From Opitutales bacterium (GTDB lineage Bacteria; Verrucomicrobiota; Verrucomicrobiia; Opitutales; PNEW01): a DNA stretch of 64,000 bases. Under the pieces are notes generated by a model that was not told the DNA's origin, ran no database searches, and saw only the letters and a program-made list of their open reading frames with translations. The DNA lies in NCBI GenBank assembly GCA_965197745.1, contig CBDANS010000006.1, forward strand, positions 960,001-1,024,000. Direction: 5' to 3'. The position numbers and the translations under genes are program-made. This document shows, in pieces, positions 1-64,000 of this stretch; within the stretch, counting starts at the first letter, position 1; every line of letters begins with the position of its first letter.

Positions 1-393
1 GCCCAAATCCTGCGCGGCTTTCCAGACGGCATACGATTTTCTTTTACCAAAAGTTTCCTCTTCCCCCAGGGCTCTCGGTCGGATCCGCAATCCTTTACAC
101 CCTCGCTCTGTGACCCAGTATTTTAAGCGCTCGGCAGCGTCGGCTTCACGCGGGTCGACATAGCAGACGGCAGTGAAACGATGGGGATCAGCCGCCGCAC
201 TGTCTGCGACATAGGAATTATCTTCCCCCGGGAAAAGTGGCTGGACAAGGACGGCTTTATCTATTCCGTGTTCATCCATGTACTGCATCAGCAGTTCGAC
301 AGGAACATCAGAACAGGGACTGATAATGGTAATCGAAGGATCGGGATGATTGCGAACCGCTCGCCAGATATGAAGATGCGCGTCTATGATCAT
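1..393 (-). CDS. Amidohydrolase family protein (amidohydro_2-like), 5' part; runs off the window
   Basis: Not in the ORF track. Manual translation from ATG at 393 gives MIIDAHLHIW...LLMQYMDEHGIDKAVLVQP...GCKGLRI, with the DxHxH metal motif typical of this family. Confidence 0.85.
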   Translation of the reverse strand, partial: MIIDAHLHIWRAVRNHPDPSITIISPCSDVPVELLMQYMDEHGIDKAVLVQPLFPGEDNSYVADSAAADPHRFTAVCYVDPREADAAERLKYWVTERGCKGLRIRPRALGEEETFGKRKSYAVWKAAQDLG

Positions 394-440
394 ACAATTT
401 AGAATAGAGTATTCATTTAACTGATTTTTTCAGTGAAAAT

Positions 441-1241
441 TTAATAAGGCAACAAACCGCCGGCCACATTGATTGTATCAGAAGTCATGTAGTTGGCATC
501 ATCGGAGGCCAGGAATGCCACAACATTTGCCACATCTTCGGGTTTCTGAATGCGGGCCAACGGGATGCTGGCAACTATTCTTTCAAGGACCGAACCGCGA
601 GTGACGCCTTCCAGATCTGCCATTTCACGGTCGATAAGCTCCCACATCGGAGTGTCAACAATGCCGGCACAAATACAGTTTACGAGAATCTGGTGATCGG
701 AGAGTTCAAGGCCTAGCTGCTTTCCAAATCCAACTACCGCGTGCTTGCTGGCGGCATAAGCGCCCAAAAACATTCCTTTACCCGGTGCTATCTTTCCGGC
801 ACCTGATGCATTTATAATTATCCGTCCTCCCTTACCCTGTTTTATCATTTGCCTGGCGGCCGCTTTACTACAAAGAAAGGTGCCTTTGGCGTTGACCTCC
901 ATAAGCCGATCCCAGGTCTCGTCATCGGTATCTATTAATGGGGCGACTGCGCCAATCCCCGCATTGTTGACAAGAATGTCCAGTTGGCCGAACGCCGTGA
1001 TTGTCTCGTCAATCATCCTCTCGACATCGTCTTTTTGTGTCACATCGACTTTTATTCCGATTGCTTTACTGCTCACTGAATTAATTTCTGCCGCAGTGGC
1101 CTCTGCCGTTTTTCCATCAATATCAGTAACCACTACGGCAACGCCCTCACGTGCTAATCGTTGCGCAATGGCTTTGCCGATACCCCGACCCGCACCGGTC
1201 ACGATTCCTGCTTTACCCTGAAGTTCCTCATACTTTGGCAT
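441..1241 (-). CDS. SDR family NAD(P)-dependent oxidoreductase (acetoin reductase/polyol dehydrogenase-like)
   Basis: TGAGRGIG Rossmann motif, NNAG, YAASK catalytic motif. Confidence 0.92.
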   Translation of the reverse strand: MPKYEELQGKAGIVTGAGRGIGKAIAQRLAREGVAVVVTDIDGKTAEATAAEINSVSSKAIGIKVDVTQKDDVERMIDETITAFGQLDILVNNAGIGAVAPLIDTDDETWDRLMEVNAKGTFLCSKAAARQMIKQGKGGRIIINASGAGKIAPGKGMFLGAYAASKHAVVGFGKQLGLELSDHQILVNCICAGIVDTPMWELIDREMADLEGVTRGSVLERIVASIPLARIQKPEDVANVVAFLASDDANYMTSDTINVAGGLLPY

Positions 1242-1300
1242 TGTATTTCCCCTCTCGCATTAGATGCTTTTTAATGCTAATCAAATTGCCCTAAACGTTC

Positions 1301-1771
1301 TTATGATGGCTTCAAGTCGAGTTCCATTAATTCGAGAATGAATCCATCCGGATCCTTGAAGAAAACAACTTTGACGACGCCGTATTCCCATTCCTCACCC
1401 AAATCAAAACTTACGGGCGCGGATATAAATTCAACCCCCTTTTTTCGCAATTCGTCATAGGTTGCGTCTATGTCGTCTACGCCAAAACAGAAATGGGAAT
1501 GATTGGCCATGCCTAACGCGGCATTGGCTATTTCACCTTTCGGTTTAATATACTGCTGTAAATCTACAAGAATATCGGGGGTGTCAGGGGATGCGAGTCG
1601 GACAACCTGCATGACAACTTCGGGTTTGCCTGCCATCGTTGAAATTGTCTCACCCTCAAGCAGGTGTCGTTCAATTTCTTTCAATCCCATAATATCTTTA
1701 TAAAAAGGCAGTGACCTTTCGAGATCACTCACCGTCACCGCTACATGATCCAGGTTTTTAACAAATCCCAT
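1301..1771 (-). CDS. VOC/glyoxalase family protein
   Basis: LDHVAVTVSDLERSLPFY, HFCFGVDDID, FFKDPDGFILEL motifs. Confidence 0.9.
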   Translation of the reverse strand: MGFVKNLDHVAVTVSDLERSLPFYKDIMGLKEIERHLLEGETISTMAGKPEVVMQVVRLASPDTPDILVDLQQYIKPKGEIANAALGMANHSHFCFGVDDIDATYDELRKKGVEFISAPVSFDLGEEWEYGVVKVVFFKDPDGFILELMELDLKPS

Positions 1772-1794
1772 AACAATTCCTTAGTTTAATTTAA

Positions 1795-2994
1795 TTATTT
1801 AAATAACGGGGCCGGCTTTTCAAAGGTATTCTTTAATGACTTTAAAAATTGTGCGGCCGCGACCCCATCCACCGCTCGATGATCCACGTTGAGCGTAACC
1901 TGCATCATCGGTCTGAGGACAATTTTCCTCGTTGCTCCGACCGGCATTTCTTTCACTGCACCTACGGAAAGAATCCCCACTTCAGGGGGATTTATGATGG
2001 AGGTAAACTGCTCTATGCCATACATGCCTAGATTTGAAATAGTGAATGTGCTTCCACTCATTTCCTCTTTTCTTAAGCGTTGCTTATGGACACGATCCGT
2101 CAGCCCACTCAACTCCAATTGAATATTTTCTAGGCTCAAACTTTGCGCATTGCGAATAACCGGAATCATTAACCCCTCTTCCAGGGCGACGACAATTCCA
2201 AGATGTACCGCATGATACTGATGAATTTCATCATCAATGATATGTCCATTAATCCTTGGGTGTTGGGTTAAGGTTTTAGCAACGGCTCTGGACAAAAGTG
2301 AAGTAATAGTAACTTTGCTATCATCTTTTGCATGTTTTTCATTCCATTCATTAATTAAGCGTGTCGCTTTGCTCATATCGATTGAAAGGGTCAATGATAT
2401 ATGCGGCGCGTTCTGATGACTTTGTTTCACGCGCTCAGCTATGGCCCGCCGCATGCCCTTGATTTCAATAACCTCATATTTGTTCTTCTTCAATAGATCA
2501 TCGACCTTAACGCTTCCGACATTGATAATGTTATTGGCGTGGACTGCGCCGTCGGAACCGGTCTCTGATAGAGACCTTATATCGATATCCAGTTCGGAAG
2601 CCAGTCGTCTCGCTTTCGGTGAAGCGGCTACCAGCCTGGGCATTTTTGTTCCCGTTATGGCTGTTGCTCCAGCTTTTGAAACCTGAGGGGGGCTTTCGCT
2701 CTGTGATTTTTCTTTCTCGGCGCTCAATATTGTCTCCCGCTTCGGGATTTTTTCCCCTTCATCGACGAGAAAAGCTATTACCTGGCCAACCGGTATTTTA
2801 TCGCCGGCCCTGGCTGAAACATTGGATATAATTCCGGTTCCTGGCGCCTCTATTTCTATCACGGCCTTGTCAGTCTCGACTTCAAACAGGGGATCACCCT
2901 TGCTTACCATTTCTCCTTCGGGCTTTAACCAGCTTATGAGAACGCCCATATCCTGAGCCATCTCCAGAGCTGGCATCACTATCTCTATGGCCAC
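1795..2994 (-). CDS. 2-oxoacid/acetoin dehydrogenase E2, dihydrolipoamide acyltransferase
   Basis: Lipoyl site ETDKA, subunit-binding motif ASPKARRLA, catalytic DHRAVDG. Confidence 0.93.
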   Translation of the reverse strand: MAIEIVMPALEMAQDMGVLISWLKPEGEMVSKGDPLFEVETDKAVIEIEAPGTGIISNVSARAGDKIPVGQVIAFLVDEGEKIPKRETILSAEKEKSQSESPPQVSKAGATAITGTKMPRLVAASPKARRLASELDIDIRSLSETGSDGAVHANNIINVGSVKVDDLLKKNKYEVIEIKGMRRAIAERVKQSHQNAPHISLTLSIDMSKATRLINEWNEKHAKDDSKVTITSLLSRAVAKTLTQHPRINGHIIDDEIHQYHAVHLGIVVALEEGLMIPVIRNAQSLSLENIQLELSGLTDRVHKQRLRKEEMSGSTFTISNLGMYGIEQFTSIINPPEVGILSVGAVKEMPVGATRKIVLRPMMQVTLNVDHRAVDGVAAAQFLKSLKNTFEKPAPLFK

Positions 2995-3005
2995 GTTACA
3001 ACTCC

Positions 3006-4007
3006 TTAATTTCCCAGTAACTGTTTTGCGGTCTTCACTATCCCCTCCACATCGGGTATCGTCTGGTCTTCTAATATGGGAGAAAATGGGACAGGAACAT
3101 CCATCGCGCCTATTCGCCGCACCGGAGAATCAAGAAAATAAAATGCTTTCTCGTTGATCACTGAAGCGACCTCCGCCGTTATCCCAAAGCTCTGATAGCC
3201 CTCATCGATAACAATGCATCGCGAGGTCTTCATCGCGGATTCCACTAGTTTTTCCTCATCAATGGGGGTTATACTTCTCAAGTCGATAACTTCTGCGGAA
3301 ACGCCGCCTTCTTTCAGTTTAATCGCGGCTTCGAGAGCGACCAGTACCATGCTTGAAGTCGCAATTAAGGTTATATCCTCTCCCGCACGTTTAATATCAG
3401 CTTTACCAAAGGGGATGGTGTATTCTTCCGCAGGATCAGGAACCATGCCTTTTGTTTGATAATTCATCTTATCCTCAAAGAAGATAACCGGATTGTTATC
3501 GCGTATCGCTGTCTTGAGCAGTCCCTTGGCGTCATAGGGAGAAGAAGGCAGCATCACTTTCAGCCCGGGAATATGAGCAAACCAGGCCTGCAGACTCTGT
3601 GAATGCTGCGCCGCCGCCCGTCTGCCTGCGCCCATGAGGGTGCGAATAACAATGGGGACCTGGTAATTCCCCCCCGACATATAATGCGTCTTTGCCGCCT
3701 GGTTAACCAACGAGTCCATGACCAGGGTAAGGAAATCGCAAAACATGATTTCAACAATGGGACGCATGCCAGTCATCGCTGCTCCCACACCTAACCCCGT
3801 AATCCCCGCCTCAGATATCGGGCTATCTATTATCCGTTCCGGACCAAATTTATCAAGGATGCCATCGGTCACTTTAAATACACCACTGGCACTAGCCACA
3901 TCTTCACCTATGAGTATTACTTTTTCATCGCGCTCCATTTCTTCGCAGAGTGCTTCATTAATTGCCTGAAGATTGGTAATCTCGCGTCCGTTACTCGGCA
4001 TAGACAT
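3006..4007 (-). CDS. TPP-dependent dehydrogenase E1 beta subunit (AcoB/PdhB-like)
   Basis: IGEDV, DSPISEAGI, GMRPIVEIMF, AQHSQS motifs; operon context. Confidence 0.93.
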   Translation of the reverse strand: MSMPSNGREITNLQAINEALCEEMERDEKVILIGEDVASASGVFKVTDGILDKFGPERIIDSPISEAGITGLGVGAAMTGMRPIVEIMFCDFLTLVMDSLVNQAAKTHYMSGGNYQVPIVIRTLMGAGRRAAAQHSQSLQAWFAHIPGLKVMLPSSPYDAKGLLKTAIRDNNPVIFFEDKMNYQTKGMVPDPAEEYTIPFGKADIKRAGEDITLIATSSMVLVALEAAIKLKEGGVSAEVIDLRSITPIDEEKLVESAMKTSRCIVIDEGYQSFGITAEVASVINEKAFYFLDSPVRRIGAMDVPVPFSPILEDQTIPDVEGIVKTAKQLLGN

Positions 4008-4968
4008 GCTTTAATACTGATTCAGGTTTCGGATAAGGAGACTTCTGACCAAATTCTATTCCCCTTTCAATTTCCTCGTTAACGTCATCCCGGATAGCAT
4101 CCAGTTCACTGCTGGAAATCCTCTCGTCCTCCAGGATCTGTCTATTCAAATTGTCAATGGGATCGCGCTTTTCTCGCCATTCGCTTTCTTCATCACGGGT
4201 GCGGTAGGGCCGGTTCCGATCGCCCATTCCGTGACCATAATAGCGATATGTGCTGAATATGAGAAAACTTGGTCCCTCCCCATTTCGCGCTCGTTCAGTT
4301 GCTGATGACATAGCTTCGTATACATCCAGCACATTCATTCCGTCTACGGATATTGAAGGAATGCTAAAGGCTTCACCGCGCATTTTTACCGTTCCCGCGG
4401 TGACTCGCCTCATCGGAGTGTACTCGCCATACTGGTTGTTTTCGCAAGCGAAGATAACGGGTAAATTCCAGATCGATGCCATGTTCATGGATTCTGAGAG
4501 AATTCCCTGGTTTAACGCTCCATCGCCGAAAAAACTGACACTCACTCGGTTGTTCTTTTGTAACTTTGCACTGAGCGCCGCTCCAGTGGCAATAGAGATC
4601 CCGCCTCCGACAATACCGTTGGCTCCGAGATTTCCCCCTTCCTGGTTGGCAATGTGCATGGATCCCCCTTTTCCCCGACAATATCCGTCTTCTTTTCCAA
4701 ACAACTCGGCAAACATTCGACCCACGTCAGCGCCTTTGGCCAGGCAGTGCCCGTGACCGCGGTGCGTGCTTGTAATATAGTCCTCCTGGTTCAACGCCGC
4801 GCAAACACCCACCGCCACAGCTTCCTGCCCCACAGAGACATGGGCGATTCCCGTGATTAATGTTTTTTCATACAGCCGCAATACCTGTTCTTCAAATTCC
4901 CGTACCGTCATCATCTGACGGTATAAATCTAAAAGAAATTTTTTTTCATACTGCTTTGTCATAAGCAA
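3991..4968 (-). CDS. TPP-dependent dehydrogenase E1 alpha subunit (AcoA/PdhA-like)
   Basis: STHRGHGH, GKGGSMH, TPP motif GDGA...ENN, YRYYGH; start may be the ATG at 4962. Confidence 0.93.
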   Translation of the reverse strand: MLMTKQYEKKFLLDLYRQMMTVREFEEQVLRLYEKTLITGIAHVSVGQEAVAVGVCAALNQEDYITSTHRGHGHCLAKGADVGRMFAELFGKEDGYCRGKGGSMHIANQEGGNLGANGIVGGGISIATGAALSAKLQKNNRVSVSFFGDGALNQGILSESMNMASIWNLPVIFACENNQYGEYTPMRRVTAGTVKMRGEAFSIPSISVDGMNVLDVYEAMSSATERARNGEGPSFLIFSTYRYYGHGMGDRNRPYRTRDEESEWREKRDPIDNLNRQILEDERISSSELDAIRDDVNEEIERGIEFGQKSPYPKPESVLKHVYAE

Positions 4969-5181
4969 AAACGATTTATTATCGTATGGTCCTCACTCCT
5001 CTATAATGCAATCTAAATCCATCATCCCCATTACCCTATAGGGGTGCTCTTAATACGGGTTATATATTTCTATGTACGTTTAACGTTTTTTTAACATTAC
5101 AACTCTTGCTAATTTACACTAAATATTTTAAAGAAAAGACGAAAACTATATTTATAGTTAAAATTTTAAAAGAAATTCTCT

Positions 5182-5583
5182 ATGATGGGTAAAAAGACAT
5201 TGCGGGCTACCAAACAACGCCATGCCATTAAAAAAGCCTTTGAAGATGCGGCTCGCCCGCTGGGGCCGAAAGAAATTCTTCATATCGCCGGTAAATCGGT
5301 GCCGAACCTCGGCATAGCCACTATCTATCGCAATATCAAGGTAATGATCGATGAAGGCGAATTGGAAACCGTAGATTTACCCGGACAGGCATCGCGCTAT
5401 CAACGACCATCGGAAGATAATCAGCAGCTGATTATATGTGAGAATGACGATTCAGTATTCACCCTTAAGTCCGATATCGAAGGGTTTGAACCTGAACTGC
5501 CTGAAGGTTTTGTTTTAAAACGCTACCAGATTATCTATTACGGAGAATACAAAAGCACTCCGGATAAATCCAATCAAAGGTAA
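5182..5583 (+). CDS. Fur-family transcriptional regulator with degenerate metal sites
   Basis: Winged-helix region RATKQRHAI...LGIATIYRNIK is Fur-like; C-terminal GF..KRYQIIYYG pattern retained. Confidence 0.8.
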   Translation: MMGKKTLRATKQRHAIKKAFEDAARPLGPKEILHIAGKSVPNLGIATIYRNIKVMIDEGELETVDLPGQASRYQRPSEDNQQLIICENDDSVFTLKSDIEGFEPELPEGFVLKRYQIIYYGEYKSTPDKSNQR

Positions 5584-5615
5584 GTTCCGGTGTTATCCCG
5601 GGTAGGAGCTCAAGT

Positions 5616-6242
5616 TTACTTGGGGATTCTTATGATCTGGCCAATTTGCAGACGGTGAGGATCTATACCGGGATTGGCCGCTAAAAATTCCTGCCTGTTC
5701 TTTCCATACTTTCGCGCGAGCTCGTTAATGGTATCACCCCCTTGTTTGCGATGATAAATGGTCGTTGGTATTTCAAGAGAAGGGGTTTCTATCCTTGTTA
5801 TATTAACTTTTTCGATGGTCGGTGGGGGTTTCATGGGCTCCAACTGCGCGTCATTGTTATCGGCCAGAATATACATCTGGTTTGAATTACGAATAATCTG
5901 CTCGCGGTTAATCTTTACTTCATAGCTGACAGAATCGAAGGCATCTTGAGTCTGCCTGACCGCACTGCGCATCTGTTCTTTCATCTGCGTTATTTCAGAA
6001 CTTATTTTATACAAACGCTCTTCCACCGTTGAATTCACTTTGCCCTGGTGCCCTGCCTCGCCCGGTGACGCTTTTCTCAGTTCTGCGATTTCTTTTTTTG
6101 CGGCACTTCCAGACAGTAGACCGATGGCCCCAAGAATGATCCCAACGAACCCGATCATGCCAAGTATTAAGGGGATAGCGATGTTCCGAAAATTACGGTC
6201 GGGTCTTTCCTCTTTGAGGTAAAATAGGTCCCTATCCAACAT
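5616..6242 (-). CDS. Membrane-anchored LysM peptidoglycan-binding protein
   Basis: N-terminal TM helix, coiled-coil segment, C-terminal LysM (GDTINELARKYG...ANPGIDPHRLQIGQIIRIP). Confidence 0.85.
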   Translation of the reverse strand: MLDRDLFYLKEERPDRNFRNIAIPLILGMIGFVGIILGAIGLLSGSAAKKEIAELRKASPGEAGHQGKVNSTVEERLYKISSEITQMKEQMRSAVRQTQDAFDSVSYEVKINREQIIRNSNQMYILADNNDAQLEPMKPPPTIEKVNITRIETPSLEIPTTIYHRKQGGDTINELARKYGKNRQEFLAANPGIDPHRLQIGQIIRIPK

Positions 6243-6397
6243 TAAACTTTAATATTAAAATATTTTCCTCTCAGCGCAAGCGCGTTTCACCTAATGCTTT
6301 CTGCTTACCGCAAATTCACTTAATCCCTTTTCAACTCATCACCCTCAAAGAAACCATTGACAAATGATGGTATTCTTTTCCTTTGATCAAGTTAGAT

Positions 6398-6476
6398 CGG
6401 GGCGTAGCACAGCCTGGTTTAGTGCGCCTGCTTTGGGAGCAGGAGGTCGCCAGTTCGAATCTGGCCGCCCCGACCA
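6398..6476 (+). tRNA. tRNA-Pro(TGG)
   Basis: CGGGGCG/CGCCCCG acceptor stem, anticodon arm CCTGC-TTTGGGA-GCAGG, T-loop GTTCGAAT, encoded CCA. Confidence 0.97.
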
Positions 6477-6674
6477 CTTATTTTTTCGCAGTTTAATCTC
6501 TTAAGTATTTTATTATCAATGATATAAGGAATAAATAATCACTTAGATTACATGTATGAATGATTTATATGATAAAAATAGGGGGGTATTCTACATAAAA
6601 GGCTTGCTCTCCCTCATATTTAATTATAATTAAATGTCACTATTACTAATAAAGTCTACTACTAATAGGGTTAT

Positions 6675-7586
6675 ATGTTAAAACCTTACACTCTGGACGA
6701 TCTGGATACGAGTAAAGCCAGCATCGTAGAAAAGGCCATTTTGGAAATACAAAAGACGGTATTTCCGCGAGCTAACACGGCGATGATTTCCCAGTTATTC
6801 GCTGATGTAGTCGCCATGTTTGAGGGCACATTTTGGGATTACCAGGCCATGGACACGGCCTATCATAATCTGGAGCATACCATGCAAGCCACCCTTTGTT
6901 GGGCTCGTCTTATCGCCAGCCGCCATCTCGAGAAGGTGGAACCTATAATGTCGGAAAGAGATTTTGAAAACGGTCTCCACGCCTTACTCCTCCATGATAT
7001 TGGCTATCTTAAAGAAAGAGGTGACAACGTAGGAACGGGAGCAAAATACACATTTATGCATGTGCAAAGGAGCTGCGAACTTGCCGATCTTTACCTCATT
7101 AAAAAAGATTGGTCTCGATTTGAAATATATGTCGTTCAACACATCATCTCCTGCACTGGCCCGCGCAGCATTATTGATGCAGTACCTTTTAACAATGAAA
7201 TGGAAAGAATCATGGGCGAAGCGGCATGTGCCGCCGATTATTTAGGGCAGATGAGTGACCCCCAATACAAACAGAAACTGCTCTCTCTTTTTATGGAATT
7301 TGAAGAGTCAGATGATTATCGCAAAATCTTAAAAGAAGATCGCATGTTTAAAAGCAGTGAGGAAATTCTCCGCAGCACCCCTTATTTCTGGGATAATATC
7401 GTTATACCGAAACTCGATAAAGATTGTCATAGTCTCTATAAATATCTTTCCCAACCTTATCCCGATGGTGTAAATCCTTATTTACAAAAAGTTGAAGAAC
7501 ATATCGCGACCATACGAAAATGGTATACTAGCCTGGATTCCTGGGAAAGGTACTTTGGGAAAAGGTCATTAAATATGGGTGGCTAA
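6675..7586 (+). CDS. HD-domain metal-dependent phosphohydrolase-like protein
   Basis: YHNLEHT...LLHDIGY...H...AADYLGQMSDP: H...HD...D signature. Confidence 0.8.
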   Translation: MLKPYTLDDLDTSKASIVEKAILEIQKTVFPRANTAMISQLFADVVAMFEGTFWDYQAMDTAYHNLEHTMQATLCWARLIASRHLEKVEPIMSERDFENGLHALLLHDIGYLKERGDNVGTGAKYTFMHVQRSCELADLYLIKKDWSRFEIYVVQHIISCTGPRSIIDAVPFNNEMERIMGEAACAADYLGQMSDPQYKQKLLSLFMEFEESDDYRKILKEDRMFKSSEEILRSTPYFWDNIVIPKLDKDCHSLYKYLSQPYPDGVNPYLQKVEEHIATIRKWYTSLDSWERYFGKRSLNMGG

Positions 7587-7610
7587 AGAAGGCCTTCCAT
7601 TATTGCTTCA

Positions 7611-7632
7611 AAGGGTGTAAGCCCTTTTTTTT
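7611..7632 (+). terminator. Possible intrinsic terminator after the HD gene
   Basis: AAGGG-TGTAAG-CCCTT hairpin followed by a T run; the stem is short. Confidence 0.4.
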
Positions 7633-7762
7633 AAAAAACTGAAGGCGAATTATTAAAATTCGCTTGAAATAAGCGCCATCGGTTGATCATTTATAGATAC
7701 GCGTTTATGCAATACCGGTGTGAATAGTAATATTTCGTATTCCCTGATTATCTGCAATTTCA

Positions 7763-8140
7763 ATGAAAAGCATACTCTTAGTGGAAGACAATGAGGACAA
7801 TGAGGATTACATCATGGATTTGCTGTCCGGCCAATATGAAATCAACTGGTATCGCAGCGGCATGGACGCTTTAGAATATTTAGAAAACCCAGACGCCGCA
7901 GCTCCTGATATTTTTCTTCTTGATATAAGTTTACCCGGCATTGATGGGGTCACGCTTCTAGGAAAAATTCGTTCGCTTAACGCCTTTGAAAATATCCCAA
8001 CTATAGCTTTAACCGCACATGCCATGTCAACTGACCGGGACCGCTTCCTGGGAGCCGGTTTTAATGGCTATGTCACCAAGCCCATCGTTGATGAAGGGGT
8101 TTTGGTAGAGGAAATCGAACGGCTCACCCCTGCGGGTTAA
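7763..8140 (+). CDS. Single-domain response regulator (CheY/DivK-like receiver)
   Basis: LLVEDNED, LLDISLPGIDG (phospho-Asp), ALTAHA, TKP. Confidence 0.93.
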   Translation: MKSILLVEDNEDNEDYIMDLLSGQYEINWYRSGMDALEYLENPDAAAPDIFLLDISLPGIDGVTLLGKIRSLNAFENIPTIALTAHAMSTDRDRFLGAGFNGYVTKPIVDEGVLVEEIERLTPAG

Positions 8141-8154
8141 GGGTTATGCCCTAA

Positions 8155-8232
8155 GGGGAGCGGGTAGTCCTGGCACGCTTTTTTATATCCTTTAACAATC
8201 GAACAAACGCGCTGGGGACAGCACCACCCTAT
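8155..8232. repeat. Degenerate REP-like pair (GCTGTCCCCAGC family)
   Basis: GCGCTGGGGACAGC here; related GCGTGCTGGGGACAGC near 12493-12508 and GGGCTGTCTCAGCACGC near 13366-13382. Confidence 0.5.
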
Positions 8233-8375
8233 ACTCAATCGTAGAAGTTTAAGAGCGCGCAGCTATGGTCATGAAGTTGTATGACTATGACGGGCCAGGA
8301 GTGTGGAAGAAAATAAAAGTTCCTTAGTCTCTTAATCTCTTATTCACAGCGCCGTATTTAATTACCTATACGGCG

Positions 8376-11284
8376 ATGATGCGGATTAAAGGAGAGTTCA
8401 TTTCTTCTCGCTTGGGGCGTTGGATGATGGTATCCGGTATCGTCATCTCTCTTGGTGAAGTTTTACTCTTTGCCAATTACGAAGGGGTTGCGGGAAAGAC
8501 CCTGAAGTCACTCATTGATGATAGCACACAGGCAATCACTGCTGGAGACTACGCGCTTGCCTCTGAAATTTTCGCCCTACTGGAACGTGAATTCAGTGAA
8601 GACGATGAATATAATGAGGCGCGATTACAAAACATAATAATGCCCACACGGGGGTACGCGCAGTTGGTGAGTGGTCAACCGGAGGAAGCTATCGAGACCC
8701 TTAAAGGATATCTTCAAATAAAGACAGCTGACGAAAGAAAAAGATCATTTGCTGTTTTTACTCTCGGGCGCTCTTACGAGGATGCGAATAAATGGGAGGA
8801 AGCAATGGATACCTACCATCGCTTTGAGAAAATGCAACCCGGGAAAATGGAAGTCGCACTTTCAATCATGCGCCGGGCGGAAATTCTTTTCAAATACGAT
8901 AACAAAAAGAAAAGCATTGAATTGCTCAATGATCTTTTTCTCTCGGACGCATCTTATACCTTGCGCATTCAAGCGCGGCTGCGCGCGCTCCAAAAAAGTT
9001 TAGAAATAAATAATATCGAAATGGCTGAATTGATACTCTTCAACACGGAGTGGGCACTAACCTCCATGCTCGAGCTGGCGGTGCTTGCATTTTGCGCTCT
9101 CCAAGTAGGGGATTCTCTTCTCACTGCAAACAATTATCAAAACGCAATTCGTTGTTACCGCATGATACCCCAAAAGGATATCCTGATCACAGCACAGAAG
9201 AAACGGCTGCAACAAATACGCGCCACCTATGAAGACAGGGCTCCTCTCATCGCACAATCAAGCGCTCGTATCTGGTTAGATTATTATCAGCAACTCATCC
9301 AAAAGATTGAGTTGCAGCTGAAACAACTTGAAGAGTCCGAGGATTATACCCCTGGTTTTCTCCTTAGATATGGACAATCTCTGCTCCTGGCTGGACGCTC
9401 TCGAGAAGCGCTGATTGTCTTTGAGTCGTTATCTACCGACAAGGAGTTTAATGAGGATACACGCATTACTGCTCACTATCGCTGGATTGTCGCGGCCGGA
9501 GCACTCGAAAATTGGGATGAAGCATTAAATTAGCGCGTTAGTTCACAGAGTGGTATCCCCATTCTCCTTTAATCCCTCAGGCCCATTTTATAATCGCAGA
9601 AGCATACCAGGGGCTGCATAATTATAAACAGGCGATAGCTATATTATCAGATCTGTTAGATAAATTTCCCGCACACTCACTCCATTAACGCTGGCAATTT
9701 AATCGCGGGTTTTGCCACCTCCTCGATGAACATTTTGCCCATGCGCGCGATGATTTCAATCGCTACCTCAATGAAAATCCTAATGGCGCATTAAATGTCA
9801 ACGCGCGTTTATGGCATGCTCAAAGCTGGTTACTCGAGAAAGAATATTCATCAGCCCTTCGGGAATTTGACGCGCTGTGCAACAATGTAAAAAGGCATCC
9901 TCTCTTGCCGGAAATCAGTTATCGCCGTGCAAGCACCCTCTACGCGATGCGCCATTACGAACCCGCCCTCACTGAAATCAATCAATACCTGAGCAAATAT
10001 TCTCATCACCAGCGATGGACCGAAGCCCAAGTGCTAAAAGGCGATATCCTCATGGGGCAAGGTGAACTTATGGCAGCCGTGAAACTATTTAACACGATTG
10101 TCCCTGAATCGCAGGTTCTCTTTCACTACTCAATTTTCCAAATAGGAAAAATCTATCGTGTTCTCGAAGATTACAAAGGGTTAATCAACCATTTTGAATG
10201 GTTTATACACCGTGGAGACATAAGCGAAAAGCAACGTGTTTGCGAAGCCCTTTATTGGATCGGTTGGGCCTATGCGCGGCAAGAAAAAACGAGCAAAGCC
10301 TTTCCCCTTTTTATTGATGCATTGCAGACTTACGGAAACAAAATTGAGGCTAATGAAGTGATGGAAATTTTAAAAGCCCTGGACGATCTTCACCAACGGT
10401 CTAAGCATGATAGCGGCAGCAAAATAGTTTACGATCATCCTCTATTAACGACTTGGAATTTCGAAACCTGGTTGGAGGCTGAAGTGGATAAAGCATTTAC
10501 CGCCAATAAACTTACTTACTATTCGCGATTGAAAATTTATCTTTCTGATCGGCGAGAAAAGCAGAAACGCATAAATGAAGCTCATGTCCTGCTGATGGAG
10601 ATAGCTAAAAAAGTCCCCCTTGAATATCTCGACGCAGAGGGGCTTGGGCGAACAGGGCTTATCCTCGAAAAGTTGAATGATCCTTCCACCGAGGAACGCC
10701 TTAATATGCTTCTGGGAAAATTTCCCTCCCATCCCCAGCGTGCACTCGCCTATTATGGCCTCGGCAGAGTCTTTATTAAGACCGCCAATTACGCGCAGGC
10801 GCTCTCTTATCTGGAAAGATTAGATGAAGAGTTGCCCGGACATCCGCTTGCCACTGAATCCGCTTTCATGCGTGGGTCAACACTAACAAAAATGGATCAC
10901 GCTCTTGAGGCGATCCCCATTTATGACCGCTTGTTACATCTGAAAAGTGCTCGCGGTCGTAATCATGCCAGAGCATTGCAAGGTCTGGCAGAAGCACAGT
11001 TATCCCTTGGCCATCAAGACAAAGCCGTAGCTTATTATCAGAGGATCTATACCTTGTATCGCGCATACTCCGAATTGGTCGCCGACGCTTACTTACAAAG
11101 TGCAAAAATATTTGAAACTATGGGCGACTTGCCCGCCGCCTTTAACACGCTCGAGGAAATGTTGAACACCGACACCCTCATTACTCAGAAAACCTACCCC
11201 CAGGCGCAGATCGATAGGAATAGACTGGCCGCAATGCTACCTATCGAAAAAACATCGTTCCCGGGAGTGGAGAGGCTTCCATGA
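8376..11284 (+). pseudogene. Large TPR protein gene disrupted by one frameshift and two nonsense codons
   Basis: After a -1 shift near 9530 the frame of ORF 9905-11284 reads LAR*FTEWYPHSPLIPQAHFIIAEAYQG...FPAHSLH*RWQFNRG (TAG 9539-41, TAA 9686-88), giving continuous TPR-like sequence. Confidence 0.85.
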
Positions 11285-12165
11285 TTCCACCCCTCATCAC
11301 TGCCCTGTTATATTTATCCTCGCTGGCAATTCTGCCCGACAGGGCCCACCCTATCATTGATGATGACTGAATAAGGCATTCACTTGAGCAGCCGGTGATC
11401 GTAATCAATAGTGGTGGACATACTATTAAAGGTTCTATCGATTCAGCTTCTGATGCCCGGATCATTCTAAATTATAAAGTAGATTCCGGTGAAGTGCTCT
11501 ACACCCTCTATCGTAATGATATATCGGATATTATTCTTCCCGGGCGAGAAATTGCAACGTTCGCGTTCGAACTGGTAAGAGAAAATAAAAGGGTAGAGGC
11601 GTTACCTTTTCTGCATGCCTTATATACACAGCGGTTCGCATTTCTCGGTCTGCTCCCTGAAAAAAATGTCGTCATTTTTACTCATCTTGTAAGCGCCTAC
11701 TTGCAAACGGAAGAATATCGTAAATGTGTCTCCGTCGCCCAAAGAATAGCACCATTAATTGAAGACCCAAAAACTAAGGATAAGATCGAAGATGCAATTT
11801 TGCTCTGCACCTACAACCTGGGCAACTACGATGATGCATTGAATCTCGCGAATTCCTGGATTGAGAAAGCTCGGCGTTTTCATCCTTCAGCTCTCGGTTC
11901 GTGGATCCTGGCTATGGTTAAATTTGAAAGGGGATTTCACGAATCCGCGCTCTGGGTAAGTTTTAAACCCATAGTCTTCTCCAGCCAAATGCCAATAGAC
12001 TTTCTTGCGGAATGTTATGCTGTCGCCATCGCGACCTGTGTGGAATTAAAATATGATGATGAAGCCAAAGTTCTTTATGCGGAAATGTTAGAGCGCGGAT
12101 TTTATTGGCCCGATATTGCTTTGTTAGAGCCCTATGCTCCACAGCTAAGGGTTATGGAATTGTGA
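11281..12165 (+). pseudogene. Exported TPR-like protein with an in-frame TGA at codon 30
   Basis: ATG 11281 overlaps the upstream stop (ATGA). Signal-like MIPPLITALLYLSSLAIL, then TGA 11368-70, in frame with ORF 11395-12165. Confidence 0.7.
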
Positions 12166-12197
12166 GATCGTCCTCTTCCTCATAATTTAAATTCTAC

Positions 12198-12460
12198 GGC
12201 CACGACGGAGCGTGGCCCTCCATTGTTTTTCAGAGTGTAGACGTTCTGTTGATTTTCTGGAGGGACGCACTCCGTTGCGTCCGTGAGGATTTTTGTAGCG
12301 GCCACGACGGAGCGTAGCCCTCCATTGTTCTTTCAGGATGTAGACGTTCCGTTGCTTTTCTGGAGGGACGCGCATTTGCCTGCCTGCCGTCCATAGTCCC
12401 TCGATTGAGGGACGGAGGATGGTCGGCCATAGCCCAACGGGCGACGGCTGATCGCGTCCG
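12198..12460. repeat. Two tandem REPIN-like units (102-bp period), the second carrying nested hairpin insertions
   Basis: GGCCACGACGGAGCGT(G/A)GCCCTCCA ... TGGAGGGACGC...GCGTCC starting at 12198 and 12300. Confidence 0.85.
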
Positions 12461-12610
12461 TATATGTATTATTGTTAAATTGGGATTCAGAAGCGTGCTG
12501 GGGACAGCCATATTCTGTATCCTCTGAAACCGCATCATAAAAAATTATCCCCTATATCATCTTTTAGTACTTTATTTCTGCTCCTGAATTCCGATCAGTA
12601 ATTATTAATA

Positions 12611-13345
12611 ATGAATTGTTCCCGATCGAATTACCTGCTCACTGTCTTTTTCCTTTGCCAAAGGAACTGTCATTTATGGGGTGAGGGAAGCGAGCCTGGC
12701 CTACCGCCTGTTGCGGAAAGTCAAAGCTTGTGGGGGTTGATTCAAGAGGGAGGTTGGGCCATGTGGCCCTTAGGATTTTGTTCCCTCGCTATGTTCTTTC
12801 TCATTCTTTACGGATGGAAAGAATCACAGCAGAAAAAATTTATTCCTCAATCAATGTTGGAAAAAATTAAAGAACAATTACAAAGAAAAGCGTTGCAAGA
12901 GGCATCGCGAACACTCGAAGCGCAACCCAGCGTGCTTTCGAGGACAATGCTGGTTGCTTTGTCTAAGCTACGCCCAGACAAAGATGGGGCAAACAAAGAA
13001 AATATGGAGACAGCCCTCGTCGATGCCCTCGAAGGGGAAGAAAACAGTGTGGGACAATGGATTAATTACCTCAACGTGGTAGCCACAGTCTCTCCAATGA
13101 TTGGACTGCTGGGAACGGTGAGCGGTATGATCGGGGCATTTTCAACAATCGCTCAAGGTGGCATGGGACGTCCCGAACTGCTCGCCGGTGATATCGGCGA
13201 AGCGCTTATCACCACGGCAACCGGGCTGGTAATCGGGATCCCCGCGATGATCGCATTCTTTGTCCTGCGCAACCGGCTCAACAGCCAAATGCTGTCAACG
13301 TCGCAGACTGCCCGCGAGTTAATCGACTATCTTGCCGAAGAGTAA
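12611..13345 (+). CDS. MotA/TolQ/ExbB proton channel family protein
   Basis: SPMIGLLGTVSGMIGAF and LAGDIGEALITTATGLVIGIPA motifs. Confidence 0.93.
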   Translation: MNCSRSNYLLTVFFLCQRNCHLWGEGSEPGLPPVAESQSLWGLIQEGGWAMWPLGFCSLAMFFLILYGWKESQQKKFIPQSMLEKIKEQLQRKALQEASRTLEAQPSVLSRTMLVALSKLRPDKDGANKENMETALVDALEGEENSVGQWINYLNVVATVSPMIGLLGTVSGMIGAFSTIAQGGMGRPELLAGDIGEALITTATGLVIGIPAMIAFFVLRNRLNSQMLSTSQTARELIDYLAEE

Positions 13346-13357
13346 TTCAGGTTGTCA

Positions 13358-13473
13358 GGTGGAGTGGGCTGTCTCAGCACGCTCTTTTTTTTCTATTTAT
13401 AATAACCCGCGGAAGGAACCAAGCGGCGCTCTGCGACGCAGAGCAATGGCCGGCGAGCATCGCGCACTCTACC
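13358..13473. repeat. REP-like pair with an internal GCTCTGC-GAC-GCAGAGC hairpin, between convergent genes
   Basis: GGTGGAGTG...CACTCTACC outer inverted match; shares GCTGTCYCAGCACGC with the 8155-8232 family. Confidence 0.5.
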
Positions 13474-13479
13474 CAATAA

Positions 13480-14181
13480 CTACTTGTCCACACCCTCCGC
13501 TAAATCACGTAGTTCGGGTATGCTGTTGCGCATAACGGTAGATCTACTTATCCAAAGTCCTGCCTTTTTGAAAGACTCAATGCGCCTAAGTTCACGCTCA
13601 AGAGAAATAAAATCATTCTTCTCCCAAAATATAACAGCAAGATTATACGCCGCTTCCGCCCGAAAAGTGTCGAGGAGCAGGGGGTCACTGGCAATTTTAC
13701 GCAGGGCTTCTGCTCCTTCGTCTCCATTTCCCATCATAAGATGGGACATCGCCATGCCGAGCCGAGCCCTTCCTTGTATCACCTTATTTTCGAGATGGGT
13801 TATCGCGTAATCATAAAACTCAAAGGCCTGAGCATAGTCTTCATCGCCATATTTTGTATTTGCCAATTGTAGATAAGCCATGCCTGCGAGTGTGTGCCGG
13901 GGGTGCTCTCGGGCAAATTCAATTAGTGCTTCATCATCATCGGCCTCTTGATAAGCTGCCTGCACCGCGAGCTCTCCGCGCTCAGCGAGGTAGAGCATCG
14001 TTTGATAGATAAGCACTGACAATATGATAACCCCGATTACCGCAATAATAGCCTGGCGATAGTTTTCCCAAATAAGGATCACTTTTTGTTCAAAATCCGC
14101 TTCTTCAAATCCCTCCATGCCGACGGCGGCGGCGCCTTTCTCAGGGATTGCTTTTTCCGAATCTGTTTTTGAATCATTCAT
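13480..14181 (-). CDS. YfgM-like membrane-anchored TPR protein
   Basis: LIWENYRQAII followed by a TM helix and TPR helices; ATG 14181 preferred as start. Confidence 0.75.
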   Translation of the reverse strand: MNDSKTDSEKAIPEKGAAAVGMEGFEEADFEQKVILIWENYRQAIIAVIGVIILSVLIYQTMLYLAERGELAVQAAYQEADDDEALIEFAREHPRHTLAGMAYLQLANTKYGDEDYAQAFEFYDYAITHLENKVIQGRARLGMAMSHLMMGNGDEGAEALRKIASDPLLLDTFRAEAAYNLAVIFWEKNDFISLERELRRIESFKKAGLWISRSTVMRNSIPELRDLAEGVDK

Positions 14182-14727
14182 GGAACAAAGCGTAATCAAA
14201 TCATAGTATTTAAAGTTGAGTCAACAGGGATTAAAGAGAAACGGTGGCCGCGTCCCTCTACATCGGAATGACTTCTTTCAATTTGTTACTAATATGTAAT
14301 TTAAAACCATGAATTAACACGAATTGTCACGAATAAACTCAATCACATATTAAAAAGAATAGGCCTATCATTGTTTGATAATATTTATTTTATATTAACA
14401 ATAGTCACGTTTCTGCTTATGCAAAATATATCTTCAATCGTGTCTATTCATAGGTTTTTTTCACTTTAACATATAATTAACGACTTTGAATTAATGTGAG
14501 ATTGCCATAAGCATCTTTTTTTTATAAAAGTAATGAACTTATAGTGTGAAAATTAAAAATTTTAAATCGGAGGTTTGTCATTAAATTGAATAAGTCTGTT
14601 CAAATAAATACAGTATGACTTATTATATAAAAAAATGACGTATATGTAATCTTCTCACCGGGTATGTCGAATTACATTTTGTGTTGACATTCTGTGAGTG
14701 ATCGGACCCCGTATTTCGTATCAAATT

Positions 14728-15721
14728 TTAAGTGAGAGAACTACCGGGTGTTAATGGTTTTAGGATTGATGTATATGAGAGATCTTGGCGCAGTGAGGGC
14801 GTAGCCCGAACGCGGCCAAGAGCGGAAAGGAATGTGACAAACTCTTGTGGGCTTTTAAAGCCTAATCGACTGTGGGGATGTTCATTGTTATAGGTCTGAC
14901 GCCATTGTTCTATTAGCACTTGCGCTTCAGCCACGCTGAGCAACACTTCACGGTTCAAACACTCATCGCGTAAGCGGTTGTGAAACGACTCGATGAAACC
15001 GTTTTGCCAGGGACTGCCCGGATCGATATATATCGCCTTGATCTTTTTGTCGGACAACCACTGCTGCACCTGATGAGCAATGAATGGCTTCGCATGTCGT
15101 CGCTTCGCTCCTCGGAACACTGCCGTTGTCACTGCGGATATAGCTAGGAACTCCCTCTTCATCGATGGTTTCGCTGAGTACCGAGAGAACATCGGTTGAG
15201 GTGAGCTGTCGAGCTACCCGGATGCGTAAACATTTACGCGTATATGTCTTCGCTTCGCTTGAGTGTCGTCGCTTTCAGCTCCTCGGTACATCGATCAAGG
15301 TCATCATCTTTAGCATACCGCCATTGTCTGTACGATCATGGACAAAGTCCCAGGACCAGACGTGATTGCGACCGGTTGCTTTAGTAGGGAGCCCAGTAGA
15401 GATCCCCTGACGGTGTCTACGCTTTTTCGGGGGCTTTACCTGTAAGCCCGAAGAACGTCGCACTGCCTGTACAAATTTCCTGCTTGCCGCCCAACCTTCT
15501 TTCACCAGCAAGGCACGAATGCGCCGGTAACCGTAACGGGGATGTTCCCAGGACAAGGTCAAAATCCGCTCGGCCAATTGCTGAGCCTTCTTACTGGCCT
15601 GCTTGGGTCGGTAGCTGTACGTTGACCAACTGAGGCTGAGATAAGCACAAGCCCTCTAAAACGAGCACAGCCCCTTCTCAGCCGCATCTTTTACTGCTCG
15701 CTTCTTCTGCTTTGGGCTCAC
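14728..15721 (-). pseudogene. IS3 transposase OrfB (DDE integrase core), disrupted
   Basis: YGYRRI, WSWDF, SDNGS, PWQNGFIESFHNRLRDECLN motifs present; broken by a TAG near 15656 and two short insertions at 15086-15117 and 15246-15288. Confidence 0.9.
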
Positions 15722-15984
15722 CATTTTTTTGAGAGCGTTTCCTCCAACACCCGAAGCTTGAGCATTTGATCAGCGAGCATCTTCTTCAGCTCCGTATTCT
15801 CCTTTTCCAGCTCTTTAAATCGCTTCGCATCAGCCAGCTCCAAGTTGCCATACTTTTTGCCCCAGCGATAGAAGGTCTGTTCACTTAGGTTGTTGCCGTG
15901 GCAGACTTCCTGCACGGTTTTGCCCGTATCGGGCTGCCGCAGTATTGCTATGATCTGTTCTGTTGTATATCTTTTTCTTTTCAT
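15718..15984 (-). CDS. IS3 transposase OrfA (HTH)
   Basis: MKRKRYTTEQII...SEQTFYRW...ELEKENTELKKMLAD; ends at an A7-TGGTGA slippery site typical of the OrfA/OrfB -1 frameshift. Confidence 0.9.
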   Translation of the reverse strand: MKRKRYTTEQIIAILRQPDTGKTVQEVCHGNNLSEQTFYRWGKKYGNLELADAKRFKELEKENTELKKMLADQMLKLRVLEETLSKKW

Positions 15985-16292
15985 TGAGGTTATCTGTTTA
16001 TCCCGATAACCTCTCTCTGTTAATGATACCATTTTTGGGGGTCACTCCATGAGTTATCTTAAAAATTTTGCTCTTAAACAAACGCAATTCCTGGTTCCGG
16101 ATACCTCTTATAATATAATCCTATTGCCATACTCGTTTTTTTAATCTCGGCAGGATAATCATCCCGACAGGTTAATGAGGGCAAAAACAACCCGGATGGT
16201 CCTTCTATATAAATCTGACAATCGCTTATGTCTTCACGAGAAGAACGCCTTCTTTTGAATTGAAAATCACAAGCTAACTCACACTTCAAACG

Positions 16293-19200
16293 ATGAATAC
16301 CCCACTAACGTCGCTCGTAAGTTTATCTTCTAAAATGATGAAACCATTTAAAAATTTAATTTTCCTTTTCACCCTCTTCGGTCTGACCGTCAGTCAGCTC
16401 AACGCCGCAGAGGATTTGATAGTCCAAGCCGACGGCATAGCAGGACCAACTGCTGCTGATCCGGGGGAAACAGTTACTTTTGATATTACGGTAGAAAATA
16501 TTAGTGGTGATACTGATGTCACGGCGGACTTCGATGTTCAAGTAACAATTGACGGGACTACCGCTTCAGGGACTACCACTTTTCCTGCAGCAACTACTAA
16601 TATACCCCAAGGTGGAACGGCCGTGGTACAAGTAAGTGTTGATTTACCCAATGTAGCCAAGAACACTTTTGATGTTACCGCTTTCGCTGACAGTGCTGAC
16701 GATATAGCTGAAGACGACGAAAACAACAATACTGAGACTGAAGTTGCTTTTATATCTATTTCCGAACCTCCACAGATTGAAATCACCCCACCCGCTGACA
16801 ACGCGACGGTCATACCGGGAACGACCATCACTATTACCACTTCCGTTCTCGATACCGACGGGGTCATTGCGCAGGTCGAATTCTTTGTCAATAACGCCAC
16901 CATAGGAACGGTGACGACCTTCCCCTTCCAACTCGATTTCACGGTACCCTCTCCCGGCACTTTAGAAATATCCACCACGGCCACCGATGACTCAGGTGTG
17001 ACGGCCGATTCTGATCTCGTTACCCTGAATTCTTCCGTCGGCTCCGCGCCCACGGTAAGTATTATCTCACCGACCTCAGGCGAAAGTTTCATCCCCGGAT
17101 TCAATCTTGATATTATCGCAGAAGCTGCCGACAGTGATGGCCTCATCGAAGAGGTTGAGTTTTTTATTAACGGGGTATCCATTGGCAACGCAACTACTTT
17201 CCCCTTCGGACTTTTCTTCCAGCTTCCTTCCCCCGGCAGTTATCAACTTACGGCAATCGCAACGGATAATGCGGGCAATGTAGGTTTCTCACAAACCGTA
17301 AACATCGAAGTCGTCCTTGGAACTCCCCCCGTAATTACCCTTACCTCACCCTCATCGGGTGGAAGTTTTATCCCCGGAGCGGAACTCATTCTTGCGGCCA
17401 CCGCAAATGATCCCGATGGTTTGGTTTCTGAGGTTGAATTTTTTGTAAACGATTCGTCAGTGGGAACGACGACGACGGCACCCTTCCAAAGTAATTTCAG
17501 TTTACCTTCATCGGGAGTCTATTTTATTAGAGCGACTGCAACCGACAATTCCGGTAATAAAACAAGATCTGGCAGTGTCGTGGTATCTGCAGGACCCCCC
17601 GACAACAGTACCCCACGAATAATCATTGATCACCCCCTGCCTATCGGAGGTGGTGATACGGTTAATGACGTCTCGGTCGCCTCGAGCATGTTCCTTAATG
17701 CTACAGCGGTGGACCCCGACGGGTTTATTACGGAAGTGCGCTTTTTTGCCAATGGTCAGCTGCTGGGATCGACAAACCAGGGTTTGGGTGATCAGTACTC
17801 ACTCTTCTTTGATCCCACACAACAGGGCGATTTTGAATTTACGGCAGAAGCGGTGGATAATTTTGGGAATGTAGGTCAGGCTATTCCCATTCCTCTCGAC
17901 GTAGGCCCCGTGGAATCTCTACTTCCCACAGGTTTTATGCGTCCTCTCTCGGATCTCGAGTCTACAATCAGTGTCGGGGAAAGTGTTGAGTTGAAGGTCG
18001 AACTCAATGCCGGTCTTCTCGATATCAGCCAGGTGAATTATTATGCAAATGGGGTATTTATTGGAACCCAGGATACCGATACCCCGGTTGAAAGTATCGG
18101 GCAGGTAATGTCTTCCTTTTCAGTTTTACCTGGTTCCCGGATTTTTCCGGAACCTACGCCATGCAGGCGCGTTCCGTCCAGATCGATCCAAACGGATTCA
18201 CTTTCGATAACTGGCTTATTACTGATCCCATTTCTTTAGTTGTCACTGAAGCTTCGTCGGACCGCGATTTCGTCAACCAATCGTTCGTAGATTTTCAAGG
18301 CATAGAGCTGACGCCATCCCAGGAAAGCTCCTTTATTGCTTCGCTGGATGCTGGTCAAATCACCCGTAGCCAGGTCATTGAGGAAATATTTGAGACTCCT
18401 GATGCCGAGAATATTCAAAAAGCGCTTATGGCACGATTCCTTCTTACCGGACTATGGCCAACGCGCGCGCTCCTCTTTCAAGATACCCAGGTAATCACCG
18501 ACAGTGGACTTGGTCAACTGGTTGATTTCCTCATTCCTACCTTTCAGAAATCATTTTTAGATAACCAGGAACTTCCTGATTCATTAGCTACAGATGCGGA
18601 GATTGTCAGCTTCTTTGAAAAGGCGTTTATCAACAAGTACGGTGTTGCTCCCAATGCGGACCAGTCAGAACAGGGTTTGCTGCGAATCAGATTTTCAGGA
18701 GCCGAGTTTTTCCTCGAACGATTCGTTACCGATAATGATATCACCTTTTTAGGATCTACCAGTCGAACAACGGTACTGGCAATCCCGAATCCGCCAAATA
18801 ATCGTTTACCGGATTTCGCCGACTCATCTTCTCTTCTTGTTCATCTTTTAAGAATTCAACCTTCGCCGTCGGATGTGAGTAATCTTGCAGCCTTATCTAC
18901 TTTTATTGATGAAATAGATACTACACTGGCCGACCCCCGTTATATTGATCGGTTTTCTGTGCCTTCAGCTGCCGCTGCCGCCGGTGAAGCTTCGATTGTC
19001 GCCGAAGACATTGTCCGCCCCAATGGGAATGTCTATGACCAGGTATTGTTAAGCACTCAGTCGGTAACCGTAGAGGCCGACCCGGGTCAGATCACCCGCG
19101 TCTCTTTCCTTGATGAGAATGATGACATCGTCATGGCAGAATTCTCCGGATCAGGTGCGCTTGAAGTTTCTATAGATCCCGTTACTTTCCAAAGCGCAGC

Positions 19201-19768
19201 TCCACCCGTTAAATATAACCAACCCGATATCAGTTACGCTAAAGGGCGTGCCCGATTCAAAATTACCGGCGCGCAAAGTGATACCTGGTTTTCCGTTTTC
19301 TCACTGGGTTCACTCAATGTAGTCAATACGGGTATATTAAAAGATAATGAGACCTACGACGGTATTGCCAACGTTTCTTCACTGGAGATTGTGAACTCAG
19401 AAGAAATGGGCGGAATTTTAGCGGGTAATGCGGTATTTTCTGATACCAAGCTGAACGTCGGTATCGTAGCTGATGGCGTTCGTGTAATTAACCGTGTTGT
19501 TATTGGCGACATAGATGCCAGAGGGAATGCCTTCCCCGTCCTGAGCTTTGATCCCGGGTCACAATTTGGTCAATTAATTGTCGCCGGGGGCGATCTGGTT
19601 CAAACCAATGAGACCGCGATTAATCTCAGCGGTAATGGAGCGGGTGCAGGATTTACCAGTATTATTACGCAGGATAATTTCAGATCTAATGGGATACCCA
19701 TGATCGCGGGTACCATCGCCGCCCAATTCAGCGTCGGCAATGATCCGATTATTATCGCCGTTGAGTAG
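16293..19768 (+). CDS. Large secreted/surface protein (CARDB-like, five bacterial Ig-like repeats, DUF4214-like region, C-terminal beta-rich domain), split by a -1 frameshift near 18099
   Basis: Signal peptide and repeated 'A.D.DG.I..VEFFvNg' units. Adding one G to GGG at 18099-18101 joins ORF 16293-18239 to ORF 18161-19768 (ESIGAGNVFLFSFTW...), giving about 1158 aa. Confidence 0.8.
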
Positions 19769-19853
19769 GTTGCGGATTGGCGAACAGGTGTGAATGCGAT
19801 AATGCGAAACGATAGCGTTCGCAAATAATTCCTTGCGAAACTGTATTTATCAC

Positions 19854-19982
19854 GGCCACGATCAGTCGTCGTCCCGCGGTGGCGGGACTATGACCGACAG
19901 GCATCGCGTGGGCCTCCCATCTATTTCATGAGATACGAACGGGTGCCTTGCTTTTCTGGAGGGACGCACTCCGTTGCGTCCG
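19854..19982. repeat. REPIN-like unit with a 42-bp hairpin insert in the left REP
   Basis: GGCCACGA[insert 19862-19903]TCGCGTGGGCCTCCC ... CTGGAGGGACGCACTCCGTTGCGTCCG. Confidence 0.8.
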
Positions 19983-20060
19983 CATATTTCCCTGCACGAA
20001 CGCGTACTATTCACGGTTAATTCAGTCGTGCCTGGAGTTCGTAAAAGTCATGACTATTCG

Positions 20061-20237
20061 CCTGGATTGCCGCGTCACCCGCTTCTGCGGGTTCCTCGCA
20101 ATGACAAAATAATGAACATGCAGTATGTTCTGAATATACCCTTTACTAATTACACTACTATTGTCATAGCGAGGGAGGCTAAAAGCCGACCGCGGCTACC
20201 GCGCGCAGCGACATCTTCCACTCCAGGGGAATGTCAG
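20061..20237. repeat. Two oppositely oriented GTCATTGCGAG-type palindromic repeats
   Basis: CCTGGATTGCCGCG...CCTCGCAATGACA (20061-20106) and TGTCATAGCGAGG...CCAGGGGAATGTCA (from 20162). Confidence 0.8.
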
Positions 20238-20349
20238 TTGCATAACATCAGTCTCTGTATGGTAGGGTTCACCCTCAATCGAACGCTATCCAGTATACAA
20301 GTTAAAGATTAAAGCATAGTCGCATTACCGCACTCACGCATTTACCCCC

Positions 20350-23300
20350 TCATCCCCTCAACCACTTAAATTTTGTTTTCGCCTCTGACAGGAGCCGATG
20401 AAGCTCTTTGAAGTAATTTATCACCCCATTTTTAATATCCTCGAGGATGAGATAGTTAATCGGAATAAGGATGAGGGTTATAAAGGTGGCGAAGAGAATG
20501 CCAAACCCAAGCGAGACGGCCATAGGGATAAGAAACTGGGCCTGGGTGCTTTTTCCTAAAATTAAAGGAGACAGGCCGGCAAAGGTGGTCAGTGAGGTTA
20601 AAATAATCGGGCGAAAACGCGCCACCCCGGCGGTCCGCACCGCATCATGCAGCGTCATATTTTCCTTACGGCGACTGTTCACATAATGAACGAGAACCAG
20701 ACTGTCATTTACGACCACCCCGGTAAGCGCCAACATGCCGAAAGTACTGAGAATACTTAAATTCATACCCATAATAATATGACCCAGCACCGCGCCGACG
20801 AGGCCGAAGGGGATAACGGTCATTACGATCAGCGGTTGCACATAGGATTTGAAAGGGATCGCCATCATCGCATAGATCGCAAAAAGCACAAATAATGATC
20901 CCGTGTATAAGCTTCCAAAGGACTCGCGCTGTTCCCGCGCTTCCCCTTCAAAGCTCCAATTCACGCCGGGATATTGACTTGTTATACGGGGCAGAAACTG
21001 GATGAGATCTTCATTGATACCGGCAAGATCAGTTTCTTTCTTATTGATGTCTGCCCTGACATTGATGGTTCGGTTACGATTGACACGGCGAATCGTTGAG
21101 AACCCGCGTCCCATTTTTGCTTCGGCTACCGATGAAAATGGAACTTCTATTCCATCCGGCGTTCTGATGCGCATGGTCTCGAGGTTGGCGAGAGATCGGC
21201 GCTCATCCTCAGGATAGCGAATCATCACCCGCACATCTTCTCTTCCCCTCGGAATACGCTGCGCTTCCTGTCCAAAAAAAGCCTGTCTGACCTGCCGCGC
21301 AAGATCGGACATCGTAAGTCCGAGATGCTCAGCCTCGGGTTTGATCGCCAGCTTTATCTCCTGTTTGCCATCCTGAAAGGTATTGGTAATGTCAAATACT
21401 CCGGGATACTGTTGAAGACGCTCCTCAACGATCCCTACTATTTCTGATAAATCCTCAAAGTTTGAACCGGTAAGTTGAATATCGATTGGATCGCCTCCGC
21501 GCCCAATCTCGGCGCGAAAATTTAATTCCTCTGCACCGGGAATTACCCCGATCAGCTTCCTCCACTCGGCAACCAACTGGGTGCTCTTTACTTCAATGCT
21601 GCGTTCTTCAGGGGGTACGATCTGAAAGACAACCTCGCCTTTATGGGATTGCCCGCCACGGCCACCACCGCGACCACCGAATGATTCGCCCCCTAAAGTC
21701 GCGAGAATATGTTCAATTACACTCTCACCTGATTCAGGGTCGATATGTTTGTCACGAAGCTTCTCTGCCGCCGTTTCCATCCGGCTTACATGATTGGCAG
21801 TAATTTCTACTGGTGTTCCCAAGGGCATATCCAGGCGCGCCCTGGCTCTTTCACTTTGCACCCGCGGAAAGTAGGTAAAACGAATCCGCCCACTCATCAC
21901 CACCCCGAGAAAAAGAACAAAAACTCCAATAAAGATAGACAACGTAAGATAGCGACGTTTCATCGCCCTCGCCAAAATCGGTTTGTAATAAGAGACTACC
22001 AGCCACTCAAAACCATCGGCTATTTTTCGTTGCCAACGCGCTAATGGATTTAACTTCGCTCGGTCAACTTTACCCACTTTTAAATGTTTGAGGTGCGCTG
22101 GCAGGATAAGCTTGGATTCCACAATGGAAAAGAGTAACACCGGGATAACTATAGCGGGAATTTGGAAAAATATTTTCCCGCGAAAACCTCCAATCATCAA
22201 GAGGGGAGTGAATGCAATTATGGTCGTTAAGACTCCGAATATCACCGGTATGGCAACTTCCTGGGCTCCTACGGAAGCGGCTTCAACAGGATCTTCCTGA
22301 TGTTGCAAATGGGTAAAGATATTCTCACCGACAATAATCGCATCATCGACTACAATTCCGAGTACGAGAATGAAAGCAAAGAGACTGATAATATTGATCG
22401 TAACATCCAAAAACGGCATCAAGGCAATGGCTCCGAGAAAGCTTACCGGGATACCCAGACACACCCAGAAAGCAAGGGAAAATCGCAGTAATAAAGTAAG
22501 CAGGAGAAAAACAAGAAGCCCTCCCCACATCGTGCTATCGGTAAGGGTATTAAGACGGCCTTTGACTATTTTAGCCCGATCCTGCCAATAGCTGAGTTCA
22601 ACTCCTGGTGGCATTCTTCCCTGCGCATCGGCAAGGTATTCTTTTACGGTTTGCGCCAGTGTTATCGCGTTCTGGTCACCCACGCGCATGACGTCGATTA
22701 ATACGGCTTGCTTACCATTGAACCGCGCTAAAAGGGGGGTTTCCTCAAAGCCATCGCGAACGGTAGCTATCTCACCCAGTGTGAGTCGAGTGCCGTCTTC
22801 GCGCGTGAGCAAAATGATTTTCTCAAAATCCTCCTGCACGTAAGCCTGCCCCTTGGTGCGTAAAAGGATCTCCCCTCCACGGGTCTTAATCGCGCCCGCG
22901 GGAAGATCGATCGATGAATTACGCACCGCGCGCGTGACTTGATCGAAACTGAGACCGTGACGTCGCAATGTATATTCCGATACTTCTATGGAAATCTCAT
23001 AGGGGCGCACTGCTTTAAGAGCAACCTGGGTAATGCCGGGCAGGTTGGCAATTTCATCGCGTACTTGATCACCCAATCGCCGGAGTTCACGCTCGCTCAA
23101 ATTACCCGATACCACGACATTGATCACCCGGCTGCTGCGCTGTGCTACATTGATAATCGGTCTCTCTGTTTCGTCGGGAAAAGTAGAAATGGCATCAATA
23201 CGGTTCTTAATATCGTCGAGCAATTCGCGCGGATCATAACCACTGTCCACCTCGATCATTACTGAGGCCACACCCTCGGATGAAGTAGAAATAATTTCCT

Positions 23301-23538
23301 CGATGCCTTCGAGATCCTGTATCGCTTCTTCAATACGGATGACGACCCCCTCTTCAACCTCAGACGGAGTAGCTCCGCGATAAGGCATGCTAACGGTGAT
23401 ACGGTCGATATCGAAATCGGGGAAGACCTCGAGCGGTATTTTGTAGGCGAGGGAAAAGACACCCGCCATTATAATTGTAACCATGAGGAGGTTAGCCGCT
23501 ACACCGTTACGCGTAAACCAATTGATTAACCCATTCAT
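20350..23538 (-). CDS. RND efflux transporter permease subunit (AcrB/AcrD/AcrF family)
   Basis: 1062 aa, two TM bundles, GIVVDDAIIVGEN and RFRPIILTSLTT motifs. Confidence 0.95.
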   Translation of the reverse strand: MNGLINWFTRNGVAANLLMVTIIMAGVFSLAYKIPLEVFPDFDIDRITVSMPYRGATPSEVEEGVVIRIEEAIQDLEGIEEIISTSSEGVASVMIEVDSGYDPRELLDDIKNRIDAISTFPDETERPIINVAQRSSRVINVVVSGNLSERELRRLGDQVRDEIANLPGITQVALKAVRPYEISIEVSEYTLRRHGLSFDQVTRAVRNSSIDLPAGAIKTRGGEILLRTKGQAYVQEDFEKIILLTREDGTRLTLGEIATVRDGFEETPLLARFNGKQAVLIDVMRVGDQNAITLAQTVKEYLADAQGRMPPGVELSYWQDRAKIVKGRLNTLTDSTMWGGLLVFLLLTLLLRFSLAFWVCLGIPVSFLGAIALMPFLDVTINIISLFAFILVLGIVVDDAIIVGENIFTHLQHQEDPVEAASVGAQEVAIPVIFGVLTTIIAFTPLLMIGGFRGKIFFQIPAIVIPVLLFSIVESKLILPAHLKHLKVGKVDRAKLNPLARWQRKIADGFEWLVVSYYKPILARAMKRRYLTLSIFIGVFVLFLGVVMSGRIRFTYFPRVQSERARARLDMPLGTPVEITANHVSRMETAAEKLRDKHIDPESGESVIEHILATLGGESFGGRGGGRGGQSHKGEVVFQIVPPEERSIEVKSTQLVAEWRKLIGVIPGAEELNFRAEIGRGGDPIDIQLTGSNFEDLSEIVGIVEERLQQYPGVFDITNTFQDGKQEIKLAIKPEAEHLGLTMSDLARQVRQAFFGQEAQRIPRGREDVRVMIRYPEDERRSLANLETMRIRTPDGIEVPFSSVAEAKMGRGFSTIRRVNRNRTINVRADINKKETDLAGINEDLIQFLPRITSQYPGVNWSFEGEAREQRESFGSLYTGSLFVLFAIYAMMAIPFKSYVQPLIVMTVIPFGLVGAVLGHIIMGMNLSILSTFGMLALTGVVVNDSLVLVHYVNSRRKENMTLHDAVRTAGVARFRPIILTSLTTFAGLSPLILGKSTQAQFLIPMAVSLGFGILFATFITLILIPINYLILEDIKNGVINYFKELHRLLSEAKTKFKWLRG

Positions 23539-24863
23539 GTTGAACTTTCTCTTTCCGTCTCCCGTTCTCCCGCTACCTTAGGGTCGTTGTCTTCAGGAGT
23601 TGCTTGCAGCGATTCCGGCGGAGGTTCGCTCTGCTTGGATTCGCTCGTAATTTCCGCGCCTCTATTCATTTTTCGTTTCATATTTGGAGGACTTTCGCCG
23701 ACATAGTGGGGAACAACTTGCGCCCCTTCTGCTGCATAAGGGAGTGGCGTCAGGCAGAGGACCTCACCTGGCTCTAACTGTTTTCGCACAACCACATTTT
23801 CTGAATCGCTCCAGACAATTTCCACCACTCTACGAATCAATTTATTATCTCCATCTATAAGGAGTACTTCACGCCCTTCACGCAAAGTTGATCGCGAGAT
23901 GACAAAGACATCTCTAAGGACGTCACCCATAATTTCGGCTTCGACAAACTGCCCTGCTTTTAATGGCGGTCGATTAGCCACGCTGCGTCCGTAAGGATCG
24001 TCCACTTGTGCGACGACAAAAAGCTGACGGCTCCGTGTATCAATAGCTCCTTCCGTTCGCACAATTTGTCCCTCCCAGGTATGACGCTGCTCACCAAATG
24101 ATGCCCCGAGAATAACCTTAGGCCCTGATTCTAATTCCCCGGCACTTTCACCACGGTAAATTTCCGGCAGTTTAACAAAGGCTGTCTCGATATCACTGAG
24201 CGGCAGGCGTATTTCGGCATAATCGACAGCGTATATACGCGCCAGAACAGTGCCGGGTGTTACGTATTGCCCGACATCGACACGCTTTTCAAGAATCCTT
24301 CCCGCGTAAGGAGCCTTTATTTGTGTTCGCTCTAATTCGCGCCTGGACTGATCCCGCCGTGCGCTAGCGGAGGCAACTGCCGCCTTCGCATCTGTCAATT
24401 GCGGCTGACGCAATACGAGGGCGCCCGGATCACTGCCATCTCCCAGCTTTTTCCAATCCTCCAAAGCCTGTTCAGAACGTGCCTCCTCCTCGACATAATT
24501 AAGTTCTGCTTTGGCCAGATTGGCTTCGGCTACAACTAAAGCAGTCTCATAATCACTCTTCTCAATGGCGAGCAGGACATCACCCTCCTCGAAAAATCCG
24601 CCTTCACGAAACGCGGATGAGACAAATTCGATTCGTCCAGATACTTGAGGGATGAGGGTGCTTTCCGTTCGCGGCCTTACCGTGCCTTGCGTTTGAATGA
24701 CTACGGGATAATCTTTAAGCTCTAACCGAACAGCATCGACATGGGTTATGGACGGTGGTGGTTTTCGCCGCGGAGGTTTTTCCTTGGTGACTATCATCAC
24801 AAAGGCAATAACCATACAGGTAAATACAACAATAATCGGTAAAAAGATTTTAAAATCATTCAT
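23535..24863 (-). CDS. RND efflux periplasmic adaptor (MFP) subunit
   Basis: PQVSGRI lipoyl-like half motif, IKAPYAGRI, N-terminal TM anchor; ATG 24863 chosen to avoid overlap with the outer-membrane gene. Confidence 0.92.
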   Translation of the reverse strand: MNDFKIFLPIIVVFTCMVIAFVMIVTKEKPPRRKPPPSITHVDAVRLELKDYPVVIQTQGTVRPRTESTLIPQVSGRIEFVSSAFREGGFFEEGDVLLAIEKSDYETALVVAEANLAKAELNYVEEEARSEQALEDWKKLGDGSDPGALVLRQPQLTDAKAAVASASARRDQSRRELERTQIKAPYAGRILEKRVDVGQYVTPGTVLARIYAVDYAEIRLPLSDIETAFVKLPEIYRGESAGELESGPKVILGASFGEQRHTWEGQIVRTEGAIDTRSRQLFVVAQVDDPYGRSVANRPPLKAGQFVEAEIMGDVLRDVFVISRSTLREGREVLLIDGDNKLIRRVVEIVWSDSENVVVRKQLEPGEVLCLTPLPYAAEGAQVVPHYVGESPPNMKRKMNRGAEITSESKQSEPPPESLQATPEDNDPKVAGERETERESST

Positions 24864-24876
24864 GGTGTCACTGAAC

Positions 24877-26346
24877 TTAAGAATCTTTGCCATCCACACG
24901 TGTCTCAATCCCGCTGTGCGCGGTTGAATCCGGCAAACCAAAATCACCCCCGAGAGCGAGATAGAGATCAATCCGGTTCTGCAGTCGCTGATTGGATATC
25001 TGTAAAAGTTGTCGCTTTGAATCAAAAGCCCGGCGCTGCGATTCTAAAACGGTTACTATTTCCGTTAATCCTTTTTGGTATTGATCCCAAGCCAGGTCTT
25101 CAGCCTCTAAAGCTTCTTCGGCTCCATTGCGCAAGGCTGACTCCTGTTCCTTGAGATAGACTTCCGCTGAAAGCGCACTTTCAACTTCTCGAAAGGCTTG
25201 AAGCGCGGTCTGACTATAATCTGCCAAGGCCTGTTCCCGACTAGCCTGTGATCGATCGACACCTGCCGCCAGTCTTCGCCCTTGATATAGGGGTTGTGTT
25301 AAATTACCAATAAGACTCCAAACAGTGAAATCGGTATTAAGAATCTCGGAAAGATCATTGGTGCTGGTCCCCCCGCTTGCCGTCAATCGGATAGATGGGA
25401 GTTGATTTTTTTTCGACTCTTTCACCCGACTATCAGCCGCGGCAAGGCGACGTTCTGCTGCCTGTATATCCGGTCTCCTTCCCAGGAGCTCCGCGGGCAA
25501 CCCCACAGGAACAGGTTGCGTAATTAAGGGTAAGTCACTGGCAACAGCCAATTGATAAGCTGGGTAGCGCCCCATGATGACTTCAAGAGTGCGTACATCC
25601 GCGTCACGCTGGCGCATCCTTGAATGCAGGTTACTCCGGGCCGCCGCTACATTGGTACGGGTTAACCGCACATCGAGGGCGCGGATGATGCCCCTGCGAA
25701 ATCGCTCTTCTACGACCTCAAGATTATCTTCAAAACTTTTTACGGTTTCTTCGGCCAGTCTCAGTTGTAACTCCGCCTCGATGGCATTAAACCATGACTT
25801 CGAGGTGCGCCCGGCTAAGGATAAACGCGCCGAGCGATAATCGGATTCCGATGCTTCGAAATCAGCGACGGCTGCCCGAGCCCTGTCACGCAATCGACCC
25901 CAAAGGTCTATTTCCCAGTTGATATCAAAAGAAATGCCAAATGTGTCGGTGCGATTACTGGTTAGGGCAAAACCGCTTGTCCCCGTTCGCTGACGACGTG
26001 CCCCACTTACACCCGAGTTGATTTGTGGATAGCGGTCTGCTCCCAAGATTATGGTGTTGGCGCGAGAGATTTCAAGCCGTGCCGCTACCGACTGCAGATT
26101 ATAGTTGTGCGCCAGTGCTTGAGCGATCATCTCGGGAAGAAGCGGGTCCTCTATATCTTTAAGCCAACCACTGGAAAATGGCGGCAGCGATTCTTCCCCA
26201 AGCGCTGTCCATTTTACAGGAGTCTTAATATTGAGCTCGCCGGATTGATCCTTGGGCGGCGTGTTACACCCCGCCAGCAGCAATAAGATAACCAGGAAAT
26301 TCAGTGATCCGTTTCTTATCATTTTTATATCCATGTTGCTTTCCAC
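24877..26346 (-). CDS. Outer membrane efflux lipoprotein (NodT/OprM family)
   Basis: Lipobox LLAGC, WEIDLWGR, PAELLGRRPDI, DLYLALGG. Confidence 0.94.
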   Translation of the reverse strand: MESNMDIKMIRNGSLNFLVILLLLAGCNTPPKDQSGELNIKTPVKWTALGEESLPPFSSGWLKDIEDPLLPEMIAQALAHNYNLQSVAARLEISRANTIILGADRYPQINSGVSGARRQRTGTSGFALTSNRTDTFGISFDINWEIDLWGRLRDRARAAVADFEASESDYRSARLSLAGRTSKSWFNAIEAELQLRLAEETVKSFEDNLEVVEERFRRGIIRALDVRLTRTNVAAARSNLHSRMRQRDADVRTLEVIMGRYPAYQLAVASDLPLITQPVPVGLPAELLGRRPDIQAAERRLAAADSRVKESKKNQLPSIRLTASGGTSTNDLSEILNTDFTVWSLIGNLTQPLYQGRRLAAGVDRSQASREQALADYSQTALQAFREVESALSAEVYLKEQESALRNGAEEALEAEDLAWDQYQKGLTEIVTVLESQRRAFDSKRQLLQISNQRLQNRIDLYLALGGDFGLPDSTAHSGIETRVDGKDS

Positions 26347-26351
26347 AGAAT

Positions 26352-27005
26352 TTACTTAGCGCGGAACCCCGCACAGATAAAATCGATTAATCGTGTAACC
26401 ATCCCTTGAATATCTTCGGGGTCGCACAGGTCCTTGGAAGTATTTTTTACCCGCTGCCTTGTCATCATCGATGAAAGCATCAGGGATAGAGCAAAATGAA
26501 ACCGCCAATGGATTTCTGCCGTTTCGAGCTCCGGCATCGTTTCACTCAAGGCCTCTAATATTTTGGATACTAGTATCTTGAAATGCCCCTCATACACTGC
26601 TTTACTCAGCGACGGTTGCTCTGATCCCGCGCTCTCTATTATGTGAATAATATTCATCGTGTCTTTATCTGTGTACGGCGCTTCCGAATGAAAAAAGGGC
26701 AGAAATAATGCCTCAAATATCTTTTCGAGAGGAATGGGCTGACCTGCCGCTTCGACTCTATATTTCTCGAGCAAGGCATAGCGCCGCTCGTTTACGGGTT
26801 CAACCCGCCGCCTGATGAGCTCATTCAGCATCTCTTCTTTCGAGCCAAAATGATAATTGACGGAGGCCACGTTCGCATCCGCTTCCCTTGTAATTTGTCG
26901 TAAAGATGTGGCCTTGAATCCGTGCTCCGCAAACAGACGCTGCGCCGTGTTCAAGAGACGCTCGCGTGTGTCAGGTTGACTGGGTATGGCTTTTTCCGCT
27001 TCCAT
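26352..27005 (-). CDS. TetR/AcrR family transcriptional regulator
   Basis: HTH LFAEHGFKATSLRQITREADANVASVNYHFGSK; first gene of the efflux operon. Confidence 0.94.
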   Translation of the reverse strand: MEAEKAIPSQPDTRERLLNTAQRLFAEHGFKATSLRQITREADANVASVNYHFGSKEEMLNELIRRRVEPVNERRYALLEKYRVEAAGQPIPLEKIFEALFLPFFHSEAPYTDKDTMNIIHIIESAGSEQPSLSKAVYEGHFKILVSKILEALSETMPELETAEIHWRFHFALSLMLSSMMTRQRVKNTSKDLCDPEDIQGMVTRLIDFICAGFRAK

Positions 27006-27007
27006 TT

Positions 27008-27054
27008 AAACATTTGTTTAAAACAAATGTTTGATATTAAAGGGAGATTGTCAA
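27008..27054 (-). promoter_or_regulatory. Putative TetR operator overlapping the promoter
   Basis: Perfect 12-bp inverted repeat AAACATTTGTTT-A-AAACAAATGTTT (27008-27032), 2 nt from the ATG; TTGACA on the minus strand at 27049-54. Confidence 0.75.
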
Positions 27055-27142
27055 ATGGTTTTTACTAAAAGGTATAATTGGTTATGAATTAATAAGATAA
27101 GTAATAATTTGTCCGGGGTAGGTGGACTTCATTGTCTTCACT

Positions 27143-27372
27143 TGTCATTGCGAGGGGGCTATCAGCCGACCGTGGCAATCCAGGGGGATGTAAGTTGCGT
27201 TAATTAAATCTACAGATGTTAGGATGTTTATATGATATTCCGTTTTTGTGCTTTTAAAGATGTCGCCCTCGGTTGCGCAGCGACATCTTTTATTCTCGGG
27301 GTCTGTCGGTTACGTGTTGACATTCCCCTGGATTGCTTCGTCTCCCGCAGTTGCGGGATCCTCGCAATAACA
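27143..27372. repeat. Inverted pair of GTCATTGCGAG-type repeats with a central palindrome
   Basis: TGTCATTGCGAGG...GCAATCCAGGGG and CCCCTGGATTGC...CTCGCAATAACA; AAAGATGTCGC...GCGACATCTTT at 27256-27290. Confidence 0.85.
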
Positions 27373-27543
27373 ATAAAAAACCTTATTATGAAGTCATTCT
27401 ATTTTTCCCAACTTCCAGATTTAGGGAATGATTACTTGGTAAGATGCTCTTAACTACCATCGAGAAAGATTGAATATTTAACTCATTTAGATTACACGAA
27501 AAGTGGAACGAGTCGCCCTTACTCAATAGTGTTCTTAATTTTA

Positions 27544-29640
27544 ATGAAAAGATACCGCGTCGTTATATATGCCATACTAATCCTTTACTCGATGGGTAAT
27601 GGCTTGGGGGCTGAGTCGGTGCGCGACCAATATGTCGAAGCAGAGCTCATCTCGGAGTTCAGCTCTGTGCAGCCGGGGCAATCTTTTACCGTTGCTTTGA
27701 AACTTAAGCATGATGAGGGCTGGCATACTTACTGGAAAAACCCGGGAGATGCGGGCCTTGCTACCGGGATCACCTGGGATCTGCCCGATGGTTTTACCCC
27801 GGGCCCGATTCAATGGCCAACACCACACCAACTGCCTTTTCAAGGCGGCATTAATTATGGTTACGAAGGGACTGTTCTTCTTCTCGTAGATATTGAATCC
27901 CCCGAAAATTTAAAGGAAAGTGAAGTCCGTTTGTCTGCGGTTGTTGATTGGTTAATGTGCGAAAACGTATGCATACCAGGCAGAGCAGAATTAACCCTGC
28001 CGTTGAAGGTGAATGATAATCCATCGGAATATGATGCTAAATGGCACTCCGTGTTCGCGAAAACGCGTCAAGGATTGCCGCGTGAACTCACTGCATGGGA
28101 AGTTAAAGGGTATAATGATGGCGATTTAATATCACTTTTAATTACCCCGGATGAAGATGCGCAAAAGGATATAAAAGATGCTTATTTCTTTTCCGGAGAC
28201 GCGCAAATCGATTCCAATGCTTTACAATCTCTGAAAAAAAAGGGTGCCGGGTACTGGCTGTCTTTAACCCGTTCAAGCTACGCTGATGATGCTTCTAAAA
28301 GTTTGCCCGGAACGCTTTATTCGGAAGCCGGATGGCTTGCGGATGGCAGTGTCACCGCAATGCAAATTGATCCCCAGTTAATTTCGGGTCCCCCGCCAAT
28401 CACTGAATCCTCAACACCTCCATCAAGTTCGGCGGCAACACCGGGAAAATTAATCGTAATTCTTGGCCTGGCCTTTGTCGGGGGACTGATTCTAAACCTT
28501 ATGCCCTGTGTATTTCCTGTCCTCGGATTAAAGATCATGGGGTTTGTGCATCAGGCGGGAGAAGACCGTCGTAAAATAACACAGCATGGGCTGGTTTTTA
28601 CTTCAGGTGTGCTTGTCTCTTTCTGGCTACTAACAGGGATACTCATCGCTCTAAGAGCGGGAGGAAAAGAACTCGGTTGGGGCTTTCAACTTCAATCGCC
28701 AGCCTTTGTCTTCACCCTTGCTGTCGTGATATTCGTCTTCGCCATGAACTTGAGCGGAGTTTTTGAAGTGGGAGGATCGGCCGTGGGAATCGGAAGTAAG
28801 CTGACCGCGATGTCCGGGCTGACGGGTTCCTTTTTCACTGGCGTCCTCGCGACAGTGGTAGCAACTCCCTGCGCGGCGCCTTTTCTCGCACCTGCGCTGG
28901 GTGCCGCACTAACGCTTTCATCATTTGAATCATTGATCGTATTTACCGCTATAGCTCTCGGTTTGTCGCTACCCTATCTGCTCCTTTCTATTTTTCCGGG
29001 CATGGTTAATATGCTGCCACGCCCTGGAGATTGGATGGAAACGTTTAAACAGCTACTCGCTTTTCCCCTCTATGCAACGACCGGTTTTCTCCTATGGGTT
29101 CTTGCCGGGCAGATTGAAGAATTCAGTTTGCTGAGCGCCATTATCGGAATTGTCTTAATCGCGCTGACCTTCTGGTTTTACGGGCGTTTTACGACACCCT
29201 CGCGAAATAGAGTTGTTCGCCGTTGGGCACAAGTGGGGTCAATCGCCTTTCTCGGTTTAGGTTTATTTATCGGTTACCCTCTTGAAAAAAAATCAGGCAT
29301 CGAGTGGCAAGTGTGGTCACCCGATAAAGTAATAGCATTACAGGCTGAAGGGCATCCCGTGTATGTGGACTTTACCGCAAGGTGGTGCGCAACCTGTCAA
29401 ACAAACAAAGCAGCGGTATTTTCTTCAAACGCGGTTATTAAAACTTTTCGCGAGAAAAGAATCGTGGCCCTTAAAGCAGACTGGACACGTTTTGACCCTT
29501 TAATCACAGATACGCTGGCGACTTTTGGCCGTTCTGCGGTCCCCTTTAACCTTATTTATGATCCGGATCATCGCGACCCTGTTATCCTCCCTGAATTGCT
29601 TACTCCCGGGATTGTCCTCGATGCTCTCAACCGGCTTTAA
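27544..29640 (+). CDS. dsbD: Thiol:disulfide interchange protein (DsbD family)
   Basis: GWHTYWKNPGDAG N-domain with CENVC, TM cysteines LMPCVFP and ATPCAAP, thioredoxin motif WCATC. Confidence 0.9.
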   Translation: MKRYRVVIYAILILYSMGNGLGAESVRDQYVEAELISEFSSVQPGQSFTVALKLKHDEGWHTYWKNPGDAGLATGITWDLPDGFTPGPIQWPTPHQLPFQGGINYGYEGTVLLLVDIESPENLKESEVRLSAVVDWLMCENVCIPGRAELTLPLKVNDNPSEYDAKWHSVFAKTRQGLPRELTAWEVKGYNDGDLISLLITPDEDAQKDIKDAYFFSGDAQIDSNALQSLKKKGAGYWLSLTRSSYADDASKSLPGTLYSEAGWLADGSVTAMQIDPQLISGPPPITESSTPPSSSAATPGKLIVILGLAFVGGLILNLMPCVFPVLGLKIMGFVHQAGEDRRKITQHGLVFTSGVLVSFWLLTGILIALRAGGKELGWGFQLQSPAFVFTLAVVIFVFAMNLSGVFEVGGSAVGIGSKLTAMSGLTGSFFTGVLATVVATPCAAPFLAPALGAALTLSSFESLIVFTAIALGLSLPYLLLSIFPGMVNMLPRPGDWMETFKQLLAFPLYATTGFLLWVLAGQIEEFSLLSAIIGIVLIALTFWFYGRFTTPSRNRVVRRWAQVGSIAFLGLGLFIGYPLEKKSGIEWQVWSPDKVIALQAEGHPVYVDFTARWCATCQTNKAAVFSSNAVIKTFREKRIVALKADWTRFDPLITDTLATFGRSAVPFNLIYDPDHRDPVILPELLTPGIVLDALNRL

Positions 29641-42928: not shown

Positions 42929-43570
42929 TCAGGGCGATAACCGTTCAAGATTCCAGGTATTATCTTTATGCCGGCTATACAGAAACCGGTCGTGCATGCG
43001 GTCGGGACGCCCATTCCAAAATTCCATACTTCGCGGTGTAACACGGTAGCCACCCCAGAACGAGGGCAATGGAATATCTCCATCGGCAAACTTTCGCTTA
43101 ATTTCCATGAACTTTTCTTCAAGGAGTTGTCGGGATGCAATGACACTGCTTTGACGGGATGCCCACGCTCCTAATTGGCTGCCAGGGGTCCGCGTGACAA
43201 AGTATTTCAGCGATTCGGCCGAAGAGATTTTTTTTGCCGTCCCAAGAATAATAACCTGACGATGAAGCGGTAACCAATGGAAGAGAAGAGCGACTTTGGG
43301 GTTATTGGCAATCTGTCCGGCCTTCGTACTTTCTTGATTGGTGAAAAAAACAAAGCCGCGCGCATCAACCCCTTTGAGCAATACGGTGCGAAGGGAGGGT
43401 TGACCCTCTCGTGAAACAGTACTCAAGGCCATCGCCGTTGCTTCAAGCGGCCCAAGCTTACAGGCTTCTTCATACCACACTGAAAACTGTTTAACCGGAT
43501 CTTTATCTAAATCCTTTTTCCTCAGTCCTACATTCGTGTACTCCGGTACTTTATCTGTTTCCTTTTCCAT
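42929..43570 (-). CDS. pdxH: Pyridoxine/pyridoxamine 5'-phosphate oxidase
   Basis: RTVLLKG, SQLGAWASRQS, WGGYRV, EFWNGRPDRMHDR, ERLSP. Confidence 0.95.
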   Translation of the reverse strand: MEKETDKVPEYTNVGLRKKDLDKDPVKQFSVWYEEACKLGPLEATAMALSTVSREGQPSLRTVLLKGVDARGFVFFTNQESTKAGQIANNPKVALLFHWLPLHRQVIILGTAKKISSAESLKYFVTRTPGSQLGAWASRQSSVIASRQLLEEKFMEIKRKFADGDIPLPSFWGGYRVTPRSMEFWNGRPDRMHDRFLYSRHKDNTWNLERLSP

Positions 43571-43632
43571 AAAAAAAATTCCTCTTCGAAGCTGCTAGTA
43601 AAAATGTCTCTGTGTTAAAGTTGGCGCACGAA

Positions 43633-43662
43633 TAGCTTCGTCGCTACACTCTCCACAATGAC
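43633..43662 (-). repeat. Degenerate GTCATTGCGAG-type repeat half
   Basis: TAGCTTCGTCGCTACACTCTCCACAATGAC resembles 34853-34882. Confidence 0.5.
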
Positions 43663-43732
43663 TATAGGTGCGAAGAAGCAATTTATAATTAAACTAAGAT
43701 TCCATCAGCTGACAAATCCTTTTGATTTAAGA

Positions 43733-44872
43733 TTACCCTGCTTCGTAAACAATCCGGTAGATAACACCCGCGTGATCATCCGATACGAGCATGGACCCGT
43801 CAGGCATAACTTCTACGTCAACGGGTCGCCCCCACACCTTGCCCCCGGGTTGAAGCCAGCCCGTGGCAAAGGGTTCATAACCTGCCGATCGATTATTTTC
43901 CAGGCGCACTAACATGATTCGATAACCAATTTTATTTTTGCGGTTCCATGACCCGTGCTCCGCAATAAAAATCTGCTTTTGATATTTTCCCGGAAACATT
44001 GCGCCGGTATAAAACCTCATCCCTATTGCCGCGACATGAGGCCCCAGTTCCTGCACCGGCAATGTTATATTATGCTCACCCGCGCCATGTCCAAACCGGG
44101 GATCGGAAATATCCTTTCCATGGAGATGGGGGTAGCCAAAATGCAAACCGGGTTCCGGCGCTCGATTAAGCTCATCAGGGGGAATGTCATCTCCCAGCCA
44201 GTCACGCCCGTTGTCCGTAAACCAAAGATCCCCAGTATCAGGATGCCAGTCAAATCCCACCGTGTTACGAATTCCCCTGGCGAAAATTTCCAACTTGGAT
44301 CCATCGGCATTCATACGCATGATGCTGCCGTAAGGATCACCGCGGTCACAGATGTTGCAGGGTACCCCCACCGGGACATATAACCGGTCGTCCGGACTGA
44401 AGCGAATAAACTTCCAGCCGTGATACTTATCTCTCGGAAAACTTTTGTTTACGACTGAGGGTTTAGGGGGGGCTTCTAATTGATTTTCGATATTTGAGAA
44501 TTTTATCACCCGGTTAACTTCGGCCACATAAAGATCCCCCTCGCGAAAGGCGACCCCATTAGGCATATTAAGCCCTGCAACCAGTTTGTAAACGCGGTCG
44601 GCGCTGAAGTCGCCATTGTCATCGACAACGGCATAGACCGTACCGCGTTCCTGGGTTCCAACGAAAAGTGTTCCCTTGGGGCTGAGACACAAAGAACGGG
44701 CCTTAGGCACATTGTCTGCATAAATATCAATGCTGAACCCCGGTGGAAGTTTTATTTCGTCGAGCGGAAGATCACTCGCAAATAGAGGTTTCGGTGAAAA
44801 CTGAATACTTAGCGCCAGCAAGCATATGCCAGTTATAAATTGCGCCCCCCCCTCGGTACGAAAATTATTCAT
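43733..44872 (-). CDS. PQQ-dependent sugar/sorbosone dehydrogenase family protein
   Basis: Signal peptide, GIRNTVGFDWHP, DNGRDW, EHGSWNR, GRPVDV. Confidence 0.9.
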   Translation of the reverse strand: MNNFRTEGGAQFITGICLLALSIQFSPKPLFASDLPLDEIKLPPGFSIDIYADNVPKARSLCLSPKGTLFVGTQERGTVYAVVDDNGDFSADRVYKLVAGLNMPNGVAFREGDLYVAEVNRVIKFSNIENQLEAPPKPSVVNKSFPRDKYHGWKFIRFSPDDRLYVPVGVPCNICDRGDPYGSIMRMNADGSKLEIFARGIRNTVGFDWHPDTGDLWFTDNGRDWLGDDIPPDELNRAPEPGLHFGYPHLHGKDISDPRFGHGAGEHNITLPVQELGPHVAAIGMRFYTGAMFPGKYQKQIFIAEHGSWNRKNKIGYRIMLVRLENNRSAGYEPFATGWLQPGGKVWGRPVDVEVMPDGSMLVSDDHAGVIYRIVYEAG

Positions 44873-45017
44873 TTCATTTTATCAATGATGGAGTGCATAC
44901 AAGAGTGCAAGGAGAAGACAATCTCCCCTTAATTTTTAAAACCGCATATCCTTATTTATGCCACGCTTTCTATTTGCACAATCGGATCGAGATGATTAAT
45001 AACAAGAAAATACATTT

Positions 45018-45680
45018 ATGAGCCGCACTAATTATTTATTAGAAGATAAAATCTATGATTACTTGAAGGCCTTATCTTTAAGAGAGCCCCCTCTCTTAAA
45101 ACGCTTACGCGAGGAAACGGCAATACTTCCCATGGCGGTAATGCAGGTTGCGCCCGAGCAGGGTCAGTTCATGGCCTTACTGGCAAAACTTACTGGCGTT
45201 CATAATGCCATTGAATTAGGTGTTTTTACCGGCTACAGCAGTCTGGCTGTCGCTCTTGTTCTCCCCCCAGACGGCCGCCTTATCGCCTGCGATATTAACG
45301 ACGAATACACGAATATCGCCAAACGTTACTGGGATGAAGCCGGCGTTGCAGAGAAGATCGACCTCCGCCTGGGGCCCGCTCTCGATACCCTGGACGAATT
45401 GCTCAAAGCAGGAGAAGCGGGAAATTTTGACTTTGCTTTTCTTGATGCCGACAAAGTTGAATACGCCGATTATTTTGAGCGATGTCTCAAATTGCTTCGT
45501 GCCGGCGGGCTTATCCTCGTTGACAACGTGTTTGGGTTTGGAAAAGTTTTCGATGAAGCAAATACCGACGAAAGTGTCCGGGCAATCAGTGCATTTAATA
45601 ATAAACTCCTCACTGATGCTCGCGTCGATATCAGCATTATCCCGATGGGAGACGGTCTTACCCTCGCCCGTAAAAACTGA
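45018..45680 (+). CDS. O-methyltransferase (caffeoyl-CoA OMT/Methyltransf_3 family)
   Basis: ELGVFTGYS, FDFAFLDADK, LVDNV, GDGLTLARK. Confidence 0.92.
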   Translation: MSRTNYLLEDKIYDYLKALSLREPPLLKRLREETAILPMAVMQVAPEQGQFMALLAKLTGVHNAIELGVFTGYSSLAVALVLPPDGRLIACDINDEYTNIAKRYWDEAGVAEKIDLRLGPALDTLDELLKAGEAGNFDFAFLDADKVEYADYFERCLKLLRAGGLILVDNVFGFGKVFDEANTDESVRAISAFNNKLLTDARVDISIIPMGDGLTLARKN

Positions 45681-45686
45681 CCCCCG

Positions 45687-47270
45687 ATGATTACCTGGGA
45701 TCAGCCCTACCCTTCGCGTCGCCGTCCGGTACTGGCCGCAAATGTGGTCTCCACCTCTCAACCACTGGCGGCCCAGGCAGGATTGCAAATGCTTCATGAC
45801 GGAGGCAATGCGGTGGACGCGGCTCTGGCTGCGGCGATGGCTTTGACCGTGTTGGAACCCATAAGCTGCGGTATTGGCGGCGATCTATTCGCAATTGTTT
45901 GGGATGGGAAAAAGCTTCATGGTCTGAATGCTTCGGGCCGTTCTCCAGCCGCGTGGACTCCTGAATATTTTACCGCTTACGATACGATGCCAACTAAAGG
46001 TTGGGACGCGATAAATGTTCCGGGCGTAGTCTCAGGGTGGGTCGCTTTAAGTGAAAAGTTTGGGAAACTGCCATTGGGAAAAATAGGGACTCCCGCCTCC
46101 ACTTATGCCTCTGAAGGATTTCCCGTTTCCCCGGGTATCTCAAACGATTGGGTCAATCATGGAATCCCCAATAAAGACACCCCGGGATTTGCCGAATCGT
46201 TTCTCATCAATGGAAAGGCTCCTGCTCCGGGGGAAACTTTTTGTCACCCGGCACAAGCGGAAACGCTTCAAGCCATTGCGGAGTCTAAAGGTGAAACGTT
46301 TTATCGCGGCGATTTAGCCGCTAAAATAGCCGCTTTTTCGAGAGAATGTGGTGGGGTAATGACCGAAGCGGATCTCGCCGAACATGAAGTAACCTGGGTA
46401 GAAACGATCACCATGGATTTCGCCGGGCATACGCTCCACGAAATTCCCCCGAATGGTCAGGGTTTAGCTGCTCTCAGCGCCCTTGGTATTTTAAAGCATA
46501 CTTCAATTGAGAGCATCCCTGTAGATTCCGCTGATTATTTGCATTTGCAAATCGAGGCGATGAAACTGGCGTTTGCCGATACCTACGCCCACGTAGCGGA
46601 CCCGGATTCCATGGTCGTTTCCTGTGATGTTCTGCTCGATTCAGACTATCTCCGCAAGCGCGCAAAACTAATCGACATGCGTCACGCTTCGCAACCTGTC
46701 TGCGAACTAACGCGAAGAGGAGGGACCGTCTATTTAACTGCCGCAGACAGCAGCGGGATGATGGTCTCACTCATCCATTCTCTTTACATGGGATTTGGTT
46801 CAGGGTTTGTCGTTCCCGGGACAGGAATTGCGCTTCAAAATAGGGGTGCTGGATTCACCCTCGAGCCCGGTCATCCCAATCAAGTAGGTCCGCGTAAATT
46901 ACCATTTCATACTATCATCCCCGCATTCGTCACAAAACAAGATCAACCTCTCCTAAGCTTCGGCGTAATGGGAGGTGACATGCAAGCGCAAGGGCATTTG
47001 CAATTTTTAACGCGGCTCGCACTCCATAATCAAAATCCGCAAACCGCCCTCGATGCCCCGCGTTTCAAAGTGCTCAATGATCGCAGTCTTTGCCTTGAAG
47101 AATTTATCGCCCCTGATGTTGTCCATGATCTGGAAAAACGCGGCCATAAAATTACCCAGTCAGACTCCGCCGTATTCTATGGTGGCGGGCAAGCAATTTA
47201 CCGGCTGGAATCCGGTAAGTACCTTGGCGCCTCAGATCCGCGAAGGGATGGCCAGGCTGTTGGTTTCTGA
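45687..47270 (+). CDS. ggt: Gamma-glutamyltransferase family protein (no signal peptide, YwrD-like)
   Basis: GGNAVDAA, N-terminal nucleophile Thr in GGTVYLTAAD, PFHTIIP, GVMGG, SDPRRDG. Confidence 0.9.
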   Translation: MITWDQPYPSRRRPVLAANVVSTSQPLAAQAGLQMLHDGGNAVDAALAAAMALTVLEPISCGIGGDLFAIVWDGKKLHGLNASGRSPAAWTPEYFTAYDTMPTKGWDAINVPGVVSGWVALSEKFGKLPLGKIGTPASTYASEGFPVSPGISNDWVNHGIPNKDTPGFAESFLINGKAPAPGETFCHPAQAETLQAIAESKGETFYRGDLAAKIAAFSRECGGVMTEADLAEHEVTWVETITMDFAGHTLHEIPPNGQGLAALSALGILKHTSIESIPVDSADYLHLQIEAMKLAFADTYAHVADPDSMVVSCDVLLDSDYLRKRAKLIDMRHASQPVCELTRRGGTVYLTAADSSGMMVSLIHSLYMGFGSGFVVPGTGIALQNRGAGFTLEPGHPNQVGPRKLPFHTIIPAFVTKQDQPLLSFGVMGGDMQAQGHLQFLTRLALHNQNPQTALDAPRFKVLNDRSLCLEEFIAPDVVHDLEKRGHKITQSDSAVFYGGGQAIYRLESGKYLGASDPRRDGQAVGF

Positions 47271-47363
47271 ATCCACCCGGTAATCGGATTCAGCTCAGGT
47301 TTTTCCTCATTGGAATTACCACTTCCCTTATAAGGCCGCGTTCCTTAGGTGCCTGACATCAAA

Positions 47364-48131
47364 TCAGCAAGCCGTGAGACGGCCGTAATAAACGACTGTA
47401 TTATAATCAAATACTACTGTCTGATTCTGATTATATTCATCAAATAGTTCACCCAGTTCTTCTATCATTGGCTCGTAATCAGGATGACCCTTTTCCGGAG
47501 TGTAGGAAGAGGAGAGGAGCCGGCCTTTAAGTCCATCATAATCTAAATGCTGCTCATTTTTAAAAGTGTTCATTTGAAAACGGTCATGCCCGAATAATTG
47601 TACCATTTCATCTTTCCCAATGTTCCGATGCACAGACTGATCGTAGTCCGTTCCATACTTTTGCAGGAGTCCTTCATAACATCTAAGGAACGGATAAGTA
47701 TCTGTCATTCGGTCATTCCATAAAATGAATAGCCACCCTTCAGTTTTGAGAATTCGTTTAAACTCGACTTGGGTTTTTTCGAGGTCGAACCAGTGAACGG
47801 CCTGTGCAGAAGTAATGGCATCGACACTGCGGTCAGGGAGCTCCGTCTCTTCAGCACGTCCGGAAATACTTTTAAAGTTTTCAACCCCGGCAAGCATACG
47901 CTCCGCGGCCATTCGCATTTCACGATTGGGCTCTACCCCCATCACCGTGAATCCACGCTCTAAAAGGCTTTTCGAAAAAATGCCCGTCCCTGAACCCACA
48001 TCGGCAATCACAACATCGGTTGTTGTCTTACAAGATCCTTCTATCAACTCAATTACCTCGATAGGATAGCCGGGGCGGTATTTGACATAATTATCTACTC
48101 GCGTGGAGAATCGTTTAGTAGGATCATGCAT
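47364..48131 (-). CDS. Class I SAM-dependent methyltransferase
   Basis: YVKYRPGYP, ADVGSGTGI, AQAVHWFD. Confidence 0.9.
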   Translation of the reverse strand: MHDPTKRFSTRVDNYVKYRPGYPIEVIELIEGSCKTTTDVVIADVGSGTGIFSKSLLERGFTVMGVEPNREMRMAAERMLAGVENFKSISGRAEETELPDRSVDAITSAQAVHWFDLEKTQVEFKRILKTEGWLFILWNDRMTDTYPFLRCYEGLLQKYGTDYDQSVHRNIGKDEMVQLFGHDRFQMNTFKNEQHLDYDGLKGRLLSSSYTPEKGHPDYEPMIEELGELFDEYNQNQTVVFDYNTVVYYGRLTAC

Positions 48132-48274
48132 CGCTGATTATATAAACCCCCAATGAAATTATATTCTGGTTCTCACTTCAAGACTTTGCGCCCCAATTGA
48201 GAATTCTCATTTTTTACTGGAATTGATTATCTTCCTTAACTAATGCATGCTTTTACTTATTTATTTCATTTATT

Positions 48275-49534
48275 ATGGAAAAGCTTAAATTTTTAACGCG
48301 AGACCAGGCTTTCGCCATCCGCGAGCAATATGGCACCCCTGCCTACATTTATGATGAAGCTACATGCGTCCGCCACGCAGAAGATGCTTTAGCTTTTCCC
48401 CACCCCTATGGCTTGACGATACGCTACGCCATGAAAGCAAACTCCAATGCGTCTATCCTCGGAATCTTTGATCGCCTCGGTCTGCACATCGACGCCAGTT
48501 CCGGATACGAAGTGGAACGCGCGTTAAGAGCGGGTGTGGCTCCAGAAAAGATCAGCCTCAGCAGCCAGGAATTTCCCGATAATTTTAAAGCGTTATATGA
48601 TCAGGGTATGAGTTTCAATGCCTGTTCCTTGAATCAGATTGAACGATTTGGACAGTTGTGTCCTGAACGTGAATTGGGCTTGCGTTTCAATCCCGGGGTT
48701 GGTTCCGGTGGCACCAATAAAACCAATGTCGGTGGACCGTCTTCGAGTTTTGGCATCTGGCACGAGTGGATGGATGAAGTCCAAGCCCTTGTTGCAAAGT
48801 ATCAGCTCAAGGTATTTCGTGTTCACACGCATATCGGTTCGGGAAGCGATCCCGTCGTTTGGCAAAGTGTATCTCAACTAAGCCTGAATATCGTTAAGCA
48901 GTTTCCCGAAGTAACGGTACTCAATCTTGGCGGTGGATACAAGGTCGCGCGCATGGCCGATGAAACGGGCACCGGCTTTCAGAAAATTGGGGCCCCGGTG
49001 CGCGATGCTTTTATTTCACTGGCCAATGAAACCGGACGCCAAATTCACCTCGAAATTGAACCCGGAACCTATCTTGTCGCTAATGCCGGTGCCATCCTTA
49101 CTACCGTTCAAGACATCGTCAGCACAGGTGCTGAAGGTTATAGCTTCCTCAAGCTCGATTCCGGGATGACGGAAATACTGCGCCCTTCACATTACGGCGC
49201 CCAGCACCCATTAATAATTATTCCGCAAAAGGTTACCGGGCGAACCGCGAATTACATTGCCGTCGGTCACTGCTGTGAATCCGGTGACCTCATCACCCCG
49301 GCATCCGGCACTACGGATGTTTTGCAGGCGCGTGAACTGGCCGAATCATCAATCGGAGATCTTTGTGTAATAGAAGGAGCGGGCGCCTACTGTACAAGCA
49401 TGCCGGCAAAAAATTATAATTCTTTCCCGGAAGCTGCTGAAGTGCTCATCAGATCGAACGGTGATATTCAGCAGATCCGTAAACGGCAAACACTTCAGCA
49501 AATGGTAGTAAATGAATTAACGCTTGATAGCTAA
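48275..49534 (+). CDS. lysA: Diaminopimelate decarboxylase
   Basis: YAMKAN (PLP Lys), HTHIGSG, NLGGG, EPGTY, CESGD, GAY. Confidence 0.9.
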
Positions 49535-49589
49535 ACGTTAATTCACAGCTCTCGCTGACCATACATGTATCCTTTTTATTTCCCGACTT

Positions 49590-51083
49590 ATGTCAGGTTT
49601 AAATTATAATTTTCCCCTCGGTGCCCGTATCCCGGACAGCATGCATAGCGTGGTCTGCAGCATTCCTACCGTTGCCGACGTCAGGGGATATGAAGAGAAA
49701 GATCCGGAAACGCTGTCTGTGATAAAAGCCGCATACCCGAGATTTTTCAGGCACGAATATCTCCAATTGATAGACAGGCACGTGAGACAAAAGCACGGCT
49801 TGCCAGGCAGGGTCTTCTACCCCCTGACCTCGCTGCGCTCTGCCGAGGAAATGGTAAACTATTGTGGTCATGATCAAGCGGCGATATTAGAAACTGAAGA
49901 TCTATTCGGGGTGCACGTTCAAGAAGAAACCGAATCCTGCTCGCGCGCCTGGTCATTCCTGCAGCATACCGGTTGTGCCGTTTCATCACGTCAAGCTGAG
50001 GACTGGCTCAATAAACACGCTCTCTTAAATTCAATTGGAGAAGAGCCTTATTTTGAAGGTAACGCCGATATGCGCACGAGTGAGTCGCTGCGCGCCATTT
50101 ACGGTTTAGAATCAGTAGATGATATACTGTTATGCAACTCGGGCATGAATGCCTTCTATGCCTCCTACCGCGCCATTAGTGAATTTCAAAAATCAAGAGG
50201 GAAAAATAAATGGCTGCAACTTGGCTGGTTATATGTCGATACCGGACTCATCCTTGAAAAATTCAGCGAGACAGAGCCGATAATCCACTTTGATCTATTT
50301 AATTTCGATGGATTGCGTAAGATTTTTGCAGAGCATGGAAATGAAATAGCCGGTATCATTACGGAAGTGCCAACTAATCCTCTCCTGCAAACCAGCGATA
50401 TCGAAGAACTCCAAAATCTCGCTGAAAAGCATAATGCTGTTCTTATTCTCGACCCGACATTAGCCAGCCCCTGTAATATCGATATCCTGCCTTATGCCGA
50501 CTTAGTCATCAACAGTTTGACAAAGTATGCCGCCAGTGAAGGAGACGTCTTGAGTGGCGCGGCTATTTTCAACCCCGCGTCTTCTTTCCATGAAGAACTA
50601 AAGACCAATCTGCCCCACCATCACGAACCTCCCTATTCACGCGACCTCCAGCGTTTGGCTCAGGAGATTGAAGCCTATCCGCAATACGTTGAGAAAGTAA
50701 ACCGTAATGTCAGTGCCTTAGCTCCATTCCTGGAAACACACCCTTCCATAAAAAAGGTTTATTGGTCCTACGAAGAGCAATCGCACTCTAATTATGAAAA
50801 AATCGCGCGCACCGCGGATTCCCCCGGATGCATGCTGACCATCTTTCTCAATAAACCCCTGGCAGATTTTTACGACCGGGTGAAAACAGTTAAAGGTCCG
50901 AGTTTCGGCACGAACTTTACCTTGATGTGTCCGTTTATGCATCTGGCACATTACGATCTCGTCAGTAAAAAAGCGGGGCGGGATTACCTTTGGAGTCTCA
51001 ACCTCGATCCCGATCTCGTGCGAATCTCCGTGGGAACGGAAGATCCCGTCGCCATTATTGAAACCTTTACCGAAGCGCTTTAA
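49590..51083 (+). CDS. Cys/Met-metabolism PLP enzyme (cystathionine gamma-synthase-like, long form)
   Basis: SGMNA, EVPTNPLL, SLTKY (PLP Lys), KGPSFGTNFTL, RISVGTE. Confidence 0.85.
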   Translation: MSGLNYNFPLGARIPDSMHSVVCSIPTVADVRGYEEKDPETLSVIKAAYPRFFRHEYLQLIDRHVRQKHGLPGRVFYPLTSLRSAEEMVNYCGHDQAAILETEDLFGVHVQEETESCSRAWSFLQHTGCAVSSRQAEDWLNKHALLNSIGEEPYFEGNADMRTSESLRAIYGLESVDDILLCNSGMNAFYASYRAISEFQKSRGKNKWLQLGWLYVDTGLILEKFSETEPIIHFDLFNFDGLRKIFAEHGNEIAGIITEVPTNPLLQTSDIEELQNLAEKHNAVLILDPTLASPCNIDILPYADLVINSLTKYAASEGDVLSGAAIFNPASSFHEELKTNLPHHHEPPYSRDLQRLAQEIEAYPQYVEKVNRNVSALAPFLETHPSIKKVYWSYEEQSHSNYEKIARTADSPGCMLTIFLNKPLADFYDRVKTVKGPSFGTNFTLMCPFMHLAHYDLVSKKAGRDYLWSLNLDPDLVRISVGTEDPVAIIETFTEAL

Positions 51084-51158
51084 AGCTATTTTTTCTTCTG
51101 TCCCTCCCTGAGGAATATTTTTAAACCGCCCGTTAAGTTTTACCGATTAACGGTAGCA

Positions 51159-52280
51159 TCAATTTTTTGGTGACGTGATCATACTTTGAATGATTGCTAT
51201 CTCTTTTGCGTCGTAAGGCATTCCATCATTCTGCAGTAAATCATGGCCCCAGACGTCTTCACATTCGGAGACTTTACCAAAGGTGTGCTGGCAATGACAT
51301 TGCGAACGACCGTTAGCCATTCCCCAATGAAAGCAGCCGACATTTTCCTCTTTATAAAACGGCAGGTGTGATTCGAACTTGCTACCCATCTGTCTTGCTA
51401 ACCATTCCGTGCAGAGGACGGGTCGATCGAAGCTTCGGCAAAAGGTTAATCGTTTTTTTTCTCCCATGGGGATGACTCCCAATTCTTTTTGCTTCTCCGT
51501 TAATGGGGCATCGCTTGTTTCCAGTCGACCATAGTGGTGGTAAGTAATAATATCCGAACAATCCATCCAGCGTTTGCCGTAGGTTACGCCCGTTTCACTG
51601 TTCGACCACCATGCAACAGTAAGCGGTTGCCTGGAATTAATTTCTCTAGCCCAGATAAAAGCGGCATCAACGAGGTCATCGGTCTTGCCCCAGGCCATGC
51701 CATCGTAGCCCCCGGGCTCGTTATACAGATCCCAGGCATAAATTTTTTCATCGTTGGCATAGTGGGTAATGATTTCCTTTACATACTCCTCGAGTACCGG
51801 TCACTGGTTTTTATCCTGGGCAGTATCGTGTCCGGGACTGGGAGTGAAACTCGAGGCAATACAGCCGGGGACTGGATCCTTCTGTTTTCCAAGATACGGC
51901 TCAGTGATGTGAGGTTCACTGGCCGAAGTAAACGAACAGTCGTCGAAATGACAGGGCATCACCGTAAGACGGTGCTTTCCCGCGATTTCAAGAAAGCGAT
52001 CGAACCTGTCCAGGAACCCCTGCCGATCATGCTTCCAAACAAGAAATTGCATAATGGTGCGAAGGGAGTTGAAACCTATATCGGCTGCCCATTTCAATTC
52101 GCGGTCAATGATTTTAGAATCGAAAGCTTCGCTCTGCCACATTTCAGTAAAATTTACGGCGTAGCCGGGTATATAGTTAAACCCCAGTGTCCAGGGTTGA
52201 GCTTCATACCATTGGCGCGCCTTTTCCGCAGGCCAACGCCAGCTCTTAAGCGCGCGCAAATCCTCTTTTTTTAATGGCAT
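51159..52280 (-). pseudogene. Clan GH-A (GH5-like) glycoside hydrolase interrupted by one in-frame TGA
   Basis: ORFs 51801-52280 and 51159-51698 share a frame. Read-through gives DKNQ*PVLEEYV...WDLYNEPG (acid/base NEP) and later CTEWLAR (nucleophile). Confidence 0.85.
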
Positions 52281-52332
52281 GAATACTTATGTCACTTCAC
52301 CCATTTCAATCGTATCACCTGTTTCGGATTGT

Positions 52333-55053
52333 TTAATCCGATAATTCGATACTTGCTTCTTTTAATTGGGCGGATCGACAGCCATTTTCGGAAATAAAAA
52401 AGGCGCGGTATTGCAGCCATCGAGCGGTGGACGGAATACTGTTTATCACCTGGCCGGATTTTTCGTAATAAGTTGACTCCCCATCCGCGCCGAACCAGGA
52501 CGCATGATCAAGTTCTTCTTCACTTCCTGCCCAACGCAATTTAAACTTGAGCTGCGTAGATTTTGGAACCGTGGCCTCCCAATGAAGGCGAAGCGGTATT
52601 TGCTCTCGCAAATCAATTGGTGGAGAGCTGTAACTTTCATAGGGGTTTCGGTTTAATCCATTCCCGGGATCGCGTGTCGTTAAATCGTGTGGCCCCATAC
52701 CGGGAATTCTTGTTACGCGATCAGTGGCCAACCCATCGGGGCCGTTCCAGAAAATCATGGAATCGACCTGGTGTCCCAGATCGTTACGATGACAGGCGAC
52801 CACCACATCCAGATAGCCATTGCCGGTTAGATCGATTGTGAGGAAGCCGCAGGACGATTCTGCCATGATATCGGTTGGGTTTTTTAAATCCAATCCCTTA
52901 TCCGTCCCCCAAAAAATTTGCATCGGTAATTCACGCGTTGTGGCAGAGGAATAGGCTCCGACCATCAAGTCTAAGTGTCCATTGTTATTTAAGTCTGCAA
53001 AGGATAAAGCGGTGGCAGAGGCATCACCGACACAGTATTCCACGTTATTGGGGTTAAGGCCATCGGGACCGCCATAGAAAATGCAAAACCCTGAAGGTTT
53101 ACGCGCACGGAACGCAGGAATACCCACGATGAGATCGAGGTAGCCGTTACCCGTTAGATCCGCGCTGTTCATGCTTCCGACAATTCCTCCGTTGACCGGC
53201 AATTGCTTCACCCTATCTGTTTTGTACCCATCCTCTGCTCCCAGGTAAATATAAACATACCCGCGTTTATCCGCACAGATAATATCGAGGTAATCATTCC
53301 CGGTAACATCCGCCAGATGCATCTGCCCTTCGCTATAGGTAGGTATTACCTGGTAACGTTCTCGAGAAAATCCTTCGCTCGAACCGAAGTAGATCAACGA
53401 TGATTGTGCCAATGTTTCGGGTTCTGCGTCCTGAGTCATCACCGCTAAGAGCACGTCGAGGTAACCATCACGATTAAAGTCGGCTACATATACGTGCATG
53501 CTGCATTCCCCACCCAGCCGGGGAAGATCTGAGTAGCGATCAGGTTCAAGTCCGTCAGGTCCGCCGTGAAAGATGCGCAAGCCACCTTCGGTATTAAAGA
53601 TCAGATCATGGTAACCATCTAAATTCAGATCAGCGATAACATAACAACTGCACCCACCTCCCGTAGGTAAATCCAGCCGACGATGTACTCCGTAATCAGC
53701 TTTCTCACTCCCCAAATAAACATAGATCGGAAAATCTACGTAAAACTGTGAAGGCCCAAACATCGTATTATTGAAAATCACTTCCGGTTTACCGTCACCG
53801 TCGAGATCCCCGGCATTGCATCCCATGGCGCCAGCGGTAGGGAGCAAGGTTACACGGTCATCGGAAAAACCTTCCGGACTATTCCAGAATATGGCAGATT
53901 CGGTTTCGTAGGTGACACGGTTATCGTATTTACTGGCGATCAGTTCGGGCCTGCCATCGCCATCGAAATCATGCGCGCACACCCAGGTTGTATATGGCAG
54001 AGAGAGTAACTGCTCTACCTTTTGCAGATCGTTCGCCGCTCGGATTTCTACACCCTTAACCGTAGCGAGGATCAATTGATTATGGCCATCACCGTTGAGA
54101 TCGGCAATCTCGGCACGAACCGCGCCTCGGCAAAACATCGTATTAAATCCCTCCACATCAATGATCGTCCGGTTATCCGGTGTAAAATTTCCCTTATTAT
54201 TCCAATAGATCCATACCTGATCGCCGCCACAGAAGATGATTTCTTTACTTCCGTCGTCACTGAGGTCAGCCAGATGTACCTGCATTGCATAATGTGTGGG
54301 GAGTAAAAATGGCGATTGCTTATCAAAACCTCCCTCGGTCCCCCAATATATATAAGAGTCCGTGTCGTAATTGAATTCCTTTCGATAGTTCGCCACTACC
54401 AGGTCGGGCCTTCCGTTGCCATTGAGATCGTCTATTGCCACCGACGAAGCGCCAACCCCGATTAATCCGAACCGTTCGGAAGCGTCCTCGAACTGCCGTG
54501 GGCTTGTCTGGATATAAACACGAATTAGCAGGGGCCGCCCCGGATTGTGGTGATCTACCCAGGCGGAGGGAAAAAACAAATCGAGGCGTCCGTCTCCGTT
54601 TGTATCCATTGTCGTCACATCATACGCACCCACCGTGGGAAATTCCGTGCGTTCTCCCGTCAACCCTTCAGGTCCACCCCAATAGATATATGAGTTCAAC
54701 TCCGAGGTGACCCCATTCTCCCCATTGACAACAACCAGGTCCGGATAGCCATCACCATCCACGTCTTCGATCCTGCTAACCCACCCGCTGTCATTCGGTA
54801 ACTCATGCCGCGGCCACTTTTCATCCTTTCCCTCACCCTGGGTATATATCCATGTCGGTCCGCGCTCGATATAACCGTGATTGTTGGGAAGAACAAGATC
54901 TACATAGCCATCATTGTTTAAATCGGTCCGGTGAATGGTTTCAATAAAGCCCTCCGCGTTGACATAAAGATTGCCTCCGCCTTCATCGAATCGTCCCCGG
55001 GAAAAATCCTCAACCCCTCGATGCGTCCAAGTGTTGTTCTTCTTTTCGCTCAT
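52333..55053 (-). CDS. FG-GAP/VCBS repeat protein (14 DxNxDG-type repeats)
   Basis: 14 motifs counted from DLNNDGYVD to the final DLTGNGYLD, most followed by IY/FWG-like strands; no signal peptide. Confidence 0.88.
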   Translation of the reverse strand: MSEKKNNTWTHRGVEDFSRGRFDEGGGNLYVNAEGFIETIHRTDLNNDGYVDLVLPNNHGYIERGPTWIYTQGEGKDEKWPRHELPNDSGWVSRIEDVDGDGYPDLVVVNGENGVTSELNSYIYWGGPEGLTGERTEFPTVGAYDVTTMDTNGDGRLDLFFPSAWVDHHNPGRPLLIRVYIQTSPRQFEDASERFGLIGVGASSVAIDDLNGNGRPDLVVANYRKEFNYDTDSYIYWGTEGGFDKQSPFLLPTHYAMQVHLADLSDDGSKEIIFCGGDQVWIYWNNKGNFTPDNRTIIDVEGFNTMFCRGAVRAEIADLNGDGHNQLILATVKGVEIRAANDLQKVEQLLSLPYTTWVCAHDFDGDGRPELIASKYDNRVTYETESAIFWNSPEGFSDDRVTLLPTAGAMGCNAGDLDGDGKPEVIFNNTMFGPSQFYVDFPIYVYLGSEKADYGVHRRLDLPTGGGCSCYVIADLNLDGYHDLIFNTEGGLRIFHGGPDGLEPDRYSDLPRLGGECSMHVYVADFNRDGYLDVLLAVMTQDAEPETLAQSSLIYFGSSEGFSRERYQVIPTYSEGQMHLADVTGNDYLDIICADKRGYVYIYLGAEDGYKTDRVKQLPVNGGIVGSMNSADLTGNGYLDLIVGIPAFRARKPSGFCIFYGGPDGLNPNNVEYCVGDASATALSFADLNNNGHLDLMVGAYSSATTRELPMQIFWGTDKGLDLKNPTDIMAESSCGFLTIDLTGNGYLDVVVACHRNDLGHQVDSMIFWNGPDGLATDRVTRIPGMGPHDLTTRDPGNGLNRNPYESYSSPPIDLREQIPLRLHWEATVPKSTQLKFKLRWAGSEEELDHASWFGADGESTYYEKSGQVINSIPSTARWLQYRAFFISENGCRSAQLKEASIELSD

Positions 55054-55120
55054 CCCATTAAAATAATCCTAACTCCGGATAAATTATATCCACGTCGCAT
55101 TGATGTATGCAATCCAACCT

Positions 55121-56164
55121 CTATGTGTTTTGTTCAAAATCGATGAAAACTTTTATCGCTCCGTCTTTTCGCCCCGTAAATAATTCGTAGGCCTGCTGTG
55201 GTTCGGTAAAAGGTAATACATGGGTAATCAGTGGTTTTAAGTTGATTCGCCCCTGCGCAATCAAATCGCGGGCCAGGGGGTAGTCGTATTCTACTTCGGG
55301 TCCCACCGAAGCCAGGAGGCGAATATTTTTGCGTAGGAATTTAAGATGGGGGAAATTAGGATAGAAATCGCGATCGGGCACCCCGAAATAGAGGATTGTT
55401 CCCTGTCGCCTGACGAGATCCATGCACAGGTCCAGTAAATAGACCTCGTGCCCCACAGCATCGACAACAATATCGGCCATCTTCCCCCCGGTTATATCCT
55501 TCACTTCATTGAGAGGATCGGTTTCATCCACATTGATGCAATGGGTGGCATGCATTTTTTCGGCCGCTTCGAGGCGCGAGGGAATACGATCCAGTCCGAT
55601 AACGCGGCGCGCGCCGAGGTTGCTTAAGAGGTGCGTAAAAAGCAGTCCCATAGGGCCGAGCCCGACAACGACAACATCGGTATTGATAATTTTATCAAGT
55701 TTGCGGCAGGCCCAGATCACAGTGCCGAGGGGTTGCGATAAAACCATTTCCTCAATCGACACGGTATTTTCAGGCAGGTGAATAGCGCGGCTTGACGGAA
55801 GGCATAGGCATTCTTGGTACCCGTTCTGATTCATCGGGAGCGCGAGAACAAAGTCCCCCTCATTGAATTTGGAAGACGATGATGCGACCACAGTCCCAAC
55901 GCACTCGTGCAATGACATCCCGGTGCGCAAGGGATAGACTTCTTCACCGTCGAGTTCGAGGAAATCGGAGTACATGGTCAAGTGCTCTGGGGCCTCCTCC
56001 TTCACATGGGTAAGATCGTGAGAAAAAAAAGGGGAATCTGATCCGCACAGGCAGCCGCGTTGGAGTCGGACAATAATATGGTCGGTGGGGCAATCGGTAA
56101 GTGTGGGATCGTCAATCTCGACTAGGTGGATGGATTGCGGAGCATTTATTATAGCGGCTTTCAT
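55121..56164 (-). CDS. Zinc-binding (MDR) dehydrogenase
   Basis: LCGSD, LHECVG, GLGPMG Rossmann motif; no structural-Zn Cys4 lobe. Confidence 0.9.
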   Translation of the reverse strand: MKAAIINAPQSIHLVEIDDPTLTDCPTDHIIVRLQRGCLCGSDSPFFSHDLTHVKEEAPEHLTMYSDFLELDGEEVYPLRTGMSLHECVGTVVASSSSKFNEGDFVLALPMNQNGYQECLCLPSSRAIHLPENTVSIEEMVLSQPLGTVIWACRKLDKIINTDVVVVGLGPMGLLFTHLLSNLGARRVIGLDRIPSRLEAAEKMHATHCINVDETDPLNEVKDITGGKMADIVVDAVGHEVYLLDLCMDLVRRQGTILYFGVPDRDFYPNFPHLKFLRKNIRLLASVGPEVEYDYPLARDLIAQGRINLKPLITHVLPFTEPQQAYELFTGRKDGAIKVFIDFEQNT

Positions 56165-56369
56165 AATTTGTCTTTATGAGATACAGTATGCCTTTACTGG
56201 TAATTTAATTCCGACGATTGCCTGGCATGAATAATTAGAATGGTTAAAGCGCTAAAAAAAACTTTGTCAATGTCACTAATCCTCTATACTGCCTGATTGC
56301 GTGTTCAATATTAATTTTTTATTCAGCAATTATTGAAATAAAACCCCCGAATTTATACGGATTCCCACT

Positions 56370-56795
56370 ATGACCCTGGAGCAAGCAGACGCATTGATTA
56401 AGGAAAGTATCGACAAGATGAATGCCATTTACCGGCAACCTGTTTTCGACGAATGGGCGATTGTCACTCAAACCGATAAGCAAGGGCTGGTTCTAGCCTA
56501 TAACGGTCCCCGGGTGGAGAATGTTCAGCGAGGTTTTTTTGATGATTTAAAACATATCCTATCCGATATGGAGAGCGACAAAAACGAACCGGGGTTATTT
56601 GCGTTTTCACGCGAGGCCGACGGGACCAACTTTGATGCCTTCATCGTCCTCGGGAATGGTATCTTTTTAATCTGTAACAACACCACCAATACAATGGAGG
56701 ATATTACTGATAATTCGCTTTGGTTACAGGCGCAGGTCCCTTTCGTAAACTTGAGTAACAAGTTTTTACTAAACCCCGTGGAGGCGCCGTCGTAA
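56370..56795 (+). CDS. Hypothetical protein
   Basis: 141-aa ORF filling the gap between flanking genes with protein-like composition; no motif recognised. Confidence 0.7.
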   Translation: MTLEQADALIKESIDKMNAIYRQPVFDEWAIVTQTDKQGLVLAYNGPRVENVQRGFFDDLKHILSDMESDKNEPGLFAFSREADGTNFDAFIVLGNGIFLICNNTTNTMEDITDNSLWLQAQVPFVNLSNKFLLNPVEAPS

Positions 56796-56811
56796 GAGGA
56801 GACCTTACCGT

Positions 56812-57792
56812 TTATTGGATAAGTCCCGCGTAGAGGAAAGCCCCGTAGACGAAAACGAAAAACCCTCCCATAAATCGGGGAAGTCGTCCGAATCCCGCGA
56901 CGAATAAAAAGTGGATTGCCGTCGAGGCGAGAATAAATACGATTCCAATCTTAAAGAAACCTGGTGTTTCAATGGGGCCGAAGAGGCAGAATATTCCTAA
57001 ACAAAGGGGTATGCATATATGCCCGTCACCCACCTGAGAGCTGTAAACGACGTCGGGTTGTCGCTTCCACCCATAGTATAGAGCGAGTAGGGCGTTTGGT
57101 AAAACCATCAGCCATCCGCTTAACCACCCCAGCTTCTCATTGCTGATAAAACCGGATTCCATATTTGAAATCCATGCGACCAGCCCTTCAATACTCACAT
57201 ACAGGGCATAGGTTCCGACGCCGAGCAGACAGAGATCGACAATGATAATCCATTGAAAGGATTTATTCTCCCGGACATTTGTTTTTAATACCTCGAAAAT
57301 ATGAAAGCACTGCCAGAAGACAAAAATACCGATCAAGACCAGACCGTCCCCAAAGTCGAGTAATCCGTCACGGGCGAGTGCCCAGACAGCACCACTGAAA
57401 AAAAAGATGGCGGTCATCGTAAAGAGAAGTGAAAGCCGGTTGATACTGTATTGTTGGGCTTCGCGCTTGGCTACCCGCTTCTTATCAGGGAGGACGGACA
57501 TCCCCCAGAACAATGCGGGCAAGCCGATGAGCAGGGTCAAATTCGTTACGTTGTTGACGAGACAGTTCACCATAATCTCTCGTCCCGGTCCTCCGGCAAT
57601 GCCGAGCACAAACACAAAAATGAGATTACCCACACCGGAGCAGTAAGGCATAACGAGCGTTCCGAGAACCGTCCCTTCCACACCTCTACCCGTCATTACC
57701 TCGAGGCGCCAGATCATAAGAAAGGACCCAGCGAGAAAAAGGCCTAGGAGAATCCAGGGTGAACCCAGTAGAACATCAATCGAGACTGGCAT
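56812..57792 (-). CDS. Sodium:calcium antiporter-like (CaCA) membrane protein
   Basis: About 10 TM helices in two halves with degenerate alpha repeats; ATG 57792 preferred. Confidence 0.65.
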   Translation of the reverse strand: MPVSIDVLLGSPWILLGLFLAGSFLMIWRLEVMTGRGVEGTVLGTLVMPYCSGVGNLIFVFVLGIAGGPGREIMVNCLVNNVTNLTLLIGLPALFWGMSVLPDKKRVAKREAQQYSINRLSLLFTMTAIFFFSGAVWALARDGLLDFGDGLVLIGIFVFWQCFHIFEVLKTNVRENKSFQWIIIVDLCLLGVGTYALYVSIEGLVAWISNMESGFISNEKLGWLSGWLMVLPNALLALYYGWKRQPDVVYSSQVGDGHICIPLCLGIFCLFGPIETPGFFKIGIVFILASTAIHFLFVAGFGRLPRFMGGFFVFVYGAFLYAGLIQ

Positions 57793-57974
57793 AAAACAGG
57801 GGCGGGTTGCTTGTTGGGATGGTATAGTGCTTCTCCATTGCTGAGTCAACGTAAGCTGCCATCACTTGTGCCGCAGTTCGATGAAAAAATAAATCTTCCA
57901 ATTGCCATATGTGTAATGTAAACCTGCACAATCTTTTTTTAAAATTATCCCATTCCACAACAAGGAGGAATACA

Positions 57975-58367
57975 ATGCCCGTAATAAGGACCAGCGAAAG
58001 TTCACTTAAGGCTACCAATCGCCCGGAAGGATGCGATAAAACATCCGCAGGAGTATTCCGCGTATTGACGACGGATGGTAAATTTGACTGTCACTATCAC
58101 GATTGTGACGAGTACTGGCTCATCTTCAAAGGTAAGGCAAAAATTCTCAGCGAAGGGAAAGAATATTACGTGAAACCGGGTGACATTGTTTTCACCAGGG
58201 CGGGAGATGAACATGATGTCATCGAAATTTATGAAGACCTGGAAGCTTTCTATTTTGAGGACGCTACTCCCGAAGGCGGAAGGATTGGCCATTTGCATAA
58301 AACCGAGGATAAAGCACACAGGCATGATGTTTCCGTCAGACCTCTACCCGCCGACTTCCCTGCTTAA
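57975..58367 (+). CDS. Cupin domain protein
   Basis: HYHDCDEYW...PGDIVF...EH motif; AGGAGG RBS at 57963-68 supports ATG 57975. Confidence 0.88.
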   Translation: MPVIRTSESSLKATNRPEGCDKTSAGVFRVLTTDGKFDCHYHDCDEYWLIFKGKAKILSEGKEYYVKPGDIVFTRAGDEHDVIEIYEDLEAFYFEDATPEGGRIGHLHKTEDKAHRHDVSVRPLPADFPA

Positions 58368-58402
58368 TATTAAATTAAACGCATAAATAAAGTTCATTCA
58401 AT

Positions 58403-59467
58403 ATGGGTAAACCACATCGCTATATTATTGTAGGAACTGCCGGTAAGGGTGGAGATTGGTGTAGATCAACACTCCCCCGTCTTGCTGAATTAGGGAAAGC
58501 AATCCCCGCGGCGGCCGTCGATATCAACCCGGATCATTTACAAAATGCAAAAGAACACCTGGGGCTATCGCCGGATCTGTGTTTTACTGATATAAATACC
58601 GCCTTCGATAAGGTAAAAGCGGACTTCGCCATTGTTGTCACCCCACCCGAATTCCACGAGGTCGTCGTCGATGCCGCACTTGCCCATGATATGGACATCC
58701 TCTCGGAAAAACCGATCGCTGATAAGATGGAAACCTGTTGCCGTATTTATAAAAACGTCACCTCTGCGGGAAAAAAAATGGCGGTGACCATGAGTCACCG
58801 ATTCGATCAGGATAAACAATCGTTAGAAGACGTCGTGCATAGCGGAGACTATGGGCCCCTGGATTATGTGATTGGACGATTCACCATGGCCTTGCGGAAA
58901 TTCGGGGCTTGGGGCGCAAGTTTTCGTCATGAAATGGTCGACCCGCTGCTCATTGAAGGGACAGTGCACCATTTTGACATCTTTCGCGGGCTGACTAAAT
59001 CAGACTGCGAGACTGTTTACACCGTCGGCTGGAATCCCCCGTGGGGTGAATACGGTGGTGATAGCCTGGCGCTGATTACGATGAAAATGAAAAACGGCGT
59101 GAAGTGCTTCTGGGAGGGCGCTAATTGCAATGCCGTTACCCTGAACGGTTGGACTAAGGATTATCTGCGTGCTGAATGCGAAAGCGGCACGCTTGAACTT
59201 GATGCCCGGAGGTTGAGGCTGCTGAATCCCCGTATTGATGGAGAGATTAGCGGAAAGGAATTGCCCCTGATCCGCGGTGAAGTCTGGAAAAACGAGTGGA
59301 TTGCGGAGATGTATTGCGATTGGCTTTCAGGAGAAAGAGATGATCATCCCTCTCGATTGGAAGATAACATCCAGTGCGTGGCTTTACTCTTCGCCGCTGT
59401 AGAATCAGCGCACACCGGACAGCCAATTAATGTTCAGGATTTCCTGCAGCAACATTTGGATAATTAG
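58403..59467 (+). CDS. Gfo/Idh/MocA family oxidoreductase
   Basis: VTPPEFH, SEKPIA, EGTVHHFD. Confidence 0.9.
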   Translation: MGKPHRYIIVGTAGKGGDWCRSTLPRLAELGKAIPAAAVDINPDHLQNAKEHLGLSPDLCFTDINTAFDKVKADFAIVVTPPEFHEVVVDAALAHDMDILSEKPIADKMETCCRIYKNVTSAGKKMAVTMSHRFDQDKQSLEDVVHSGDYGPLDYVIGRFTMALRKFGAWGASFRHEMVDPLLIEGTVHHFDIFRGLTKSDCETVYTVGWNPPWGEYGGDSLALITMKMKNGVKCFWEGANCNAVTLNGWTKDYLRAECESGTLELDARRLRLLNPRIDGEISGKELPLIRGEVWKNEWIAEMYCDWLSGERDDHPSRLEDNIQCVALLFAAVESAHTGQPINVQDFLQQHLDN

Positions 59468-59500
59468 GTGCACCACCCCTATTAAACCCCGAAACATTTC

Positions 59501-60409
59501 ATGACCCTGACCGCAATTGTTCTGATCACGGTCTCGGCTTTTCTGCATGCAGGTTGGAATACGATCAGCAAGCGCGCACATCCCACAACCGCATATTTTT
59601 TTATTGCACTCGTTATTGGGACCTCCCTTTTCTCTCCGATTCTATTCATTAATTACCGGGAAATTTTACTGTTTCCGGCTCAGGTATGGCTCCTCCTGGC
59701 GTTGACCGGTTTATGCGAAGCCATTTATTTTATCTCGCTTTCAGCTGCTTACCGCTCGGGTGATTTATCCATAGCTTATCCACTAGCCCGATCGTCTCCG
59801 GTAATTATCGTCACTATCATCACACTCTTGCTCGGGCAGAGCGATCAATTCAGTAACCAATGCATAAGTGGGGTCGTTCTCATCTTCACCGGCAGTATTG
59901 TTCTGCCCATGCGGCATTTCACTGACTTCCGTTTAAAGAATTACCTCAACCTGACCTGCCTATTTGCTCTCTGCGCAGCTTTGGGTACGGCGGGTTATTC
60001 AATAATCGATTATACCGCGTTGAAGATTTTACGTGAGACCCCGCAAATCACCCTTGGCCCACTGGGTATCGCCTTATCCTATATTGTCGTGGAATTTTTT
60101 ATCTGTGCCTTATTGCTGGGGCTATTCATACTCTTTCGCAAAGAGCGTCGTGATGATTTGCCTCAGGTATTTCGAACCAACTTCCGCGCGGTGGTCCTGA
60201 CTGGAATAGCTTTTCTCCTGCCCTACACTTTTATTCTTACGGCGATGGCTTACGTCTCAAATGTCAGTTACGTTGTCGCTCTTCGACAACTCAGTATCCC
60301 TCTGGGTGTAATCTTTGGCGTGATGTTCTTAAAAGAACCTCGATTTATTCCCAAGTTTATCGGCACTGCCATTATTTTAACAGGATTGTTTCTCGTCGCC
60401 ATGGGATAG
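59501..60409 (+). CDS. EamA/DMT family transporter
   Basis: About 10 TM helices, SAFLHAGWN, GDLSIAYPLARS, VALRQLSI. Confidence 0.9.
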   Translation: MTLTAIVLITVSAFLHAGWNTISKRAHPTTAYFFIALVIGTSLFSPILFINYREILLFPAQVWLLLALTGLCEAIYFISLSAAYRSGDLSIAYPLARSSPVIIVTIITLLLGQSDQFSNQCISGVVLIFTGSIVLPMRHFTDFRLKNYLNLTCLFALCAALGTAGYSIIDYTALKILRETPQITLGPLGIALSYIVVEFFICALLLGLFILFRKERRDDLPQVFRTNFRAVVLTGIAFLLPYTFILTAMAYVSNVSYVVALRQLSIPLGVIFGVMFLKEPRFIPKFIGTAIILTGLFLVAMG

Positions 60410-60450
60410 CAAGCCTGTTGACGCGCACCCTTGAGCAAACTGTAACTCCA

Positions 60451-61215
60451 TCACAAAACGGCATACACTGCCGGAGGAAATATATCACTCACGTCACCCT
60501 CAAGGCGAAGCGAAACAGCGGGATTATCGTCGTGCTCGGTCGGGCCACGGTTAATTATGACATAAGGGACTTTTCTCCTTGAGGCCAGGAGCGGAATGGC
60601 TGCCGCAGGGTAGACGGATAGCGATGACCCCAGGGCAACCACGAGGTCTGCTTGATCCGCGGCGTTTTCCGCCGCGTCAATATCTTCACTGCGAAGGTTC
60701 TGACCAAAACTGATAGTCGCCGCTTTCAAATACCCTCCACATTCACAAAGAGGGGGCTTTGCTGTTCTCCGGAAAAAATCAAAATGGCTTTCCGGCTCAG
60801 ATCGTTGGAGACACGTTTGACACTCCACCTCGGCGTTGCTTCCGTGTAATTCAACAAGCATTGAACGTGAGGTTCCCGCCTTCTGATGTAATCCGTCAAT
60901 ATTCTGGGTTACTACACGATGCATCTTACCGGCCTTTTCCAGTTTCACAATTGTCAGGTGAACCGCGTTGGGCCGGGCGTTTTTAAAATCGTTCCACGCC
61001 TCGAGCTTATAATCCCAATGTTCGATACGCGCGCTTTCCGATCGCATGAAATCCTGGTAATAGACGGGCTGTCGCTTTGTCCATACACCCCCGGAACCAC
61101 GAAAATCGGGGATCCCGCTGTTCGTGGAAATCCCGGCCCCGGTAAAAATAAGTATTTTCCCGCTCGTTCTAAGCAGTTCGCAAAGGTGTTTGTAATCCTC
61201 TTCAACCACGTTCAC
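60451..61215 (-). CDS. cobB: Sir2-family NAD-dependent protein deacylase
   Basis: TGAGISTNSGIPDFRG, TQNIDGLHQKAG, ELHG, CxxC...CxC, GSSL. Confidence 0.92.
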   Translation of the reverse strand: MNVVEEDYKHLCELLRTSGKILIFTGAGISTNSGIPDFRGSGGVWTKRQPVYYQDFMRSESARIEHWDYKLEAWNDFKNARPNAVHLTIVKLEKAGKMHRVVTQNIDGLHQKAGTSRSMLVELHGSNAEVECQTCLQRSEPESHFDFFRRTAKPPLCECGGYLKAATISFGQNLRSEDIDAAENAADQADLVVALGSSLSVYPAAAIPLLASRRKVPYVIINRGPTEHDDNPAVSLRLEGDVSDIFPPAVYAVL

Positions 61216-61218
61216 AGC

Positions 61219-62490
61219 CTATGTTGATTTGTGATTGGACACTTTAAGCAAGCAGATCCCACCCAGTAAAAACAATAGTGCCACGGCTAGCATGCCCATG
61301 CGCGGTGAACCACTCACCCTGGCTACTGTCCCCATTAAAGCAGGACCTAATAGCGCGGCAAATTTACCGACCATATTATAAAACCCAAAATAGGCGGCAG
61401 CGCGATCCGGTGGAATAATACTGGCAAAAAAAGACCGGCTGAGTGATTGGATGCTTCCCTGGACCATCCCTACAAGAAATCCAAGAATGTAGATTTCATT
61501 TATTGTTACCCCCATAATTGAGACAGGTTCAATTGAAAGGCGCGCCGCATAGAGGGTCACCCCAAGGTAAATTACAATACCCGTGAGGATTAGTTTCCTC
61601 GCTCCAAAGGACTGCCCCAACAACCCAAAAATTATGGTAAAGGGGACACCGGTAACTTGCACGATTATCAGCGTCATCATGAGATCCTTGATGGTGAAGC
61701 CCAGGCTATGGCCGAACCCTGTTGCCATCGTAATGAGGGTGTTCACGCCATCGATATAAAGCCAATAGGCAACGAGAAACCATAAAACCGTCGGTCGCTT
61801 TACAACTTCTTTTAAAATCACCCTTAATTCAATAATCCCCCCCCAAACCGCGTGCCCTATCCCTGTCTGCCGCTCACTCCGAGATTCTTTAACCGTCAAT
61901 AAAACGGGTAAACTGAAGACCATCCACCAGATGGAAACACTGAGGAATGCAACTTTTATGCCCATTGTATTATCGCTGAACCCCAAGAGTGTTGGATTAT
62001 TCACGATAACCATGTTCGCGATGAATAATAGTACGCTTCCCCCATAGCCCAAGGCAAACCCCAGGCTTGATGTGAAGTGTCGATTAGTATCATCACTGAC
62101 ATGTAGCAAAAGGGAATCATAGAAAATGTTTCCCGCCGCGAACCCGATGAAGGCCAGAATGTAAATAAAGCTGGCCAGTTGCCAGTGGCCCTTTCCCACA
62201 AAAAAAAATCCTGCTGTCGCCAGCGCTCCGAGTAGCATGAAGACACAAAGAAAAACTTTTTTGACATGTCTATGGTCGGCAATAGCGCCGAGGAACGGGG
62301 CCATCACCGCAACCAGTAAACTGGCAAAGGACACGGTGATCCCCTGCCAAAAAAGTGACTGGTCGGAACCTCCAGACCAGTAATCACGATAAAAAGGCCC
62401 AAAAAACCCGGCGATGACAATGAGGGCAAATGCCGAATTAGCCAAATCATAAAACGCCCAACTTATCGCCCCTTTGCTTAGCCGTGGCAT
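61219..62490 (-). CDS. MFS transporter (UMF1/ATG22-like)
   Basis: SWAFYDLANSAF, FYDSLL, QSLSRSFFA; about 12 TM helices. Confidence 0.9.
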   Translation of the reverse strand: MPRLSKGAISWAFYDLANSAFALIVIAGFFGPFYRDYWSGGSDQSLFWQGITVSFASLLVAVMAPFLGAIADHRHVKKVFLCVFMLLGALATAGFFFVGKGHWQLASFIYILAFIGFAAGNIFYDSLLLHVSDDTNRHFTSSLGFALGYGGSVLLFIANMVIVNNPTLLGFSDNTMGIKVAFLSVSIWWMVFSLPVLLTVKESRSERQTGIGHAVWGGIIELRVILKEVVKRPTVLWFLVAYWLYIDGVNTLITMATGFGHSLGFTIKDLMMTLIIVQVTGVPFTIIFGLLGQSFGARKLILTGIVIYLGVTLYAARLSIEPVSIMGVTINEIYILGFLVGMVQGSIQSLSRSFFASIIPPDRAAAYFGFYNMVGKFAALLGPALMGTVARVSGSPRMGMLAVALLFLLGGICLLKVSNHKST

Positions 62491-62497
62491 GATTGCA

Positions 62498-63274
62498 TCA
62501 TTGAATTTTTATCTCGACTCTTTGTCCTACCTCTAAGCCGAATTCCTTTTTTGCGTTCCCTCTATTTACCGCAATTTCCAAATAACCTCCAGAACCTTCG
62601 TAGGCAAGGGGATTGCCGTCGGCCACATTACCAAATAGTTTTGCCAGTGGAAATAAATCTTTTCCCACTAACACACGCATTTTATCAGCTTGAAACTTCT
62701 CTTCCATATCGGCGACGATGATATTAGTTATAGCATTGCCGTAGTGGTCGATGTAGACAATCTCCCCTCTCGTCTCCATCTCTTGATAATTAACTTGTGG
62801 CCAGTTCAGTGTCTCTAATTCCTCTATTCGTGGTCCAATTTCTGCGATTTTAATTCCATTGGCAAGATGCCCCGCAACGGGAGCAAAAATATCACGGCCA
62901 TGAAAAGTATGGCTGGGTCGCGCGTGGATATATTTTTGATTTTCGATCAGGTGAATTTCATAATCTCTACCCATTAAAAAAGAGAAGATACCGTTGTCAG
63001 GTCCAACCAGATAAGACTGTCCCAGGCGTATCGCAATCGCGTTTCTATCTGTTCCCACCCCAGGATCAACCACGCATAAAAAAATTGTCTGCTCGGGGAA
63101 TTCCCGAAAGCATTGAGCGAGGACGAACGCTGCCGAGCGGACATCCCCAGGCTTGATCTCATGCGTAATGTCAACACAGTTCGCGTTTGGCGAAATCCGG
63201 AGTATGCAGCCTTTCATACTGGCCACATACCAGTCTTGTCTTCCGAAATCTGTCAGGATAGCTACTGTGTTCAT
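62498..63274 (-). CDS. SAM hydroxide adenosyltransferase / chlorinase-fluorinase family (DUF62)
   Basis: LTDFG, VVDPGVGT, GPDNG, TFHGRDIFAP, IDHYGNAITN. Confidence 0.92.
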   Translation of the reverse strand: MNTVAILTDFGRQDWYVASMKGCILRISPNANCVDITHEIKPGDVRSAAFVLAQCFREFPEQTIFLCVVDPGVGTDRNAIAIRLGQSYLVGPDNGIFSFLMGRDYEIHLIENQKYIHARPSHTFHGRDIFAPVAGHLANGIKIAEIGPRIEELETLNWPQVNYQEMETRGEIVYIDHYGNAITNIIVADMEEKFQADKMRVLVGKDLFPLAKLFGNVADGNPLAYEGSGGYLEIAVNRGNAKKEFGLEVGQRVEIKIQ

Positions 63275-63351
63275 AATGATTAATGTTATAAATAGATTAT
63301 AACATCTTTAATGAACATTAAACATGGCGGGATTAATGCGCGGCCGTTATT

Positions 63352-64000
63352 TTATCCTTTTATCTGGTTATAAATTCTACCGCCGATAAAGCGCGCTTCA
63401 TTCTCAAGTTGACGCTGGATTCTCAGGACTTCATTCCATTTAACGGTTCTTTCACTTCTCGCGAAAGATCCTGCTTTCAATTGACCTGCATTCGTAGCGA
63501 CAGCGAGATGATCAATAAAGGTGTCTTCTGTCTCCCCAGATCTCCCGGAAACTACCGGGAGCCATCCGGCTTCTTGCGTGCGTTTAATACAGGCAAGAGT
63601 CTCGGTAACCGTCCCAATCTGATTGAGCTTAATCAAGACACTGTTGGCTATACTTTCACTGATGCCTTTTTCAATCCGCTTTATATTCGTCGTAAACAAG
63701 TCGTCACCGATAATCTGAATCTTTTTCCCCATGGCGTGCGTGAACCGAGCCCATCCCTCCCAGTCATTTTCGGCAAGAGGGTCTTCGATTGAAACAATTG
63801 GATATTCTTCACACCATTTAACCATAAGATCACAAAATTCTGCGGAGGAATACGTTTTATTTTCCAACCCCAACTTATAACTTCCCTCAATAAAAAATTC
63901 CGTCGCCGCGATATCAAGCGATAGAGCGATATCCTTACCCGCATCATAGCCGGCTTCATTAATCGCATTGAGAAGCACGACAAAGACTTCTTCATTAGAT
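63352..64000 (-). CDS. eno: Enolase (divergent type), 3' part; start lies outside the window
   Basis: SIEDP, GDDLFTTN, LIKLNQIGT, RSGETED. Confidence 0.92.
   Translation of the reverse strand, partial: SNEEVFVVLLNAINEAGYDAGKDIALSLDIAATEFFIEGSYKLGLENKTYSSAEFCDLMVKWCEEYPIVSIEDPLAENDWEGWARFTHAMGKKIQIIGDDLFTTNIKRIEKGISESIANSVLIKLNQIGTVTETLACIKRTQEAGWLPVVSGRSGETEDTFIDHLAVATNAGQLKAGSFARSERTVKWNEVLRIQRQLENEARFIGGRIYNQIKG

What the first reader, a model, noticed from the sequence alone, without database searches (positions are those of the whole stretch)
15086..15288. Two related micro-insertions disrupt the IS3 transposase: candidate ultra-short mobile element
Seen: OrfB should read ...LID-E-YTRKC... 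and ...SDNGS-E-FIAH.... Each Glu codon is instead interrupted by a related short insert (minus strand): TACCGAGGAGCTGAAAGCGACGACACTCAAGCGAAGCGAAGAC (43 bp, brings an in-frame TGA) and TTCCGAGGAGCGAAGCGACGACATGCGAAGCC (32 bp, frameshift). Both start TWCCGAG after a G, share GGAGC..GAA..GCGACGACA and are followed by AT. Inference: two separate insertions about 130 bp apart in a host with a well-known consensus point to a 25-45 nt non-autonomous element. It would be mobilised in trans, for example by an HUH/RAYT-type or nuclease-linked mechanism, with a target preference and without a clean duplication. No cognate enzyme is in this window.
Basis: partly seen in the sequence, partly recalled or inferred. 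Interest (0 to 1): 0.8.

Follow-up and report, generated by a model that had tools for sequence, protein, structure and literature searches.

The report
Tiny hairpin inserts inside IS3 transposase
Two 32- and 43-base inserts that break a jumping-gene's transposase belong to a genome-wide family of very short insertional repeats, and copies carrying them have nonetheless multiplied and outnumber intact ones.

Summary
On the minus strand an IS3-family element (window 14699-16049, 4-bp duplication CTCA) has its orfB cut by a 43-nt insert (S1, 15246-15288, in-frame TGA) and a 32-nt insert (S2, 15086-15117, +1 frameshift), each replacing a Glu codon. Diverged copies in the same genome, and 10 intact distant relatives, show the empty sites. 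Two further sites in orfB (S3, S4) and a fifth, antisense site exist. All belong to one family, T(A/T)CCGAG + mini-hairpin + CGACA(Y) + tail ending in C. It has about 90-140 copies in this genome and two relatives, and is also abundant in three other lineages of the order. Filled/empty pairs in unrelated contexts share one signature: [C/G]|A-N becomes [C/G]+insert+A, with no duplication. The enzyme is unknown; a RAYT-like Y1 gene co-occurs but is not adjacent.

Unexpected: insert-bearing copies outnumber intact ones (24:0, 33:4, about 42:2). The inserts are identical between IS lineages with dS 0.5-0.9 and dN/dS about 0.1. Best reading (0.6): defective copies mobilised in trans, with inserts passed between copies by short-patch recombination. 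Recoding that keeps them active is not excluded (about 0.15).

The parts
14699..16049 (-). IS3-family insertion sequence (family 1, subfamily A), 1351 bp, ends TG...CA
   Evidence: one of 35 full-length copies in the genome; ends TGGAGTGACCCCC... and ...GGGGTCCGATCA.
16050..16053 (-). Target-site duplication CTCA (left)
   Evidence: CTCA flanks both ends of this copy. 6 of 26 copies with both ends found have a perfect 4-bp duplication.
14695..14698 (-). Target-site duplication CTCA (right)
15718..15984 (-). orfA (88 codons, helix-turn-helix part), intact, ending after the A7 slippery run (15724-15730)
   Evidence: the frame is open; dN/dS is 0.08 against subfamily B.
15290..15655 (-). orfB segment B1 (122 codons, ...WSWDFVHD...MMTLID), frame of the -1 fusion
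15246..15288 (-). Insert S1, 43 nt (TACCGAG-GAGCTGAAAGCGA-CGACAC-tail), replaces the A of GAA and brings an in-frame TGA
   Evidence: It is filled in 29 of 35 family-1 copies and empty (GATGAATA) in 6 of 35. It is identical in G060, where 2 otherwise identical copies lack it.
15119..15244 (-). orfB segment B2 (42 codons, YTRKC...SDNGS, second catalytic Asp), same frame as B1
15086..15117 (-). Insert S2, 32 nt (TTCCGAG-GAGCGAAGCGA-CGACAT-GCGAAGCC), replaces AG of GAG by insert+A, +1 frameshift
   Evidence: It is filled in 33 of 35 family-1 copies. It has 73 copies in the genome with up to 3 mismatches.
14728..15084 (-). orfB segment B3 (118 codons + stop, FIAHQ...PWQNGFIESF..., catalytic Glu), shifted frame
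34516..34538 (-). Generic family member TACCGAG-GGAGAAGCCC-GACATC beside heptamer repeats
   Evidence: (C6:994516).
34638..34667 (+). Generic family member TACCGAG-TCCCGCAAATGAGGGAC-GACATC inside a palindromic MITE
   Evidence: (C6:994638).
34836..34854 (-). Generic family member TACCGAG-CGCAGT-GACATC inside a MITE
   Evidence: C6:994836.
31131..31145 (-). Core of a further member (CCGAGCGCAGCGACA) inside a MITE

Best explanation
S1 and S2 are two old, site-fixed members of a family of very short (about 19-45 nt) REP-like insertional elements. Their plan is 5'-T(A/T)CCGAG, a short G+C-rich mini-hairpin, CGACA(Y), and a tail of 4-24 nt ending in C. The family integrates in one orientation after a C or G and before an A. 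The next base is lost ([C/G]|A-N becomes [C/G]+insert+A) and nothing is duplicated. In IS3-family orfB the inserts hit Glu/Gln codons in the conserved motifs LIDE, SDNGSEF, PWQNG and RDECL. S1 introduces a TGA and S2 a +1 frameshift, so the copy in the window cannot make transposase by ordinary decoding.

Shown: the insert anatomy, the empty sites, the family and its insertion signature, and transposition of insert-bearing copies (4-bp duplications). Also shown: IS chimeras whose family switches exactly at S2, and filled and empty IS copies that differ by little but the insert.

Inferred: the interrupted copies are non-autonomous and are mobilised in trans by the few intact copies. The inserts pass between IS copies, including diverged lineages, by short-patch gene conversion or recombination anchored in the conserved motif sequences. 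That would explain why the inserts sit in conserved motifs and stay identical. The original insertions were made by a trans-acting enzyme, and a RAYT-like Y1 (HUH) transposase is the only candidate seen.
For: Empty and filled states: searches cover 35 copies (S1 29 filled, 6 empty; S2 33, 2; S3 10, 25; S4 8, 27). 10 of 10 distant intact orfB frames have no insert.

Family and signature:
- 116 modules were found; the base before is C in 70 and G in 29, and the base after the tail is A in 94 of 116.
- 18 of 97 distinct contexts have paralogous empty sites, such as CTTAC|AG|TTTT, CCCTG|AA|CCC and GCCAC|AA|AAGG.
- Pseudo-tRNA T-loops show GGTTCG|AA|TCC becoming GGTTCG+X+A+TCC.
- The MITE site is empty in 56 cases (42 AA, 14 GA) and filled in about 29.

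The S1/S2 type is confined to its sites. Of 129 CCGAGGAGC hits, 72 lie at site 2, 32 at site 1, 3 beside tRNAs, and 22 lack the core.

Transposition of filled copies: 6 of 26 have perfect 4-bp duplications, including this copy.

Intact sources exist:
- 4 intact family-2 copies in this genome, one with a fused 403-codon orfAB.
- 9 intact family-2 and 2 intact family-1 copies in G060.

Recent state changes by short patches:
- 9 family-2 copies differ from the intact ones by the 31-nt insert, 3-5 mismatches and the adjacent TTT/TTC codon.
- G060 filled and empty copies differ by the insert plus 1-3 bases over 1.35 kb.

Recombination at the insert:
- C7:1673285 switches from family 1 to family 2 at S2.
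- L003, L004 and L011 switch the other way.
- dS drops from 0.54-0.90 upstream to 0.14 downstream of S2.

RNA-run contigs keep both inserts, with no joint in 2 of 2 RNA runs.

Enzyme lead: 6 of 6 module-rich genomes have a Y1 match at E<1e-40, against 6 of 55 module-poor ones.
Against: - No intact family-1 copy is in this assembly (0 of 35), although 16 subfamily-A copies are 98.4-100% identical. Trans-mobilisation would then need a lost or unassembled master, or cross-action by family 2, whose OrfB is only about 48% identical and whose inverted repeats differ.
- In three lineages the only lesions of the expanded copies are these inserts, not random mutations: 24 FFEE and 33 EFEE here, and about 42 S1-only copies in G060.
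- Subfamilies A and B differ at dS 0.54-0.90 with dN/dS 0.08-0.13 and no stops. Yet S1+S2 (79 nt) show 0 differences, and the nearest flank differences lie only 10-17 nt away. Any conversion tracts must therefore be under about 70 nt, between sequences about 89% identical.
- Lineages only 66-75% identical share nearly identical inserts. That is hard for RecA-type recombination.
- S1 has not entered the 33 family-2 copies, and S3/S4 have not entered the 24 FFEE copies. So conversion is not generally efficient.
- The Y1 gene is frameshifted here, scores below the curated cut-off (66.6 against 80 bits), and has no module within 1.5 kb in 0 of 6 loci examined.
- S1 and S2 fold no better than shuffles (z +1.0 to +1.8 as DNA, -0.1 to +1.6 as RNA).
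Confidence: 0.6

Rival explanations
1. The inserts are tolerated or used. The interrupted IS copies remain autonomous because the ribosome, or an RNA-level step, gets past them: leaky read-through or a hop over the TGA of S1, and a +1 shift or hop in S2. The inserts would then act as attenuators that let the IS reach high copy number.
For: - Insert-bearing lineages are the ones that expanded: 24:0 and 33:4 here, and about 42:2 in G060. They carry no other lesion.
- G060's lineage needs only one TGA read through; otherwise its frame is open for 360 codons.
- orfA and all three orfB segments are under strong purifying selection between two lineages that both carry identical inserts (dN/dS 0.08-0.19).
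- All four orfB inserts lie in the same codon phase.
- In S1 the codon before the TGA (AGC) recurs in frame 21 nt on. In S2 a GCG recurs 10 nt on in the required +1 frame. Both routes give the same peptide VPRSEAK(T/P) (read).
- The correct frame is open through S2.
Against: - Three different recoding events would be needed: a stop in S1, +1 in S2, -1 in S4. S4 has no matching codon pair (read).
- Matched triplets are easy to find by chance in a repeat-rich 30-45 nt stretch.
- There is no tRNA-Sec or suppressor tRNA among 44 tRNAs. AGG is not rare (4.3 per 1000) and tRNA-Arg(CCU) is present.
- The TGA has not been replaced by a sense codon in any of the near-identical copies.
- RNA-run contigs retain both inserts. 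These are contigs and DNA carry-over is possible, so this is weak.
- There is no predicted structure beyond 2-3 bp hairpins.
- Complete identity of the inserts exceeds what a recoding signal usually needs.
Confidence: 0.15
2. Homing-like drive. The inserts are actively copied from filled into empty IS copies by a site-specific cut or strand transfer at the conserved motif, as homing introns and inteins are. IS copies first transpose while intact and are then converted one by one; the micro-element is a parasite of the IS.
For: - The identity island coincides exactly with the insert, even between IS lineages 66-90% identical.
- The inserts sit in the most conserved motifs of the transposase.
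- Each insert type is found only at its own site.
- Near-identical filled and empty pairs exist in two genomes.
- There is co-conversion of the adjacent Phe codon, TTT to TTC.
- No intact family-1 copy is left here.
Against: - No nuclease is encoded by a 32-43 nt element and none was identified.
- S1 has not invaded the family-2 copies, nor S3/S4 the FFEE copies, in the same cell.
- The 16 subfamily-A copies share both inserts and are more simply descendants of one filled founder.
- No excision footprints were found: 0 true hits.
Confidence: 0.15
3. Not mobile elements at all. The inserts arose locally, by filler DNA at repaired breaks or template switching, and look alike only because of sequence bias; or they are assembly artefacts.
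For: The junctions are not clean (one base lost), as at repaired breaks. The central hairpins are very variable.
Against: - The 7-nt head and 7-nt CGACATC core are constant in 86 copies here and in 21-143 copies in five other genomes, against 0-2 for the reversed control.
- Orientation and the junction rule are the same in unrelated contexts.
- The same inserts occur in three assemblies and four read sets.
Confidence: 0.04

Closest known systems
REP elements (GTAG- and CGTC-tagged palindromic repeats) and REPIN-RAYT systems. Intragenic REPs of Opitutus terrae are described in Di Nocera et al. 2013 (PMC3733652; passages and supplement 3 read).
   Same: Both are 20-40 nt repeats with a small stem-loop and a constant tag, in high copy number, and found in the same order. 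O. terrae is reported as highly enriched in GTAG REPs and as having the most intragenic ones. Here C precedes TAC in 70 of 116 modules, giving GTAG on the other strand. S1, S2 and S4 carry GACG (= CGTC) after the first hairpin. A RAYT-like Y1 gene co-occurs.
   Different: - Stems here are mostly 2-3 bp, against the 6-9 bp reported.
- The constant flanks are longer (7+7 nt) and not complementary to each other.
- The Y1 gene is not flanked by the repeat (0 of 6 loci).
- Reported intragenic REPs are in frame in housekeeping genes; 'transposase', 'integrase' and 'insertion' give 0 hits in that paper's supplement 3.
- Here two of four orfB inserts break the frame, and the host gene is itself mobile.
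Small dispersed repeats (SDR) of Nostoc, from Elhai et al. 2008, Genome Res 18:1484. The paper is not held. It is known from the citation and one sentence in PMC3116915; the rest is recalled.
   Same: They are very small (21-27 nt) dispersed repeats with the marks of mobility, nested in other repeats such as MITEs and tandem heptamers (recalled), with no known enzyme. Here too the modules sit in a MITE and in heptamer repeats.
   Different: The phylum and sequence differ. Here a defined junction rule ([C/G]|AN becomes [C/G]+X+A) and repeated insertion into a transposase gene are shown. Whether SDRs share the rule could not be checked.
Rickettsia palindromic elements (RPE) in protein-coding genes. 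Ogata et al., as cited in PMC3733652 (passage read).
   Same: Both are selfish palindromic repeats inserted inside open reading frames.
   Different: RPEs are about 100-150 bp (recalled), in frame and translated. S1 carries a stop and S2 and S4 shift the frame; only S3 is open in frame.
Translational bypass elements: T4 gene 60 and its mobile relatives (bioRxiv 10.1101/2022.08.31.505936, abstract start only), and 'byps' of Magnusiomyces mitochondria (recalled; search listing only).
   Same: Both are short (27-55 nt) inserts inside coding sequence that break the frame while the host gene remains under selection. S1 has a matched codon pair with a stop after the first.
   Different: No evidence of bypassing was found here. 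S4 lacks a matched pair, the inserts have no strong hairpin, and no nascent-peptide signal was tested.
IS200/IS605-type single-strand transposition and its miniature derivatives (mechanism recalled; IS200/IS605 link of RAYTs as in PMC3733652)
   Same: Both are orientation-specific with no target duplication, have hairpin-bearing ends, and point to a Y1 HUH enzyme as the candidate.
   Different: That family inserts seamlessly 3' of a fixed 4-5 nt target. Here the 5' flank is only C/G and one target base is lost.

Membership tests
REP / REPIN-RAYT | Short (20-40 bp) unit in high copy number | tested here: met
   TACCGAG-N5-25-CGACATC occurs 86 times in G000 against 0 for the reversed control. 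The looser pattern finds 116.
REP / REPIN-RAYT | Palindromic stem-loop (stems mostly 6-9 bp per PMC3733652) | tested here: inconclusive
   The longest perfect stem is 3 bp or more in 47 of 116 modules, against 25 of 116 shuffled, and 4 bp or more in 12 of 116. S1 and S2 fold no better than shuffles.
REP / REPIN-RAYT | Terminal GTAG or CGTC tetranucleotide | tested here: inconclusive
   C precedes TAC in 70 of 116 modules, giving GTAG on the complementary strand. Of the four orfB inserts only S3 has it; S1, S2 and S4 have GACG after the first hairpin.
REP / REPIN-RAYT | Cognate RAYT gene flanked by the repeat | tested here: not met
   There is one Y1 gene. Its best match is NF047646 at 66.6 bits, below the cut-off of 80. 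It is frameshifted against the G032 ortholog. A module lies within 1.5 kb in 0 of 6 Y1 loci from 5 genomes. Only co-occurrence was seen: 6 of 6 against 6 of 55.
MITE | Terminal inverted repeats and target-site duplication | tested here: not met
   The head TACCGAG and the tail ...CGACATCTTCC are not complementary. Junctions show loss of one base and no duplication.
IS200/IS605-type miniature element | Seamless insertion 3' of a fixed tetra- or pentanucleotide | tested here: not met
   The 5' flanks are GATG, AGTG, TGGC, GATG, TTAC, CCTG, CCAC, ATCG; only the last base (C/G) is shared. One base is lost at 5 of 5 IS sites.
Translational bypass element (gene 60 / byp type) | Identical take-off and landing codons in the right frames, with a stop or slow codon after take-off | tested here: inconclusive
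   S1 has AGC-TGA...AGC in frame. S2 has GCG...GCG at +1 but no stop. S4 has no pair (read). No functional test was possible.
Self-splicing or protein-spliced intervening sequence (group I/II intron, intein) | A ribozyme or intein fold, and removal from RNA or protein | tested here: not met
   There is no Rfam match at E up to 10 in 14600-16100. 32-43 nt is too short. RNA-run contigs keep the inserts.
IS3 family (the host element) | orfA plus orfB with an A-rich slippery site, DDE core, TG...CA ends, 3-4 bp duplication | tested here: met
   Searches show the A7 run at 15724-15730, the motifs WSWDF, SDNG and IESF aligned with intact relatives, and the CTCA duplication.

The most novel reading that the evidence does not exclude
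The inserts are not lesions but built-in coding gaps. An IS3-family transposase of a free-living bacterium is made only when ribosomes read through or hop over a 43-nt and a 32-nt mobile insert. That would be a bacterial chromosomal counterpart of T4 gene 60 and the mitochondrial 'byps'. The resulting attenuation would be what lets these IS lineages reach 24-42 copies while intact copies stay at 0-4.
Probability: 0.12. Interest if true: 0.9.

Novelty: new variant of a known kind. Interest (0 to 1): 0.62.

Why it matters
Very short dispersed repeats are common in bacteria, but how they move is largely unknown. This locus gives a clean set of filled and empty sites, some differing by nothing else over 1.35 kb. 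It also gives a reproducible junction rule and a single candidate enzyme family, which makes the mechanism testable in vitro. In addition it shows a parasite-on-parasite relation: a micro-repeat sits in the catalytic core of a transposase, is kept identical across IS lineages that have otherwise diverged to dS 0.5-0.9, and marks the lineages that expanded. Either this is a route by which IS families are silenced and turned into non-autonomous elements, or it is an unrecognised case of recoding. Both would interest people working on genome dynamics. For annotation, such 'pseudogene' transposases should not be assumed to be inert.

Tried and rejected
- Rfam found nothing at the locus: only rRNA and tRNA in the whole window at gathering score, and only a chance snoRNA hit (E 5.1) in 14600-16100 at E up to 10.
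- GT...AG intron reading: it fits S1 and S2 only if Glu becomes Thr or Pro, and fails for S3 (CT...TA) and S4 (GT...GC). Rejected from the sequence.
- Clean excision: no contiguous deletion can restore GAA or GAG, because the insert starts with T and ends with C. X-only deletion footprints were searched in IS copies and every hit was an unrelated sequence.
- Re-initiation from the Shine-Dalgarno-like GAGGAG inside the inserts: the only ATG after it in S2 is in the wrong frame.
- Hungry-codon frameshift at AGG: AGG is 4.3 per 1000 and its tRNA is present.
- Pairing between the variable hairpin and the 5' target flank: seen only for the CTTAC site (GCTTAC/GTAAGC) and not in the other contexts. 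Dropped.
- Read laying: no joint across S1 or S2 in the two RNA runs. One empty-S2 joint (15084 to 15118 with CT between, depth 280, side 28) appeared in run X2, of unknown kind. Low-depth joints 15118 to 15232/15243 in X1 and X2 stay unexplained. All runs are contigs, so rare forms cannot be excluded.
- The phylum-wide scan found no further module-rich genome: 200 genomes, all with 4 or fewer matches.
- Not done: structure prediction of OrfB to place the sites, and the complex-prediction tool. Neither would separate the explanations.
Full report
**1. What is at the coordinates**

The minus strand of window 14699-16049 is a 1351-bp IS3-family element. It has TG...CA ends and a 4-bp target duplication, CTCA. 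It has an intact orfA (15718-15984) that ends after an A7 slippery run, and an orfB in three pieces. Between ...LID and YTRKC... lie 45 nt: G, then a 43-nt insert S1 (15246-15288), then A. S1 is in frame but contains TGA. Between ...SDNGS and FIAH... lie 34 nt: G, then a 32-nt insert S2 (15086-15117), then A. S2 shifts the frame by +1.

**2. The empty sites exist**

The genome (G000, 4.45 Mb, 7 contigs; the window is C6:960001-1024000) holds 35 full-length copies of this IS.

| Site | Filled | Empty | Empty sequence |
|---|---|---|---|
| S1 | 29 of 35 | 6 of 35 | GAT-GAA-TA |
| S2 | 33 of 35 | 2 of 35 | AGT-GAG-TTC |
| S3 | 10 of 35 | 25 of 35 | TGG-CAA-AAC, in PGSPW-Q-NG (net +42, open in frame) |
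| S4 | 8 of 35 | 27 of 35 | GAT-GAG-TGT, in LRD-E-CLN (net +35) |

S3 and S4 came out of the same alignment. Ten of ten open orfB frames taken from distant genomes read DE[YFHL]TR, SDNG[SP]EF, PGSPW[QE]N and R.EC with no insert. The empty state is therefore ancestral. In all four sites a codon [G/C]-A-[A/G] has become [G/C] + insert (T...C) + A. The base after the A is lost, so no simple excision can restore Glu or Gln.

**3. One family, genome-wide, with one junction rule**

All four inserts share one plan: T(A/T)CCGAG, a mini-hairpin, CGACA(Y), and a tail ending in C. The commoner generic form, TACCGAG-hairpin-CGACATC-TTCC, occurs 86 times in G000 against 0 for the reversed control. A looser pattern gives 116. 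The base before the element is C in 70 and G in 29 of 116. The base after the tail is A in 94 of 116.

For 18 of 97 distinct contexts, paralogous empty sites were found:
- CTTAC|AG|TTTTTTTT. This is a fifth site, antisense, next to the slippery run of a second IS family. A count by flank patterns gave 34 empty and 7 filled copies.
- CCCTG|AA|CCCTGAA (heptamer repeats).
- GCCAC|AA|AAGGCAC.
- Others of the same kind.

Two tRNA genes (Asn at C6:355396, Gln at C5:236390) are followed by copies of their own 3' halves. In these copies GGTTCG|AA|TCC has become GGTTCG+insert+A+TCC. A palindromic MITE (TGTCATTGCGAGG-hairpin-GACGAAGC|AA|TCCAGG) is empty at this position in 56 cases and filled in about 29. 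There the 3' junction has one extra T, so it fits the position but not the exact rule.

The elements have no terminal inverted repeats and cause no duplication. The central hairpins vary widely while the flanks stay constant. Stems are short: 3 bp or more in 47 of 116 modules, against 25 of 116 shuffled. S1 and S2 themselves fold no better than shuffles. The special stability of the GCGAAGC DNA mini-hairpin is recalled, not computed.

**4. Where the family occurs**

The closest IS copies are in a record titled 'MAG: Opitutales bacterium', so the organism is a member of Verrucomicrobiota, order Opitutales.
- S2, with up to 3 mismatches, was found in 3 of 201 genomes of the order: G000 73, G032 12, G060 14. 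All three are in the window's own family.
- The generic module is abundant in 6 of 61 genomes of the order: G000 86, G032 130, G060 143, G038 139, G012 37, G057 21. The others have 3 or fewer.
- It is abundant in none of 200 further genomes of the phylum, all of which have 4 or fewer.

**5. The surprise: interrupted copies are the successful ones**

A tblastn catalogue found 117 orfB loci. States are given in the order S1, S2, S3, S4, with F for filled and E for empty. Among loci that cover most of the query:

| State | Copies | Note |
|---|---|---|
| EFEE | 33 | family 2 |
| FFEE | 24 | family 1, including the window copy |
| FFFF | 5 | |
| EEFF | 3 | |
| EEEE | 4 | family 2 only |

One of the four intact copies has a fused 403-codon orfAB. 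No family-1 copy is intact. Sixteen subfamily-A copies are 98.4-100% identical. Six of 26 copies with both ends found have perfect 4-bp duplications. Copies that already carried the inserts therefore transposed.

Nine family-2 copies differ from the intact ones only by the 31-nt net insert, 3-5 mismatches and the neighbouring TTT/TTC codon.

In G060, about 42 family-1 copies carry S1 alone. That is one TGA in an otherwise open frame of 360 codons. Two copies are intact. Filled and empty copies differ by the insert plus 1-3 bases over 1.35 kb.

**6. Selection and conservation**

Between subfamilies A and B (both FFEE):

| Segment | dS | dN/dS |
|---|---|---|
| orfA | 0.62 | 0.08 |
| B1 | 0.54 | 0.13 |
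| B2 | 0.90 | 0.11 |
| B3 | 0.14 | 0.19 |

There are no stops. S1+S2 (79 nt) show 0 differences, and the nearest flank differences are 10-17 nt away. IS lineages only 66-75% identical carry nearly identical inserts. Neutral vertical descent is excluded. Either the inserts are much younger than the lineages and have moved between them, or they are under very strong constraint.

**7. Weighing the readings**

Recombination between IS copies at the inserts is directly visible:
- C7:1673285 changes from family 1 to family 2 exactly at S2.
- L003, L004 and L011 of the relative change the other way.
- dS drops downstream of S2.
- The filled/empty pairs of paragraph 5 show state changes by patches of a few tens of nucleotides.

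Inserts in conserved motifs are the ones that can be passed between diverged copies. This would explain their location, by the same logic as for homing introns and inteins. Intact helpers exist in G000 (family 2) and in G060 (both families).

I therefore favour the following (0.6). The elements are defective and non-autonomous. They are mobilised in trans, and the inserts spread by short-patch conversion. Host-level selection keeps intact copies few.

Against this:
- No family-1 helper is present in this assembly. It is 92% complete and its contig ends may hide IS copies.
- The tracts would have to be very short.
- There are no other lesions.
- S1 has not entered family 2, and S3 and S4 have not entered the FFEE copies.

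Recoding (0.15) has suggestive features: matched codons AGC-TGA...AGC and GCG...GCG, the same codon phase at all four sites, and G060 needing only one read-through. But it would need a different mechanism for each insert. There is no suppressor or Sec tRNA, and AGG is not rare. Contigs of two metatranscriptome runs keep the inserts (X17 records 14 and 15; no joints in X17 or X19). That last point is weak, because these are contigs and DNA may be present. An active homing drive (0.15) would fit the exact identity islands, but no nuclease is known.

**8. Enzyme**

One Y1 (HUH) gene is present at C6:163149-163742. Its best match is 'REP-associated tyrosine transposase', at 66.6 bits against a cut-off of 80. 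It is frameshifted relative to the intact 327-aa ortholog in G032.

In the 61-genome sample, 6 of 6 module-rich genomes have a match at E<1e-40, against 6 of 55 module-poor ones. Three of the six are kin, so this amounts to four independent lineages. G038 has 63 matches. No module lies within 1.5 kb of the gene in 0 of 6 loci. This is a lead, not a finding.

**9. Comparison with what is known**

Di Nocera et al. 2013 (PMC3733652; passages and supplement 3 read) report that Opitutus terrae is highly enriched in GTAG-tagged REPs and has the most intragenic REPs. All of those are in frame, in housekeeping genes. 'Transposase', 'integrase' and 'insertion' give no hit in their list of interrupted ORFs.

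Elhai et al. 2008 described 21-27 nt mobile 'small dispersed repeats' in Nostoc. That paper is not held. It is known here from its citation in PMC3116915 and otherwise from recall.

The kind of thing is therefore known: REP-like or SDR-like micro-repeats, sometimes inside genes. What I did not find in print:
- this family;
- its junction rule;
- its repeated insertion into the catalytic core of IS3-family transposases;
- the excess of interrupted over intact IS copies.

**10. Verdict**

The enzyme and the fate of the interrupted transposase remain open. Novelty: a new variant of a known kind. Interest: 0.62.

Noticed in passing
G000 C6:355396-355700 and C5:236390-236610 (outside the window): tRNA-Asn and tRNA-Gln genes are each followed, after a conserved spacer of about 65 nt, by one or two copies of their own T-arm and acceptor 3' end. 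In these copies the T-loop carries two insertions: ATGAGAA+6-7 nt, and an S-type module. They may be attachment-site remnants or a tRNA-derived repeat.
   Followed up: partly
G000 C7:1901264-1902553 (L130), C4:136857-138146: Intact family-2 IS copies have orfA and orfB fused in one 403-codon frame, with no frameshift needed. Two other intact copies differ by a 1-nt indel. Fused-frame IS3 transposases are expected to be hyperactive helpers (recalled).
   Followed up: partly
G000, about 85 sites, e.g. window 34600-34900 and 31100-31200: There is a palindromic MITE family, TGTCATTGCGAGG - variable hairpin - GACGAAGCAATCCAGG... Its first hairpin module has the same CGAG-hairpin-GACG plan as the IS inserts, which suggests nested generations of the same kind of element.
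   Followed up: partly
G000 C1:9388, C4:58904, C5:22315, C6:553716, C6:1392760, C7:1061679, C7:1466990: This is a fifth insertion site. A generic module sits antisense immediately beside the A8 slippery run of family-2/3 IS copies (CTTAC|AG|TTTTTTTT). Its hairpin arm GTAAGC is complementary to the 5' flank GCTTAC.
   Followed up: partly
G038 (handle), 63 matches, e.g. C1:1352603-1353058: The RAYT-like Y1 gene, single-copy in most genomes, has 63 matches (many in open frames of 300-410 codons) in one module-rich genome of another family. There it behaves like a multicopy transposon.
   Followed up: no
G000 family-1 IS copies: 20 of 26 copies with both ends found lack a matching 4-bp duplication, and some share one flank (for example GACTTTGCAT twice, GGTCTTT twice). 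This suggests many IS-mediated rearrangements or segmental duplications.
   Followed up: no
window 34984-40473, minus strand: This is a complete rRNA operon (16S 38895-40473, two tRNAs, 23S 35268-38203, 5S 34984-35098). Three family members and MITEs lie directly downstream of the 5S gene.
   Followed up: no
window 16293-18239, plus strand: A 648-codon ORF next to the IS encodes tandem Ig-like repeats (VEFFVN...G). It may continue beyond a frame break.
   Followed up: no
G000 C6:162538 and 14 other loci: Another multicopy element contains TTCCGAGCTATCGGATATC in an identical 80-nt context. It looks like the module but is part of a different repeat, and one copy lies about 0.6 kb from the Y1 gene.
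   Followed up: no
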